The position numbers and the translations under genes were made by a program. Below the pieces are notes generated by a model. It saw only the letters and a program-made list of their open reading frames with translations, had not been told where the DNA came from and did not search any database. A stretch of DNA of 64,000 bases. It comes from Marinicella sp. (GTDB taxonomy: Bacteria; Pseudomonadota; Gammaproteobacteria; Xanthomonadales; Marinicellaceae). Location of the stretch: assembly GCA_965230295.1 (NCBI GenBank), contig OZ246001.1, forward strand, positions 544,001-608,000. The letters run 5' to 3'. Shown here one piece after another: positions 1 to 64,000 of the stretch; positions within the stretch are counted from its first letter, which is position 1, and each line of letters starts with the position of its first letter.

Positions 1-386
1 TGGGCATCGTGATCATCAAACCTGTAACCACAGACATTCCATTCTTTTGGATCATCACCATTCGAACAGTGGGAGGGATCATGACCATGATTTTATTTAA
101 TTTGTTGTTACAAAAAAGCCTTAACCCGCTGTCAGTGATGAGCAGTCGAGGTAAGTACTGGCTATTGGCTGGTGCCATTTTGGGACAGTACCTGTCTACC
201 ATGGTTTGGGTGGCGGGGTATAAATACACGTCTGCTTCTGTGGCTTCGATTCTCAATGAAACGGCCTCAATATTCATATTAATCCTGGGCTGGTTGATGC
301 TAAAAGAGGAGATCAGCCAACGAAAAATACTGGGTGCCATCATCAGTATATCTGGCGTTATCTTGGTGTTGCAATTCAGCCATTAA
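1..386 (+). CDS. DMT/EamA family transporter, 5'-truncated by window edge
   Basis: Hydrophobic helices; EamA C-terminal pattern ASVASIL..T..IF..ILGWLMLKEEI..RKILGAIISISGV. Confidence 0.85.
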   Translation, partial: GIVIIKPVTTDIPFFWIITIRTVGGIMTMILFNLLLQKSLNPLSVMSSRGKYWLLAGAILGQYLSTMVWVAGYKYTSASVASILNETASIFILILGWLMLKEEISQRKILGAIISISGVILVLQFSH

Positions 387-463
387 TGCGGGTACGTTAC
401 ATTTGTTTACAGAAACCTTTCCCTAACGATTCAGGATTCCACTATCATATATATCAATGAAAT

Positions 464-1246
464 GTGTGTGTGATAATCAAAATGACCCAACTACAATTTA
501 ACAGCCCAAACCCACCCAAAAATTCAGATGAACTGTCGCCTATTGTTTATTTCAGAGGCATCAATCGCATTCATGTGAATCGTTTCAAAGCCTACACCCA
601 AATCTTATCCAATCGTTTGAAATCGTCATGGCAAATCACCCAAGACATCAAACAAGCCAATGTTGTGGTCGGAACCAGTGAAGTGAATGGAAAAAAAGTG
701 ATGCGTTTATCGGTTTTGACGGATTTGGCCAACTTAAAGCCCAAGAGCCTCTACTCGTTTGAACTTACTTTTGAAGAAAATAAACTGGTCAGACAGCTTA
801 ACTTAGCAAGTAAACACTTACTCAAAGGTTTTCAAGGTGATCTTCAAAATGAAAGTTGTCATCGCACTGTAACCATCTGTGGTCTACTGAATGAGTCACT
901 CAGTATGCTATGTGATTTGCTGAACCAAAAATCTCAAGACATCGAGTTCACGCCTTCAGTGGGTATCTTCTCGTCATTGAATAACTTATATCGCGATCAT
1001 TTGCTGTTGGTTGTTGACCCCAAACTACCTGAATCTATGCAGGCCTACCAGAGTTTGATTGAGAAAAAATCTCAAGGCAACATCATCATTGATGAATTGA
1101 CCATTGCCATCATTCAAAACGAAGACGAACAAACCAATGAAGAAGTTTTTGATCTGATTTATGGCAATGCTGATGCATCGACCCAAGTCACCCTATTGAA
1201 CCCAGCCGATGAAAGGGACCTGGCGAGTTTTGTTCAGTTTTTTTGA
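464..1246 (+). CDS. Hypothetical protein; C-terminal half resembles a degenerate small-GTPase fold (start may be ATG 482)
   Basis: 260-aa ORF filling the gap between co-oriented genes; fold suggestion is inference. Confidence 0.6.
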   Translation: MCVIIKMTQLQFNSPNPPKNSDELSPIVYFRGINRIHVNRFKAYTQILSNRLKSSWQITQDIKQANVVVGTSEVNGKKVMRLSVLTDLANLKPKSLYSFELTFEENKLVRQLNLASKHLLKGFQGDLQNESCHRTVTICGLLNESLSMLCDLLNQKSQDIEFTPSVGIFSSLNNLYRDHLLLVVDPKLPESMQAYQSLIEKKSQGNIIIDELTIAIIQNEDEQTNEEVFDLIYGNADASTQVTLLNPADERDLASFVQFF

Positions 1247-1343
1247 ACCTGTTCCAGCTTAATCGTAAAAACCATCATTTTTACACCCAATTCACTGCTT
1301 AACCGTTAACATTAAAACCAATGTTAATCATGCAGAAAAAACG

Positions 1344-2243
1344 ATGGGTATTCAGAAACAAGTCCTTTTTATAACCGGTCAAAACGGTATGTTGGGACAA
1401 CATTTGACTCAATTTTTATCTCAGCAATATGAGGTTGTTGGGTTACAAAGAAACACGCAATCAATTGATAAACCAAGCTGGAATTATCGCCAATTACTTG
1501 AACAACTCAAGATGAAAGCTCCCGACGCCATCATTCACCTGGCAGGGGCCGGTATTGCAGATAAGCGCTGGAGTGGGCGATACAAAAAAACCATATATGT
1601 CAGCCGCATCAATGGAACCCAATGGTTGGTCAACGAAATTTTACAGCATGATGAACGACCCAAAACATTCATGTGTGCGTCTGCCATTGGATACTATGGA
1701 CATCGACCTGAAGAACAGTTAACTGAAAATGCAGGCAAAGGCAAAAACTTTGTCGCCAAAATTGCTGAGCATTGGGAAGCAGCTGCCCAAGAATTAAACC
1801 GAACTGAAGTCCGGGTGATTAACATGCGGTTTGGCATGATATTATCCAAGACTGGTGGGGCATTGAAAGACATGATGTTACCATTCAAGTTGGGTTTAGG
1901 AGGACGGCTGGGTAAGGGCCAGCAAAAATACAGTTGGATCAGTATCGATGATGCAAGCAGAGCGATTGATTTTTTACTTCACCATGAAACACTCCAAGGC
2001 CCGATCAATTTAACCTCACCCAACCCTGTCACCAATCAAGAATTTACCCAAATCCTGGCCAAAACGTTGAGAAGGCCTGCATTCATGCACATGCCTGCCT
2101 TTGTGGTGCGCCTGGTGTTTGGTGAAATGGCTGATGAACTGTTGTTAGCTGATGCACATGTTATGCCTCAAATATTGATGAATGCAGGCTTTGAGTTCAA
2201 ACATGCCAAGTTGGATGCCGCAATGAAATACTTAATGCAATGA
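1344..2243 (+). CDS. TIGR01777/YfcH family NAD-dependent epimerase-like oxidoreductase
   Basis: ITGxxGxLG, IIHLAGAGIADKRW, SAIGYYG, GLGGRLGxGxQxxSWI motifs. Confidence 0.92.
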   Translation: MGIQKQVLFITGQNGMLGQHLTQFLSQQYEVVGLQRNTQSIDKPSWNYRQLLEQLKMKAPDAIIHLAGAGIADKRWSGRYKKTIYVSRINGTQWLVNEILQHDERPKTFMCASAIGYYGHRPEEQLTENAGKGKNFVAKIAEHWEAAAQELNRTEVRVINMRFGMILSKTGGALKDMMLPFKLGLGGRLGKGQQKYSWISIDDASRAIDFLLHHETLQGPINLTSPNPVTNQEFTQILAKTLRRPAFMHMPAFVVRLVFGEMADELLLADAHVMPQILMNAGFEFKHAKLDAAMKYLMQ

Positions 2244-2965
2244 ACATCCTGATCATTGGTGCCAATCAAGGCATAGGTGCAGCCATAGCAAAGCAACTTA
2301 ATGTTGAAGGTAATCACACGGTTATCAAAACAAGTCGTCAATATGCCACTTTGACTCAGGTAGATGAAATGACTTGGGAAGTGGCGGTTGACGTCACAGA
2401 CGAAAATTCCATTTCTGAATTTTCAAAACAACTGCGTGATGGATTCTCTGTCATTGATTGGGTGATCAATTGTGCAGGGCTTTTACACAGTAAACGATTC
2501 ATGCCAGAAAAGTCTCTAGATCAAGTGAACCAGCTTCAGATGTTACAAAGCTTCATGACCAATGCCGTTGGCCATTTATGGATCATCAATGCACTGAAGA
2601 AAATGATCATTCAAAGTAAGCTACCATTGGTGTGCTCTGTTTCAGCCAGAATTGGCAGCATAACTGATAACCATTTAGGTGGTTGGTATGCCTATCGAAT
2701 GAGCAAAGCAGCACTGAACATGGGCATTAAAAATGTAGCCATTGAATGGTCAAGACTGCACCCAAAAGTGAAATTTATTTTGATCCATCCTGGCACTTCA
2801 GACACTGATTTATCAAAACCCTTTCAAAAACGACTGCCCAAAGGACAATTACAAACAACTGACACCACTGCTAAACAATTATTGAAACAGTTAAACCAAC
2901 ATCAAAACCACCCCGAAAAACATCCGTTGTATATTGATTATCAAGGCCGTGTCATAGCTTGGTGA
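2240..2965 (+). CDS. Short-chain dehydrogenase, CsgA/C-factor-like
   Basis: GANQGIG, PEKSL, SARIGSITDNxLGGWYAYRMSKAALNM, HPGTxDTxLSKPF. Confidence 0.9.
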   Translation: MNILIIGANQGIGAAIAKQLNVEGNHTVIKTSRQYATLTQVDEMTWEVAVDVTDENSISEFSKQLRDGFSVIDWVINCAGLLHSKRFMPEKSLDQVNQLQMLQSFMTNAVGHLWIINALKKMIIQSKLPLVCSVSARIGSITDNHLGGWYAYRMSKAALNMGIKNVAIEWSRLHPKVKFILIHPGTSDTDLSKPFQKRLPKGQLQTTDTTAKQLLKQLNQHQNHPEKHPLYIDYQGRVIAW

Positions 2966-3015
2966 ATTAGGGTCTGTACTTGAGTGACTCGATTTTTTAT
3001 GGCATAGTGCGGCTC

Positions 3016-4638
3016 ATGAAAAATACATTTTTGATGGCTGCTGTCTTATTACTTACCGGGAATGTGACATCTGCCGCTGACTTTAAAGAACAGCTGATTC
3101 TGGCACTGCACCAAGACCAAAGACACCGCGGTGAAATCAATCGTTTAAAAAAACAGCACCACAACATTGACCTGATTCAACAATTAGAACAAGCCCAAGC
3201 TCAACTTGACCAAGGTAATCTCAAGACCCTGGACAACATCATCAACCAATTGGGCCACTGGCCAGGCATAGATGATGTGGGAAAGAATCCAGCCAGCATT
3301 GCACTGATCTTATTCAAAAGAAGTGAGTTAAAACAACAAGCTCGGTACCTGCCCTTGATGCACACTGCGGTACTCAACAAACAAATCCCGGCCATTTGGT
3401 ATGCCGAAGCCCATGACCATCATTTGATGTTACTGAACAAGCCGCAAAAATTTGGACACCTGATGATTCAATCTTCTGATGGTAAACAAGGTTTATACCC
3501 AATCGAATCATTAGAAACCGTTAATAATGAACGATCAGGCCTGGGCCTGCCTGATTTAAAAACAACATTGGGACAGCGCAATATATTGCTCAGAACTGAT
3601 TTGAAAGACCCACATAACCCCCAGCTTCTGGAGGCTGATAAAATGATGTCTGTGGCAGAATTAGCTGCGGCATGTCTGGACCAAATTTACCCCAATTCGA
3701 TCAAACATGTACTGAACAGCAAAGCAGATGCCGCTAGCCCTGATCAATTGTATCCAGCCTTTTTCGGCTGTTTTGACTGGCATTCATCGGTGCATGGTCA
3801 TTGGTTATTGGTTAGGGCAGCAAAATTATTTCCGAACCATGCTCAATCGGCAGCTTTCATGAAGCGATTGGATGCCCATTTCCAACCAGATAAATTAACT
3901 GCCGAACTGACTTACTTTCAACAACCTGGTCGAGCAGGATTTGAACGCCCATATGGATTGGCCTGGTTTCTTCAATTGTATGCTGAACTACACGAATGGC
4001 AAAACCCCCAGGCACAGCAGTGGCGGGTCAATCTGACCCCGCTTAAAAACCATGTGGTTAAACAATTGAGTCAGTGGATCCCCAAACTGGCTTACCCGAT
4101 ACGAACTGGCGAACACAGTCAAACGGCTTTCGCCTTTGGATTGGCTTACGATTATGCTGTAAACACAGGTGATGAGGCCTTTGCAAACTTGTTGAAAGAA
4201 CATGTGATGCGCTTGTATTTAGATGACAAAAATTGTCCCATCAATTATGAACCTTCTGGTCAAGACTTTCTCTCAGCTTGTTTAGCAGAAGCTGATTTGA
4301 TGCGGCGTATGATGACACCTCAGCAATTTGCCAAATGGTTCAAGAAGTTCATTCCAGCCAGCAAAAAACAAAGTAACTGGTTACCTGTAGCACGTGTGAC
4401 AGACAGGGTGGACGGTAAACTGGCACATTTAGACGGGTTGAACATCGCCAGGGCCTGGATGTTAGAGGGCATTGCGATGGGGCTGCCTTTGGCCGACAAA
4501 AGACGTCAAAACCTGGGTAAACTCGCGGACATGCATGCCAAATCGGGTCTGGCAGCTGTGACTGGAGAACATTATGCCGGTGGACATTGGCTGGGTTCAT
4601 TCGCTGTTTATTACCTCAGCCAACGCGGGCTGCCATAA
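3016..4638 (+). CDS. Secreted DUF2891-family protein with an N-terminal DUF6624-like domain
   Basis: Signal peptide; PAFFGCFDWHSSVHGHW, FERPYGLAW, GEHSQTAF, HLDGLN, HYAGGHWLGSFA (DUF2891); DQxxR..WPG...VG..PIE...VNxxRxxLGL (DUF6624-like). Confidence 0.8.
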   Translation: MKNTFLMAAVLLLTGNVTSAADFKEQLILALHQDQRHRGEINRLKKQHHNIDLIQQLEQAQAQLDQGNLKTLDNIINQLGHWPGIDDVGKNPASIALILFKRSELKQQARYLPLMHTAVLNKQIPAIWYAEAHDHHLMLLNKPQKFGHLMIQSSDGKQGLYPIESLETVNNERSGLGLPDLKTTLGQRNILLRTDLKDPHNPQLLEADKMMSVAELAAACLDQIYPNSIKHVLNSKADAASPDQLYPAFFGCFDWHSSVHGHWLLVRAAKLFPNHAQSAAFMKRLDAHFQPDKLTAELTYFQQPGRAGFERPYGLAWFLQLYAELHEWQNPQAQQWRVNLTPLKNHVVKQLSQWIPKLAYPIRTGEHSQTAFAFGLAYDYAVNTGDEAFANLLKEHVMRLYLDDKNCPINYEPSGQDFLSACLAEADLMRRMMTPQQFAKWFKKFIPASKKQSNWLPVARVTDRVDGKLAHLDGLNIARAWMLEGIAMGLPLADKRRQNLGKLADMHAKSGLAAVTGEHYAGGHWLGSFAVYYLSQRGLP

Positions 4639-4750
4639 GACAACCCTTTCAGCCACAATTATTTACATCTTCAGAAGCAGCAGGTCTTTAAGAGCCAAGC
4701 GATTGATGCTAACATAATATCAATTAAAACAATGACCTGCTTACATTATT

Positions 4751-7723
4751 GTGAGATCCAATAAAACAGTCATCACCAGTCACCCACAGCTCAAATTCTT
4801 GTGGTTAATTCTGATTTTTGTTTGGTCAAGTTTTTCCATCAATTCCTCCCATGCTCAACAGCTGCCATTTGCCGAACTCGACATCGCTGATGGTTTAGAA
4901 GACATGGTTGTTTTTGATATGGACCAGGATGACTTGGGGTTTTTATGGATCACCACTAGAACGGGTGTCAACCGATTTGATGGCACAAGATTTGAGACCT
5001 ATAAAAAATCAGATGGCTTACCACATAACCTGGTCAGGGACTTGCTGAAAGACCGTCATGGTATTTTGTGGGCTGGATCTGAGTCAGGATTGGCTCGCTT
5101 TAATGGCAAATCTTTTGAGCAAGTTTTGACAGATCAATGGCCTGAACATGTTTCAGTTCGTATGGTCAAGGCAGGTGCAGAAGACACTTTATGGGTAGCC
5201 ACTTATGGCATGGGGATATTAAAGATTGATACAGCCTCATCGGTACCTCGCATTGAACAACAGTTTAACCGCCAAACTGGATTTCCAAGTGATCGCATCA
5301 GAAGCCTTATGGTGGCAGAAGATGGCAGTATATGGGCCGGTGACAGTGCCCATGTTTATCACATCACAGAGGGCGATACCAAGATCATCAATTGGGAAGC
5401 CAGTTCTTCTGAAATCAGGTACTTGTACCAGCACACCGATCAAAGCATTTGGGCTGGAACCCGGGAAGGGATCGCTTATTTCACCGGCGATTCATTTGTT
5501 CAAAAACAGTTTAATGTTGATCTCAGTGACCTGACCATCAACAGCATCAATAGGGCCAACGATGGTCATGTTTGGGTCAGTACCAGGGACAACGGCGCCT
5601 TTCAATTCGATGCAGAAGATCTGCTGATACAGCACTTGAATATGAGTAATGGCTTACCAGACAACAGCGTTAACTCCATTTTTCATGATTCTGAGCAGAA
5701 CCTGTGGCTGGGCACGTACGGTGGTGGTTTGGCCAGGCTCAGTACTTCTGATGTCATCAACTGGAAATCGCAGGCCGTCATGCCCAATCCAAATGTGTAC
5801 ATCATCACCAATGATCAGCAAGGTTGTATTTGGGTGGGTACCAATGGTGACGGCGTTACCTCGTTTTGTGAGAATGTAACCACTCACATCACCACAGCAG
5901 ATGGTTTAGCCCACAATAAAGTATTGAGCGGTTTGATAGACCAAGATGGCAATCCATGGTTTGGGACCTTGCAAGGTGTCAGTTATTTGAAAGATGGACA
6001 ATTCATAAATTTTGATGAATCAGATGGTTTAACTGGTCTGGTGGTTTATCACATGGCTTATGGCCAAGATGGCAGTATTTGGCTGGCGACCAATAATGGT
6101 CTCAACCATTATCAAGACGGTCAGTTTTCAGCATACTTTGAGTCTGATGGTCTACCGGACAACCGAATTAACATGGTCATTCAAGCCCAAGACGGCAGTT
6201 TATGGTTGGGTACATCGAATGGTTTATCACATTATCGGGATGGAAAATTCACTAACTGGACCAATGATGATGGCTTGGCAGCCAATTTCATCAATGACAT
6301 TTATGAAGATGCAAACGGGCAACTTTGGTTAGCCACCAACAATGGATTGAGCTTATTCGATGGCCAACATTTCAGAACATGGACGGTTGATGATGGCTTA
6401 CCACATAACAATGCCACCACTATTTTACCGGGCAAAGAAGGTGAGATTTGGATCGGAACCAGCCGCGGTGTGGCCATTTATGATGCCGAATCATTCACAG
6501 TCATCACATCAAGAGAAGGGTTGGTGTTTGATTTGGTCAACCGCAGTGCCGGGTATAAAGACAACGAAGGAAATTTATGGTTTGGCACAGGGGCAGGCAT
6601 CAGTCGTTTTGCCAAAGGCTTCGAACCTGGTTCAACTTCGCCACCACCCGTTCACATCCTTGAAATTCACAATGAAACAGAAAAACTGGCCAACCACTCT
6701 ACACCTTTATTAGAGCAGCAAAATTCCAGTTTGACCATCAGTTACACTGCCATCAGCTTTCAACGGGCGCCTGACATCAGTTATCGGTACCGCATGAACA
6801 AAAAACAAGAAAACATCCCGTGGCGTGAAACCCGATTGAATGAATTACAAATTGACTCTTTGGCAGCTGGTGAATATCAGTTTCAAGTGACGGCAAAAAT
6901 TGGCAACGGGTTGTGGAACCCCACACCCGCAGTTTTTAATTTCAAAGTGACTCCCCCATTTTGGGAGACCCCTTGGTTCATGGTTTTGGTGTTGATGTTA
7001 CTGATGGTTGCCTGGTTCTATCGCAGTTGGCGAAGCAAACAACATGCACTGAAATTAGAAGCCATTGTTCATGAACGAACCAAACAATTGAAAAAAGTTA
7101 ATCATGGACTGGATTGGCTGGCCCATCATGACAGCTTAACCAAACTGTCAAACCGTCACCACATCAAGGAAGTCCTGGGTGGCATAAAAACACCAGATTC
7201 AGCCATTCCCTTGGGGGTTTTGCTCATTGACCTCGATCACTTTAAAAATGTCAATGACCGTTATGGACATGCCGTGGGTGATAAAGTGCTACAAACGGTA
7301 GCAAACATGTTGCAAAAGGTCATTCCTGAAAACCATACTGTGGCCAGATGGGGTGGTGAAGAATTTATTGTCTTGTGTCCAAAGGCGCGCTTGGTGGAGA
7401 TCCAGAAGTTGGTACAAGACCTGCTGCATGGGTGCCAACAGATTGAGGTTTCCGTAGAAGCAGAACAAACCATCCACATCAAATGTTCTATTGGCTTTAC
7501 TTACTTGTCTAAATTGTTGGATCAGGAAAACCTGGGTAAACAAATTGAAAACTCAATTCAGTTGGCTGACATAGCCCTCTACCAAGCCAAAGAACAAGGA
7601 CGGAATCAGGCCTGTGGATACCTGATCAAACAAGCCATTGACGAATCAACTTTAAAAGGTTACATTGCTGAGACGACACAAGCGATTGCAGATGGTCACA
7701 TCACAGTCACTGCCATTAAATAA
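4751..7723 (+). CDS. Sensor diguanylate cyclase: periplasmic Reg_prop beta-propellers, Y_Y_Y domain, TM, GGDEF
   Basis: Repeated DGLPxN..DxxGxLWxxT blades; PPFWETPWF before TM; DLDHFKxVNDRYGHxxGD and RWGGEEF. Confidence 0.93.
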   Translation: MRSNKTVITSHPQLKFLWLILIFVWSSFSINSSHAQQLPFAELDIADGLEDMVVFDMDQDDLGFLWITTRTGVNRFDGTRFETYKKSDGLPHNLVRDLLKDRHGILWAGSESGLARFNGKSFEQVLTDQWPEHVSVRMVKAGAEDTLWVATYGMGILKIDTASSVPRIEQQFNRQTGFPSDRIRSLMVAEDGSIWAGDSAHVYHITEGDTKIINWEASSSEIRYLYQHTDQSIWAGTREGIAYFTGDSFVQKQFNVDLSDLTINSINRANDGHVWVSTRDNGAFQFDAEDLLIQHLNMSNGLPDNSVNSIFHDSEQNLWLGTYGGGLARLSTSDVINWKSQAVMPNPNVYIITNDQQGCIWVGTNGDGVTSFCENVTTHITTADGLAHNKVLSGLIDQDGNPWFGTLQGVSYLKDGQFINFDESDGLTGLVVYHMAYGQDGSIWLATNNGLNHYQDGQFSAYFESDGLPDNRINMVIQAQDGSLWLGTSNGLSHYRDGKFTNWTNDDGLAANFINDIYEDANGQLWLATNNGLSLFDGQHFRTWTVDDGLPHNNATTILPGKEGEIWIGTSRGVAIYDAESFTVITSREGLVFDLVNRSAGYKDNEGNLWFGTGAGISRFAKGFEPGSTSPPPVHILEIHNETEKLANHSTPLLEQQNSSLTISYTAISFQRAPDISYRYRMNKKQENIPWRETRLNELQIDSLAAGEYQFQVTAKIGNGLWNPTPAVFNFKVTPPFWETPWFMVLVLMLLMVAWFYRSWRSKQHALKLEAIVHERTKQLKKVNHGLDWLAHHDSLTKLSNRHHIKEVLGGIKTPDSAIPLGVLLIDLDHFKNVNDRYGHAVGDKVLQTVANMLQKVIPENHTVARWGGEEFIVLCPKARLVEIQKLVQDLLHGCQQIEVSVEAEQTIHIKCSIGFTYLSKLLDQENLGKQIENSIQLADIALYQAKEQGRNQACGYLIKQAIDESTLKGYIAETTQAIADGHITVTAIK

Positions 7724-7784
7724 CAAAATCCTGCCATTTTATTTAGTATAGAGTTAGGTTGGTTTCACAAAACCAGACATCACC

Positions 7785-9002
7785 ATGAAAAACATCATAA
7801 AATCAGAAAAGCTGAAAGGCGTGTGTTATGACATCCGGGGCCCAGTTCTGGATATGGCTAAACGCATTGAGGAACAAGGTGAAAAAGTCCTGAAACTCAA
7901 CATTGGCAATCCTGCACCTTTTGGCTTTGATGCTCCTGATGACATCGTAAGGGATGTGGTACATAACATCACAGATGCTGAAGGTTATTGTGATTCCAAA
8001 GGCATCTACCCCGCTCGAGTAGCCATTTACCAATACTACCAAAAACGCCGAATTAAAAACCTTGATATAGACAAAATCATTATTGGTAACGGTGTCAGTG
8101 AACTGATAGTGATGACCATGCAAGCTTTACTGAATGATGGCGATGAAATGTTGATACCTGCACCTGATTATCCATTATGGACAGCTGCGGTCAACTTGTC
8201 AGGTGGTCAGGCGATTCACTACCTGTGTGACGAAGCCAATGATTGGGGACCCAATTTGGATGACATGGAATCGAAAATCACTGATAAGACCCGTGGCATA
8301 GTTCTGATCAACCCCAACAACCCCACCGGCGCAGTCTATACCAAAGACCAGTTAGAGGCAGTGTTAGATCTTGCCAGGAAACATGAGCTGATTATTTTCA
8401 GTGATGAAATTTATGAACTCATTCGTTATGATAACACACCGTTCACTTCAATTGCCTCTTTGGCAGATGATTTGATGTTTGTGACTTTCAATGGCTTATC
8501 GAAAACTTATCGTGTGGCGGGCTACCGCACAGGATGGATGCTGATATCCGGGAACACACTGCATGCCCAAGATTACATCGATGGCTTAAACATCCTGTCA
8601 TCAATGCGATTGTGTGCCAATGTGCCCACTCAATTTGCCATCCAATCGGCCCTGGGTGGCAGACAATCTATTTTCGATTTGACCGAAGGGGAAGGCCGGC
8701 TCAATCGTCAGCGTTTGTTAGCCCATCAAATGATCAATGACACACCCGGGTTGTCAACCACATTGCCCAAAGGTGCTTTGTATTGTTTCGTTAAAATCGA
8801 CACAGCACGGTTCAACATCACCAATGATGAGCAATTTATTTTAGATCTGCTGATTGAAAAACACATCCTGCTGGTTCATGGAACCGCTTTCAACTGGCCT
8901 GAGCCCGACCACTTCAGACTGGTGTATTTACCTCAAGTCGAAGTTCTTGAAGATGCCCTAAACCGTTTGCAAGACTTTCTGAAAACTTACCAACAAAATT
9001 AG
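7785..9002 (+). CDS. alaA: PLP-dependent alanine aminotransferase AlaA
   Basis: YDIRGPV, KLNIGNPAPFGF, GNGVSELI, INPNNPTGAVY, GLSKTYRVAGYR. Confidence 0.9.
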   Translation: MKNIIKSEKLKGVCYDIRGPVLDMAKRIEEQGEKVLKLNIGNPAPFGFDAPDDIVRDVVHNITDAEGYCDSKGIYPARVAIYQYYQKRRIKNLDIDKIIIGNGVSELIVMTMQALLNDGDEMLIPAPDYPLWTAAVNLSGGQAIHYLCDEANDWGPNLDDMESKITDKTRGIVLINPNNPTGAVYTKDQLEAVLDLARKHELIIFSDEIYELIRYDNTPFTSIASLADDLMFVTFNGLSKTYRVAGYRTGWMLISGNTLHAQDYIDGLNILSSMRLCANVPTQFAIQSALGGRQSIFDLTEGEGRLNRQRLLAHQMINDTPGLSTTLPKGALYCFVKIDTARFNITNDEQFILDLLIEKHILLVHGTAFNWPEPDHFRLVYLPQVEVLEDALNRLQDFLKTYQQN

Positions 9003-9020
9003 GGCAGTAAACACCAACAT

Positions 9021-10346
9021 TCAGCGATTCTTTTTAATCGCTTTTCGGTTTTTCTTACCTCCGGCTCTGGCGCTGATTGATTTTTTCTTGCCTCGCACAC
9101 GGGTCTGTTTGTTCTTTCCGGAAGGTTTGGAATGCTTGGCATCTGTTTGTGATTTTTTGCTTCTGGCCGATTGGGGCTTGCTTGGTTGCCTGGTACTGCT
9201 GATGTCCCTGGCCGTTAATTCAAAACCTTTTTGATAAATACGTTTCACCTCAGTACCAATCACCCGTTCAATGCGGTGCAATACATGGGCTTCTTCCGGG
9301 CAGACAAAAGAAATGGCATGACCAGCTTTACCCGCCCGACCTGTACGCCCTATGCGGTGTACGTAGTCCTCTGGCAAGTAAGGTAAATTGTAATTCAACA
9401 CATGCTCTAACCCCTCAATATCTATCCCTCTGGCTGCCACCTCTGTGGCGATCAGTACTTGTATCTTGGCTGCTTTGAAATCAGCCAAAGCACGTCGCCT
9501 TGAACCTTGGCTTTTGTCACCATGACATATGGCTGCTTTAACTGCTGTGTGCTTCATCCTTGCCAACAAATGATCGGCTTGTTTCCTGGTGCTGGTAAAC
9601 ACCAATATTTGGAACCAATTGTGCTGTTCCAACAAAGCCATGAATAAATCCAGTTTGCGGCTTTCTTCGACCGGGTACAGCACATGCTCAACGGTGTCTG
9701 CTGTCGCGTTGGCTTTACTGAGCCTGATTGCTTGGTGATTGTTAAGAATTTTATGGGCCAGTTCATTCATTGCCGGAGTGGTGGTCGCCGAAAACAACAG
9801 GGTCTGACGCGCCGGATTGGTTTGGCTGATCAGTTGTTGTGCGTCTTCAATGAACCCCATATCTAACATGCGATCAGCTTCATCCAAAACCACAAACTCT
9901 ACATCAGCTAAATTAACATGCCCCAACTCCAAATGTTCCTGCAGTCGTCCTGGTGTGGCTATCAACAGATCCAAGCCTGATTTTAATCGATTGGCTTGAC
10001 CACCCAATTTGACTCCACCAAAGATGGCTGCAATTGTCAGGTCTGTATACTGAGCATAGTTTCCTATGGTGCGAGCCAGTTGTTCAGCCAATTCTCTGGT
10101 CGGGGTCAATACCATAGCACGCACTTTGCCAGCCGATGAGGTTGTTGGCTGGTCTAACATTTGTTGCAAAATGGGCAGCGCAAAAGCAGCTGTTTTTCCG
10201 GTGCCTGTTTGGGCATTGACTAACAGGTCTTTACCGCGGCGAGCTGGAATGATGGCTTGTTCTTGTACAGGAGTCAGCACTTGATATCCACATTGCTGGA
10301 TGGCTTGTTGAAGTTCTGCGGCGAGTCCTAATGAGGAAAATTTCAT
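9021..10346 (-). CDS. DEAD-box RNA helicase (RhlE-like) with basic C-terminal tail
   Basis: AQTGTGKT, PTRELA, LDEADRMLDMGF, SAT, HRIGRTGRAG. Confidence 0.92.
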   Translation of the reverse strand: MKFSSLGLAAELQQAIQQCGYQVLTPVQEQAIIPARRGKDLLVNAQTGTGKTAAFALPILQQMLDQPTTSSAGKVRAMVLTPTRELAEQLARTIGNYAQYTDLTIAAIFGGVKLGGQANRLKSGLDLLIATPGRLQEHLELGHVNLADVEFVVLDEADRMLDMGFIEDAQQLISQTNPARQTLLFSATTTPAMNELAHKILNNHQAIRLSKANATADTVEHVLYPVEESRKLDLFMALLEQHNWFQILVFTSTRKQADHLLARMKHTAVKAAICHGDKSQGSRRRALADFKAAKIQVLIATEVAARGIDIEGLEHVLNYNLPYLPEDYVHRIGRTGRAGKAGHAISFVCPEEAHVLHRIERVIGTEVKRIYQKGFELTARDISSTRQPSKPQSARSKKSQTDAKHSKPSGKNKQTRVRGKKKSISARAGGKKNRKAIKKNR

Positions 10347-10573
10347 GTTGTGTTCTCTTATTGATCAGATACAAACTGTAATTGGGCGCAATATACAGCA
10401 ATTTTGTGCCCTTCGGGTGGTCAATTGAACTTATTTCTGACCAAGTTTAAATGATTAGGCTTGAAAAGTACCAGGGCCTGTTCACACTAATTCACCAATT
10501 TAACCAAACAAAGATTGACAATCAACAGCATTGATTTATTATGCGCGCCTTAATCTTTTTACGGCAACTGACC

Positions 10574-12133
10574 ATGTTTAATTTAATTTCTAAAAGAATG
10601 GGCTACAGCATCAAAAATGATGTCCTGTCAGGCTTAACAGTGGCTTTGGCATTGGTACCTGAGGCAGTGGCTTTTGCTTTTGTCGCCAAGGTGGATCCAT
10701 TGGTCGGTTTATATGCAGCATTCATGGTCGGGCTGATTACATCTGTTTTTGGGGGTCGTCCAGGCATGATTTCAGGAGCCACAGGAGCCATGGCAGTTGT
10801 GATGGTGGCGTTGGTGGCCGAACATGGGGTGCAATACTTATTTGCCGCAGTGGTGTTAACAGGCATCATTCAAATGCTGGCTGGGGTATTTAAGCTGGGT
10901 ATGTTCATCCGCATGGTCCCCTATCCGGTGATGTTGGGCTTTGTTAATGGTTTAGCCATTGTGATTTTCCTGGCCCAATTGGGCCAATTTAAAATTGTTG
11001 ATGAAGCCGGCCTCCATCAATGGATGCAAGGTGAAACGCTTTATTGGATGATTGGTATGGTGGCACTGACCATGTTTATCATTCATTTCTTACCTAAACT
11101 GACTCGCATCATTCCGGCCTCTTTAGCGGCTATTTTGATCGTCACAGGCTTGGTGATCGTACTTGATATTCCCATTCCTAATGTGATTGATTATGTCCGT
11201 TCAGAATCAGGCAACCCCAGTGCCACCATTGCTGCAGGGTTACCTACTTTTGCCATTCCTTCTGTGCCCTTTAACCTGGAAACTTTCAACATCATTCTAC
11301 CCTATGCGCTTATTTTAGCTGCAGTGGGTCTGATTGAGTCATTGTTGACCATGACACTGATTGATGAGATCACTGAAACCCGAGGTCACGGTAACCGAGA
11401 GTGTATGGGTCAGGGCCTGGCCAATTTTACCAATGGCTTCTTCGGAGGCATGGGAGGTTGCGCCATGATTGGTCAAAGTATGATCAACATCAAATCAGGT
11501 GGCCGTGGCAGGTTGTCCGGCATCACGGCTGCTGTGGCACTGTTACTTTTTATACTCATTGGATCTTCTTGGATTGAAATGGTCCCATTAGCCGCACTGG
11601 TTGGTTTGATGTTTATGGTGGTATTGGGCACCTTTGAGTGGGCCAGTTTAAGGATGATTAACAAAGTTCAAAAGTCAGAAATCTTTATCATTGTATTGGT
11701 TTCAGGTATCACAGTGATCGCTGATTTGGCCATTGCTGTGGTCATTGGGGTGATCGTCAGTGCTCTGGTTTTTGCATGGAAAGGGGCCAAGAGGATTCAA
11801 GGCAAAAGTCACATTGATGACAACGGCTCAAAAATTTATGTGCTCAAAGGTCCTGTGTTTTTTGGTTCTGTACAAAATTTTCAAGACCTGTTCTCTCCAA
11901 GGACAGATCCAGATGATGTCATCGTAGATTTTTTGGATGCACGGGTTTATGACCATTCAGCCATTGAGGCTTTGGACTCTTTGGCAGAGCGCTATGAACG
12001 CAATGGCAAAACTTTGCACTACCGGCACCTCAGTCCTGAATGCAAACAATTATTGAACAAAGCAGGTAATTTAGTGGAAGTCAATTTGATCGAAGATCCA
12101 GACTATAAAGTAGCAGACAGTGCTTTGGGCTGA
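10574..12133 (+). CDS. SulP family anion transporter with STAS domain
   Basis: [37 protein letters not shown]; C-terminal STAS. Confidence 0.93.
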
Positions 12134-12400
12134 ACCTGGCAACAAGTTTTTTATGTTCTTTTTTGTATACATTTATTTTCAAGTCTAAATACTTCAACAA
12201 TTCAATCAAATCAATCGTTCATACAGATGACCGCAAATGCAGTCATCTGTTACTCTAAAAACCAAACTTTCATAAGTTATTGTTTATATAAGCTTTTTCT
12301 AATAATAAACTGCCACCATAAAGCCTAAAACGTACGAAATAAAGCCTAATTAATTCAACCAGGATTTTCATTTCATATATACGTCTAAAATCCCCTTTTT

Positions 12401-12416
12401 TGTGAACTGTGTCACA
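12401..12416 (+). promoter_or_regulatory. CRP/Clp-type binding site upstream of the S8 protease
   Basis: Exact TGTGA-N6-TCACA; candidate -35 TTGATG (12445) and -10 TATATA/TATATT (12467-12474) downstream. Confidence 0.7.
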
Positions 12417-12564
12417 CTTTTTTCGCTGAAAATCCAAATAATTATTGATGGCTGTCATATATATGTTATATATTCTAGCCACCACAACAATAAAAATTAC
12501 ACATGTGGTAAAGCCAGATTAGAAATTAATCTGAAATAAAAAAAATAGAGGAGAGACATCTAAT

Positions 12565-14589
12565 ATGAAAAAATTAGATATTGGTGCGCGTTCGCCAAAA
12601 ATAAAACTAAAGAACGCAATTTCCAAATCGCTGACTGTCATGACACTGGCTGCATCTTGCCAGGTTGCTCTTGCACAAAGCATCGGCGAAGAGCCAATCC
12701 AAACCAGCCTTATTCAAGGGTTCAACGTAGCCAACAAGATCCATAACCAATACATTGTGGTATACAAAGACACCTTTGTTAATACGGAAACAGTGGCCAG
12801 ACGTGCTGGCAATCAAACCCTTGAGCAAGCAAGAAAAGCTTTGATCCAGGAAATGAGTGTAGATATGGCCACCAAGGCCAAAGGTGAAATGGTTCGTAGC
12901 TATTCATCATCTATCTATGGCATGGTATTGAACAGTCTGTCAATCGATGAAGTGGTGGCATTGACTAAAGACCCAAGAGTTGCTTTCGTTGAAGCCGACA
13001 AGACAGTTAGCCTCAGCGCCACGCAAAACAATGCAACTTGGGGTTTGGATCGGATCGACCAAGCCAGTTTACCTTTGAACAACACTTACAACTATGATGC
13101 AGATGGCACAGGCGTGAACGCATATGTAGTCGATACAGGTGTCAGAATTTCACACACCCAATTTGGTGGACGTGGTAATACAGGTTTTACTGCAATTAAC
13201 GATGGTAACGGCACCAATGACTGCCAAGGTCATGGAACCCACGTAGCTGGTACCATAGGTAGTAGCACTTATGGTGTGGCTAAAAACGTTGAAATCTACG
13301 CTGTTAGGGTTTTGGGTTGTGATGGTTCAGGTACAAACTCAGGCGTCATCGCAGGTGTGGATTGGGTTGGTGACAACCACGTCGCACCAGCTGTTGCTAA
13401 CATGAGTTTGGGTGGTGGAGCCAGTTCAGCTTTGGATAATGCTGTGAATGCAGTGGTAGCCCAAGGTGTAACTATGGTTGTTGCTGCTGGTAATGATAAC
13501 CGCAATGCTTGTAACTATTCACCAGCACGTGCTGCCAATGCAGTGACTGTTGGTTCAACCACAAGTTCTGATGCCCGTTCTTCTTTCTCGAACTATGGTT
13601 CTTGTTTAGATATTTATGCGCCAGGTTCATCAATCACCTCAACTTGGTCTACCAGTAACACGGCGACCAACACCATCAGTGGTACTTCAATGGCAGCACC
13701 ACATGTAGCTGGTGTGGCTGCCTTGTATTTGGATGACAACCCCAATGCAACACCTGCTCAGGTACAAGCAGCCATGGAAAATGCAGCCATTTCTGGTGTC
13801 ATTTCTGACGCAAGAACCGGTTCACCCAACTTATTGCTGAACAACTTCAGTGGTAATGGCGGTGGCGGCGGTGGTGGCGGCGGTGGCGGCGGCGGCAACG
13901 GCGAACTCACCAACGGCCAAGCTGAAACAGGCATTTCAGGCGCGCAAGGCTCACAAGCGTTCTATACATTAGCTGTTCCTGCTGGTGCCACTGACTTAAG
14001 CTTTGCTATCAGTGGTGGCTCTGGAGATGCTGACATGTATGTAAGATTTGGCGCAGCACCAACGACTTCAACTTATGATTGTCGTCCTTACAGAAATGGC
14101 AACAACGAAACTTGTGACATCACCAATGTCCAAGCAGGTACTTACCATGTGATGCTAAGAGGGTACAGCGCTTACTCTGGTGTAAGTCTGGTTGGTAGCT
14201 ACACTGCTGGCGGCGGCGGTGGCGGCGGTGGTGGCGGCGGTAATTTCTTTGAAAATACCACCAATGTGACCATTTCAAGCGGCGCACCAAGTACAGTCAG
14301 TTCTAGTATCAATGTAACCAGAACTGGCGCATCAGGTACCATCACAATCAAAGCTGACATCAAGCACACTTATCGTGGTGACTTGTCCGCTAAGATTTAT
14401 GCACCCAATGGTGCCAGTGGTACTGTTCATGCCAGAAGTAACTCATCTGACAGTGGTGATGATTTGTTAATTGACGTCAACCTGAACGCTGGAACCATCG
14501 AATCCAGTGGTGAATGGAGATTTGAAGTAACAGACCATGCCAACCAGGATGGTGGTTATATCGATTCTTGGAGCATTGAATTCAACTGA
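12565..14589 (+). CDS. Extracellular S8 serine protease (aqualysin/proteinase K-like): I9 propeptide, S8, PPC, P-domain
   Basis: Triad motifs [25 protein letters not shown]; PPC ([16 protein letters not shown]); P-domain (IKHTYRGDL); RBS GAGGAG. Confidence 0.95.
13858..13896 (+). repeat. (GGY)13 poly-glycine linker; a second (GGY)11 at 14209-14241
   Basis: Directly visible GGC/GGT runs between protease domains. Confidence 0.9.
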
Positions 14590-14614
14590 TTCATGCTTTG
14601 AATTGAAATGATAG

Positions 14615-14642
14615 AAAAAGGAGGCTCCGGCCTCCTTTTTTT
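14615..14642. terminator. Bidirectional intrinsic terminator
   Basis: AAAAAGGAGGC-TCCG-GCCTCCTTTTTTT between convergent genes. Confidence 0.9.
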
Positions 14643-15507
14643 ATGCCCCAAAAGTTTGCAAAATCGCTTTAGACCATACTTCCGGGTCTTCCAACATGGG
14701 GAAATGACCCAAATTATCCAGTTCAATCAAGTCACTGTTGTTGATTTCCGCTGCCAACACTTGAGCCATGGCTTGCACAGCCACCGGATCATTCTTGGCC
14801 CATACGATTTTTACCGGCAAGGTTGTGTTTTGTAAGGCACCAATCCACCGATGCCAATAGGTATACCTTTGTTTGATGTACTGCGTGGTTTTGTGAAGAA
14901 CATTTTTTCCACCAGCATGATTCATCATTTCCCACAAGGCATCCAACTCTTCATCACTAATCAAATCCGGATTGTGGTAAATGTTTTTAAGATTTCTTGC
15001 CAATGTACGGCGATTACTTAATCGAGCCACCCATGGGCCTGTCAACTTATTGAGCAACAGTTTTTGGATCAGGCGCAATTGAGCCATTTCTACATGCATG
15101 CTGCCATTACATAAAATCAGCTGTTTGATTTCCACAGCAAATTGATCAAACCTTTGCTTTCTGGCCAACAGTTCAGTGGCAACACTGGTTCCATAATCAT
15201 GGGCCAAAACGGTGGCCTCCTTGATACCTAGTTGTTGCCACAACATCAAAGCTTGATCAGTTTGTTCCATCAAAGAATAGGAGTAATTCCGGGGTTTGGC
15301 AGAGAAACCGAACCCCAAATGATCATGCATCACCACTCGAAATTGACTTTCTAAATAGGGCAAAGCCTTGTGGTAGTCATAAGTACATGTGGGGTAGCCA
15401 TGTAGCACCACCAGAACTGGCTTATCAGATCCAGAATCATAGACAAAATGTTCGAAGCCATTCACCGATTGTATCGAACCTGAATTTTTCCATTGTTCTG
15501 CTTTCAT
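14641..15507 (-). CDS. Alpha/beta hydrolase (MEST/epoxide-hydrolase-like)
   Basis: LHGYPT, DHLGFGFSxKP, AHDYG nucleophile elbow, GHFPMLE. Confidence 0.88.
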   Translation of the reverse strand: MKAEQWKNSGSIQSVNGFEHFVYDSGSDKPVLVVLHGYPTCTYDYHKALPYLESQFRVVMHDHLGFGFSAKPRNYSYSLMEQTDQALMLWQQLGIKEATVLAHDYGTSVATELLARKQRFDQFAVEIKQLILCNGSMHVEMAQLRLIQKLLLNKLTGPWVARLSNRRTLARNLKNIYHNPDLISDEELDALWEMMNHAGGKNVLHKTTQYIKQRYTYWHRWIGALQNTTLPVKIVWAKNDPVAVQAMAQVLAAEINNSDLIELDNLGHFPMLEDPEVWSKAILQTFGA

Positions 15508-15571
15508 GAGTTTACCTCTGTCGTGATTTATGGCTATATAATAACGCACAATTCACTACAACAATGCATCT

Positions 15572-16465
15572 ATGAAATTGGCCATCATCACTTGTCAGGA
15601 TCTGCCAAATGGCGTCGAAGACGACCAGGGGTTTTTCAATGCTTTGCGAAATTTAAATATCGACACAGATGTCATAAGCTGGGATGCTGATGTTGATTGG
15701 TCAGTTTATGACGCCTGCCTCTTACGATCAGTTTGGGATTATCATGAACGGGTTGATGCCTTTAATCACTGGTTAACGGGCCTTGAAAACATCACTGAAG
15801 TGATCAATCATGTCGATGTGGTCCGTTGGAATCAAAATAAGAAATACCTGTCAGAATTGGCTGATTTTGGCATCACCATTGCCCCCACAGAATGGTTATC
15901 TGTAGAACATGAATTTGATTTGGCAACCTGGAGTCAACAACAAAATGCCACTCATTTTTTTCTGAAACCCGTTATAGGCGCAGACTCTTCAGGTACTTTA
16001 AAGTTTGAGAACAGCAAGGAAGGACTTGAAACAGCACAACAGCACCTGGATCTGTGGCTCCCCCAGGTGGACATGATGTTACAACCCTATTTACCTCAAG
16101 TAGAGACCTACGGTGAAACTTCAGCCATCTATTTTGCTGGCAGCCTTGCACATGCAGTCAGGAAAGTGCCAGTAACAGGAGACTACCGAGTCCAAGATAC
16201 ATTTGGTGCCACTGACACAGCCTATCAATTGACTGCAGTGGAAATGGCCTTGTCAAAAGCTTGTCTGAATTTTCTGGAGCAAAAATTTTCCACTGTGGTG
16301 TATGCCAGATTTGATTTCTTACATGATGATCAAGGATCAGCTTACCTCAATGAAGCTGAACTTATAGAACCTTCGTTGTTTTTTGCTCACGGTCCCGAAT
16401 CAGCAGACATGTTTGCTCAGGCCATCAAAGATCACTTGTCATCAATAACCTCTGAGTCGGTTTGA
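15572..16465 (+). CDS. ATP-grasp domain protein (RimK/glutathione-synthetase-like)
   Basis: LLRSVWDY, WNxNKxYL, LKP, GDYRVQ, YARFD, EAELIEPSLF. Confidence 0.85.
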   Translation: MKLAIITCQDLPNGVEDDQGFFNALRNLNIDTDVISWDADVDWSVYDACLLRSVWDYHERVDAFNHWLTGLENITEVINHVDVVRWNQNKKYLSELADFGITIAPTEWLSVEHEFDLATWSQQQNATHFFLKPVIGADSSGTLKFENSKEGLETAQQHLDLWLPQVDMMLQPYLPQVETYGETSAIYFAGSLAHAVRKVPVTGDYRVQDTFGATDTAYQLTAVEMALSKACLNFLEQKFSTVVYARFDFLHDDQGSAYLNEAELIEPSLFFAHGPESADMFAQAIKDHLSSITSESV

Positions 16466-17241
16466 CCTAACCCGGGACCCAATTCCCAGGCATCGGCATC
16501 AATGGTCTCACGATAAGCATGCCATGTTGCATGACCTACGATGGGTAACAGCACCACAAAACCAATATAGAAAGTTAAGATGCCCACAACTATCAAAAAA
16601 ATGATAGATAAGCCCCAGACCAACATCGCCAATTTATTTTTTAAAACCGCATTGATCGATGTGATCACGGCTGTCACAGTGTCCACTTTTCGATCCATTA
16701 ACATCGGGATTGAAAACGCACCCGCAGCAAAAATGATGCCAGCAAATACGGCACCTACCATGGTTCCTACCCCAATGAACATATACCAATCTTCAGGTTT
16801 CATGATCGTGTAAGATGGAAAAAAGATGTGTAACATGCTGGCCGCTCTGGCCCAAATCAAAAACACGATCAAGAACATGAAAGACAACACCATCTCATTG
16901 CCTAAGTTTTTCTTACCTTCTTTCAAACAACGCAGAAATTGAGGCTCAACTTGATTGCTGATTTGTCGGCTGAGTGAATACAAACCAATGGCTATGATCG
17001 GGCCTAAAAAGAAAAACCCTGCTGTCAAAGCTATCGCCAAAACTACAGAATGAGCCCAATAGGCCACCACAGTGATCAGCACACTGATTAACATCATCAC
17101 CATGCCATAAATCAAACTGATCTTGCTCACTTGTTTAAAATCTTTCCACCCCAACTTCAACCAATGCCATGCCGCCAATGGTTTTAACTGGCGGCATGGT
17201 GCCACCAAAGGTTTCATTTCATTATTTGGTTGTTCTGACAT
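16432..17241 (-). CDS. DUF2189 family membrane protein
   Basis: WLxxGWxDF, GFxxLGPxxAxGLYxxSR, LPxxGHATWHAYR. Confidence 0.88.
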   Translation of the reverse strand: MSEQPNNEMKPLVAPCRQLKPLAAWHWLKLGWKDFKQVSKISLIYGMVMMLISVLITVVAYWAHSVVLAIALTAGFFFLGPIIAIGLYSLSRQISNQVEPQFLRCLKEGKKNLGNEMVLSFMFLIVFLIWARAASMLHIFFPSYTIMKPEDWYMFIGVGTMVGAVFAGIIFAAGAFSIPMLMDRKVDTVTAVITSINAVLKNKLAMLVWGLSIIFLIVVGILTFYIGFVVLLPIVGHATWHAYRETIDADAWELGPGLGQTDSEVIDDK

Positions 17242-17357
17242 CTATTGCCACCCGAATTTACTTTTACAAAGCATATCAAAATCTATGGTTCATGGTTTTG
17301 ACAATAATCAAGGCTGTTCATGTCATGGAAAAAACTTGAGTCAATACAATGAATTAC

Positions 17358-17657
17358 TCACGGTAATACTTTTAGATAGGGTTTGACCAGCACGTGTGCA
17401 TACACCCCTGCTGCAACGTAAGGATCGGCATCAGCCCAATCTTGCGCCGCTTGTAAAGACTCAAATTCAGCCACCACCAAAGATCCGGTAAATGCCAATT
17501 CTGCAGGTTGTGCTTCGTCAGTAGCCGGGTGTGGCCCGGCGATCATCAAGCGACCGGCTTCATTCAGTTCATGTAAGCGAGCTAAATGTTGTTCACGAGC
17601 CGTTTTACGTAAGGGCAAGGAGTCAGGAACATCTTGAGAAATGATGGCGAAATACAT
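17358..17657 (-). CDS. yciI: YciI family protein
   Basis: Rxx[26 protein letters not shown]. Confidence 0.9.
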
Positions 17658-17717
17658 GTAAATTCCAAACGATTAAAGAGCTCGATTATAATGTGCTTTT
17701 CATTCAAATTAAACCGC

Positions 17718-17912
17718 ATGTCAGGAAACATCAGAAGTCACCTATCCATCGGTCAAGAAGTCTCAGTGGTGCAAAAACACCACCAAAGATCAGGCGAGTT
17801 GACCCAAGGTTGTATAGCTCGCATCTTGACCAAATCTCCGAATCACCCACATGGCATCAAAGTCAAGTTAGATTCAGGCATTGTGGGTCGAGTTAAAGTG
17901 ATTCATGACTGA
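17718..17912 (+). CDS. YwbE (DUF2196) family protein
   Basis: VVQKxxQRSGxLTxG..ILTKSPNHPHGIKVKL..GxVGRV. Confidence 0.88.
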   Translation: MSGNIRSHLSIGQEVSVVQKHHQRSGELTQGCIARILTKSPNHPHGIKVKLDSGIVGRVKVIHD

Positions 17913-18570
17913 ACATATTTTGTACTCCTTCAGGCGCTGTCCTTACGCCATCAGAGCGCGCATGGCCTTGGCATATGCTGGCATCAATTGTGAACTGCGT
18001 GAATTGGTTTTACGCGACAAACCTGCCGATATGTTAAGCCACTCGCCCAAGGGTACTGTACCTGTTTTGATCACCCAATGTGGCCAAGTGCTTGATGAAA
18101 GCCTGGATGTGATGCTGTGGGCCCTACAAAATCATGATCCTGATTCCTGGTCAGAAAACCAATCAGACAGCATGCGGTTGATTGACCAGAATGACCATGA
18201 ATTCAAACCCTTGTTGGATCGCTATAAATATGCGGACAGGCATCCAGAACTGACACCTGAACAACATCGGGATTTGACTTGGCCTTTCATTAAAAGCCTC
18301 GATGATCTACTGTTGAATCAACCTTTCTTGTTAACCGACGAAATAAGACTGGCAGACGTGGCCTTGTTCCCATTCATTCGCCAATATGCTTTTGTAGACA
18401 TCCAATGGTTCGAAGGCCAACCTCTACCCCACCTACAAAACTGGCTGAACAACTTCCTCAAAGCTGACTTGTTTAAACGCATCATGCCTAAATACAATCT
18501 GTATAACGAAGGTTTTCGATACCGATTCCCAGCGATCAGTGACATTGACTTCAATCAAATGATGGCCTGA
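17905..18570 (+). CDS. Glutathione S-transferase
   Basis: LYSFRRCPYAIRAR, SPKGTVPVL, ESLDVM, LADxALFPFIRQ. Confidence 0.92.
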   Translation: MTEHILYSFRRCPYAIRARMALAYAGINCELRELVLRDKPADMLSHSPKGTVPVLITQCGQVLDESLDVMLWALQNHDPDSWSENQSDSMRLIDQNDHEFKPLLDRYKYADRHPELTPEQHRDLTWPFIKSLDDLLLNQPFLLTDEIRLADVALFPFIRQYAFVDIQWFEGQPLPHLQNWLNNFLKADLFKRIMPKYNLYNEGFRYRFPAISDIDFNQMMA

Positions 18571-18683
18571 TTGATTCATTTTATGGCCTAAAATACTTGG
18601 CAAAAGGCGTGGCATGGTTAAAATGCGTGCTGAAATATCTTTAAATAGCGCCTGATTTACGCTCAGGTCAGCAGGAGAACAAC

Positions 18684-19688
18684 ATGTCAAACAATTCCGG
18701 GCAAGCGCCCATTGTGGTCTGCGCACTGTATCATTTTGTGCGTTTGGAAAACCATTCCGACTTACAACAACCCCTACTCACTGTGTTAAAAGACCATGGC
18801 GTCAAAGGCACACTGTTACTGGCCAATGAAGGCATCAATGGCACCATTGCCGGCAGCCGTGAAGGCATCGATGCAGTGATGAACTGGCTGCGTCAAGATG
18901 AACGATTGGCCGAAGTAGACAGCAAAGAATCTTATACAAAAAAAATGCCTTTTTACCGCTCAAAAGTCAAACTGAAAAAAGAAATCGTCACCATGGGTGT
19001 TGAAGGCATCGACCCCAAGAAAGTGGTTGGCACCTACGTGCAAGCCAAAGATTGGAATGCGCTGATTTCAGACCCGGATGTGGTGTTGGTCGATACACGA
19101 AACGACTATGAGTACAACATAGGCACTTTCAAAAACGCCATCAACCCCAACACCGAAACCTTCAGAGAATTCCCTGAATATGTAAAGCAAAATCTGGACC
19201 CTGATAAACACAAGAAGGTGGCGATGTTTTGCACAGGCGGTATCCGTTGTGAAAAATCAACAGCTTATTTAAAGGAACAAGGCTTTGATGAAGTCTATCA
19301 CCTCAAAGGTGGCATTTTGAAATATTTGGAAGAAGTGCCTTCTGAAGACACCTTATGGGAAGGTGAGTGCTTTGTGTTTGATAACCGGGTTGCGGTCAAC
19401 CATGACTTAGAAAAGGGTCAATATGACCAGTGTTATGCTTGCCGTTACCCCATCACCGAGGCAGATAAACAATCTCCTCATTATGAAAAAGGCGTCAGTT
19501 GCCACCATTGTTTCGATCAAACCACAGCTGAACAACGGGCCCATTTTGCCGAACGCGAAAAACAAATGCAGTTGGCCAAAGCGCGTGGCGAATCTCACAT
19601 CGGTATGTCAGCTGCTGACGCCATTGAAAAGCGTCGTCAGGAAAAGTTGGCAGCGAAAAATGCCATGCGTGAACAAGCCCAACAATGA
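18684..19688 (+). CDS. trhO: tRNA uridine(34) hydroxylase TrhO (YceA/UPF0176, rhodanese domain)
   Basis: GTLLLAxEGINGT, [33 protein letters not shown]. Confidence 0.9.
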
Positions 19689-20326
19689 TTGGGTTGTTGC
19701 CAATTATTTGCCTGTTCGGGTGCGCGCTCAGTATCAGCTTTGAGGCCAAAAATCTTGGCCAACTGACCATCAAAGCCAAGCTGCTGGCCAGCTTGGCTTT
19801 TGTCGGCTTTGCCTGGACACTGGGTGCTTGGCAAAGCAGTTATGGGCAATTGATATTTGTTGGTTTGTTGCTCAGTTTGGTGGGTGATGTTTTGCTGGCA
19901 TTGAAAGGCAAGAAAACCTATTTTTTACTGGGCATTGCAGCTTTCCTGTTAGCCCACGTTATCTATTCACTGGCTTTTTTTACAACCGGGTTTGATACTG
20001 CAAAACTCCCACTCATACTGCCTGTCATAGGGATTTTTATATTGGCCACTGGGCTTTGGTTACGACAACATTTAACAGGCACTTTTGTGTTTGCTGTCCC
20101 TGCTTATTTGATCGCCATTGGTGTGATGTTGGTGTTTGCATGGGGTAACCAAGCCAGTGCAGCCTGGATTTGGGTGGTCGGTGGTGCCAGTCTATTTGCC
20201 ATTTCAGACTTATTGGTGGCACGCAATCGATTCATCAAGCCTGACATCAATAACCGCATCGTGGGGCTACCCATGTATTACATCGCTCAACTGATGTTGG
20301 CATACAGCATATCACTGATTAATTAA
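19685..20326 (+). CDS. Lysoplasmalogenase (YhhN family)
   Basis: LSLxGDVLL, FLxGxxxFLLAHxxY, GAxLFxxSD, YYxAQ. Confidence 0.88.
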
Positions 20327-20959
20327 ATAGAGTGAACTTACACTTATTCACACTTGCCTATCAATCATCTAGATAATCAAAAACGCCTGTATTAACACAA
20401 TTTTCAGGTATGTTTTGGGAGTTACAATAATCAGAGCTAAGCCTGTTCTCCACTTCAGATTTGCCAGTAATAGATACACTAAGACAAGCATTCGCAACCG
20501 CATCATCGGCTTAGCATTTATTATGCGGAACAACTGTTCCTGACATAGAGTGTCAGTTTGGTGACATAAATTCAATAAACCCTCTATGGCGTGTTTGGTA
20601 ATTGAAGCGTTCGCGTTCTCAAATCGATTGGCATGAACAACACCAGTAAATTCATACGCAAACATATAACATTTACCCAATCGTTATCACAGTGGGATGA
20701 CTGCGTCTTAAAAAAACGATCGAAACTCGAAGACTTATCATCATTGAGTTCAATTTTCCATTTGGGTGCCTTCCTGCCATTCCCGAAGAGGCCTGGTATC
20801 ATTGTATTTCGCTTTACAAAATCTTTGGTGAGAACAATAATATGAATAAACAAGCAGGATACTTCGGTAACAATAAACAAACGTTAATTGTTTTTTTTAA
20901 ACAGTTTAGCCTTTTTCTTTTAAACCGGTAAACGTTAATGAGAATTCAGAATCTATCTT

Positions 20960-22078
20960 ATGAAGCTTAAACTGTATACAATTTTCATGTCCATGCTGAT
21001 GACACCAATGTGGATGACTCAGGCATCAGAACAATCAAAAACCACAGGAATAGGGTTTACCAGCAGCATTGAAAAAGACCTGTCCAGACCATCAACACAG
21101 AATGGTCAACCGGGCAGGCTGATTCAAATCAACATGTGGTACCCCGCAGAATCAAACCAAAGCTCACCCCAGATGTCTTTTGCCGACTATTTGGTCGTAA
21201 AAAGTAATGAAATGGGAGAAACCAATCCGAAACTAGATCATGAAAAAACCCTGGAAAACTATTTGCGTTGGCCCATTTCACAAGGTGCTGACAAAGCCTT
21301 GCTTGGATCTTTGTCATTTTCAGATTTATCGATGAAAGCAGCCAAAGACCTCACCATTTTGCCAGGCAAACATCCAGTCATATTATTGGTACATGGCTCC
21401 GCAGTTGATTTTGCATTCTTGGCTGAGTCGTTGGTTGAACAAGGCTATGTTGTGGTGAATGTACCAATCAAAGGTTATTTGCAACAAGAACTGGATGTTA
21501 ATGGCATCGGTATGGAAACGGAAACCCGAGACTTTGAATTCGCATTATCAATTCTGTCAACCAACCCTCATCTTAAACTGTCAGATGTCACAGCCATTGG
21601 CTTCAGCTTTGGAGGCCAGTCAGCCCTGAGTATGGCATGTAGGAACCCGATGATAACAGCAGTGGTCAGTTATGATGGAGGCATTGGTGACAGGTTTGGA
21701 GCCAGATTAATTAATCAAACCCCTTTTTGTTCCATTGAACATGTGTCGGCATCAATCATGCATATTTACGACACCTCATATTCACAGGCCTATTTAGATA
21801 AAATTCGCAGCTTTGTGTATGCTGAGCGGGTTTTTGTCGGACTTGAAAATATAGCACATTGGCACTTCACATCGTTCGGTCATTTGGATTCCCATTTCCC
21901 GGGGTTTTTTGGCGAGCATAAGTTCTCGAAAAAAGGTTTTGAGACCATATTGAATATCACTGATGACTTCCTGAATTTAAAAGCAGTTGATTCAAAAACG
22001 CCTTATAAATTACCACCAAATGGGTATGATTTGGTGAAGCATTTCGAGCGACTGGAACCCATAAAACCTCAGCAATAG
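20960..22078 (+). CDS. Secreted alpha/beta hydrolase (dienelactone hydrolase/PAF-AH-like)
   Basis: Signal peptide, RxIQINMWYPA, PVILLVHG, GFSFGG, late His. Confidence 0.75.
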   Translation: MKLKLYTIFMSMLMTPMWMTQASEQSKTTGIGFTSSIEKDLSRPSTQNGQPGRLIQINMWYPAESNQSSPQMSFADYLVVKSNEMGETNPKLDHEKTLENYLRWPISQGADKALLGSLSFSDLSMKAAKDLTILPGKHPVILLVHGSAVDFAFLAESLVEQGYVVVNVPIKGYLQQELDVNGIGMETETRDFEFALSILSTNPHLKLSDVTAIGFSFGGQSALSMACRNPMITAVVSYDGGIGDRFGARLINQTPFCSIEHVSASIMHIYDTSYSQAYLDKIRSFVYAERVFVGLENIAHWHFTSFGHLDSHFPGFFGEHKFSKKGFETILNITDDFLNLKAVDSKTPYKLPPNGYDLVKHFERLEPIKPQQ

Positions 22079-22247
22079 AATGCCATCGACCAAGCTAAAA
22101 CAACAGCCATCTTTGATTGATATCGATGAATAAACAAGAGGTTAAAGTGCTGGTTTCTTACATGACTCTTCTGACAAGATCCATTCAGACATTGCAGGAT
22201 GTGGGATAACAAGCAATACATTGCTGGTTCAAGTTATTTTTGCAAGG

Positions 22248-23360
22248 TTAAGCCTTGGTTTTTTGTTGCCACATTTTGATGATCTCTGCTTCTTTACTGT
22301 CGCTGATACCAAAAATAGACTCTGATTCGGGGATGAATCTTTTTGCTTTGAAGGAATCGTAACTCCTCAATACTGTTTTGGCATACCGGGTAAACTTCAG
22401 GCCCGCAGCCAATGCTTTGCTGTTATTTATTTGGTAAAAACCAGGTTCAGGATCAGATTTGATAGGAATCCAATACGGTATTTGAATGAATGGTTCTAAT
22501 TTGGCATCCTCAAGAATGAACTCAGGCGGCACCCACACAATGTCAACTTGACTGTTGAGGGCTTGTTTTGCACCCGTGATCATTTCTTTATATGTCATCT
22601 TTACAGCAGGCCCAACCAGATTATAGTATCCGGTCTTTTTCTGTTCTGCACATTTACAGGCAAATTCACCAATATCCTGCGCATCTATCAGTTGGACTGG
22701 ATCATCAGCATCAACCGCCAGTATCTGCTCACGGTTCATGATGCGACTCAAAAGATCTGTACCAAACGGGCCAGGATCCCTGTCACCAACTATGCCACCC
22801 GGCCTATAAATCGTGAAGTTTTTCGGAAAATGCTCAGTCACCACTTTCTCACACAACACTTTATTCAAATTGTAATTATTCGGCTGGTATTCTGTTCCCG
22901 ACCTCAATGGTGCTGATTCATCCATATTCGGGCTGACAAAATTCTTATAAACAGCCACACTAGAAACAAACATGTAATGTTTGGTTTTATGTTTTAAAAC
23001 TTGAATGGCTTCTTCAACATGATTTGGATTTTGTGTCCATACATCAACAACCACATCCCAATGCTCATTTTGAGCATTTACAGCCGCATAGCCTGGCAGT
23101 CCTTGGTCACGATCTCCTCGAATTTTATTCAATCCGGGAAACAACTGTGGATTGGTGATACCACGATTGAATAATGTCACCGCATGTCCCTGGCTTCGAA
23201 ATGCCTTAACGATTGCCGGGCCTAAAAAATTAGTCCCTCCCAGAACCAAAACATTCAGTTTGGTTTTGGGTGTCAAAGTAGAAGCCATCATGGGTAAAGT
23301 AGCCAATCCTAAGCCACTGATGCCTATCAATTGCATCAATTGTCTTCTGTTATAACCCAA
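22248..23360 (-). CDS. NAD-dependent epimerase/dehydratase with twin-arginine-like leader (TTG start)
   Basis: NRRQLM leader; LVLGGTxFLG, TLFNRG, GDR, YxxxK, PVQxIDAxD. Confidence 0.85.
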   Translation of the reverse strand: MGYNRRQLMQLIGISGLGLATLPMMASTLTPKTKLNVLVLGGTNFLGPAIVKAFRSQGHAVTLFNRGITNPQLFPGLNKIRGDRDQGLPGYAAVNAQNEHWDVVVDVWTQNPNHVEEAIQVLKHKTKHYMFVSSVAVYKNFVSPNMDESAPLRSGTEYQPNNYNLNKVLCEKVVTEHFPKNFTIYRPGGIVGDRDPGPFGTDLLSRIMNREQILAVDADDPVQLIDAQDIGEFACKCAEQKKTGYYNLVGPAVKMTYKEMITGAKQALNSQVDIVWVPPEFILEDAKLEPFIQIPYWIPIKSDPEPGFYQINNSKALAAGLKFTRYAKTVLRSYDSFKAKRFIPESESIFGISDSKEAEIIKMWQQKTKA

Positions 23361-23515
23361 GATCCTACCCTCCTGACCAATCGTATTTTTTGCGCTTCAT
23401 TGATAAAAAAAACCTTATAGAAATCACAATGAAAATACAATGAATGAATGCCAGGTTTGAGATGAACAGAAGTGTTTTTGCGACCAATGGTGTGTCTGTT
23501 GATTGAGTTGCTTAC

Positions 23516-24751
23516 TCAGTCGAACCCATCAGCAAATATCACATCGTTGTATTCAAACGCACCGACATCACAATCCGCCGTGCCATCTCCATCGCCATCA
23601 ATGGGTCTGGCCTTTCCGGTTTGATCCTGGTTTGATCCACATTCCATACTGGGAATCGCATCCACCGCTTCGGTGCCAGGTAACAAAGCATGTGTTTCGG
23701 TTAATCCCCCATTGTCTGCCAGGTTGGCTGCTATGATGGTACCCACCACTGCACCTGATGGAACAATGTCTGATGCACCTGCAGTGATGCCAACCAGGCC
23801 CGAGTCTCCATTTTGCCCCAGAATGTTGTAATTATTTAATTCGAGACCGCCTGTTGATACATGAATTTCGTTACCCAAGCCATTGGCTGAATTGCCTGAT
23901 ACCAGGGATTGATTGACCAAAAACCTATCAGCGTCACCTATAGACAAACCACCGCCATTTTCATTGGTTGTGTTGTTAACGATCGTTGAGTTATTCACCG
24001 AAATGAAACTGTAGTTGTTGTAATCAGAATGGGAAATACCACCGCCTTGGTTTGCAGATGTGTTACCAGAAATGGTTGAATTATTAACAAACAAAGCCAT
24101 ACTGGCTGTGTAATCAGAAGTCCAGATAGCCCCACCAGAAACACTGGCCTGATTGTTATTCCCAACAATGGTAGAATTCATGATACCCGCTGTTGTACCG
24201 ACCACTGATAAAGCTGCGCCAAAGTAACTGCCATTGGAGTTACCGGTGTTTTCAATGGTCACTTCATTTAGAATGCCACCCCAACCCTGTAATGAAATGC
24301 CTCCTCCAATGGTGTCCTTGACGGTGGATCGATTCAATGTCAAATTACCGGTACCACTGACTGAAACACCACCGACTGAAGCATCATAACCATTTTGTAA
24401 GGTCACATCATTGATGGTAACAAAGCCACTGGTGATTGAGGCCAGTTGAAAGCTTCCAGGCTGTGGTCCACTGACGGTTGATCCATTGCCATTGATGGTC
24501 ACTTCAGATGTGATCATTAAGGTTCCCGACAACTCAAGACTGGAGTTCGAAGGCAGCTCAATGACATCAGCACCATTACCTGCATCACAGCCGTTGGTCA
24601 TGGTGTCGGTATTGGCTGCAATGACTGCGTCGTTTAACACACAGCTGGAGTTATCCACCACTATGGTGTCAGCTTGTGCCACAACGGCCAGTTCTAACAT
24701 CATTGCTGAAATCAAAGCAGTCTTTTTCATGTGAGATTTTTTTCTGATCAT
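23516..24751 (-). CDS. Secreted beta-helix protein: CSLREA-like N-terminus, choice-of-anchor Q, terminal DVIFADGFD
   Basis: CxLxDAxxAANTD..GC; NSTISGN/GGG repeats; LADNGGxTxTHAL..AVDA..DQxGxxRP..CDVGAFE. Confidence 0.88.
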   Translation of the reverse strand: MIRKKSHMKKTALISAMMLELAVVAQADTIVVDNSSCVLNDAVIAANTDTMTNGCDAGNGADVIELPSNSSLELSGTLMITSEVTINGNGSTVSGPQPGSFQLASITSGFVTINDVTLQNGYDASVGGVSVSGTGNLTLNRSTVKDTIGGGISLQGWGGILNEVTIENTGNSNGSYFGAALSVVGTTAGIMNSTIVGNNNQASVSGGAIWTSDYTASMALFVNNSTISGNTSANQGGGISHSDYNNYSFISVNNSTIVNNTTNENGGGLSIGDADRFLVNQSLVSGNSANGLGNEIHVSTGGLELNNYNILGQNGDSGLVGITAGASDIVPSGAVVGTIIAANLADNGGLTETHALLPGTEAVDAIPSMECGSNQDQTGKARPIDGDGDGTADCDVGAFEYNDVIFADGFD

Positions 24752-24845
24752 TGTATACCTATTTTATAAGAAGTCGTGGTGGTTCTTGGTCATGAAAATG
24801 GAGCGTTCATATCAAATCATTTTCATGCCAACAATCGAATTAATT

Positions 24846-25169
24846 TCAAATGCCTTTGATCAGCTCCAAAACCCGGTTTTGGTTAAAGCCTTTAACCACT
24901 TCGCCCTTGATCAAAAACACGGGGACACCCTGTCCACCCAAAGATTTCATTTCAGCATTGGCTTCAGCAGATTGTTCTATGTCCAGCTCTTTGTATTGGA
25001 CCCCTTGCATGTTCAGTAACACCCTCGCTTTGCGGCAGTAACCACACCATGATGTTGAATACATGATCACATCTGAACCATGCTTTTGATTCAATGTGGC
25101 AGCCGCATCGGTCACACCCCACTTTTGATAGGCAACAAATAAAACAACAAATACTATCAGGTATCTCAT
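24846..25169 (-). CDS. Glutaredoxin-family protein with N-terminal membrane anchor
   Basis: MYSTSWCGYC, GVP, GF; hydrophobic N-terminus. Confidence 0.88.
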   Translation of the reverse strand: MRYLIVFVVLFVAYQKWGVTDAAATLNQKHGSDVIMYSTSWCGYCRKARVLLNMQGVQYKELDIEQSAEANAEMKSLGGQGVPVFLIKGEVVKGFNQNRVLELIKGI

Positions 25170-25217
25170 GGAATGTCCTTTTCAAATTGATGTGTCATTT
25201 TATACCACAACAGCCAC

Positions 25218-25244
25218 AAAAAAGCCCGAACCTGTCGGGCTTTT
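25218..25244 (-). terminator. Intrinsic terminator after 25265-26533
   Basis: GCCCGA/TCGGGC hairpin with A6 and T4 flanks. Confidence 0.8.
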
Positions 25245-25264
25245 CATCAAATTAAATTCAATGG

Positions 25265-26533
25265 TCAATTGAATGGATCATTGAAGCCGTTTTTAAAGAT
25301 CACATCCGGGTTTTCATTTTCAAAGGCCCCCACATCACACAGGGCCGTGCCATCGGCATTACCATCTATGGGCCGTGATTTCCCCGCTTGATCATTACTG
25401 AACAAACAATTGAGAATGGCATCAACTGCAGGCCCGGTTTCTATCAACGCATGGGTTGGGGTTGGACCACCGTTGTCTATTAAATTGGTGTCAATAATTT
25501 CATTGAGCCCCACCGTAGGGACGATGTCATAGCTCCCTGGTGTGACCCCAGTCAAACCTGAAGCCGAACTTTCACCAAATATGTTGTAGGCATCAACTGT
25601 AATATAGGCGCCACCGACTGACTCCCATTGGTTCGCGGATGTGGCTGTGTTGCCTGAAAGCAATGATTGGGAAACTGCCACATCACCACCGTTGCTGTGA
25701 ATACCACCACCATTACCTGCTGTTGAATTCAATGTGACCGTGACACTGTTGAGGTTCAACTCGATGCCATTACCAAAGCCATAAGTGGCAATCCCACCGC
25801 CATTTATGGTAGAGGTGTTGCCTGAAATGGTTGAGTTAGATACGCCAACAGTAACGGCACCGGAATAATCGGTGACGTATAAACCACCGCCGCCGGCATT
25901 GGTTGAATCTGCAGAATTGCCTGAAATGGTGGTATTTTGAATATCAACTTCTCCACCGTTAATAATGACCCCACCGGTGTAATACTGCGAACCAGAAATT
26001 CCAGTATTGTATTCAATCACAGAGTTTGTTATTGAAGATGATACCCCCCTGATGAATCTGACGGCCCCACCAGTGTTTCCACTTACTGTGCTGTTGCTTA
26101 ATATCAACTGTGCATCAAATGCACTGATGCCACCAGCCAAATTTTCAGCTGCATCTGCCTGTCCACCAGTTACGGTTGCATCATTCAATGTCAACGAACC
26201 GCCAGCTGCTGCACTTAAAACGACGAATAAGCCAGCACCGGGATCTCTTGCGATCGTCGTACCATTGGCATTAATGGTGACATTGGTGGTGATGGCAGGT
26301 GGTTCAGCTGTTAATGTGAATGTATCATTCACAGGCAAATCCAGTATATCGTCACCAGCACCTGCCGTGCAACCTCCTGCCACTGCATCAGTATTGGCAG
26401 CTGTTATGGCATCTGCCAATGTGCAGGTGGTGCCATCCACCGCAATATTGGCGGCCTGAGCACCAGTCCCTATTTCAATCAACAGAGCAGAAACCAAAGC
26501 CGTTTTCTTAATATGAGATAAATTTTTTTTCAA
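25265..26533 (-). CDS. Secreted beta-helix protein, paralog of 23516-24751 (TTG start), terminal DVIFKNGFNDPFN
   Basis: CTLADAITAANTD..GC; LIDNGGPTPTHAL..CDVGAFE. Confidence 0.88.
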   Translation of the reverse strand: MKKNLSHIKKTALVSALLIEIGTGAQAANIAVDGTTCTLADAITAANTDAVAGGCTAGAGDDILDLPVNDTFTLTAEPPAITTNVTINANGTTIARDPGAGLFVVLSAAAGGSLTLNDATVTGGQADAAENLAGGISAFDAQLILSNSTVSGNTGGAVRFIRGVSSSITNSVIEYNTGISGSQYYTGGVIINGGEVDIQNTTISGNSADSTNAGGGGLYVTDYSGAVTVGVSNSTISGNTSTINGGGIATYGFGNGIELNLNSVTVTLNSTAGNGGGIHSNGGDVAVSQSLLSGNTATSANQWESVGGAYITVDAYNIFGESSASGLTGVTPGSYDIVPTVGLNEIIDTNLIDNGGPTPTHALIETGPAVDAILNCLFSNDQAGKSRPIDGNADGTALCDVGAFENENPDVIFKNGFNDPFN

Positions 26534-26622
26534 TGTATTTCCCCAAATAAACTGTATTTAAAATAACACAATGGCTAAACTTCCTCAAGAAATAAGGCCA
26601 GCAATGAATTGTTGTTCCGGAC

Positions 26623-28896
26623 TCAGGTGTATTTTTTCAGTATCTTTTGCTTCATTTCAGCCAATGGCTTATCCCAATGAGGCTGCTCACCACCTTGCCG
26701 AAATAAGGTGGCCGTTGGGTACCACTCACTTTGGTTGCCGCTTAAATGCCAGCGCCAATCGGCATTTTGACACAACAGTATCCAGGTTTCTTTACCCAAT
26801 GCAGCCGCCAAGTGTGCGATGGCGGTGTCCACTGAAATGACCAAATCCATCTGTTCTACCAAGGCTGCCGTTCGAGCATAACCAGGCAGTTCAGGCTCAA
26901 GATCAATCACATCATGTTGCTTAAGCAAGTCTCGGTCTTCTGCACTCAAGGGCATTTGTAAAGAATAAAATTGAGCATCAACCCCATCGGTTACTTTCAA
27001 TAATTCTTTGAGTCCCACAGATCGGCTGGCATCATTGACATGGGTAGGCGATCCTGCCCAAGACAAGCCTATCTTAATGTCAGCTTCCAGCTGGCTGACA
27101 ACCACTTGTTTAGGGATATTGACATACCGTTTGGGGGCTGGCAAATTATCTAATGTGATGCCTAAATACCTGGGTAGGCTCATCAAAGGACAATAAACGT
27201 CAAACAAATCTTTACTCAAGGCTCCAGGGATGCGACTTTGACTGACGCCTGCAATTTCAGCGGCCAAAGGCGCTAAATTTTCAGGGCCAAAATAAATGAT
27301 CTCTTTGCACTTTTCCGCCAACATGGGCAAGAACCGCCAAAACATGATGTGGTCGCCATTGCCTTGTTCTGAATGTACCAGGATGGTCTTGTCGCTGATG
27401 TCTTCACCTTCCCACAAAGGCTTGTCGCATTTGAATGGAACAAATTGGGGGGTTTGCCAGCGCCAATCGTACTCGACCCAACCATTCTCATAATCTTGTT
27501 GCTTAAGCAGCAACATGCCTCGATTGAAATGGGCTTGGGCAAACTGTTGATCAGTAGCGATCGATTGATCAAACCAATTCATGGCTTGCGCATAATCTAA
27601 CTGTTCCATATAAGCACAACCCAGCGAGTTCATGGCCTCAGCATTATCTGGTTGCAATTGCAAAACCTTTTCAATCTGCTTAATGGCCTCTACCCATCGC
27701 TTGGCATCAACCAAACACAAACCATATTGGTGGTTGGCGGCGATGTGATCCGGGTGATGCTTTAAGATTTCTTTGTATTGTTTGAGGGCTTCATCCAGTT
27801 CAGCATTGACATGAGCCCTGGTGGCCATGTCCAGAGCGCCCTGAATCGGATCACCAGGGGCCAAATTGCTCAGCACTTCGTCTGACAACTCATATGAAGT
27901 GCTCAGAAATGGGCTTTGTCCATCAACAATGGCAGCAAACTGGTGTGGCAACACCTTGACTTCGAAGACTTCTTGCACATTCCCGGTAAACACCAGAAAA
28001 GCCACAATCTGCCCTGTTTGTGTGTCCACCACCCAAACGCCACTCTGTCTCTCTTCGACCCGTTTGGTTAAAGGCAAACCCGCGAATGTCGAACTTTCTC
28101 GTATTTGTGACAAGCCAATAATGGCATAGCGATCAATAAAATCCAGCCCCCGAGCAAAACCGGGTAATTCGGCCACCACCTCTGGAGCCTGATCGGGTAT
28201 CATTCTCATCAATTGTCCTGATCCTGATGACAAGAACCACAAGGCATTGTTGTACCAACGAGGAGAATGCGGCATGCACAAACCATCAACCATCACTTCA
28301 TTGGTGGTGATGTCCATGATTTGCCCGCCTGAGATTTTATTTTTTCGCCAGCCGCCAGGTTCATCGGATGCCCCCAACATACTCACATATCGGGGCACTC
28401 CATCACGAAAGCCCAAACCATTGAGGTGACAACGGTCAGTGAGGTCATAAGCTGTGATGAAAGGGGGTCGCCATTCCGGTTTAAAACTGTGGTCCTGATC
28501 CAGTGTCGCCAGACAAGACATTTTGGTGTTAATAAACCACAGCTTATCAAATTTATCATAGCCCATTTCATGGATATCGATGGTGCCTGTGACATGGCTT
28601 TTACGAGGAATATAACAGGCATCCACCTGATCACCCTGGCCTGTCTTTGGTCCCACAGCCGCCAAATTTCTGAATGTGGTGATGGAGTTGGCCCCGCCGA
28701 TTGCGAATTCATTGTTGCGCCTGGCAATGCCCATGGGACGTTCAAAAGCCATGAAGTGGGTGTTAACCCCTGCTTGTTGGGGTCGAACCATGACAACCTG
28801 TCCAGCCTGATAAGTGGTCACCAATAAATTACATTGACCTAAAGTGAGGAGTTCGCGGAATGAATCTGTGGTCTGACTGGAAAATGTTTCGGTCAT
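26623..28896 (-). CDS. TIGR03032 (DUF4915) domain, TPR repeats and GT-B (GT9-like) glycosyltransferase fusion
   Basis: TTYQAG, TGxIDIHE, WRPPFI, DRCHLNG, MPHSPRW, PGFARGL; TPR helices; EQGxGDxIxFxRF, CPLMSLP, DLVISVDTAxAHLAxALG, DWRW. Confidence 0.88.
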   Translation of the reverse strand: MTETFSSQTTDSFRELLTLGQCNLLVTTYQAGQVVMVRPQQAGVNTHFMAFERPMGIARRNNEFAIGGANSITTFRNLAAVGPKTGQGDQVDACYIPRKSHVTGTIDIHEMGYDKFDKLWFINTKMSCLATLDQDHSFKPEWRPPFITAYDLTDRCHLNGLGFRDGVPRYVSMLGASDEPGGWRKNKISGGQIMDITTNEVMVDGLCMPHSPRWYNNALWFLSSGSGQLMRMIPDQAPEVVAELPGFARGLDFIDRYAIIGLSQIRESSTFAGLPLTKRVEERQSGVWVVDTQTGQIVAFLVFTGNVQEVFEVKVLPHQFAAIVDGQSPFLSTSYELSDEVLSNLAPGDPIQGALDMATRAHVNAELDEALKQYKEILKHHPDHIAANHQYGLCLVDAKRWVEAIKQIEKVLQLQPDNAEAMNSLGCAYMEQLDYAQAMNWFDQSIATDQQFAQAHFNRGMLLLKQQDYENGWVEYDWRWQTPQFVPFKCDKPLWEGEDISDKTILVHSEQGNGDHIMFWRFLPMLAEKCKEIIYFGPENLAPLAAEIAGVSQSRIPGALSKDLFDVYCPLMSLPRYLGITLDNLPAPKRYVNIPKQVVVSQLEADIKIGLSWAGSPTHVNDASRSVGLKELLKVTDGVDAQFYSLQMPLSAEDRDLLKQHDVIDLEPELPGYARTAALVEQMDLVISVDTAIAHLAAALGKETWILLCQNADWRWHLSGNQSEWYPTATLFRQGGEQPHWDKPLAEMKQKILKKYT

Positions 28897-28957
28897 GGCT
28901 TATTTTTAAAAGTTCAAACCATGCATTATGCCACTGAGTAAGCAAATAGTTAAGGCC

Positions 28958-28984
28958 AAAAAAACCCGAATAAATCGGGTTTTT
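28958..28984 (-). terminator. Intrinsic terminator after the hppD-hmgA-FAH operon
   Basis: AAAAAAACCCGA-ATAAA-TCGGGTTTTT. Confidence 0.85.
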
Positions 28985-29001
28985 CTTAAGACCGATGAAC
29001 T

Positions 29002-29982
29002 TCAGAACTTAACCACCTTCTGATGTATGGTGCCAAATATATTTTGACCCTGGCTGTCAGTGATTTCAATTTTCACATCATCTCCAAAACTCATGAATGG
29101 TGTTTTGGGTGCGCCTTCAGCGATCACTTCCAAGACCCGTTTTTCTGCCAGGCAGGTTGAGCCTTTGGACATGTCATGGTTGGCAATGGTGCCTGAACCA
29201 ATGATGGCACCGGCAGCCAACGGCCTGGTCTTGGCTGCATGGGCCACCAGTTCAGCAAAATCAAATTGCATGTCAACACCGCAATCAGGTTCACCAAACC
29301 ATTCGCCATTCAACCAGGTTCTCATCGGCAAATGGATTTTGTCATCCTTCCATGCTGAACCCAATTCATCAGGAGTCACAAAAAATGGTGACAACGCTGT
29401 TCTTGGTTTCGATTGCATGAACCCAAATCCTTTGGCCAATTCAGCTGGAATCAAATTTCGCAAAGACACATCATTCAAGATACAGACCAATTGAATGTAT
29501 TGGCTGGCTTCTGAGGCACTGACATTCATCGGTACATCTGAAGTGATCACCGCAGCTTCGGCTTCAAAATCAATGCCATAGTCTTCACTGACCACTTCAA
29601 TGTCCTGGTTGTGCGCCAGAAAACCATCGCTGACTGCCTGGTACATCAAAGGATCTTGTTTAAAGCTGGGAGGCATGTCTGCACCTCTGGCCTTCCTGAC
29701 TCGCTCTACATGAGCCAAATAGGCACTGCCATCTAAAAACTGGAAAGCACGAGGCAACGGTGCCAACAAGTCGTTTAACGACAGGTTGAAGGCATCATTC
29801 AAGCCACCATGATTCAAATGTTCATACACAGTGTTTAACTGTGGTGCAATGGATTCCCAACTATCCAGGGCCTCTTGCATGGTCTGTGCAATGTGTGGCA
29901 CTTTAACGGCTTGGGTGCCAGCACGATTGACTACGATCAACTGGCCGTCTCTGGTTTGGTTATTTAAGGTTGCTAATTTCAT
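29002..29982 (-). CDS. Fumarylacetoacetate hydrolase family protein
   Basis: MKLATL..RDG, PLPRAFQFLDGSAY, DFEAE, NDVSLRNLIP, KGFGF. Confidence 0.92.
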   Translation of the reverse strand: MKLATLNNQTRDGQLIVVNRAGTQAVKVPHIAQTMQEALDSWESIAPQLNTVYEHLNHGGLNDAFNLSLNDLLAPLPRAFQFLDGSAYLAHVERVRKARGADMPPSFKQDPLMYQAVSDGFLAHNQDIEVVSEDYGIDFEAEAAVITSDVPMNVSASEASQYIQLVCILNDVSLRNLIPAELAKGFGFMQSKPRTALSPFFVTPDELGSAWKDDKIHLPMRTWLNGEWFGEPDCGVDMQFDFAELVAHAAKTRPLAAGAIIGSGTIANHDMSKGSTCLAEKRVLEVIAEGAPKTPFMSFGDDVKIEITDSQGQNIFGTIHQKVVKF

Positions 29983-30137
29983 GTTATTTTCTGATATGTT
30001 TTATGTTTTTTTGACAACCTTTTAAAGTTGCCCTAATTATTATTTTACCAACTGAACCCCAGGCCCGCCATGCCTTTTGGATGGAATATGACAGGACATA
30101 GGGGCGGAAAAATGATTGCTTACTTCAATGCTGATGT

Positions 30138-31268
30138 TTATTTTGATTCACGCCAAGAGTTGACATACTCAGGCCATTCGACCTGTTCAGCAGCATCACA
30201 AACTTCCAATGGGTCACGTGTATCAATCATCACTGCCACTTCCTCGGTCATGGCATTTTTTTGCTCAAAAGCATTGTTCATGGCCTTGGGGTGTGGTCCA
30301 TGGGTAAACCCGGTAGGATGTAAAGTGATCATGCCAGGGTGGATGTTATCCCGTGAGAAAAAGTTACCAGCATGGTAAAACAACACCTCATCATAATCAT
30401 CGTTGTTATGATAAAACGGTACTTTAAGCGCTTCCGGATCAGTTTCAAACAACCTGGGTACAAAAGTACAAATCACAAATCGATTACCTAAAAATGTGGT
30501 GTGTGCTGAAGGGGGCACATGATATCGGTGGCTCATGACGGGTGAAATGTCACGCCAGTTCAAGGCCACAGGCATCAGATCACCTTGCCAACCCATCGCA
30601 TCCAGTGGATTGAATGGGTAGTTGATGGTCGAAATTTTCTGTAATCTTTTAACCAAAACTGTCCATGCATCCTCACTGTATTGGTCTTTAAAAGCCTCAT
30701 TGATCTCCGGCGTGCGGTAAACCGCAGCATCAACAATGGCATTCGGGCCTAACAAGCCTTTGTCAGGCAATTGGTAATGCCCATTGGTTGATTCCACCAT
30801 CAAAATTTGACAAGGGTTGGTGATTTCTAATCGCCACATGGTGCCTTTGGGTAACATCAGGTAGTCGCCCTCCTTGATCACCAGATGACCAAAATCACAG
30901 TACAGATCAGCCGTGCCTTGGTGAAAAAACAGCAAATCATCGCCATCGGCATTCCTGACCAGTTGTTGCATGCTGGTTTCCAAAGTCATTATGCGAATCT
31001 TAACACTGTTGTTTTTCATCAAAACATGCGCATCCCAGGGGGTTTCATGACCTGAACCAAATAAATTGGTGTCAAAAGCCCGTGGCCGATTGTCACCCTC
31101 GAAATCGGTCCAACCGGTGTGTTTATTGCGGTGATAAAAATGAGTCACAGGTCCGAAAAAACCCTCTTTACCCATCTCACGTTCAAAGCTGCCTTCTGGA
31201 AAACCCAAGTGGGCTTGCTTGGCCACCTTGCCTTGTTTCTTGTAAAAGTTAAACCACTTACCATTCAT
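30138..31268 (-). CDS. hmgA: Homogentisate 1,2-dioxygenase
   Basis: RNADGD, PPSAHTTF, PFYHNNDDYDEVLFYH, HPxGFTHGPHP. Confidence 0.9.
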   Translation of the reverse strand: MNGKWFNFYKKQGKVAKQAHLGFPEGSFEREMGKEGFFGPVTHFYHRNKHTGWTDFEGDNRPRAFDTNLFGSGHETPWDAHVLMKNNSVKIRIMTLETSMQQLVRNADGDDLLFFHQGTADLYCDFGHLVIKEGDYLMLPKGTMWRLEITNPCQILMVESTNGHYQLPDKGLLGPNAIVDAAVYRTPEINEAFKDQYSEDAWTVLVKRLQKISTINYPFNPLDAMGWQGDLMPVALNWRDISPVMSHRYHVPPSAHTTFLGNRFVICTFVPRLFETDPEALKVPFYHNNDDYDEVLFYHAGNFFSRDNIHPGMITLHPTGFTHGPHPKAMNNAFEQKNAMTEEVAVMIDTRDPLEVCDAAEQVEWPEYVNSWRESK

Positions 31269-31284
31269 GATTCATGACTCCTTC

Positions 31285-32313
31285 TTATAAGTACCCACGA
31301 CGTTGTTGTTCTAACTCTATGGAATCGAACAAAGCCTGAAAGTTACCCTCGCCAAACCCTTCATTGCCCTTGCGTTGAATGATTTCAAAAAAGATGGGGC
31401 CTATGGCTGTATTGGTAAAGATCTGTAATAAAATTTGTTTTTGGGTGGCTTCATCGGCATCGATCAAAATGTGATTGCGCTGCATGCGTGCGACATCTTC
31501 TTCATGATTAGGTACACGGCGATCGATGATGCTGAAATAAGTTTCTGGAGTAACCATGAACTCCACGCCAGCTGCCCGCATGGACTCTACCGACTCATAA
31601 ATGTTGTCGGTAAATAAGGCAATGTGCTGAATGCCTTCGCCTTTGTACTCATCCAGATATTCATTGATTTGAGATTTGGGGTCTTCTGATTCGTTCAAAG
31701 GAATCTTGACCGATCCATTTGGGCTGGTCATGGCTTTAGAAACCAAACCTGTTTTTTGTCCCTTGATATCAAAATATCTGATTTCACTGAAATTAAAGAG
31801 GTCTTCATAGTATTGACTCCATTTCTCCATGTTACCGAAGTAAACGTTGTGAGTCAGATGATCAATAAAAGTCAACCCAAAACCGGTAGGTGACTGGTGC
31901 ATGCCTACAATGTCTTCAAATTCGGCAACTAACATGTCTGCATAGCTTTGTTTATCCAATATATACAAAGCGGCATCACCGATCCCTTTGATGGCTGGAA
32001 AACTCAATCCATTGGGTACCTCGACGGCTTCAGAACCACCTTTCAAACTGTGCTCCAACGCTTCTTCCTTGTTATCAAAAACGATTGAAAAGCCACTGGC
32101 ACAAGGCCCATGTTCTTTTCTGAATTCTGCAGCGAACCCGGTTTTACTTTCATTGATATAAAAGTCGATTTGTCCTTGACGGTACAATGTGATGGGTTTT
32201 TCTTTGTGCTTCTTGATGGCGTTGAAACCCATTTGGCGAAACAGTTGGTGTAATGGTGCGGCGTCATCGGCTGAATACTCAATGAAGCCAAAGCCGTTGA
32301 TGGTTGCTGACAT
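31285..32313 (-). CDS. hppD: 4-hydroxyphenylpyruvate dioxygenase
   Basis: IDHLTHNV, SQIxEYL, GEGIQHIAL, PIFFEIIQRKGNEGFGEGNFQALF. Confidence 0.95.
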   Translation of the reverse strand: MSATINGFGFIEYSADDAAPLHQLFRQMGFNAIKKHKEKPITLYRQGQIDFYINESKTGFAAEFRKEHGPCASGFSIVFDNKEEALEHSLKGGSEAVEVPNGLSFPAIKGIGDAALYILDKQSYADMLVAEFEDIVGMHQSPTGFGLTFIDHLTHNVYFGNMEKWSQYYEDLFNFSEIRYFDIKGQKTGLVSKAMTSPNGSVKIPLNESEDPKSQINEYLDEYKGEGIQHIALFTDNIYESVESMRAAGVEFMVTPETYFSIIDRRVPNHEEDVARMQRNHILIDADEATQKQILLQIFTNTAIGPIFFEIIQRKGNEGFGEGNFQALFDSIELEQQRRGYL

Positions 32314-32359
32314 GGCGTGTACCCCAGTAATTAAATAAAAAGCGTATTTTAGCTGCATT

Positions 32360-32399
32360 TAGTTTCATTTGAAACTATTTTTTGTTTCATTTGAAACTA
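32360..32399. promoter_or_regulatory. Tandem palindromic operator, probably bound by the adjacent MarR
   Basis: TAGTTTCA-TT-TGAAACTA (32360-32377) and TTGTTTCA-TT-TGAAACTA (32382-32399), 22 bp apart, between divergent hppD and marR. Confidence 0.8.
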
Positions 32400-32419
32400 A
32401 AATTGATTAAACTGTTCAA

Positions 32420-32842
32420 ATGGAACTCAATAATTTCTTACCCTACCAGCTGTCAGTCTTGAGCTTGAAAATTTCCAAAGGCATTGCAGAGCATTATCAG
32501 GATCAATTCGGCATCAACATTTCCGAATGGCGGGTGTTGGTCATTCTGTATAAAAACCCGGACATCACCGCCAAGAAGATTGCCCAGCTCTCACAAATGG
32601 ATAAAGTGCGCATCAGTCGCACAGTCAAGTCACTGTTGCTAAAAGACTATGTACATCAAACCCGGCATCCATTAGATGCCCGTGCCAAAAACTACGAGTT
32701 AAATAAACGTGGAAAATACCTGATGCGAGCAGTCATCCCGGATGCCCTGCGATACGAGGAAGAGTTGCTCAGCCAACTCAGTAAAGATGAACGCGACCAA
32801 CTACATCACCTATTGAGTAAGTTTAATCAAATATTATCATAA
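32420..32842 (+). CDS. MarR family transcriptional regulator, divergent from hppD
   Basis: FLPYQLSVL, EWRVL, MDKxxISR, DAR..LxxRG. Confidence 0.92.
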   Translation: MELNNFLPYQLSVLSLKISKGIAEHYQDQFGINISEWRVLVILYKNPDITAKKIAQLSQMDKVRISRTVKSLLLKDYVHQTRHPLDARAKNYELNKRGKYLMRAVIPDALRYEEELLSQLSKDERDQLHHLLSKFNQILS

Positions 32843-32850
32843 CTAACAAC

Positions 32851-33365
32851 TGTCATCTTGAGCGCAACGCAGTGAAGTCGAAAGATCTCGTGACTTATTC
32901 GTAGGAAAGCTGCTGAGCAGCTTGACCCACCGAGCCGGTTAGCAAATCATGCAATAATGGCGGTTTTTCAAAGCAAAGAAGCCTTGATGTAATGATTGAT
33001 TAGCCGTGAGCTTTTGTTATAGCGGCCGCTATCGCTCCTAGCTATCGCGGCAGACCTACATCCATGTAGTCACCTCTGATACCGGCATCCTGCCTCCTCA
33101 GAGGACTTACTTCCATGTAAGCCAATCAGAGGCGAAGAGAATAGCCAATGAGCATATGGCGATTTGACGAAGTCAAGAAGCCTTATGTGAATGGCGTTAT
33201 AGCACAGGCAATGAAAGTTGGGCGGTTTTATCGAAGATAAAGAAGCCCGATTTGAATGCCGCAGTGCGTGCGAGGTAGCATGTCATGTTCGCCTCGGCAG
33301 CTACCGCATGGATCCCCAGGACGGGGTGAATGCAGAGAATTGTTGGGAACAATTGCAGGAAAGCC
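32851..33365. repeat. Mosaic of REP-like palindromes and structured hairpin modules
   Basis: TGTCATC..GAGCG..GTCGAAAGAT unit (32851-32889); GTAG-headed palindrome GTAGGAAAGCTGCTGAGCAGCTT (32901-32923); multibranch hairpins 33019-33365; homology to 49211-49400. Confidence 0.7.
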
Positions 33366-33485
33366 CCAGAACATACCTTAAGTAACATGCTCAAACTTAT
33401 AATTAGCAAATTACCCCACTCTAATCACTCAATCGGAGCGACACTCACCATATATTCAAACTCCAGATCAGGAATAGTTAACCGC

Positions 33486-33638
33486 TGGCTGAGCGGAGTC
33501 GAAGCCCGATGAAACCAAGTCATCACAATGATCACTTCGGCTTCGCTCAGTGAACGGTTTTGGTGGCTGAGCGGAGTCGAAGCCTCATGATGCAATGGTA
33601 CTATTGATGATCACTTCGACTCCGCTCAGTGAACGGTT
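33486..33638. repeat. Two tandem inverted REP doublets (REPIN/BIME-like)
   Basis: TGGCTGAGCGGAGTCGAAGCC at 33486 and 33564, each followed by a near-complementary CTTCGRCTYCGCTCAG; period ~78 bp. Confidence 0.85.
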
Positions 33639-35505
33639 ATGCCTTCGCTTCCAATTCATCCCAGCGGGCATAAGCCGTTTGTAGCTCTTTTTCCAATGCA
33701 GACAATTCAGTCGTTACTGCTTTGATGGTGGATTCGTCTTGGCTGTAAAAGTCTGGAGCACAGACCTGTTCTGACAGTTCAGCCAATTGTGTTTCTAAGG
33801 CATCAATTTTTTCCGGCAGTTGTTCCAACTCATGTTTGTCTTTGAAAGTTAATTTGTTGCTGTTGTCTTTTTTGGGTTTGGCACTGGTTGCAGCTGGTTC
33901 TTTTTTAGCCTTTTGGGTCTCCTCAGGCTTTTTTCTCTGGCGCAGGTAGTCTTCGTAACCACCCACATACTCATTGACTTCGTATTGACCATCCACCGGG
34001 TTCTCAAACACGATGGTTTGGGTACAGACATTATCAATGAAGTCGCGATCATGGCTGATCAGAATTAAGGTCCCCTGAAACTCAAACAACAGGTCCTGGA
34101 TCAAATCCAAAGTTTCCATGTCAAGGTCATTGGTTGGTTCATCCATCACTATGACATTGGCTGGCCTGGCAAATAACCTGGCCAACAGCAACCGAGACCG
34201 TTCACCCCCGGACAACACGCTGGCAGGCCCCCTGATTTTTTCAGCACTGAACAAAAAATCTTGCAAGTATGAAATCACATGACGTGGTTTGCCGTTGATC
34301 TCAACAAAATCAGTACCCAGTTGTAAATTGTTTTGGACAGTGTCTTCATCATTGATGGCTTGCTTTAACTGATCAAAATAAGCGACTTCTAAGCCCGTTC
34401 CTAATTTGACTGAACCTACCTGCGGTTCGATTTCACCCAACAACAATTGCACCAGGGTGGTTTTACCCACACCATTCGGGCCAATGATCCCGACCTTGTC
34501 GCCACGCATGATTTTACTGGTAAAACCTTCCAGGATGGTTTGGTCACCATATTTAAAGCCCACATTGTGCGCCACGATGACTTTTTTACCACTGGCCTCA
34601 GCCACATTGATGCTGGCCTTGGTGGTGGCCGACTGTGTGCGTCTTTGTTTGCGTTCCTCGCGCAAAGCCAGTAAATCTTTGACCCGGCTTTCACTGCGGG
34701 TTCGGCGTGCTTTGATACCCTGTCTGACCCACACTTCTTCCTGGCTGAGCTTTTTATCTAATCGTTCCCATTCTTTGACTTCTGCTTCCAGCCGTTCTTC
34801 ACGCCGTTTTAAATATTTTTCGTAGCCACAATCATATTGGTATATCTTGCCGCGATCCAATTCCAGAATGCCATTGGCTATACTTCTCAAAAAGGTGCGG
34901 TCATGGGTCACAAATACCACCGCACAATGTAATTTATTGACCATGTCCTGGAGCCACAGAATGCTGTCAATGTCTAAATGGTTGGTCGGCTCATCCAGTA
35001 ACAACACATCGGGTTGTTGTACCAACGCAGCTGCCAGGTTGATGCGACGACGTACACCACCAGATAAAGTCTTGATCACATCATCAGGATTTAACTTGAG
35101 CTTAGAGGTAACCACATCAATCTGCTGTAACAGGTCCCACCCATTGTTTTCATCAATCACCTGTTGGTAGACTGCCATCTTGTCAGGGTCAGTGGCCAAC
35201 TCATATTGTTCCAAGGCTGCGCCAACCTCACCCAAGGCATGGAGCAAAAACTGCCTGACAGTGGCTTCTGTTTCATTGGCTGCAGATTGTTTCATCATGG
35301 CCACTTTCATGCCATCTTGTTTTTTGATTTGACCATCATCTATGGCGATGAGGCCAGCCAAAATTTTCAACAAAGTCGACTTGCCCTCGCCATTTCGACC
35401 AATCAAGGCTAACTTCTGACCTTTAGATATGGTGAGGTTCACACCATCTAATATGGGGTGTGCACCAAAATCGATGCTGACTTTGTCAAAACTGATGAGC
35501 GACAT
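33637..35505 (-). CDS. uup: ABC-F family ATPase Uup
   Basis: Two ABC cassettes (GRNGEGKST, GPNGVGKTT, LSGG, DEPTN), QGIKARRTR linker, coiled C-terminal domain. Confidence 0.9.
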   Translation of the reverse strand: MSLISFDKVSIDFGAHPILDGVNLTISKGQKLALIGRNGEGKSTLLKILAGLIAIDDGQIKKQDGMKVAMMKQSAANETEATVRQFLLHALGEVGAALEQYELATDPDKMAVYQQVIDENNGWDLLQQIDVVTSKLKLNPDDVIKTLSGGVRRRINLAAALVQQPDVLLLDEPTNHLDIDSILWLQDMVNKLHCAVVFVTHDRTFLRSIANGILELDRGKIYQYDCGYEKYLKRREERLEAEVKEWERLDKKLSQEEVWVRQGIKARRTRSESRVKDLLALREERKQRRTQSATTKASINVAEASGKKVIVAHNVGFKYGDQTILEGFTSKIMRGDKVGIIGPNGVGKTTLVQLLLGEIEPQVGSVKLGTGLEVAYFDQLKQAINDEDTVQNNLQLGTDFVEINGKPRHVISYLQDFLFSAEKIRGPASVLSGGERSRLLLARLFARPANVIVMDEPTNDLDMETLDLIQDLLFEFQGTLILISHDRDFIDNVCTQTIVFENPVDGQYEVNEYVGGYEDYLRQRKKPEETQKAKKEPAATSAKPKKDNSNKLTFKDKHELEQLPEKIDALETQLAELSEQVCAPDFYSQDESTIKAVTTELSALEKELQTAYARWDELEAKA

Positions 35506-35662
35506 GGTTGAGTTTTTATAAAAAGTGGTCCACATTGTAATCAGAACCACAACAACCACAAGCATCAATCTGCTAATTTCTATGAATTAGAAAAAACGAC
35601 TGACCAAATTTGGCACATAAAGACAAGCCAAACTGAATGAAAATTTTAAGTTCACTCAATCT

Positions 35663-35678
35663 TTTGATGGCCATCACA
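35663..35678 (+). promoter_or_regulatory. CRP/Clp-like site upstream of the kinase
   Basis: TTTGA-TGGCCA-TCACA (9/10 consensus); TAAAAT -10 candidate at 35730. Confidence 0.45.
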
Positions 35679-35760
35679 GTTTTGGACACAAGTAATGCCT
35701 AAATTTGCTGCAAAACCCCAATACATGGTTAAAATAAATATCAATGAATCTCAGTGAAGT

Positions 35761-38013
35761 ATGTTGAAAACAGTCCCTAAACTCAATTTGAACATCCCTG
35801 ACCACACCATATTAGACAAGATCGGTGAAGGGGGGATGTCAGCAGTCTATCTGGGACGTCAAATTTCTTTACAGCGTAAAGTAGCCATTAAAGTTTTGAA
35901 AAAACTGGTGATGGATGACAAAACCCTGGCTGAACGATTTGTAGATGAAGCCAAAACAGTCGCTTCGCTGGACCACCCTCACATCATCAGTATTTACGAA
36001 GCCAAGAAATTACCATCCGGTTTGGCCTACTTCACCATGCCTTATTTGACACATGGCGACTTTGGCGAAATCATCTGTACCAATTCAGACCATTTGATTG
36101 AGCTGCTGTGCCAAATTTGTGATGGCCTGGACCACGCCCACCAACATGGCATCATTCACAGGGACCTGAAACCCGAAAACATTCTGTTTGATCAATTCGG
36201 CCGCATTAAAATTGCGGATTTTGGTATTGCCATTTCTAAAAACGTTAAGCGCAAAACCAAAGAAACACAATTATTGGGCAGTGCCCATTACATGAGCCCC
36301 GAACAAATTCAATCCAAGGAAATTGACCGACACAGCGACATTTACAGTTTAGGCTGCATCATTTATGAAAAATTAACTGGCGATCACGTCTTCCAGGCCA
36401 ACAATGATTTTTCTATATTGATGTCACACATCAACAAGCCAGTGCCTGAACTGCCCAAAGCCTTGGCTGAATGGCAGCCCATCATTGACAACTGTTTGGC
36501 CAAAGAACCTGCTGATCGCTTTGATTCAGTTGATGAATTAAAGGATGCCTTATTGGCCATCAAATATCAAAAACATGTGCCACCCAGTGAAGCACAAGTG
36601 GCAACGGCCAAAGGCATTAAATGGCCATACATCGGAGCTGGCGCTGCAGGCTTGATGTTGGTTGTTGCTGCTGCCTTTTTCATGACCAGACAATCAGCAG
36701 ACGAACCCAAAGAACATGAAACCGCTTTGGTGGCGGAGTCCACAAAACCAGTGGCAGAACAACAAACTGTTGTTAATGAACCACCTCCCTCCACAACGCC
36801 TTTGGAACTGTCAATTGGCGTGGTTGAAACCAACACTGATGATGAAGACAGCGAGATGGTTGACCTGACTAGCAATTTAGACAATGAAACCATCAACCAA
36901 ATGTCCATAGAAGTCACCTTGAAAGAAGCTCAGGATTTATTAAAAAGGTATCGGTTAACCAAGCCCAAAGGCGAAAACGCAGCCGACAAATTCCAGGCCG
37001 TATTACTGGAACAACCTGACAACCAGGAAGCCCGACAGGGACTCAATCAAGTGGGCAGAAACTATTTCAGCCTGATTGAAAGGAAGCTCAAAGAACAAGC
37101 CATCGATGATGCTTTGAAACATGTCAAATCATTGGTTGAGTACATGGACAAGTACCGCATTGATAAGGGCTTATTTGAACAGCAAGTGAGCACCATCATG
37201 ACCACAACCCATGGGTTGGTCAATCAAGCGGTGAATAAACGTCGAACCGATCCGCAGGCAGAAAGCTATTTACAAATGGCATCTCTGTTGATGCCCAATT
37301 ATGCTTTTGTGAATGACTTGCAGTCCTCTTACAACAACATTCCCAAGACTGGCGATTTGGTGACTGATCAGTGGGGCCACCAATTTGTTTATTTTGCAGC
37401 TCCCGAGTCCACTGGGCTGACTGATTTCATGGTTGGAGAGCATGAAGTAACGGTTGAACAGTTCACTCGATTTGCCCAGTCTCAATTCACTGAGGACAAA
37501 TGCCATCATTATGATAAAAAAGTTTTCTTCAAGAAAACCTGGCTGAAGCCGCCGTTTGAACAAACCAATCAACACCCGGTTATTTGTATAACAGCGAACC
37601 AAGCCCAAGCTTATGCCAGCTGGTTGTCAGAACAAACCGGTCACACATACCGGTTACCCACCCATCAGGAATTTCAATACCTGAACAGACAATTAAGCCC
37701 CGAAACCAATTGCCAGGCAGCCAATTTGGCCGGTTCAGAAGTCAAAGCTGAAAAGAAAGCCACCAACCAGGCACTAAGCTGTAACGATGGACATGTATTT
37801 ACGGCCGGCGTGAAAAATTTCAAACCCAACACCAAGATTCATGATTTCAATGGTAACGTCAGTGAATGGGTTTCAGGTTGTAGAACATCCAATGCCTGCG
37901 CCATGGGCAACTCGTGGCGTTCTGGGTCAGACAGCAAAAACAACATGACATTACCTGCACAATCCGGTGACACCCATTCTCACATTGGATTTCGTCTGGT
38001 CAGGGAAATTTGA
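35761..38013 (+). CDS. Hanks-type Ser/Thr kinase, TM, C-terminal FGE-sulfatase-like domain (PpkA-like architecture)
   Basis: GEGGMSxVY, VAIK, HRDLKPEN, DFG, YMSPEQ; EVTVxQF, HPVxC, YRLPT, GNVSEW, IGFRLVRE. Confidence 0.9.
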   Translation: MLKTVPKLNLNIPDHTILDKIGEGGMSAVYLGRQISLQRKVAIKVLKKLVMDDKTLAERFVDEAKTVASLDHPHIISIYEAKKLPSGLAYFTMPYLTHGDFGEIICTNSDHLIELLCQICDGLDHAHQHGIIHRDLKPENILFDQFGRIKIADFGIAISKNVKRKTKETQLLGSAHYMSPEQIQSKEIDRHSDIYSLGCIIYEKLTGDHVFQANNDFSILMSHINKPVPELPKALAEWQPIIDNCLAKEPADRFDSVDELKDALLAIKYQKHVPPSEAQVATAKGIKWPYIGAGAAGLMLVVAAAFFMTRQSADEPKEHETALVAESTKPVAEQQTVVNEPPPSTTPLELSIGVVETNTDDEDSEMVDLTSNLDNETINQMSIEVTLKEAQDLLKRYRLTKPKGENAADKFQAVLLEQPDNQEARQGLNQVGRNYFSLIERKLKEQAIDDALKHVKSLVEYMDKYRIDKGLFEQQVSTIMTTTHGLVNQAVNKRRTDPQAESYLQMASLLMPNYAFVNDLQSSYNNIPKTGDLVTDQWGHQFVYFAAPESTGLTDFMVGEHEVTVEQFTRFAQSQFTEDKCHHYDKKVFFKKTWLKPPFEQTNQHPVICITANQAQAYASWLSEQTGHTYRLPTHQEFQYLNRQLSPETNCQAANLAGSEVKAEKKATNQALSCNDGHVFTAGVKNFKPNTKIHDFNGNVSEWVSGCRTSNACAMGNSWRSGSDSKNNMTLPAQSGDTHSHIGFRLVREI

Positions 38014-38043
38014 TCTGCATGCGCTTTTTGGGCTGCGCATTTT

Positions 38044-39042
38044 TTAAACTTTAGGCTGCTCAATCAAATGGTCTTGATGCCACACTTTTTGCATGGTCGT
38101 TGCGTCTATATTTCCACCTGACAATATCACCAAAATTCTCCTGGGATTGGCGCTGTGATCAGCTTGCGATCTCAGCCATTGACACACCCCATCCATGACC
38201 ATGGCTGAAGTGGGCTCTACATGTAACTTCAACAGGTGTTGTAACCATTGGGTCCAATAAGCCATGGGGGGCTCATCGACGGCATAAAATTGATCCAAAT
38301 GTCTGATGTGCTCAAACGTTTTCTCCCCAATGGATAAAGTCATGGCACCATCTGCCAAAGTTTTCGGTGCATCATCCAGTTGTTGTATCTGTCCTGTTAG
38401 GTAAGAACGCATTGCATCATCACCAGCCAACGGTTCAACAGCAATAACCTGTGTATCAGAACAGTACTCACGTGTTGCCACCAAAGTACCGGAAATCAAG
38501 CCGCCACCACCACAAGGGGCAAAAACTGCATCAACCTTTTGATCAATCTGTTGGTACGCTTCATAGGCAGCTGTTCCTTGGCCTGCAATGACTGAGTAAT
38601 CATTGAAAGGTGGAATCCAAAACACCCCATCTTCATCAGCCGCTTGTTCAACAGCCAAATCAACGGCTTGACGGCTGGCAAGCAGCTCGACATCAGCACC
38701 ATATGACCTGATTGCCTGGGCTTTGACCTTGGAGGCAAATGTTGGCATAAACACGGTTGATGAGATGCCAAACAAATCAGCAGCCCAGGCTATCGACTGG
38801 CCATGATTACCAGAAGAGTTAGCCACCACACGCTTAACGCCCTCATGACTTTCTAACAATGACTGTACTGCATTACAGCCACCACGTGCTTTGAATGCAC
38901 CAATTTTTTGTAAGCACTCGGCTTTGAAATATATTTCGTGGCCAAGCCACTGATTTAACAAAGCAGAAGTGATGATCGGCGTCTTTTTAACGTAAGGTTG
39001 AATTCGTTGGTGGGCTTTTTTGATGTCGTCTATAGTGATCAT
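38044..39042 (-). CDS. PLP-dependent serine/threonine dehydratase family protein
   Basis: KAECLQKIGAFKARG, SSGNH, AGQGT, CGGGGL, SGGN. Confidence 0.88.
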   Translation of the reverse strand: MITIDDIKKAHQRIQPYVKKTPIITSALLNQWLGHEIYFKAECLQKIGAFKARGGCNAVQSLLESHEGVKRVVANSSGNHGQSIAWAADLFGISSTVFMPTFASKVKAQAIRSYGADVELLASRQAVDLAVEQAADEDGVFWIPPFNDYSVIAGQGTAAYEAYQQIDQKVDAVFAPCGGGGLISGTLVATREYCSDTQVIAVEPLAGDDAMRSYLTGQIQQLDDAPKTLADGAMTLSIGEKTFEHIRHLDQFYAVDEPPMAYWTQWLQHLLKLHVEPTSAMVMDGVCQWLRSQADHSANPRRILVILSGGNIDATTMQKVWHQDHLIEQPKV

Positions 39043-39638
39043 GTTTTTTCAAATATCAGCATTTGATTGTTGGCCGGCATGGCCAAATCTTCGATCAGGT
39101 TCATGTCCTGATCATTCATTAATTGGTTGATGGTCTCAAAATCACGGACACCACTTTGAGCATCCCTTTCTTTCAACCACAAATCAAACGCACCATTCGA
39201 TTCAGAAGTGAATGCACCTTGGTATTTAAAGGGGCCGTAGAAAAACACTCGATTTTTAGGCTTTAAATGCTGTCCCATGTCGTCGATCAATTGTTTCACC
39301 AAGTCTTCACTGATGATGTGTAAGGTGTTGGCACAGAAGACCACATCAGCAGAAGCTGGCCATTGATCTTGCCCGATTTCATAGGGTAATGGAGCCATGA
39401 CATTCACAAGTTGGTATTCATTCAACCACATGTTAATTCCAGCATGATTATAAATCACATCTGATGTTTGCCACATCACATGAGGTAAATGCTGTCCCAT
39501 ATAGACGGCATGTTGTCCGGTACCTGAACCCACTTCAAGAACCCGCTGGTCGTCATGACGTAAATATTGTTTCAAAGTGGCAAGTATGACCCCTTGGTTG
39601 CGTTCGCACGAAGGGGAATGTGGTTTTTCTGTATTCAA
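39039..39638 (-). CDS. DUF938 family SAM-dependent methyltransferase
   Basis: CERN, VLEVGSGTGQHA, WQTSD, YGPF, MPANN. Confidence 0.9.
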   Translation of the reverse strand: MNTEKPHSPSCERNQGVILATLKQYLRHDDQRVLEVGSGTGQHAVYMGQHLPHVMWQTSDVIYNHAGINMWLNEYQLVNVMAPLPYEIGQDQWPASADVVFCANTLHIISEDLVKQLIDDMGQHLKPKNRVFFYGPFKYQGAFTSESNGAFDLWLKERDAQSGVRDFETINQLMNDQDMNLIEDLAMPANNQMLIFEKT

Positions 39639-39652
39639 TTTTTGCTACCAAG

Positions 39653-41701
39653 TCATGGTTTTAAATTCACCCGTAATATATCAGATTCAGCCCGATCAGT
39701 CCTGGTTATTAACAATTGTGACTCATCATTGCTCACACTGAGGGACGTGCCCACAGAAAAAGGCCGGTGCTCGGTCACTTTCTGCATCGCTCCGTTGCTT
39801 AAGTCCAATCGCCAAATGCCTGAAAATTCACCGCCACGATCAAAATAAACTGCCTCATTAACCACTGTCCAAAAGTTAAAAGCTGTGCTTCTTAACTGGT
39901 CTGTTATCAACCTTTCTTGTTGGTTCTTTTGATCATAGCCAAACAAACCATCTTGTGCTGTTTTACTGTAAATCAACAGGCCACTGTCCGAGACCATAAA
40001 GCGGCTCACAAACTGTACAGGGAAAACTTCAACACCATCATCTGACAACTTCAGTATTTGGTTATTGAGTTCTACTGATTTTGCCAGTGCATAATAATCA
40101 CCTTGGTGTTCCTCTGCAGCCATATGTGCGTGACCAAAATCCAATTCAACTTTTTCTTGGCTGTTTAAATCCAGGATCAATGTACCGTAGCCACGATCAT
40201 CATTGATGGTCATCAACACCTTTTCCTCTGTATGGTGCCAACTGGGCCTGGTTAATTTGGCACCTTCAATAGAGACCAGTAATTTCTCTTCTTGACTGCT
40301 TAAATCATAAAGCCAAATGGCGCTTTGATCCATGCGATTACTGGAAAACAGGAACTGATTTCCGTTTGGCGAGAACACTGGATAGTTGTCGTATTTAGTT
40401 GAATGTATCACCCGGTTGAAACCATCAGAAGAAACATCATACAGCCAGATATTCGCTTCATAGCTGACTTCTTGAAAAGTCATTCGGGATCTGGCTTGAT
40501 CAAATGCAGGGTGTTGAGCACCATAAGCACCCAAAAGTTGAGGTACCTGTTCATTGATGTTGATTATCCACAACTGTCTGCTGCCACTCAAATCTGAATC
40601 AAAAACGATGTGTTCATTGTCATACCAAGTGTGACTGATGGTGTAATGTTCACCTTGTGTCAGTGCCCACTCTTCACCAGTTATGAGGTTCTTCAACCAC
40701 AGGTTCCTGACTGATTGGTTGCCTCTGGAAAAACTTAAGAATGTTTGATCTTGACTGAATTCAGGCGACCAGTCTTGGACATCGATGCTTGGCGGAGTTG
40801 TCAAGACAGTTTGTTCTCCTGTATTCATCATAACCTGCATGATGCCGACCAATCCTTGCTGATTTGGGCCTGCAAATGCGATGCTTTGCGCTCTTTCATT
40901 CCATGTCAAAGTCCTGGACTCTGAATTGAATTCACATGCTGCCATGTCTTTGAATTGCCGTGTTTTTAAGTGATAAGATTTCAAGTAACAAACCGTTTGA
41001 TCGCGGGCCGTAAAAATCAACAAGTCCTGCTCTGGCAGAAACAATGGCGAACCCAACCAATGGCGTGCCAATTCCACCACATGCTGCAGGCTGGCATCAT
41101 CTAACGATTTGACAATAATTTGGCTGCCCTGGCTGTTGTATTTGACATAGCTCAACCATTGACCATCTGAACTCATGGTACTTTGGCGCTCCATGCCGGG
41201 TAAGGCCGTGACTCGACTGGCATTGGTCACTGCTTTTTGTAATTGCTCGGCTGTGGTTTCTTGCTGCGAATAAAAGTATGTGAATAACAACAGAATAAAA
41301 ACACCCAAGATCGCCAATACAGCGTTTAACAATTGCTTTCTTTTGGTTTTAACTGGAATGGCTGTTTGGGTTAACTGATAACCTTTTTTGGGGATGGTTT
41401 TGATGTACTTGGCTTGACTGGCAGAATCACCCAGTATTTTCCTTAATTCGGCTATGGTTCTGGATAAGGCATCTTCATTAACCCATTTATTTACCCAGAT
41501 CTGTTCTAGAAAGACTTCTCGAGTAACCACCTCGGGTGCATTTTGAATCAATAACCACAAAACCTCATTCAATTGAGTGGACAATCGGGTAGATTGTTGA
41601 CCGCGGAACAGCTCACCCGTGTCAGGCAGGTATTGCCAATCACCCAACTGCCACAAGCCTGTGCTTTCAGCGGTCATCTTTTTTGAACTTGTGTTTGACA
41701 T
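39653..41701 (-). CDS. ToxR/CadC-like one-component regulator: winged helix, TM, TolB-like (PD40) propellers
   Basis: LSRTIAELRKILGD..YIKTIPKKGYQL; one TM; PxFSPxG/FSSNR blades. Confidence 0.9.
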   Translation of the reverse strand: MSNTSSKKMTAESTGLWQLGDWQYLPDTGELFRGQQSTRLSTQLNEVLWLLIQNAPEVVTREVFLEQIWVNKWVNEDALSRTIAELRKILGDSASQAKYIKTIPKKGYQLTQTAIPVKTKRKQLLNAVLAILGVFILLLFTYFYSQQETTAEQLQKAVTNASRVTALPGMERQSTMSSDGQWLSYVKYNSQGSQIIVKSLDDASLQHVVELARHWLGSPLFLPEQDLLIFTARDQTVCYLKSYHLKTRQFKDMAACEFNSESRTLTWNERAQSIAFAGPNQQGLVGIMQVMMNTGEQTVLTTPPSIDVQDWSPEFSQDQTFLSFSRGNQSVRNLWLKNLITGEEWALTQGEHYTISHTWYDNEHIVFDSDLSGSRQLWIININEQVPQLLGAYGAQHPAFDQARSRMTFQEVSYEANIWLYDVSSDGFNRVIHSTKYDNYPVFSPNGNQFLFSSNRMDQSAIWLYDLSSQEEKLLVSIEGAKLTRPSWHHTEEKVLMTINDDRGYGTLILDLNSQEKVELDFGHAHMAAEEHQGDYYALAKSVELNNQILKLSDDGVEVFPVQFVSRFMVSDSGLLIYSKTAQDGLFGYDQKNQQERLITDQLRSTAFNFWTVVNEAVYFDRGGEFSGIWRLDLSNGAMQKVTEHRPFSVGTSLSVSNDESQLLITRTDRAESDILRVNLKP

Positions 41702-41784
41702 TTCAAAGTAAATAGGAAGTTTTCCGAAGGTTTTTTTTCATGTTCTCAGTCAGTATTTACATTTTCACAAACCAAGAGATAAAC

Positions 41785-43110
41785 ATGAAATTATTAATCA
41801 TATGCGGACTCATTATAACCAGCGCTTTCGTAGACGCACAAGACTTGGGTGACCCCAACTGTGACACTTTATTGTTGGTCAGCAGTTGGAGTAGAGACAA
41901 CGTAAAAATCTATGATGGATGTGACGGTGAGTACATCAGGGATTTGGCCGATCCAGGCGTCCTGGACGGTCCCCAAAGCATGTTTCAAGAACCCAATGGC
42001 AACCTCATTGTGGTCAGTGAATCCAATCATAAACTGGTTCAATTCGACCGTGACACCTTATCAAGTCCAACAACAGTGATTGACTCTGGCCAATTCAATA
42101 ACCCCATCACTGTGGTCCCAAAAGACGACAACACCATCTATTTAGGCAGTTACTCAAGCAATGAAATCGCCGAAGTAGATACCCTCACTTGGCAAACCAA
42201 TCGAACGGTGTTAGCTGCCAACAATGGACAAATTCAGGGCATCGACATTGGCATGGCGATGGGCCCCGATGGACAGCTTTACGTACCTGGTTATGACTCA
42301 GACAACATTCTAAAAGTCAATCCAAACACCGGCACCACCAGTCAGTTCATCCCATCTGGTGCATTCAACTTAGATCGGCCGCGCTCAATCCTGTTCTTGG
42401 CAGATCGCATGTTGGTTACCGCTTGGGGTAACCAAGCCATTTTAAGTTTCGACTTCAATGGTCAGTTGCTGGATACTGTGGTTTCCGGGTTCCCTGGTGC
42501 TGCTGGTATGGTGATGGATGGCCCTGACCATATTTTAGTCACCAGTGATACGCTCAGCACAGTGCGTCGCTATCGATTGAGTGACTTCAGTTTTGAAACC
42601 GTGGTTCCTGCCCGCAGTGGCGGCTTAGCGGGTGCCACTTTTGTGTATCGTTTGACCAAGGTACCTAATGAAGTGGCCATCACAGGCCTGCGCCAAGCCT
42701 GGTTAACAGGTGTGGGTACCATCAATGACAACCAATTGCTGGTCAGTGAATTCATCACCACCGGAGGGCAATTTGGCGAAGCCTTTGATGCCACTGACAT
42801 TGAAGTCGTCTTCTGGGGCGAAGTGTTGTTAGAATTCACCGGTTGTCATACCGCCATGATGTCATATTCTTCTGTTTTGAAAGTCAACGAAACATCTTTT
42901 GGCAGCGGTGCCTACCCGGTTGAACGGCTGGCCATGAATCCATATGGCGTTCAGTGTGATGACATAGGGTTTGCTCAAATGACTGATTCACGCTACATGT
43001 CTGGCGTTTTTTATGGCGGTGTTGAGCGCAATGGTGAGGGCTTTACCGTTGATTACCTGAACCGAAACCAAGCTGTGGTGACTTGGTTTACCTACTTACC
43101 ACAAGAATAA
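41785..43110 (+). CDS. Secreted NHL-like beta-propeller protein with uncharacterised C-terminal domain
   Basis: Signal peptide; LDGP/LDRP/GMAMGPDGQLYV blades; C-terminal region similar to 44243-45289. Confidence 0.75.
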   Translation: MKLLIICGLIITSAFVDAQDLGDPNCDTLLLVSSWSRDNVKIYDGCDGEYIRDLADPGVLDGPQSMFQEPNGNLIVVSESNHKLVQFDRDTLSSPTTVIDSGQFNNPITVVPKDDNTIYLGSYSSNEIAEVDTLTWQTNRTVLAANNGQIQGIDIGMAMGPDGQLYVPGYDSDNILKVNPNTGTTSQFIPSGAFNLDRPRSILFLADRMLVTAWGNQAILSFDFNGQLLDTVVSGFPGAAGMVMDGPDHILVTSDTLSTVRRYRLSDFSFETVVPARSGGLAGATFVYRLTKVPNEVAITGLRQAWLTGVGTINDNQLLVSEFITTGGQFGEAFDATDIEVVFWGEVLLEFTGCHTAMMSYSSVLKVNETSFGSGAYPVERLAMNPYGVQCDDIGFAQMTDSRYMSGVFYGGVERNGEGFTVDYLNRNQAVVTWFTYLPQE

Positions 43111-43632
43111 TCAATGTTTTGATTGGGTTCTGAGCAGTGAAGCACTTAACAAACTGATGATCAATCCAACCGGCAAGATTTCTATCAAGGTAATGAAAGC
43201 CCTGAAATAAAACTTTGCATACAAAGCAGCAAAGTCAGCCATTTCTTGCTGAAATGATTCAATGGCTGCTGCCGTCGCACCATCGTCTCTCATTTTTGCT
43301 AAATGTGATTCTTGGTATGCAGCCATGAAGTCCTGCCCAGCATTTTGGTAATACAATTCCCATGAAATCACATAACAGGCTGAAGCAATCAACGTGACCC
43401 AAAGGCCCACCATAAATGCCGTTTTAAAGCCAATCACACCACCTAAATGATGATCTCTGTGCTGTTTAACTGCAATGAATATGACTGATAATCCAACGAT
43501 CATGATCAGATAACCCAACCACTCTGATTGACTGTGGCTGGACTCAGGCCCGGCTGACCACAACATCAATGAAGAGATGCCTGAAATCAGTAAAGCTGCA
43601 ATGATGCCGTTGACGAAAACTATTTTTTTCAT
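43111..43632 (-). CDS. DUF4199 family membrane protein
   Basis: GYxxMxxxLSxIFxAVKxxRD...GGxIxFxxAFxxGL; EILPVGL. Confidence 0.85.
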   Translation of the reverse strand: MKKIVFVNGIIAALLISGISSLMLWSAGPESSHSQSEWLGYLIMIVGLSVIFIAVKQHRDHHLGGVIGFKTAFMVGLWVTLIASACYVISWELYYQNAGQDFMAAYQESHLAKMRDDGATAAAIESFQQEMADFAALYAKFYFRAFITLIEILPVGLIISLLSASLLRTQSKH

Positions 43633-43686
43633 AGAAGGTTCCTGTAACAAATCACCAGCAATCATAACGCCTGGATTTTCAATGTC

Positions 43687-43704
43687 TTCACCCAAACAGG
43701 TGAA
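43687..43704. promoter_or_regulatory. Palindrome TTCACC-N6-GGTGAA, candidate LuxR-type operator
   Basis: Perfect 6-bp arms between the LuxR gene and the DUF4199 start. Confidence 0.45.
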
Positions 43705-43717
43705 TTCAATATTTTTT

Positions 43718-44134
43718 CTATTGAATGATGCTCAATTCCTTGAGTTTATTGATGGCTTGTAAGCGGCTATTCACCTCAAGCTTACTGAACCCGTTTTTTA
43801 AGTGAGTTTTTACGGTATTGACAGAAACATACAATTGATCTGCGATGTCCTGATTAGACAAACCTTCAGCCAGTTTTTGTAAAACTTGCAATTCTCGTTC
43901 AGATAACCTCAAAGCGTTGATGGCTCTGATATTGGGCTGAAATGGTCCGATGGTCTCATTTTTTCTCATCAGTCGGCCACTGAACCACATGCCCAATAAA
44001 GTAAAAAATACGGCTATGAACAGCACATACAGTTGCCAACTGATGTCCCTGACCAACCACTTATATTCGATGCTTTTCAATACCGCCACCAAGAAGGCCA
44101 ATGACATACCATAAATGATCACAGTTCTTTTCAT
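43718..44134 (-). CDS. Membrane-anchored LuxR-type HTH regulator
   Basis: Two N-terminal TMs; LSERELQVL..GLSNQDIADQLYVSVNTVKTHL. Confidence 0.9.
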   Translation of the reverse strand: MKRTVIIYGMSLAFLVAVLKSIEYKWLVRDISWQLYVLFIAVFFTLLGMWFSGRLMRKNETIGPFQPNIRAINALRLSERELQVLQKLAEGLSNQDIADQLYVSVNTVKTHLKNGFSKLEVNSRLQAINKLKELSIIQ

Positions 44135-44242
44135 GAGGTTATTTTAACAACTTATGGCATGGCACAAGAAAATATGTTGGTTTTCCCTGTTACTACTACA
44201 GTATTTTTCGTACAATGACTGAACTTAGCCAGAGGGTCAATC

Positions 44243-45289
44243 ATGAATAAACCATTAAAAGTCACTGTTTTTTTGTTTTTATCAACCTCCGTTTTTGCCC
44301 AAGACTTCCAAGTCCAACAAGCACATACTGGAGCTTGGTTTAATCCGGATGAGTCTGGACATGGCCTCATGTTGGAAGTTTTCACTGATGATTTGGCGCT
44401 GATGTGGTGGTTTACTTTTGATTCCGAAGGCAATCGCACTTGGTTTGGTGGTGTCGGTAACATAACGGGAGACACCATCACTATTGAAGCCTACGAAGTC
44501 AGCGGGGGTGCTTTTCCTCCAGAATTTGATGCCAATAATATCAATCAAGTTGTTTGGGGTGAAATCATCATTCGTTTCGAATCTTGTACACAAGGTACAG
44601 TCAACTGGACTCCTGTACTGGACGGTTATCAATCAGGCTCTATGCCCATAAGCAGGTTAACCGGGATAGAGCAACTGATTTGTGTTGAGCCTGAAGAAAT
44701 CAATGCCATGAATATTAACTTCAGCACCACTCAGGTCGTATTGGATGGTACCAACAGCCCTGGCGAGTGGGATGAAGCTTTCACAGCTGAAATCGTTGTT
44801 AATGCAGGATGGACTGTACCGGTTGCCATCATGACCAATGGCAGCGAAATTTCTATTTTATTTGATAACCTGGCTGGACCGAATGGTTCCAATGATGTCC
44901 AGGCTGTTCGGCCAGACACCCTCTTTCCTGAAGTGTTTATTAAAACAGACCCTGAAGTGCCCACCTGGAATTTCAATACCTTTTGGTTCCATGCCTCATT
45001 CCAAGATTGTTTTCAACCGCGTGCCTGGAACTTGGCATTTGACTGTAATTTTTCATTGCCCTTATGGTCAGCAACTAATTGGCCACTGAGCTCAGGTCAA
45101 GCCTCAGAGATCGTCATCAGCTATGAAAGGCTGGGATTGGAAGACAACAAAAGTGCTGAGTTATTATTGAATTTAACCTTAACCAGTGCTTTATTGGGCA
45201 ACAATGTATACCACTCCTGGCCCGCCAGTGCCCAGGCAGACCAACCATCAAGTTGGCTAACGGTGGTGCTGCCTGCGGTCGACGAGTAA
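44243..45289 (+). CDS. Secreted protein with TGAWFNP/WFTFD domain and a CBM9/DOMON-like C-terminal region
   Basis: Signal peptide; GAWFNPxxSGHG..WFTFDxxGxxxW..WG..FxSC..RL; LDG...GEWD motif. Confidence 0.65.
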   Translation: MNKPLKVTVFLFLSTSVFAQDFQVQQAHTGAWFNPDESGHGLMLEVFTDDLALMWWFTFDSEGNRTWFGGVGNITGDTITIEAYEVSGGAFPPEFDANNINQVVWGEIIIRFESCTQGTVNWTPVLDGYQSGSMPISRLTGIEQLICVEPEEINAMNINFSTTQVVLDGTNSPGEWDEAFTAEIVVNAGWTVPVAIMTNGSEISILFDNLAGPNGSNDVQAVRPDTLFPEVFIKTDPEVPTWNFNTFWFHASFQDCFQPRAWNLAFDCNFSLPLWSATNWPLSSGQASEIVISYERLGLEDNKSAELLLNLTLTSALLGNNVYHSWPASAQADQPSSWLTVVLPAVDE

Positions 45290-46540
45290 CTACATGTTTT
45301 GCACTGAGGATGTATTTTTTACCAAGGTCATCTGTGAATGACGATTACGCCACAACGAGAAGACTGCAGACAAAACCAAAGCCGCACCCAGCAACAAAAT
45401 CCAAACAGAATCAATGATGGACAAAGGACCACCAATGGTGGCTATGATCACATTGGTGATACAAAATGTGGAGGTTTGTAATCCCATCACTTTACCTTGC
45501 CCCAAATGGCCAAACTGATGCGACAGATAACTGGGAACCATGCCATTGGTCATCGCGATCGTTCCGCCGATCAAGGCAAACATAAAAAACGTGGAAAAAT
45601 AGCCTAAGAAGGGTTGCACAGTCAACAATACAGACAGAATCAGGCCGCCGACCAACATGGCTTTGATTTCTCCAAAGGAGGATTGCACCCTGGCTACTGA
45701 TGTGCTGCTGACAATGATCATCACTGTGGTTAAACACACCGTTGCCCAAGCAATGAGTTGACCATCTGCCTGGTGGTAATCTACGTACCACACCGGATAG
45801 AAGTCATAAAATGCATTCAAACCCATTGAATACAGGAAATAAAACCAAAAAATGGGCCTGATTTCATGATGTCGCAGCAGTGTTAATGAATTGTTTTCTT
45901 TGATCGCTTGCCAAAAAGGTGTCTGGTCTAATTCATCTGAACGATCCTTGTTGATCAATAGCGCGACCAATACCACTGATAACAACATACCAACCCCTGC
46001 CAACAAGAACACTTCAGCCACACCATAGACCATCAAAAAACCGCCAATAACCGGCCCCAACAGCCAACCTGTATAAGTGGCGGCATACACCATTGACAAA
46101 GCCTTGGTTCGATCAATGGCAGGATGCAATTCAGCAGCAATGGCTCGGGCAATTGATATGTTACCTTCACAAACTCCTGTAAGAAAACGTGCTGTGACAA
46201 AGAAAACAAAAGATTCCTGGTAAATTGCCCATGCTGTTAAGCCATAACCAATCACAGATCCCATCAGGGTGATTTGCAAAACTTTCTTCCGACCAAATCC
46301 ATCAGAAAGCGCACCGATATAGATGCTGCCTAGCAACAAACCCAATGGATAAATGGCCAAACAAATACCCAAAAGTATCTTCGGATGGAAACCCATAAAG
46401 TGGGTCAGGTCATTGGCTGGGTAGTCGATAAAATAAGGGGCCAATACCGGGTAGGGCAAAGCAATACCCATGGTACCTAACAAGCCAACCAGCATCACCG
46501 TCATGAGAATCAATTTAGGGTTATTGATCATCGAAATCAC
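45290..46540 (-). CDS. MFS transporter (TetA/DHA1-like)
   Basis: GALSDxFGRKK motif A, RFLTGVCEGNISIARA, GPVIGG; ~12 TMs. Confidence 0.9.
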   Translation of the reverse strand: MISMINNPKLILMTVMLVGLLGTMGIALPYPVLAPYFIDYPANDLTHFMGFHPKILLGICLAIYPLGLLLGSIYIGALSDGFGRKKVLQITLMGSVIGYGLTAWAIYQESFVFFVTARFLTGVCEGNISIARAIAAELHPAIDRTKALSMVYAATYTGWLLGPVIGGFLMVYGVAEVFLLAGVGMLLSVVLVALLINKDRSDELDQTPFWQAIKENNSLTLLRHHEIRPIFWFYFLYSMGLNAFYDFYPVWYVDYHQADGQLIAWATVCLTTVMIIVSSTSVARVQSSFGEIKAMLVGGLILSVLLTVQPFLGYFSTFFMFALIGGTIAMTNGMVPSYLSHQFGHLGQGKVMGLQTSTFCITNVIIATIGGPLSIIDSVWILLLGAALVLSAVFSLWRNRHSQMTLVKNTSSVQNM

Positions 46541-46570
46541 CGGTTGTGAGTCTTTTATGTTGCCTCGTTG

Positions 46571-48934
46571 TTACAGGCTTTGTGACTGCTTATTGAGGCT
46601 TGCTTCGAACTCAAGCAATTCTTGGTAGTCACGATACTCCGGATCGGCATTTGACCACAATTGTTTAATCCGATTGATTGAATTTGTCGCCTGCTCATAT
46701 TCCCCCATGGCAGCAAACACTTTGGTTTGTAACACAATGCATTGACCGAACAAGGGGTTTCGCAACAAAATTTCATCCAAAATAACAAGTGCTTCTTGAT
46801 ATTGTTCTGCCTCGAACAGGGTTTTAGCCTTTTGAAATTTCAATTCATCCAAAATGAAATAGGCATTTAAATTCAAAAATGATTGTTTGGATTCCTCAAT
46901 GGCCTGTGTATGCAACAGCAAGGCTTGATCAAACTCACCTTGTTTTCTAAGATGCACAGCCTTGGCTGAAAGCACAAATTGGTCATAAACAGTCATCTGA
47001 AACTCTTGTTTAAAGGCTTCGAACTTGTCCATTGCTTGCTTGGCCAGGTCATCATTTCCCATCAACTCCTGAATGTTGTGTTCCATCATAAACAACATTT
47101 GGTCAAACGGTGGCTTGGTCTGTGACCGCATATCTGCGAGCATCTGCAAAGATTTTTCATCTTCCTGTAGATAGGCCCAGTATGCCGCCTCCTTTCCATC
47201 AAACATCAATATTTGCGTCAAGGGCGGCATGTAAGACTGACTGGCTGTCTTCATTTGACCCAAAGCCGTCATGGCCTCTTTCAAACGACCAGTAAAGTAC
47301 AGCACTGTTTCCTTTTCAGTCAGGATATTAACTTTGTCTGCATCAGATTCTGCCTTGGTCAACAAATGATCCATGGCAGCCAACCCTTGCTCAACCTCTC
47401 CTTGCATGGTCATTATTTTAGCCAAACCCAAATCAGCACTGATGTTATTAATGCTAAGCAAACTGGCCTCATCATATTTTTCTCTGGCCAGCTCAATGTC
47501 ACCAAACTGCATATAAGTTTCAGCCATTGCCAGTAATGGCTCGGTTTCATTGGGCTCGTCATGTTGGTACAGCTCAAGCACTTCTATGGCTTTGTCTTTA
47601 TCGCCTTTTAATCGATAAATCTTTGCTAAGTTGATGTAAGTTTCGGAGCCGGCTTCTTGTAACTCGTTCAACCGCTCAAAAACCTTCAGCGCATCATCCA
47701 AACGATTGCCGATGAAGATGTAGTTGCTACCGAGAATACGCAGTGCGTCGGCACTGTCATCATGAATTTTGACCCAGTTTTCCAGTACCCTGATCGCTTT
47801 GGTTTGCTCTCCATTGATGGCGTAATAATTTGCTTTGACTTTGAACACCGATTCTTGGTACAGCTTGTATTCCAATTTCAATGCATCTTCTGCAGCCTGT
47901 TTGGCTGATTCGAAGTCGCCCATGGCACGGAAATAATCAATCAACAAGACATAGGCTTCGGCCAATGATTCATCGCTTTCCAGAGCCGTTTTCAGGTGTT
48001 CAACACCTTCGACATAGTTATTTTCAAAGGTGACTGCATTCAATGCATTAATCACTTGTTTAATGGCTGTGATATTGGTTGAGACATGATCAGAGATGGC
48101 CAAATCCGGAATCAATGTGGGCTGTATATTGGCTTGTTTCAAAATGATGGTGCCCAGTTGTTCTGCCACATCATCTAAGGCAAACAACCAGTCATCGTAT
48201 GCTGATGTGATGGTGGTGACCAAAGCACCCGTTACCACATCATACAAAGACACTTCGAAGGACAATTGTGCACCATCTTTGTTGATTTCACCTTTAATCA
48301 TCCACTGAGAATCCCGGTCATCAGCAATACTGAGGTCTAAAGATAACGGTTCTCCAACGGCATCTTCATACCCCTGTTTGGTGACTCGATTGAACATGGT
48401 CCTGGAATCGTAGGGTGTTTGGATACTAATGATGGGACTGCGATGTAAATCTTTAGAGACCAACCATGCCGCACCATAACTTAACCAATCCAGCTCTTCA
48501 TCTCCGGTGTTGTTATCCCAGAAGAAGCTGGTGACTTTTTGATTCAGCCCGGTTTTAGCAACTTCAAACTCCACCATTTGACCGGTTTGTTCATCCACAA
48601 CGCTCATGATTTCAGTGGCATTGACTTCGGGCTTGATGAATGATTCGACTGCAAACCAGGCGATCGCGATGTTAAAAGGTATGAATATGATCTGTTTTTG
48701 GGTCCACTTGTCCTTGCCCGGACGGCCATGACCCCATGCCAATAAACCAACCAACGGAATAAAAGCGATCATGATGACGAAAATATAAGAAGAGGTTTGT
48801 TCAGGCACAGCAAATCGTTCACTCATCCACTCACCAATTTCAACAGCCAACCACACGGCGGCCACATACATACCGAGTATTTGCGGCACTCTTCGCTCGA
48901 TGAGCTCAGTCATTAAACTCTTATTGCGGGTCAT
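46571..48934 (-). CDS. Membrane-anchored TolB-N-like/TPR protein
   Basis: ELxxRRVPQxxxxYxxxxW TM module; FxNxTGDxELDWL; many TPR helices. Confidence 0.8.
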   Translation of the reverse strand: MTRNKSLMTELIERRVPQILGMYVAAVWLAVEIGEWMSERFAVPEQTSSYIFVIMIAFIPLVGLLAWGHGRPGKDKWTQKQIIFIPFNIAIAWFAVESFIKPEVNATEIMSVVDEQTGQMVEFEVAKTGLNQKVTSFFWDNNTGDEELDWLSYGAAWLVSKDLHRSPIISIQTPYDSRTMFNRVTKQGYEDAVGEPLSLDLSIADDRDSQWMIKGEINKDGAQLSFEVSLYDVVTGALVTTITSAYDDWLFALDDVAEQLGTIILKQANIQPTLIPDLAISDHVSTNITAIKQVINALNAVTFENNYVEGVEHLKTALESDESLAEAYVLLIDYFRAMGDFESAKQAAEDALKLEYKLYQESVFKVKANYYAINGEQTKAIRVLENWVKIHDDSADALRILGSNYIFIGNRLDDALKVFERLNELQEAGSETYINLAKIYRLKGDKDKAIEVLELYQHDEPNETEPLLAMAETYMQFGDIELAREKYDEASLLSINNISADLGLAKIMTMQGEVEQGLAAMDHLLTKAESDADKVNILTEKETVLYFTGRLKEAMTALGQMKTASQSYMPPLTQILMFDGKEAAYWAYLQEDEKSLQMLADMRSQTKPPFDQMLFMMEHNIQELMGNDDLAKQAMDKFEAFKQEFQMTVYDQFVLSAKAVHLRKQGEFDQALLLHTQAIEESKQSFLNLNAYFILDELKFQKAKTLFEAEQYQEALVILDEILLRNPLFGQCIVLQTKVFAAMGEYEQATNSINRIKQLWSNADPEYRDYQELLEFEASLNKQSQSL

Positions 48935-49001
48935 TTTCTATCCATCCAATAATTGGTAAATGCATTATACTATGACAATCTTACTGATAGAAAGGTCGCA
49001 A

Positions 49002-49208
49002 ATGACAGATACAAAATTCATTGATTTAGAAACGCGCATTGCCTTTCTAGAAGATACGGTTGAAGCATTGAATAAGCTGGTCTATCAACAATCCAAGGAA
49101 ATTTCACAGTACCAACAAGCTTTGCAAGACATGACACAACACATGAAACAAGTGCAAAGTGATATTGAGGAGTTCAAGCCACAAAACGAAATTCCCCCCC
49201 ATTATTGA
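49002..49208 (+). CDS. slyX: SlyX family protein
   Basis: LETRIAFLEDTVEALN...QQ; terminal PPHY. Confidence 0.9.
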   Translation: MTDTKFIDLETRIAFLEDTVEALNKLVYQQSKEISQYQQALQDMTQHMKQVQSDIEEFKPQNEIPPHY

Positions 49209-49210
49209 TG

Positions 49211-49400
49211 GAATTCCGAGTTCGCTTCTTTTGACTATGCCAAAAACCGCAAACTCTTCATATATTTGATGAGTTTATTTCTGGATCACTCCGCTCACCA
49301 ACCATAAACATCGGCTGAATTCCGAGTTCGCTTCTTTTGCTACGCTAAAAACTGCCTATAAGGATGTAGGTATGCCGCGAGCGAATGGATGCAAAAGCGG
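49211..49400. repeat. Structured intergenic repeat related to 32959-33260
   Basis: Direct repeat GAATTCCGAGTTCGCTTCTTTTG at 49211 and 49317; hairpin CCTATAAGGATGTAGG; reverse complement matches 33026-33069. Confidence 0.75.
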
Positions 49401-49426
49401 TAAACTAGAGGGGTGTAGATAGGCCG

Positions 49427-50347
49427 TTAATCCAGACTGAAATCAGGTTCCGGCATCTCCACTTTCACTGGAAAAGGATTGATCTTATTTTCCAATGCCT
49501 GGAAAAACACAGTGTCCATGTTGTTGGTGGTTGACAGTTCGAACAAAAAACCGGTGTACTGGGCTTCACCAGCGACTTGGAATTCGCTGTTTTCGAAATC
49601 CCCACCCGTGTGCAATTGCTTGACCCACTGCATGTCTTCAAAACGCATACTGTCATAATAAATATCATCTTCCACCTCGGCGAAAATGATCAATTCTTCA
49701 TCGGTCATCAGCACCCCACCGGTGCGCAATGAAAACAAACCATAGCTGTAGAAGAATTCAATTTCAGTATGCGGTTCAACCAAGTTCATTTCCTGCAATG
49801 TTTGGCGTTCCTGTTCAGTGATTTCGTGCTTTGATTTGACATGTTCAGCTGGGATCAACTCGAAATAAGACAAGGCCCCAAAGGCGAGGAACAGCCCGGC
49901 GATCAATGAGAGTGGAGTGAAAACCACCCACATCCAGCGTTTGGTCGGCTGGTGATTCGGATTCATTTGTTTCTTCAAAGCATGGTAATCAAACGTACCT
50001 TTGATACCCCGGCCAAAGAAAAACATAAAAAACAGGCCTATGGCCACCGCCCAAATTGAAGCGGTTTCCAAAAAAACCAGAGCTTGATTCAACAGCACGA
50101 ACACAAACATCGCCACCGCTGCCGCCCTGGAATATCGGGTCATCCCCCATATCAATAAGAACATAATCATCAATATAGCCACTGTCCACAGATCGAAGTG
50201 GGTACTGATCGGCGCATGATTGGTATCCGAAAGGTACGATATAAAGACCCTGCCTAAATTGATACCAAACAGGATCATACCCATGATGACACCCGCCCTG
50301 ATGTTATTGATGGCCAATTCTTGTTCGTATTTTTGATGATCTTCCAT
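49427..50347 (-). CDS. Hypothetical membrane protein
   Basis: 306-aa ORF with ~5 TMs and a soluble C-terminal domain. Confidence 0.7.
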   Translation of the reverse strand: MEDHQKYEQELAINNIRAGVIMGMILFGINLGRVFISYLSDTNHAPISTHFDLWTVAILMIMFLLIWGMTRYSRAAAVAMFVFVLLNQALVFLETASIWAVAIGLFFMFFFGRGIKGTFDYHALKKQMNPNHQPTKRWMWVVFTPLSLIAGLFLAFGALSYFELIPAEHVKSKHEITEQERQTLQEMNLVEPHTEIEFFYSYGLFSLRTGGVLMTDEELIIFAEVEDDIYYDSMRFEDMQWVKQLHTGGDFENSEFQVAGEAQYTGFLFELSTTNNMDTVFFQALENKINPFPVKVEMPEPDFSLD

Positions 50348-50513
50348 GATGATATTCCTACAACCTGTGATCGGCTATTGTAGCTGAATACCGCAGTCGG
50401 AACAACGTTCTGATTGGTGAGTATCCTGTGGCTATGTTGGGCAAAACCAATCAATCACATAGCCTTCCACTGCGGCTCGCCTTAGATTACAATGTGGATT
50501 CGAACCAAAGGAG

Positions 50514-51089
50514 ATGCGCATGGAAAAAACGGACCCTAAACTCATCATTTTACTGCTGTTGGTCATTGCTGGATACTTCATCAGCCAGGCCATGAACCCG
50601 CACAAAAAATACAGCACCCAAGCCTATTGGGAAAACGCCACGTTAGCAGATGTGGCTGATATACCTGATGAGGCACTGGCCGCAGGTAATGACAACGGCC
50701 CTGTTTTGATGTGGGCTGCCACAACCACAAAAGACCCGGCCATCATTGATGCATTGGTTGCCAGAGGTGCTGCCATCAATGAGGTGGATGGTAGTTTTCT
50801 TGGAACCCCTTTATCAGGTGCCGCCAGTCACAACAGCAGCACAGCTGTGATCGACGCATTGCTGGCCCATGGTGCCGACTTACATGCTTTATTGTTGCAT
50901 GACAACAGCATCCTCCAAGCCGCAGCCATGTACAATGAAAACCCAGGCATCACCTTGCATTTAATCAAGTTGGGAGCGGATGTAAATCACCGCAATGTGT
51001 ATGGACAAGATGTGATGGATTTAGCCATAGAAAAGGATAATCAAATGGCATTGGCAGACTTACATCAATGGTTACCGGAAACTGAATAA
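50514..51089 (+). CDS. Ankyrin-repeat protein with N-terminal TM
   Basis: LVARGAAIN, GTPLSGAA, LLAHGADL, LIKLGADVN. Confidence 0.85.
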   Translation: MRMEKTDPKLIILLLLVIAGYFISQAMNPHKKYSTQAYWENATLADVADIPDEALAAGNDNGPVLMWAATTTKDPAIIDALVARGAAINEVDGSFLGTPLSGAASHNSSTAVIDALLAHGADLHALLLHDNSILQAAAMYNENPGITLHLIKLGADVNHRNVYGQDVMDLAIEKDNQMALADLHQWLPETE

Positions 51090-51111
51090 CTGGTGATCAG
51101 TAGAGTAACTG

Positions 51112-51711
51112 TCAGCCATTTCCAACCAATTCGCATTTGGCCGCCATTGCTTCTGGATTGACCATGCCCTGGATAAGGAAAAAAAATGTCACCATACAAA
51201 CCAAAAATGCGAAACCCAATGCAACCGATAATCCCATAAATAATTTGGCTTTCCGAAGGGCAGCTGCACCCGATATCACTTTCTGTGGCTTCCAAACCTT
51301 TTGTCCAGGTAATGGATACTGTTCATGACGCAATACCTTTTGCCAATAGACCCATTGAAAAGCCATACCCCCTAAAAACAACAACAGCATCAATAAAACC
51401 ATACCTAAGATGGACCCATACCAATGCAAGATGCCCCATGTTTCACCACAAAGAAAAGAAGGGGCTTTGGTTAAGTTGATGATATATTGAAAGCCGATAA
51501 TCAATGGGATGGCCCAACCGGCATGTTTGCCCATCATCGTTAGCTTTTCACGCCAAGTATACTCAGGCGCCCAGCTTTGTTGTTGGTCTTTGGGGTCCTC
51601 CTTCGACTTTAACCAGTTTTTTTTGGGTGTTTTGATCACAACAACGATGGCCAAAGTCAATGCAGCCAGTGCAATGGCCCATGATATGATTTGTTCAGTA
51701 TTCATCAGCAA
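51112..51711 (-). CDS. Hypothetical membrane protein
   Basis: ~4 TMs; QYPLPGQKV motif. Confidence 0.65.
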   Translation of the reverse strand: MLMNTEQIISWAIALAALTLAIVVVIKTPKKNWLKSKEDPKDQQQSWAPEYTWREKLTMMGKHAGWAIPLIIGFQYIINLTKAPSFLCGETWGILHWYGSILGMVLLMLLLFLGGMAFQWVYWQKVLRHEQYPLPGQKVWKPQKVISGAAALRKAKLFMGLSVALGFAFLVCMVTFFFLIQGMVNPEAMAAKCELVGNG

Positions 51712-51717
51712 CCAAAC

Positions 51718-52746
51718 TTAAACGATCAACATGGCATCACCATAGCTGAAAAAGCGGTATCGTTCATTGATGGCATGCTGATAGGCATTCAAAATTGACT
51801 CGCGCCCTGCCAATGCTGACACCAACATCACCAAGGTGGATTCAGGCAGGTGAAAGTTGGTAATCAAACCATCTATACAATTGAAGGTGAAACCTGGGTA
51901 AATGAAGATTTGGGTGTCTCCCAAATAGGGTTGAATTGAACCACTGGATGAGGCCGTTTCCAAGCACCTGACTGCGGTTGTTCCTACCGCAATGACTCGT
52001 TTGCCTGCAGACTGAGTGGCTTTCACCCTATCACACACTTGTTGATCAACTGACAACCATTCTTTGTGCATTTGATGCTGGGTTAAATCATCAACTTTGA
52101 CAGGTTGAAAGGTTCCTGCGCCCACATGTAACGTCACAAAAGCTGTCTTAATGCCTTTGGCATCGATGGCTCGCAGCAATTCTTCATCAAAATGCAACCC
52201 TGCAGTGGGTGCCGCCACGGCACCAGCTTGACCTTCATCGGCATAAACGGTTTGATAACGATCATCGTCTTGCTGCTCAGCTTCTCGCGTGATGTAAGGA
52301 GGCAACGGCATATGACCATAGGCATCCATCAATTCAGGCAAACTCAAATCTGTTGTTGTTTCAACCAAGTAGAACATGCCTTTTTTGGCACTGACCACCA
52401 GCTGAGACTGGCCATTGAACTCAATCAAAGTGCCCATTTTTACCGGTTTATTGGATTTCAATAAGGCCTTGGCTTGGTGAGCATTGAGCATGCGCTCAAT
52501 AAACACTTCAATCTTGCCACCAGTGGGCTTATTCGCCAATAATCTGGCAGGGATCACCTTGGTGTTATTGAACACCAACAAATCACCAGGTTCAAGTTCG
52601 GTCAAAATATCTGTGAACTGAAGGTCATTGGTGGCCCCTGAATGCCTATCCAGTTTCAATAATCGAGAGTGGCTACGTTCGGCCAGGGGGTGTTGTGCGA
52701 TCAGGGAATCAGGTAACTGAAAATTAAAATCAGCTTTGTTTAACAT
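51718..52746 (-). CDS. queA: S-adenosylmethionine:tRNA ribosyltransferase-isomerase
   Basis: GHMPLPPYI, YQTVYA, AAPTAGLHF, LHVGAGTF, TNFHLP, YRFFSYGDAM. Confidence 0.97.
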   Translation of the reverse strand: MLNKADFNFQLPDSLIAQHPLAERSHSRLLKLDRHSGATNDLQFTDILTELEPGDLLVFNNTKVIPARLLANKPTGGKIEVFIERMLNAHQAKALLKSNKPVKMGTLIEFNGQSQLVVSAKKGMFYLVETTTDLSLPELMDAYGHMPLPPYITREAEQQDDDRYQTVYADEGQAGAVAAPTAGLHFDEELLRAIDAKGIKTAFVTLHVGAGTFQPVKVDDLTQHQMHKEWLSVDQQVCDRVKATQSAGKRVIAVGTTAVRCLETASSSGSIQPYLGDTQIFIYPGFTFNCIDGLITNFHLPESTLVMLVSALAGRESILNAYQHAINERYRFFSYGDAMLIV

Positions 52747-52756
52747 AAGCCCAGTC

Positions 52757-53188
52757 TCATTGTTTTTTTACTGGAAAATCCAAATGTTGAATCAATTCTT
52801 CACCACTTTGATTTTGATAGATCAAACAAATCCTGACCTCATCGCCCACTTGAATGGTTCGTTGTGGCATCATCAGCATGATGTGCAAACCACCCGGTTC
52901 CATCACGATTGTAGATTGAGCGTTCAATGCAAGCTGTTTTTGTTCGCGCATACGAAACATCCCATCCACTTCAACTGTTTTGTGAATTTCAGCCATACCA
53001 AAATCAGGTGCATAAGCACCAACCAGATTCAGGTTTTCAGCGGTTTGGTTGTCCAGAGTGACATAGGCTGCCATCATCTTGGCATTGGGTGGTGCGGCCC
53101 TTAACCACATCTCATTGGCACCAGGAAGTTCTGTTGAATAACTGATCTGACTGCCAAGCAGCAGCATGGTAATGATGAAAATTTTCAT
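52757..53188 (-). CDS. Periplasmic copper chaperone PCu(A)C
   Basis: Signal peptide; AEIH..GMxRM..PGGLHIMLM. Confidence 0.9.
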   Translation of the reverse strand: MKIFIITMLLLGSQISYSTELPGANEMWLRAAPPNAKMMAAYVTLDNQTAENLNLVGAYAPDFGMAEIHKTVEVDGMFRMREQKQLALNAQSTIVMEPGGLHIMLMMPQRTIQVGDEVRICLIYQNQSGEELIQHLDFPVKKQ

Positions 53189-54516
53189 AATGTTTGTGCC
53201 ATTTGAGCCAGTTGTTCCGCATGTTCTTGTGCCAATTGTGGATTTTTGGCTTCCACCATCACTCGCAATTTCGGTTCAGTTCCAGAAGGTCTGATCAAGA
53301 CCCTGCCCTCATCACCCAATAACTGGTTAACCTGACTGGCCTGTTCTGTCAGTTGCGGGTTGACTGCCAATTCTTTCGGTTTTTCTGTCTGAACATTGAT
53401 CATGACTTGTGGGTACATGTCCATTTCTGCCGCCAGTTCTTTTAATGACTGTCCTGTTTCCATGATAACTTCCAGCACCATCAAAGCACTGATGATGCCA
53501 TCACCTGTGCCGGCTAATTTTAAATTCAATATATGACCAGATGATTCGCCACCCAAAATCCAGTCACGCTTGCTTAATTCTTGATGGACATACCGGTCGC
53601 CCACATCGGCCCGGACAAACGGTATTCCCAATTGATTCAATCCAGCTTCCATTCCCTGGTTAGACATCAGTGTACCCACCACACCACCATCAAGCTTATT
53701 ATGTTGGTGTAAATGTTTGGCCACCATGAAGATCAACTGATCACCATTCACTTCATTACCGGTGTGATCTACCATCACCACCCGGTCACCATCGCCATCT
53801 AAAGCCACACCCAGATCGGCTTTGGTTTCAATGACTTTCTCACTGAGGACCGAAACTTCGGTTGACCCACAGTCACGGTTGATGTTGAAGCCATCAGGCT
53901 GATTGCCCATTACAGTAATGTCAGCGCCTAATTCCTCAAACACCTGAGGTGCGATGTGATAACTGGCCCCATTGGCACAATCCAATACAATTTTCTTGCC
54001 TGCCAGCAACTGCCGGTTTGCAGCCCTTTTACAAAACTCAATATAACGTCCAGCCACATCATCCAAACGTTTGGCTTTGCCCAAATGTGCCGATTCAACC
54101 ATCTGCATCGGCTGATCCAATAAAGCTTCAATGGCCAACTCTTGCTCATCATTGAGTTTCTGGCCATTTTGATTGAAAAATTTAATGCCGTTATCAAAAT
54201 AAGGGTTGTGTGAAGCACTGATCACAATGCCTGCGCTGGCATGCAAGGTTTTGGTCAACCAAGCCACAGCCGGGGTTGGCATGGGGCCGAATAGAATGAT
54301 ATTGACACCTGCTGATGACAATCCGGCTTCCAAAGCCGATTCCAACATGTAGCCTGATACCCGGGTGTCTTTACCAATGACTATGGTGTTGTTGGGCATG
54401 GATTCGCCCAGAACTTTACCAGCAGCATAGCCCAAACGAAGCGCAAATTCGGCCGTCATCACTGCCCCGCCCACTTTGCCCCGAATACCGTCTGTGCCAA
54501 AATATTTTTTACTCAT
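53185..54516 (-). CDS. glmM: Phosphoglucosamine mutase
   Basis: YFGTDGIRG, ISASHNP, DGDGDR, GGESSGH, RPSGTEP. Confidence 0.97.
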   Translation of the reverse strand: MSKKYFGTDGIRGKVGGAVMTAEFALRLGYAAGKVLGESMPNNTIVIGKDTRVSGYMLESALEAGLSSAGVNIILFGPMPTPAVAWLTKTLHASAGIVISASHNPYFDNGIKFFNQNGQKLNDEQELAIEALLDQPMQMVESAHLGKAKRLDDVAGRYIEFCKRAANRQLLAGKKIVLDCANGASYHIAPQVFEELGADITVMGNQPDGFNINRDCGSTEVSVLSEKVIETKADLGVALDGDGDRVVMVDHTGNEVNGDQLIFMVAKHLHQHNKLDGGVVGTLMSNQGMEAGLNQLGIPFVRADVGDRYVHQELSKRDWILGGESSGHILNLKLAGTGDGIISALMVLEVIMETGQSLKELAAEMDMYPQVMINVQTEKPKELAVNPQLTEQASQVNQLLGDEGRVLIRPSGTEPKLRVMVEAKNPQLAQEHAEQLAQMAQTL

Positions 54517-55318
54517 GTGCCATTTCTCCAATCAAAGCCTGGCTGGTTTTCAACACATCTACTGTCGCAGCCACATCATGTACCCGAAAATAATCTGCAC
54601 CTTGTAAATAAGCAAATTGCGCAACCGCCAATGAGCCAGCCAAACGCTGATCAACTGGACGCTGCAACAAATCGCCAAACATCGATTTTCTGGACACACC
54701 CATTAATACCGGAAAACCCATTTGCTTTATGGTGGCTGTATTTTGAATCAATTGTAAGTTATGGTCCAGGGTTTTGCCAAACCCGATACCCGGATCCAGA
54801 ATGATTCGATCAGCGTCCATACCATAAGCCAAACAAGCTTCTACCCTGGCATCAAAAAAGTCCAACACCTGTTGTACCACATCATCGTATTCAGGGTTGT
54901 TCTGCATGTCTTGCGGTGTTCCTCGTTTATGCATCAAACAAACAAAAACATCATGCTTAACGGCCACTTCAACGGCGCCGTCTGCTTGTAAAGCATTGAC
55001 ATCATTGATCATGTTGGCACCGGCCATTACAGCGGCTTCCATCACCTCTGGCTTGCTGGTATCAATTGAAATGTTTTGCTTTGGAAACTTTGCCCTGATG
55101 GCTTTGATGACTGGTAGGACTCGATTCAGTTCGTCATCAACGGATACTTCTGCAGCCCCGGGTCGGGTTGATTCGCCACCCACGTCGATCCAGTCAACAC
55201 CTTCATTGACCATTTCTTCAACTTGCTGCATGGCCGCATTAATTTGATTGAATTTTCCACCATCTGAAAATGAATCGGGGGTCACATTCAGGACCCCCAT
55301 CACTTGAAAATCATTCAT
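54509..55318 (-). CDS. folP: Dihydropteroate synthase
   Basis: NVTPDSFSDGG, GGESTRPG, DPGIGFGK, SRKS, RVHDV. Confidence 0.97.
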   Translation of the reverse strand: MNDFQVMGVLNVTPDSFSDGGKFNQINAAMQQVEEMVNEGVDWIDVGGESTRPGAAEVSVDDELNRVLPVIKAIRAKFPKQNISIDTSKPEVMEAAVMAGANMINDVNALQADGAVEVAVKHDVFVCLMHKRGTPQDMQNNPEYDDVVQQVLDFFDARVEACLAYGMDADRIILDPGIGFGKTLDHNLQLIQNTATIKQMGFPVLMGVSRKSMFGDLLQRPVDQRLAGSLAVAQFAYLQGADYFRVHDVAATVDVLKTSQALIGEMAHE

Positions 55319-55324
55319 GATGAT

Positions 55325-57256
55325 TTATAACTCGGTTGCGGGACCACCGATGTTAGGTTGGCCATCATTGGACTTTTTGCCTTTCGAGTCATCATCGCTG
55401 TCATCAGGCAAATCATCCATGTCCCAACCTTCAGGTGGCGATGGATCTTTCCCTGCCATGATCTCTTTGATCTGACTGGCATCAATGGTTTCGTACTTCA
55501 TCAAAGCTTTGGCCATGATGTGTAAGATATCCATGTTTTCTTTGAGAATTTTTTCAGCTCGCGCATAATTGCGGTCAATCAACTCACGAATGGCCAGATC
55601 AATTTTCTCAGCAGTGGTGTCTGACATGTTCTTGTGTTGGGTGACTTGACGCCCCAGGAACACCTCACCTTCATCTTCAGAGTATGACAACGGGCCCATT
55701 TCAGACAAACCCCATTTGGTCACCATATTTTTCGCAATCTCAGTGGCCCGTTCAATGTCATTTGACGCGCCTGTGGTGACGGCATCTTCACCGCCAATGA
55801 TTTCTTCTGCAATGCGACCGCCATAAAGACTCGAAATCTGGCTCTCTAAAGCAGTCTTGCTGTAAGAATACTTGTCTTCTTCCGGTAAGAACATGGTCAC
55901 ACCCAATGCCCGTCCACGAGGAATGATGGTTACTTTGTAAACAGGATCATGTTCTGGCACTTTCAAACCCACAATGGCATGTCCGGCTTCGTGGTATGCC
56001 GTATTGAGTTTTTCTTCTTCTTTCATCACCATGGATTTGCGCTCAGCGCCCATCATGATCTTGTCTCTGGCCTTATCAAACATTTCCATGTTGATTTCAG
56101 TTTTGTCTTCCCTGGCTGCAAACAAGGCTGCCTCATTGACCAAGTTGGCCAAATCAGCACCGGAAAAACCAGGCGTGCCACGGGCAATCAATGAAGGGAT
56201 GACATCATCAGCCAGCGGTACTTTTTTCATGTGTACTTTTAATATGGCTTCACGGCCTAAAATGTCTGGTAGAGGCACCACCACTTGCCGATCGAAACGA
56301 CCTGGACGCAACAGAGCTGGATCTAATACATCGGGTCGATTGGTGGCCGCAATGACAATCACCCCTTCATTACCCTCAAAACCATCCATTTCGACCAATA
56401 ACTGGTTCAATGTTTGTTCACGCTCATCATGACCACCACCTAAACCGGCGCCACGCTGACGACCCACCGCATCTATCTCATCAATAAAGATGATACAAGG
56501 TGAATTCTTTTTGGCTTGTTCAAACATGTCACGAACCCGGGATGCGCCCACCCCGACAAACATTTCAACAAAGTCTGAACCTGAAATGGTGAAAAAAGGC
56601 ACTTTGGCTTCGCCTGCGATGGCCCGAGCCAACAAAGTTTTACCGGTACCAGGAGATCCCACCATCAGAATGCCGCGTGGGATGTGTCCACCGAGCTTTT
56701 GGAATTTGGTCGGATCACGCAGGAAATCCACCACTTCGGTGACTTCTTCTTTGGCCTCTTCGGCACCAGCCATATCAGCGAAAGTCACTTTGTTTTGTTC
56801 TTCGGTCATCAACTTGGCCTTGGATCGGCCAAAACTCATGGCACCACCTTTACCGCCGCCACCTTGCATTTGGCGCATGATCAGGAACCACAAGCCAATG
56901 AATAACAAGATGGGGAAAATGGTTTCAAAAATACGCCAACCCCAGCCTTCTTGTTGAGGTGCTTTGATGGCATATTTAACGTTGTTCAATAATAAATCAT
57001 CTTCCAAATGTGGGTCATCACCACCTTGAACGATGATTTTTTCACCACCTTTGGTGATGGCCACAATTTTACGATGAACAGAAGTTTCAGGGTCAATCAT
57101 CACTTCTTCGATTTGGTTACTTTGTACCATGTTGATGAATTCGGAGTAAACCACCTCACCCTGTTTTTGAGGTTGTTGGACCATGCTGCCGAAGACACTC
57201 ATCAGTACCATCAAAACCACAACCCATAATAAGATATTTTTTGCTATGTTATTCAA
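55325..57256 (-). CDS. ftsH: ATP-dependent zinc metalloprotease FtsH (TTG start)
   Basis: [21 protein letters not shown]. Confidence 0.98.
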
Positions 57257-57283
57257 AATCAGCCTCTGCCTTTTTGTGTTTAT

Positions 57284-57901
57284 TTACTTAAATCCTGTGG
57301 CCACCGCAAACACTTCTCTGGATCGTGGGCGCGATGACTTGGGTTTATAAATCACAACTTTGTTAAACAACTGACGAATGTTTTGTATGTGTTGATCAAA
57401 ACCTTCACCCTGAAACAGTTTGACAACATGCGCACCGTTAGGTTGCAGTGCTTGCTGACAAAATTCCAATGCCATTTCGGCCAACAGCATACATCGCGGT
57501 TGATCCATGGCATTCATACCACTTAAATTGGGGGCCATATCTGATAATACAAGGTCTATTTTACGAGTTCCCAACAATTCTAAAAGTTGTTCATAAACCG
57601 CATCTTCTGTGAAATCGCCTTCGATAAAATGCACCCCTTCAATGGGTTCAATGGGCAACAAATCCAGCCCAATAATAAACTCAGTTTTGGGTGATTTGAT
57701 TTTGATCACCTGACACCAGCCGCCAGGTGCAGCGCCCAGATCAACCACTGCATTGAGGCCCTTCAACAAATCAAACTTTTCAGCAATTTCTTCCAACTTA
57801 TAGGCTGATCGCGCCCGGTAACCAGACTCTTGTGATTTTTTCACAAACTGATCATCAAAATGCTCTTTCAGCCATTGATTTGAACTCTTACTTCTGCCCA
57901 T
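57284..57901 (-). CDS. rlmE: 23S rRNA Um2552 methyltransferase
   Basis: YRARSAYKL, DLGAAPGGW, SDMAPN, SRxRSRE. Confidence 0.95.
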   Translation of the reverse strand: MGRSKSSNQWLKEHFDDQFVKKSQESGYRARSAYKLEEIAEKFDLLKGLNAVVDLGAAPGGWCQVIKIKSPKTEFIIGLDLLPIEPIEGVHFIEGDFTEDAVYEQLLELLGTRKIDLVLSDMAPNLSGMNAMDQPRCMLLAEMALEFCQQALQPNGAHVVKLFQGEGFDQHIQNIRQLFNKVVIYKPKSSRPRSREVFAVATGFK

Positions 57902-57975
57902 AGTTATTCACGTTTTTCTGTATTACGCATAGGAAAATGATAAAATGCGCCTTTAAATTAAAAGTGTATCACTGA

Positions 57976-58302
57976 ATGTCTAACAAAGCTGCAAATAAAT
58001 CTGCCAACCAACCACTGAGCAAGAACGCACTCAAGTTCCTCAGAGGCATAGCCCACGACACCAAACCAGTCCTGACCATAGCTGACAAAGGCATCACTGA
58101 AAACATCTTGCTTGAATTAGACATCTGTCTCAAGCAACATGAGTTGATCAAGATCAAAATGCGTGCAGATCGTGATACCAGACAACAATTCATTAAACAA
58201 TTGCTGGAAGAGTCAGGCGCTCATATGGTGCAATCCATTGGCCAAACTTTAACCATTTTCCGCACCAATCCCAAAAAGCCTGTATTCGAGTTACCTAAAT
58301 AA
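57976..58302 (+). CDS. yhbY: Ribosome assembly RNA-binding protein YhbY
   Basis: LRxxAHxxKPV, HELIKIK, VQxIG; divergent from rlmE. Confidence 0.9.
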   Translation: MSNKAANKSANQPLSKNALKFLRGIAHDTKPVLTIADKGITENILLELDICLKQHELIKIKMRADRDTRQQFIKQLLEESGAHMVQSIGQTLTIFRTNPKKPVFELPK

Positions 58303-58309
58303 ACCACTA

Positions 58310-58690
58310 TTGACCATGGATTTATCTGAAAACCGCAGCCAACACCCGAATTTGATTGTGTCAGCCAAGCCCCACCAGTGCACCATTGGCAATCAAACGT
58401 ACCAACACAGTATCATCATTCCTTCGAACGAAGCCGTCATCAAAACACCAGTAAAAACAACCCATCATTTAACATTGGAAGTCATGGAACAATTGTGTCA
58501 ATACGCACCTGAAGTGATCATCTTGGCAACCGGTGCTGAGATCGTCTTTCCGGATACTGATTTGCTGCATCCCTTGATCAAGCAAAACATCGGTCTTGAA
58601 GTCTTGAATAACCAAGCAGCTGCCAGGACATTCAATGTGTTGTTGGCTGAAAGTCGTCAAGCCGTTTGTTTGATGATGATAAACCGCTGA
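58310..58690 (+). CDS. Mth938-like (DUF498) protein
   Basis: PEVIILATG, IGLEV, AAARTFNVLxxExR. Confidence 0.85.
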   Translation: MTMDLSENRSQHPNLIVSAKPHQCTIGNQTYQHSIIIPSNEAVIKTPVKTTHHLTLEVMEQLCQYAPEVIILATGAEIVFPDTDLLHPLIKQNIGLEVLNNQAAARTFNVLLAESRQAVCLMMINR

Positions 58691-58693
58691 CCA

Positions 58694-58742
58694 TCCAGGC
58701 AAATTCTCCAGGCAAATTCTCCAGGCAAATTCTCCAGGCAAA
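58694..58742. repeat. 13-bp tandem repeat (TCCAGGCAAATTC) x~3.8
   Basis: Perfect copies at 58694, 58707, 58720; partial at 58733. Confidence 0.95.
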
Positions 58743-58769
58743 AAAATACCCTCATCAGAGGGCATTTTT
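58741..58769. terminator. Bidirectional terminator between the DUF498 and L36 genes
   Basis: AAAAAATACCCTC-ATCA-GAGGGCATTTTT. Confidence 0.75.
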
Positions 58770-58790
58770 AATATTCAGTCTCAAAGCGGT

Positions 58791-58916
58791 TTATCTTTGA
58801 CGTGCTTTCAATTTTGGATTTGATTTACAAATCACAAATACTTTACCACGGCGGCGAACCACTTTGCAGTCTCTAGAACGAGTCTTGGCTGATTTCAAAG
58901 ATGATAAAACTTTCAT
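58791..58916 (-). CDS. ykgO: 50S ribosomal protein L36, type B (not in ORF track)
   Basis: Manual translation [41 protein letters not shown]. Confidence 0.95.
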
Positions 58917-59015
58917 AATTTACCGCTGATTTAAAAAGATTGGAAATTATACCCATCTACCACAAAACTGCAAACCCTTTTTAAGATTAATTGAGAATAT
59001 TTTCCAGCCACTAAA

Positions 59016-59747
59016 TTATGCTTCAGGTCGGGCATAAAGCTGTTCGGCACGTTGATAGAGCACCCAGGAAGTAAAAATATACTTGTCATTAGAGACGGGC
59101 ATATTCCCCCTGTGGGTATGGGTAAACCCGGCTGGTGCAATCACCAATGACCCTTGCTTCGGCTTGGTGACCAATTGTTGGTGGTAAAATTCTGTTTCAC
59201 CACCCTCCTCGACATCGTTTAAATAAAACATCCACAACAGTTTACGATGTAGGGCATCATTGGGCTGGTCATTCGGATGAGGGTAAATTTCAGAATGGTA
59301 GTAAAAATAACCACCTTCATTTTGCTTGTACTTTTGGATGTTGATTGAGCCCAAACGGAACACAGTTTGGATCAATCGCCCCAATGATTGGTCATTCAAT
59401 TTAGGGATGTCAACGTATGATATTTGTTCAACACCATCAGGTGTCTGAACTTGTAAGGCAATGGAGCCAACCAAAGAAAACGGGTACTTCCTGACATAGT
59501 GTATCAGACCTTGGAGCACCACATTTTGCAACTGTTCAATTTCCTGCTGCCACTCCTTTGAATGGGTGATGGTGATGTCAGAACTGTTTTTCTTGATCAA
59601 GTCAACGCCATGCCCTGTTCTACCTTTGTGACGCTCATTACTTTGTTCAAACTTTTGGATACATTGTTGACAAAACTCAGGGCTTAATGCCCCTTCATAA
59701 ATTTCTATAAATTGACTCAAATAAAATTCCGCTTTATAAAACCACAA
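59016..59747 (-). CDS. 2OG-Fe(II) oxygenase
   Basis: YYHSE, WMFYLNDVEEGGETEF, FTHTHRGN, KYIFTSW. Confidence 0.88.
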   Translation of the reverse strand: MWFYKAEFYLSQFIEIYEGALSPEFCQQCIQKFEQSNERHKGRTGHGVDLIKKNSSDITITHSKEWQQEIEQLQNVVLQGLIHYVRKYPFSLVGSIALQVQTPDGVEQISYVDIPKLNDQSLGRLIQTVFRLGSINIQKYKQNEGGYFYYHSEIYPHPNDQPNDALHRKLLWMFYLNDVEEGGETEFYHQQLVTKPKQGSLVIAPAGFTHTHRGNMPVSNDKYIFTSWVLYQRAEQLYARPEA

Positions 59748-59829
59748 GCATTATGAAAAATGTTGACTTGGGTTTCAAGCACTTTATTTATTGGCAATTA
59801 ACCCATGAACTTCAAACAAGCAATGTATT

Positions 59830-60699
59830 TCATGCAGCAACACATTTATTCTTGCCATTGCTTTTGGCTTTGTACAACGAGCGGTCTGCCCTTTTGATGG
59901 CATCCATGATCGGTTCATTCTTTTTCTTCTGGCTCACACCCAGACTGACAGTCATCGCATGGTCACCCATGGCAAGCGGCAGCTTGATATCGGCGACAAC
60001 TGCACGTATTTGCTCCGCAAACTCAATGGCCTCATTCATATCACTGCCCAACATACAAATGGCAAACTCTTCGCCCCCCCACCGTCCTATGACTTGATTT
60101 TTACCCATCATTTTCATCAAGCTTTGACCCAAGTTGGCCAAGAATTTATCTCCTGATAAATGACCCAAAGTATCATTGATTCTTTTAAAATCATCCAGGT
60201 CAGCAATAATAAATGACAACACCAACCTTTCTTCGGCTGCCTTCTCACTGAGGGCTTCAAATTTTTTCAACATGCCACGGCGATTGTACAAACCAGTTAA
60301 TTCATCTGTAAACGCCTGGCTTTCCAGTTTTGAGTTGAGGTTACCGTATTCCACAATCCATTTATTGATACCAATAAACAGCAGCACGAACCCAGAAAAC
60401 AAAGTGGCCTTTTCAGCCACAGCTGTATACATCTCACCATGTAAATGAAATTGGTCTAACCCATCTACATACATGGAGGTGAAGACCAACAGAAAACCAT
60501 AGTTCAAATAGTTATAAAAATCTTTACCGCTTAAACTACCAATCAACAAGAACATCACGACAGCCATCAAAGCAAAGGCGAATTCAAAGACTACATTATA
60601 AATTCTGACATGGTCGACTGCGGGAAGGTAAACTGCATCATATACCGCAAATGCGACGATGATTAACAACAAAGTAATTACTTTATTAATATAAGGCAT
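59830..60699 (-). CDS. Membrane-bound diguanylate cyclase (start uncertain: 60699, 60738 or 60765)
   Basis: ~4 TMs; TDELTGLYNRR, DLDDFKxINDxxGHxxGD, RWGGEEF. Confidence 0.9.
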   Translation of the reverse strand: MPYINKVITLLLIIVAFAVYDAVYLPAVDHVRIYNVVFEFAFALMAVVMFLLIGSLSGKDFYNYLNYGFLLVFTSMYVDGLDQFHLHGEMYTAVAEKATLFSGFVLLFIGINKWIVEYGNLNSKLESQAFTDELTGLYNRRGMLKKFEALSEKAAEERLVLSFIIADLDDFKRINDTLGHLSGDKFLANLGQSLMKMMGKNQVIGRWGGEEFAICMLGSDMNEAIEFAEQIRAVVADIKLPLAMGDHAMTVSLGVSQKKKNEPIMDAIKRADRSLYKAKSNGKNKCVAA

Positions 60700-60916
60700 A
60701 ACAAACACACAACCCAGGTATGTTTGAATAAACGGCATTGCTCGCTCACCCACACATACACACACATTTAAAACACACCAGTCATTCTAACCCGAAATAC
60801 AGACCGATTACCTGAGCCACAAGGTAAAGATTGGTATTATTTAGTTTGTTTTGGCAAAAAAATGCCATTTGGTATTATTTTAGGGGTCAATTTTTAACAA
60901 AGTTCTGAATTTTGTC

Positions 60917-60946
60917 AAAAAAAAAGGCGTCAAATAGATGACGCCT
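60917..60946 (-). terminator. Intrinsic terminator of the putative sRNA
   Basis: Minus strand AGGCGTCA-TCTATT-TGACGCC-T9. Confidence 0.9.
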
Positions 60947-61118
60947 GAAGTATTTCGCTGAGGAAGAGGGAGGAAAACCTCAGCTATTTTTTGTATGTGC
61001 TTGGCACATACGTGAAATCTTGCGATTTCGGGGAACAATGAAAATTGTTACATTCCATTTTACTTGTCTAACATGAATATAATGTGAATTAGGTTGGCCT
61101 AATTGAGCCATTTATTCT
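60917..61118 (-). ncRNA. Putative unannotated sRNA (~200 nt) with anti-SD loop, divergent from the GcvA-like LysR
   Basis: Six perfect hairpins; GCAA tetraloop; loop UUUUCCUCCCUCUU; terminator with U9; TACTAT -10 candidate at 61124-61129; 5' end estimated. Confidence 0.7.
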
Positions 61119-61293
61119 GCTATATAGTACGTTTGATGTGTTTTCAAAGTAAAAGTTCAAATAATTTTGATTTATTGAAATTTATTTAAACACTCGTTTG
61201 AATCACTCTTATTGCGGTATTTTACTTATCAACAACACTTTGACAAGCTAATTGTTTTTGTTATTCGGATAAATTATACTAATGCGAAACACC

Positions 61294-62211
61294 ATGGCCA
61301 ACCAATACAGAAACATACCTCCACTCAGATCAATCAAAGCTTTTGAGGCTTCAGCGCGCCTATTAAGCTTTACCAAAGCCGCAGAAGAATTACATGTTAC
61401 GCAAGCTGCCATCAGCCATCAAATCAAAAACCTCGAACAGCTCACCGGGGTTCAGTTATTTGAAAGGTTCAACCGGTCTTTGAAATTGACCTTCGAAGGA
61501 CGCTTGTATTTGATCTCGATCAGAAATGCCCTTGAGAGCATTGAAAAGGCCACCAGGCAGCTCAAAAACAAAGACGCATCAGGCACCTTGAATATATCGG
61601 TGCTGCCATCTTTTGCCTCCAAGTGGCTGTCAAAAAGGATTTGGAAGTTTCAACAACAACACCACGAATTGGACGTGAGGATTTCTGCCTTTGAGAAACT
61701 GACCGATTTCAAAAAAGAAGAATGTGACATTGCCATTAGGTATTCCTCAGATCCCACACTTCCCGGCTTAACGACCGAATTACTGCTAGAAGAAGACGTT
61801 TTTCCAGTTTGTTCTAAAAAATTGTACGACTCTTATAAGGGAAACATCAAACCTGAATCCTTGCTCAGAGCCAATCTTTATCATGAAGATTTCACCACCG
61901 AAGACTGGCATGACTGGTTTGATGCGGTTGGCATACAAGCCAATCCAAATTTACGTGGTACCCGGTTCAGTCATATGGCCATGATGCTAGAAGCGGTAGA
62001 AAACCACCAAGGATTTGCTTTAGGAAGGACACCTTTGGTGCAAGATGACATCAAGCGCGGGCTTTTGGTGGCACCTTTTGATGTGAAAATTAAAGGCAAA
62101 ATGTCTTACTACTTGGTCTACCCCAGTTCCACAGAGAATGACCAAAAATTACAGATAATCAGACAATGGCTGTTTGCTGAGGCCGACCAATTTAAACAAG
62201 GTATTCAATAA
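61294..62211 (+). CDS. LysR-type regulator, GcvA-like
   Basis: PPLxxxxAFEAxARxLSFTKAAEELHVTQAAISHQIKxLE; SFASKWL; DIAIRY. Confidence 0.88.
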   Translation: MANQYRNIPPLRSIKAFEASARLLSFTKAAEELHVTQAAISHQIKNLEQLTGVQLFERFNRSLKLTFEGRLYLISIRNALESIEKATRQLKNKDASGTLNISVLPSFASKWLSKRIWKFQQQHHELDVRISAFEKLTDFKKEECDIAIRYSSDPTLPGLTTELLLEEDVFPVCSKKLYDSYKGNIKPESLLRANLYHEDFTTEDWHDWFDAVGIQANPNLRGTRFSHMAMMLEAVENHQGFALGRTPLVQDDIKRGLLVAPFDVKIKGKMSYYLVYPSSTENDQKLQIIRQWLFAEADQFKQGIQ

Positions 62212-62228
62212 AACGAAATGGGTATGAA

Positions 62229-63254
62229 TCATGCCCATTCGTCTTCTTCACTGAATAGGTAGGCAGCAATGTCTTTGATCAATTCACCCAAACCAGTTTT
62301 GTTGATTGATGAAATCAAATAGTATTTTTCCTGCCACCCCATGTCTTTGGCGTAAGCATCAGCCAGCTGTCGGGCTTCTTCTTCAGTGGTGACATCCGAC
62401 TTTGTGAAAACCAACCACCGCTGTTTTTCCTGTAGTTGTTCTGAAAACTTAACCAGTTCTTCAGAAAGCTGATGAAATTGAGCCACTGGATCCGACAGAC
62501 CTTCATAAGCAGGCAACTCAACCATATGTAACAACAAACCTGTTCTTTGTAAATGTTTGAGGAATTGAATGCCCAGGCCAGCACCTTCTGCCGCACCTTC
62601 AATAATGCCAGGTATGTCAGCAACCACAAAACTGGTTTCCGCATCAACTGGCACCACACCCAAAGCCGGATACAACGTGGTGAATGGATAATCCGCTATT
62701 TTAGGCCTGGCTTTAGAGATGGCATTAACAAATGTAGATTTTCCTGCATTGGGAAATCCCAGCAAGCCCACATCAGCAAGCACTTTCAATTCCAGTTTGA
62801 TTTCCCTCAACTGACCCTGCTCTCCAGAAGTGAATTGTTTGGGTGCTCTATTGACGGAGCTTTTGAAATGCATGTTGCCCAACCCTCCTTTTCCACCATG
62901 GGCCACTATCAGCTGCTGATCATGTTCGGTGATGTCACCTAATTTCTGGTCGGTTTCAAGGTCATACACTTCTGTGCCTGTGGGTACTTTGATGATCAAA
63001 TCATCACCACCTTTCCCATACATCTGGCGGCCTTTGCCAGATTCACCATTTCTTGCATCAAAGCGTTTTTTATGACGAAAATCAACCAAAGTATTAAGGC
63101 CTTGGTCTCCTTGTAAGATGACGCTACCACCATGTCCACCATCACCACCATCTGGTCCGCCAAAGGCAACAAATTTTTCTCGACGAAAACTGGCTGAGCC
63201 ACTGCCGCCATTACCGGCCTTAACGGATATTTTTACTTCATCTACAAATTTCAT
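62229..63254 (-). CDS. obgE: GTPase ObgE/CgtA
   Basis: FVDE, GGPDGGDGG, GFPNAGKST, YPFTTL, DIPG. Confidence 0.97.
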   Translation of the reverse strand: MKFVDEVKISVKAGNGGSGSASFRREKFVAFGGPDGGDGGHGGSVILQGDQGLNTLVDFRHKKRFDARNGESGKGRQMYGKGGDDLIIKVPTGTEVYDLETDQKLGDITEHDQQLIVAHGGKGGLGNMHFKSSVNRAPKQFTSGEQGQLREIKLELKVLADVGLLGFPNAGKSTFVNAISKARPKIADYPFTTLYPALGVVPVDAETSFVVADIPGIIEGAAEGAGLGIQFLKHLQRTGLLLHMVELPAYEGLSDPVAQFHQLSEELVKFSEQLQEKQRWLVFTKSDVTTEEEARQLADAYAKDMGWQEKYYLISSINKTGLGELIKDIAAYLFSEEDEWA

Positions 63255-63278
63255 AGCTTAGACTATACTGGTGAATAT

Positions 63279-63307
63279 AAAAAAAGCCCACTAATTAGTG
63301 AGCTTTT
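63279..63307 (-). terminator. Intrinsic terminator between rpmA and obgE
   Basis: Minus strand AAAAGCTCACTA-AT-TAGTGGGCTTTTTTT. Confidence 0.7.
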
Positions 63308-63338
63308 AAAAGTACTTCGTGTTGAACTCTGGTGGTTC

Positions 63339-63599
63339 TTAGCTTTGTGTTTCGATGGTCACGTATTGACGGTAATTTTTGCCTTTCTTGACAAACTTAA
63401 CCACACCATCTTTCAGGGCGAACAAAGTATGATCTTTACCCATACCAACATTGTCGCCGGCATGAAATTTGGTGCCACGTTGACGCACTAAAATGTTACC
63501 AGCGATGGCTGCTTGACCACCGTACATTTTGACACCAAGGTACTTAGGATTTGAATCGCGACCGTTATTAGTACTACCCGCTGCTTTCTTATGAGCCAT
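63339..63599 (-). CDS. rpmA: 50S ribosomal protein L27
   Basis: [16 protein letters not shown], RQRGTK. Confidence 0.98.
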
Positions 63600-63612
63600 G
63601 ACGTTTTACCTC

Positions 63613-63921
63613 TTATCCTATTTTAGTGATTTTCAATTCAGTAAAATTCTGACGATGACCCATTTGTTTCATGTGGTGCTTACGTCTCTTGAATTTAATG
63701 ATTCTTACTTTCTTATGGCGACCATTCGACAACACTTCTGCTGACACAGATTTACCTTCCAACAAAGGTTTGCCAATTTCAATGTTTTCACCATCTGAAA
63801 CCATCAACACTTGGTCTAATTTAATCTTGTCACCAGCTTCAACCTTCAACGACTCAACTTTAATGATGTCGCCTTCTTTGATTCTGTATTGTTTGCCACC
63901 TGTAGCTACAACTGCGTGCAT
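63613..63921 (-). CDS. rplU: 50S ribosomal protein L21
   Basis: TGGKQY, KRRK...GHRQ. Confidence 0.98.
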
Positions 63922-64000
63922 GAAACTACTCCAATTCGGTTGTTCTTAAAAAGAGCGGGGATTTTACTTAAATAAATATACCGGGTCAACTTAATTTTAC

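Follow-up and report, generated by a model that had tools for sequence, protein, structure and literature searches.

The locus under study lies within a 64,000-nucleotide stretch of Marinicella sp. contig OZ246001.1 (the window) and comprises a minus-strand RNA gene and a divergently transcribed gene for a LysR-family regulator (Table 1). This regulator, presumed to act on promoter P0 of the RNA, is the sole protein in the genome scoring above the cut-off of NF008352 (NCBIfam), its 'GcvA' assignment deriving from one subfamily HMM. The earlier note had placed a probable novel sRNA opposite a GcvA-like LysR, and the genome's only GcvA-subfamily LysR indeed adjoins the RNA in that orientation. 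The genome also contains an Hfq gene scoring above its cut-off, one RpoE above the family cut-off and gcvT; a glycine riboswitch was not found in it.

Direct reading of the minus strand recovered each of the hairpins, the CU-rich loop and the terminator that had been described from the sequence. The conserved core of ~135 nt consists of a single-stranded 5' motif, S1 (UUUUCAUUGUUCCCC), followed by three hairpins (H1–H3) and the terminator. The reverse complement of S1, GGGGAACAAUGAAAA, is composed of an SD-like run, a spacer, AUG and AAAA, which makes S1 antisense to a start-site layout; the invariant 5' stretch UUUUCAUUGUUCCC, which is single-stranded, is the mirror image of an SD+AUG+AAA start site. 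Within S1, TTCATTGTTC is invariant in 19 of the first 20 loci, the remaining one (L006) reading TTTATTGTTC. The motif is retained in genus g18, and the version in genus g17, UUUUUUUCAUUAUUUUCCC, still combines an anti-SD, an anti-AUG and a U-run. In the fold computed for the Marinicella sp. genome, a weak 6-bp hairpin can take up half of S1; the hairpin AACAAT-TTTC-ATTGTT at 61049-61034 (minus strand) has a 5' arm that is unconserved.

Among the downstream elements, the loop of H2 tolerates insertions of up to ~20 nt in relatives. H3 reads as DNA GCTGAGG-TTTTCCTCCCTCTT-CCTCAGC (60984-60957, minus strand). Its stem differs in four other genera (GAUUUAGG/CCUAAAUC, CCGGUGAGG/CCUCACCGG and GCCGAGG/CCUCGGC), and the CCUCCCUCUU core of its loop is the same across those genera, the 5' U-run alone varying (UUUU, UUUUU or UUUCU). 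The exposed anti-Shine-Dalgarno loop proposed in the earlier note is thus CU-rich, invariant and carried on a covarying stem. The terminator has an 8-bp stem and, in a terminator scan, was the only intrinsic terminator 3' of P0 on the minus strand (60946-60925); sequence similarity among relatives ends at its T-run, with nothing conserved 3' of it.

Table 1. Features of the RNA locus and the adjoining regulator gene, listed from the regulator towards the terminator (window coordinates).
Feature	Position	Strand	Basis or remarks
Divergent LysR-family regulator, GcvA subfamily, presumed P0 regulator	61294..62211	+	NF008352, 329.6 bits against a cut-off of 288
LysR-type T-N11-A box, TTCGCAT-N11-ATCCGAA (minus-strand reading)	61264..61288	.	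Conserved block in 20-locus alignment
P0, predicted sigma-70-type: TTGTCA (61246-61241), 16-nt spacer, TAAAAT (61224-61219)	61219..61246	-	Promoter scan
Predicted longest transcript, ~296 nt	60917..61212	-	From P0 start (inferred) to end of terminator U-run
P1, predicted sigma-E-type: GAACTT (61158-61153), 16-nt spacer, TCAAA (61136-61132)	61132..61158	-	Comparative
Variable leader of the P1 transcript	61090..61124	-	Holds TACTAT, the start of the 43-codon ORF and most of the hairpin 61104-61087
P2 (tentative): direct repeat TTCAC (61088-61084)/TTCAT (61077-61073), then TAAAAT (61062-61057)	61057..61088	-	Comparative
S1, single-stranded 5' motif	61030..61044	-	Reverse complement of GGGGAACAAUGAAAA
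H1, hairpin GAAAUC-GCAA-GAUUUC	61014..61029	-	6/6 pairs changed on both sides; 97.4% of cells paired
H2, variable-length hairpin GTATGTGC-CAA-GCACATAC	60993..61011	-	7/8 pairs changed on both sides
H3, stem GCUGAGG/CCUCAGC	60957..60984	-	100% of cells paired; 4/7 pairs changed on both sides
H3 loop UUUUCCUCCCUCUU, 14 nt, CU-rich, anti-Shine-Dalgarno	60977-60964	-	Invariant
Intrinsic terminator AGGCGUCA-UCUAUU-UGACGCCU with U8 tail	60917..60946	-	Scan; 5/8 pairs changed on both sides

Covariation among related loci, which the earlier note had named as a check, was evident: over 26 distinct sequences the four helices are paired in 98.6% of cells and 22 of 29 pairs carry compensatory changes on both sides, counts biased toward structure in that the alignments were fitted to the model. 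None of 500 shuffles matched the observed pairing on any measure, and slid controls reached 32-53% paired. The G-U pairs of the helices are compatible with the minus strand alone and therefore assign the structured RNA to that strand. The folding energy of the 135-nt core, -43.4 kcal/mol (z = -9.0; none of 200 shuffles equal), lies beyond what chance yields, and z-scores of -7.5 and -6.9 were obtained for a 211-nt stretch and for the ~296-nt longest form, respectively.

Upstream of the core, the leader of the P1 transcript shows indels of up to ~45 nt and an unconserved sequence. The hairpin AATTAGG-CCAA-CCTAATT (61104-61087, minus strand) is species-specific, lying in a stretch that relatives either lack or carry in variable form. 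The hexamer TACTAT (61129-61124), put forward earlier as a -10 element, is present in the sequence but is not conserved in relatives, and its promoter role was not upheld. Because the 20 individual leader folds are heterogeneous and weak, with no conserved 5'-leader fold among them, no conserved 5' structure is claimed.

The distribution of the RNA is confined to one family. BLASTN recovered the region in 21 of 23 same-genus genomes, in the single genome of a second genus and in none of 16 genomes from other families. A covariance model matched 15 of 17 family members, G054 by its terminator only, and none of 133 genomes from 11 other families of the order. Within the family, matches were obtained in 19/20 genomes of g1, the single miss being a genome 76% complete, and in 1/1 of g2, 1/1 of g65, 3/3 of g18 and 3/15 of g17, the last being weak. 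In g17, G165 and G158 are true divergent copies; G054 was rejected as a copy of the RNA, its model match consisting of the terminator alone. An exact-motif scan over one genome for each of 185,579 species returned 22 loci, of which 16 are labelled Marinicella or Marinicellaceae and five are named at higher ranks only. The remaining one (L031, on a contig labelled Spirochaetaceae) was discarded as a chance match in GC-rich, coding-looking sequence. The LysR gene stands beside the RNA, in divergent orientation, at 20 of 20 loci and additionally in G024, G103, G162, G163, G165 and G158. Collectively, the locus is a real minus-strand RNA gene, present in five genera of Marinicellaceae and kept together with the divergent LysR. 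Its novelty likewise stood up, with no Rfam match at gathering score anywhere in the window. At E-values up to 10, the surrounding 801-nt region gave chance-level matches only, the best being suhB/mmgR (RF00519; 20.2 bits against a gathering score of 41, E = 0.14).

Predicted tandem promoters, P0 and P1, face the RNA. P0 lies back-to-back with the lysR promoter and has a predicted start near 61212. In all 20 loci its TTG and TA-AAT are unchanged around a gapless spacer of variable sequence, and it was found in more distant genera too. The dyad of the LysR-type box, with at least six of seven symmetric positions in 17 of 26 loci from five genera, has its midpoint at -65 relative to the predicted P0 start in all 17, and in some species C and G are swapped in both halves (TTCGGAT/ATCCGAA; TTCGCAT/ATGCGAA). 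Since a conserved box lies at -65 from a conserved promoter facing the RNA, control by the LysR regulator is plausible. Both blocks of P1 are kept in 20 of 20 loci with a spacer of 15-16 nt and variable sequence, and a relaxed pattern recovered P1 in 26 of 26 loci; its predicted start near A61125 would give an RNA of ~209 nt. P1 fits, including the preferred 16-nt spacing, the E. coli sigma-E motifs GGAACTTTT and (T/C)GGTCAAAA and the sigma-E consensus GGAACTT-N16-TCAAA, as given in PMC1312014. It also resembles a motif 5' of rpoE in 12 of 12 genomes of g1 and g2.

A third, genus-level promoter, P2, is possible. Its direct repeats are 11 bp apart, its blocks have no gaps between them in 20 of 20 loci, its -10 fits TAnAAT, the preceding 10 nt are variable, and a start near 61050 would yield an RNA of ~134 nt. 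It is seen in genus g2 and is not evident in g17, g18 or g65. The P2 blocks could instead form an element of the RNA. Three tandem promoters on one sRNA would be unusual.

Assembled metatranscriptome contigs from four studies cover the RNA from 60943-60948 to 61089-61104 or further upstream; those from three studies stop in the terminator stem (60943-60948), and one (X3) extends through P1. With identities of 90-95% or <90%, they stem from relatives. Being assembled, such contigs reveal neither the strand nor the true termini of a transcript, and some may derive from DNA. The RNA runs amount to ~4% of the sampled words, and uncovered parts carry no meaning. They offer a weak hint that the RNA is expressed in relatives.

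The gene resembles several known systems in part. Its sequence displays the general traits of Hfq-dependent sRNAs: a stand-alone gene, predicted promoters, a U-tailed terminator and an Hfq gene in the genome. With MmgR/suhB (RF00519, alphaproteobacterial alpha-r8) it shares a small hairpin, a CUCCC-type motif and a terminator, although this sub-threshold match involves the CU motif and the terminator alone. The closest likeness is to AbcR1/AbcR2 of Sinorhizobium, Agrobacterium and Brucella, in size (~115-135 nt) and in the intrinsic terminator. According to PMC8844928, these RNAs present one anti-SD motif in a hairpin loop and leave the other unpaired; AbcR1 is activated by LsrB, a LysR-type regulator encoded next to it, and transcription of AbcR2 requires an alternative sigma factor. 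Two separate pyrimidine-rich anti-SD motifs and a gene beside a LysR-type regulator are common to both. The loop motif is CUCCUCCC in AbcR against CCUCCCUC in the Marinicella RNA, and the single-stranded motif UUCCCCUC against UUGUUCCCC, the Marinicella 5' motif spanning the start codon too. The comparison with AbcR drawn in the earlier note was apt as regards the two anti-SD motifs, the LysR neighbour and the alternative sigma factor described in PMC8844928. There is, however, no detectable homology, and no AbcR-type Rfam family appeared at E up to 10. AbcR is alphaproteobacterial, whereas this RNA is gammaproteobacterial and single-copy with both inputs predicted on one gene; AbcR2 depends on RpoH1, whereas the alternative sigma factor here would be of sigma-E type; and the predicted targets lack an ABC-transporter signal. 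The analogy appears to show a shared mode of working, not family membership.

GcvB (RF00022) likewise folds into several hairpins, ends in an intrinsic terminator and is encoded divergently from a gcvA-type LysR gene, with a LysR-type box 5' of the RNA-facing promoter. A GU-rich single-stranded seed region, R1, defines GcvB, whereas the seeds of the Marinicella RNA are CU-rich and anti-SD, without a GU-rich region, and its predicted targets show no amino-acid-transport bias. It also differs in its sigma-E-type promoter, no use of sigma-E by GcvB being known. The GcvB model (42-bit gathering score) was absent from the 801-nt results even at E up to 10 and had no match genome-wide. With MicA, RybB and MicL, the RNA shares a near-consensus, highly conserved sigma-E-type promoter, dependence on which is predicted. 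It differs from them in having no homology, in a seed away from the P1 5' end and in showing no conserved OmpA-like pairing. MicL further offers a precedent for a long primary transcript with an active 3' part, the sigma-E-dependent 308-nt RNA being processed to 80 nt (PMC4102768).

Candidate targets were sought by a crude, seed-only RNAduplex scan of 3,445 home-called genes of the Marinicella sp. genome. At ≤-15 kcal/mol, start regions outnumbered internal windows for both seeds (24 vs 8 for S1; 13 vs 6 for S2), and no near-perfect complement of either was present at real gene starts of this genome. In an in-register test, S1 complementarity at start sites was 2-2.5 times that at internal AUG/GUG codons, a generic enrichment to be expected of any start-site-like sequence. 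Among S1 matches at ≤-14 kcal/mol, 49% were signal-peptide-like, compared with 26% of the remaining genes. This enrichment stems from MK starts, and it was gone once MK-start genes were compared among themselves. The best 40 predicted targets are functionally mixed by Pfam annotation, and this crude prediction placed no amino-acid or peptide transporters (including ABC) and no porins among them. In a two-genome test (2.4 Mb of G024; 1,155 ortholog pairs), four genes reached ≤-13 kcal/mol in both genomes for S1 (0.8 expected) and one for S2 (0.2 expected); the best candidate, an RND pump, was rejected, its pairing being unconserved in 27 family genomes. In the Marinicella sp. genome, S1 can form 11 uninterrupted base pairs spanning the start codon of an OmpA-like gene, which was rejected as a conserved target because five other genomes gave -8.0 to -13.6 kcal/mol in a different register. 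No conserved mRNA target emerged from these scans, which used seed-only energies, home-made gene calls and two genomes. Crude as they are, they lent no support to the repression of many mRNAs put forward in the earlier note or to an amino-acid-transport regulon like that of GcvB.

Together, these observations make it probable that the locus encodes a trans-acting, anti-RBS regulatory sRNA restricted to Marinicellaceae, with predicted tandem promoters, one linked to LysR and one of sigma-E type. As each invariant motif is the antisense of a ribosome-binding site, the RNA most likely pairs, through the H3 loop and S1, with the translation-initiation regions of several mRNAs, which would block ribosome entry and lower target expression, probably with Hfq. 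Transcription would proceed from P0, with its LysR box, and from P1, and P2, with its response-regulator-like direct repeat, may add a third start. The tandem promoters would thus give forms of ~296, 209 and 134 nt and join a LysR-sensed signal with envelope stress; alternatively, longer forms may be processed to the core.

The chance that the transcript is dual-function or purely coding, for a 43-residue peptide from 61111 or a plus-strand mini-ORF, is next to nil. The 43-codon ORF does exist (61111-60980, minus strand), and the plus strand carries GGGGAACA-ATG, yet the former starts in the variable stretch and has no conserved counterpart: an ORF of comparable length occurs in a single relative, where its N-terminus is unrelated, and five species have no ATG ORF longer than 16 codons. 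For want of such conservation, the dual function that the earlier note had considered possible is unlikely. The mini-ORF at the start mirrored by S1 comprises just 3-26 codons, with only 'MK' conserved and the ATG lost in L006, and the strand assignment from G-U pairs also speaks against it. By its sequence, then, the RNA is taken to be non-coding. It is also very unlikely to act in cis on the diguanylate cyclase (GGDEF) gene, as its 5' leader or an attenuator, even though that gene starts ~175 nt downstream of the element on the same strand and the terminator could act as an attenuator. The gene is present at 13 of the 19 complete loci and replaced by another at six, a further locus being truncated; where it is missing, RNA and terminator are unchanged. 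Because of these six absences and the divergent LysR at 20 of 20 loci, the RNA is not regarded as its leader. Nor is there conservation 3' of the T-run or a conserved alternative anti-terminator pairing. Pairing of S1 and S2 with the starts of lysR, the GGDEF gene and orf243 was weak and unconserved across loci (~-10.7 kcal/mol for the GGDEF start here, weaker elsewhere), and the leader reading was dismissed on synteny and weak pairing.

A chiefly envelope-stress sRNA of the MicA/RybB/MicL kind, lowering abundant outer-membrane or exported proteins with LysR as an incidental or autoregulatory neighbour, is possible, if appreciably less likely than not to be the whole account. P1 is the best-conserved promoter and fits both the sigma-E motifs and the motif found 5' of rpoE; S1 is the mirror of 'AUGAAAA', with which the frames of exported MK... 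proteins usually open; and the signal-peptide enrichment and the OmpA-like pairing described above point the same way. That enrichment is lost among MK-start genes, however, the OmpA pairing is unconserved, and the family-wide LysR box and P0 speak against an incidental neighbour. Moreover, MicA and RybB have the seed at the 5' end, whereas here it lies 60-90 nt from the P1 start. It is unlikely that the RNA is a functional GcvB counterpart, induced by the GcvA-like regulator on glycine or amino-acid supply and repressing amino-acid and peptide transporters through CU-rich seeds. Its divergence from the sole GcvA-subfamily LysR at every locus examined and the LysR box at -65 from P0 argue for such a role, as does the absence of Rfam GcvB from this genome and, above the cut-off, from all 121 genomes of the order; gcvT without a detected glycine riboswitch makes a GcvA-type circuit conceivable. 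Against it stand the lack of sequence or structure similarity to GcvB, the missing GU-rich region, the best 40 predicted targets without an amino-acid or peptide transporter, a 'GcvA' label from a single HMM and a strongest promoter match to sigma-E. The CTAAT motif of GcvA sites is also absent 5' of gcvT. Binding of a protein, or action as a sponge, without pairing to mRNA start sites is decidedly improbable. The fully invariant 14-nt loop would suit a protein-recognition site, and no conserved mRNA target was found, albeit in a crude search; yet the loop lacks GGA motifs of the CsrA/RsmA-binding kind, and both motifs are exact antisense to SD or start-codon sequence, like the proven anti-SD seeds of AbcR1/2.

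The RNA adds to the marine gammaproteobacterial lineage a well-supported sRNA family without an Rfam match, and a full-text literature search found no sRNA literature on Marinicella. By analogy, the AbcR plan, with its two anti-SD seeds, neighbouring LysR gene and alternative sigma factor, appears to have been re-invented convergently in the slot that gcvB occupies in enterobacteria. The covariance model from this analysis can be used to annotate the family, and the invariant 14-nt loop and the start-site mirror are handles for mutagenesis. It is a speculative extension, and a rather doubtful one, that this one sRNA joins the GcvA-type LysR and sigma-E circuits, which are separate in enterobacteria, through its tandem promoters and, instead of acting on a handful of targets, broadly brakes a class of mRNAs such as those of exported 'MK...' proteins through two anti-RBS modules, one of which mirrors an entire start site (SD + AUG + AAA); if true, one gammaproteobacterial molecule would have converged on the roles of both AbcR/GcvB and MicA. 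Should the LysR-linked and sigma-E promoters prove real, the locus would provide a compact model of one sRNA integrating a metabolic signal with envelope stress.

The minus-strand element, a predicted sRNA gene at about 60917-61212 that diverges from lysR (61294-62211, +), has solid support as a gene for an RNA. Five minus-strand hairpins, the loop of hairpin 3, an intrinsic terminator, a TACTAT hexamer and a 43-codon ORF, together with the divergent LysR gene, all described in an earlier note made from the sequence alone, were located where it had placed them. The predicted fold of the 135-nt core reproduces these hairpins, with a folding energy of -43.4 kcal/mol (z = -9.0; 0/200 shuffles as good), and the terminator carries a U8 tail. 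Covariation among orthologous regions, proposed there as a check, was found: both sides change in 22/29 pairs of the four helices across 26 distinct sequences (23 in an earlier count), and 98.6% of cells form standard pairs, in alignments fitted to the covariance model and hence biased toward structure. None of 500 shuffles reached the observed value on any pairing measure, and sliding the partners lowered pairing to 32-53%. However, the stem changes of hairpin 3 (60984-60957) came from direct sequence reading: GCUGAGG/CCUCAGC in this genome is rewritten in other genera as GAUUUAGG/CCUAAAUC, CCGGUGAGG/CCUCACCGG and GCCGAGG/CCUCGGC. The G-U pairs of all helices are compatible with the minus strand only.

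Two stretches of the element are nearly unchanging amid variable surroundings. The hairpin-3 loop retains a constant CCUCCCUCUU core, with variation confined to its 5' U-run. The single-stranded 5' motif S1 (UUUUCAUUGUUCCCC, 61044-61030) is near-invariant, and its version in the genus g17, UUUUUUUCAUUAUUUUCCC, keeps the anti-SD, the anti-AUG and the U-run. Its reverse complement, GGGGAACAAUGAAAA, corresponds to an SD-like run followed by a spacer, AUG and AAAA.

Features of the RNA locus and metatranscriptome contigs mapped to it (window positions)
Feature	Elements	Position	Strand	Basis or remark
LysR-type T-N11-A box	interrupted dyad TTCGCAT-N11-ATCCGAA	61288-61264		comparative, putative; upstream of P0
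P0	TTGTCA, 16 nt, TAAAAT	61246-61241, 61224-61219	minus	comparative, predicted
P1	GAACTT, 16 nt, TCAAA	61158-61153, 61136-61132	minus	comparative, predicted sigma-E-type
P2 (tentative)	TTCAC / TTCAT, 10 variable nt, TAnAAT	61088-61073, 61062-61057	minus	comparative
Hairpin-3 loop	14 nt, UUUUCCUCCCUCUU	60977-60964	minus	sequence reading
Intrinsic terminator + U-run		60946-60925	minus	terminator scan
X1 contig	163 nt	60945-61104		
X4 contig	152 nt	60948-61089		
X3 contig	228 nt	60943-61045, 61132-61172		variable stretch substituted
X5 contig		61007-61088		101 more letters upstream

Coding and leader functions were weighed against an independent RNA gene. The 43-codon ORF had been taken as a sign of possible dual function, and an ORF of comparable length does occur in one relative, with an unrelated N-terminus. 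The 43-codon ORF of this genome starts within a stretch with indels of up to ~45 nt, and five species have no ATG ORF of more than 16 codons; given this variable start region and the lack of a conserved counterpart, the ORF was rejected as a coding feature, and a dual function is unlikely. On the plus strand, the ORF beginning at the mirror of S1 spans 3-26 codons, conserves only 'MK' and has lost its ATG in one species, which argues that S1 is an antisense element rather than a coding start. A leader of the downstream gene could be imagined where a GGDEF gene follows (13 loci); in 6 loci this gene is absent and the next gene directly follows (1 locus is incomplete), and conservation in the alignment of relatives ends at the terminator U-run, so the leader reading was discarded in favour of a stand-alone RNA gene.

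The GGDEF gene itself (59830-60741, -), encoding a membrane-anchored diguanylate cyclase, is a variable insert 3' of the element; in loci lacking it, the terminator is directly followed by a conserved 243-residue ORF (59016-59747; no NCBIfam match). The spacer between terminator and GGDEF gene holds a scan-flagged plus-strand promoter-like site, TTGGCA-16-TATTAT, with a small terminator-like hairpin (TGGCAAAAAAATGCCA) at 60851-60878, where relatives show no conservation.

BLASTN detected the region in 21/23 same-genus genomes and in the single genome (1/1) of a second genus, and in 0/16 genomes of 11 other families. A covariance model of eight sequences and four helices matched 15/17 family members, the G054 match covering the terminator only, and 0/133 genomes of the other families. 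The family-level run gave matches in 19/20 genomes of genus g1 (the one without a match is 76% complete), 1/1 of g2, 1/1 of g65, 3/3 of g18 and, weakly, 3/15 of g17. On reading, weak matches in G165 and G158 (g17), G163 and G103 (g18) and G162 (g65) proved to be true divergent copies, each facing away from a LysR gene whose product is 54-64% identical to that of this genome; a LysR gene is likewise the divergent upstream neighbour in 20/20 loci. Scanning for the exact hairpin-3 motif in one genome per species (185,579 species) returned 22 loci, titled Marinicella or Marinicellaceae (16), MAGs with higher-rank names only (5) and a Spirochaetaceae-labelled contig (1), the last rejected as a chance match in a GC-rich, coding-looking setting. 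From these distributions, the element is specific to Marinicellaceae among the genomes searched.

Tandem promoters P0, P1 and, tentatively, P2 were predicted by comparison, with putative start sites near 61212, 61125 and 61050; each shows conserved hexamers at fixed spacing and spacers of variable sequence. TACTAT, the -10 candidate of the earlier note, sits in a variable stretch, is unconserved in relatives and was not upheld. In P0, TTG and TA-AAT are constant in 20/20 loci, and the promoter occurs in distant genera too, back-to-back with that of lysR. The dyad of the putative LysR box (at least 6/7 symmetric positions) is present in 17/26 loci from five genera, and in all 17 it is centred 65 nt upstream of the start predicted for P0; a position near -65 is typical of binding by LysR-type activators. 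The neighbouring LysR clears the NCBIfam GcvA-subfamily cut-off (329.6 bits vs 288) and is the sole protein of the genome to do so.

Near lysR, a -10-like TATACT (61275-61280, +) lies inside the N11 of the box, only ~13 nt short of the lysR start codon (ATG, 61294); this start lacks an SD, the mRNA looks almost leaderless, and an in-frame upstream ATG (61282) is part of a box half-site. Such an arrangement suggests autorepression of lysR through box occupancy. Between P0 and P1, a near-dyad ATTCAAAC-N4-GTTTAA (61185-61205, -) is conserved in most close relatives (L001-L012) and missing from more distant clades in the alignment.

P1 is found in 20/20 loci (26/26 with a relaxed pattern) and agrees with the motifs GGAACTTTT and (T/C)GGTCAAAA of E. 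coli sigma-E promoters, for which a preferred 16-nt spacing and an A/T-rich upstream region are given in PMC1312014; one clade's P1 is exactly TGGTCAAAA. One RpoE of this genome exceeds the family cut-off. Across the family (rpoE loci L043 and L263-L286) a sigma-E-type motif precedes the rpoE reading frame by ~35 nt, in 12/12 genomes of g1 and g2, which suggests that rpoE may be autoregulated. This motif reads GAACT(A/T)-N17-TCCAA in most Marinicella, whereas most genomes of g17 and g18 carry the form AAACTT-N16-GTCA(T/A)A. P2 comprises a direct repeat, TTCAC-N6-TTCAT, of 11-bp period, without gaps between its blocks in 20 loci; it is not evident in the g17, g18 or g65 copies examined. With this repeat at a fixed distance from its -10, P2 recalls promoters that OmpR/PhoB-type response regulators activate. 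RNAs of ~296, 209 and 134 nt are predicted from P0, P1 and P2; a long form might equally well be trimmed to the core, in the way that the sigma-E-dependent MicL is processed from 308 to 80 nt (PMC4102768).

About 4% of sampled words were present in five metatranscriptome runs, four of which (four studies) mapped as contigs of at least 80% likeness, each a relative's copy. Three contigs end within the terminator stem without loose ends, and none of the four runs clearly past the terminator or clearly beyond the predicted P0 start. Being strandless and open to DNA carry-over, they give a weak hint of expression in relatives; provided that they derive from RNA, their extension upstream of the predicted P2 start means that P1 or P0 yields longer forms.

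Rfam at gathering score yielded no match in the whole 64-kb window, leaving the proposed novelty standing. The best match on the element at E up to 10, suhB/mmgR (20.2 bits vs a cut-off of 41), owes its score to the CU motif plus the terminator. GcvB (RF00022) had no match in the whole genome and surpassed its cut-off in 0/121 genomes of the order, where the sole match to the model, L296 (G116:C68:4585-4728), belongs to another family and is sub-threshold (28.8 bits vs 42). These failed model tests place the element outside GcvB, AbcR, MmgR and other Rfam families, in line with the non-homology to GcvB/AbcR already proposed, and a full-text literature search on sRNAs of Marinicella turned up nothing relevant. 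The element resembles GcvB in holding the gcvB position, and MicA, RybB and MicL in the promoter type predicted for P1. Its closest working model, of the same build, is AbcR1/2 of alpha-rhizobia, which carry one anti-SD in a hairpin loop (CUCCUCCC) and another in a single strand (UUCCCCUC), both genetically shown to target start regions; LsrB, a LysR-type regulator encoded next to AbcR1, activates that sRNA, and AbcR2 is activated by RpoH1, an alternative sigma factor (PMC8844928).

A seed-only duplex scan of 3,445 home-called genes modestly favoured start regions over internal windows, with in-register start-codon pairing at 2-2.5 times the level at internal AUG/GUG codons. The top 40 candidate targets have diverse functions (among them NarH, PhoX, cytochrome b, an E2 subunit and two DUF1501 proteins) and include no amino-acid transporters or porins. 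Across 1,155 ortholog pairs of two genomes, shared S1 matches numbered 4 vs 0.8 expected (<= -13 kcal/mol), a small excess. An apparent excess of signal-peptide proteins vanished upon restriction to MK-start genes; the RND pump, best candidate of the two-genome comparison, was rejected as its pairing is unconserved in 27 family genomes, and so was an OmpA-like gene as a conserved target, its pairing over 11 contiguous bases in this genome not recurring in five others. The best in-register S1 complement is the start region of narH (G000:C1:3461550-3461566; NarH-type nitrate reductase beta subunit), with 15/17 pairs, 13 contiguous, at -18.1 kcal/mol in this genome.

The genome encodes Hfq. Read from its sequence, the element has the anatomy of a base-pairing sRNA, namely a stand-alone gene, a U8-tailed terminator and two accessible invariant pyrimidine motifs, both antisense to ribosome-binding sites. 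While its regulation and targets are predictions only, we rate it as a regulator of known kind that forms a family of its own, new to that kind, and which, from this anatomy and the AbcR1/2 model, would be expected to repress translation at mRNA start sites.
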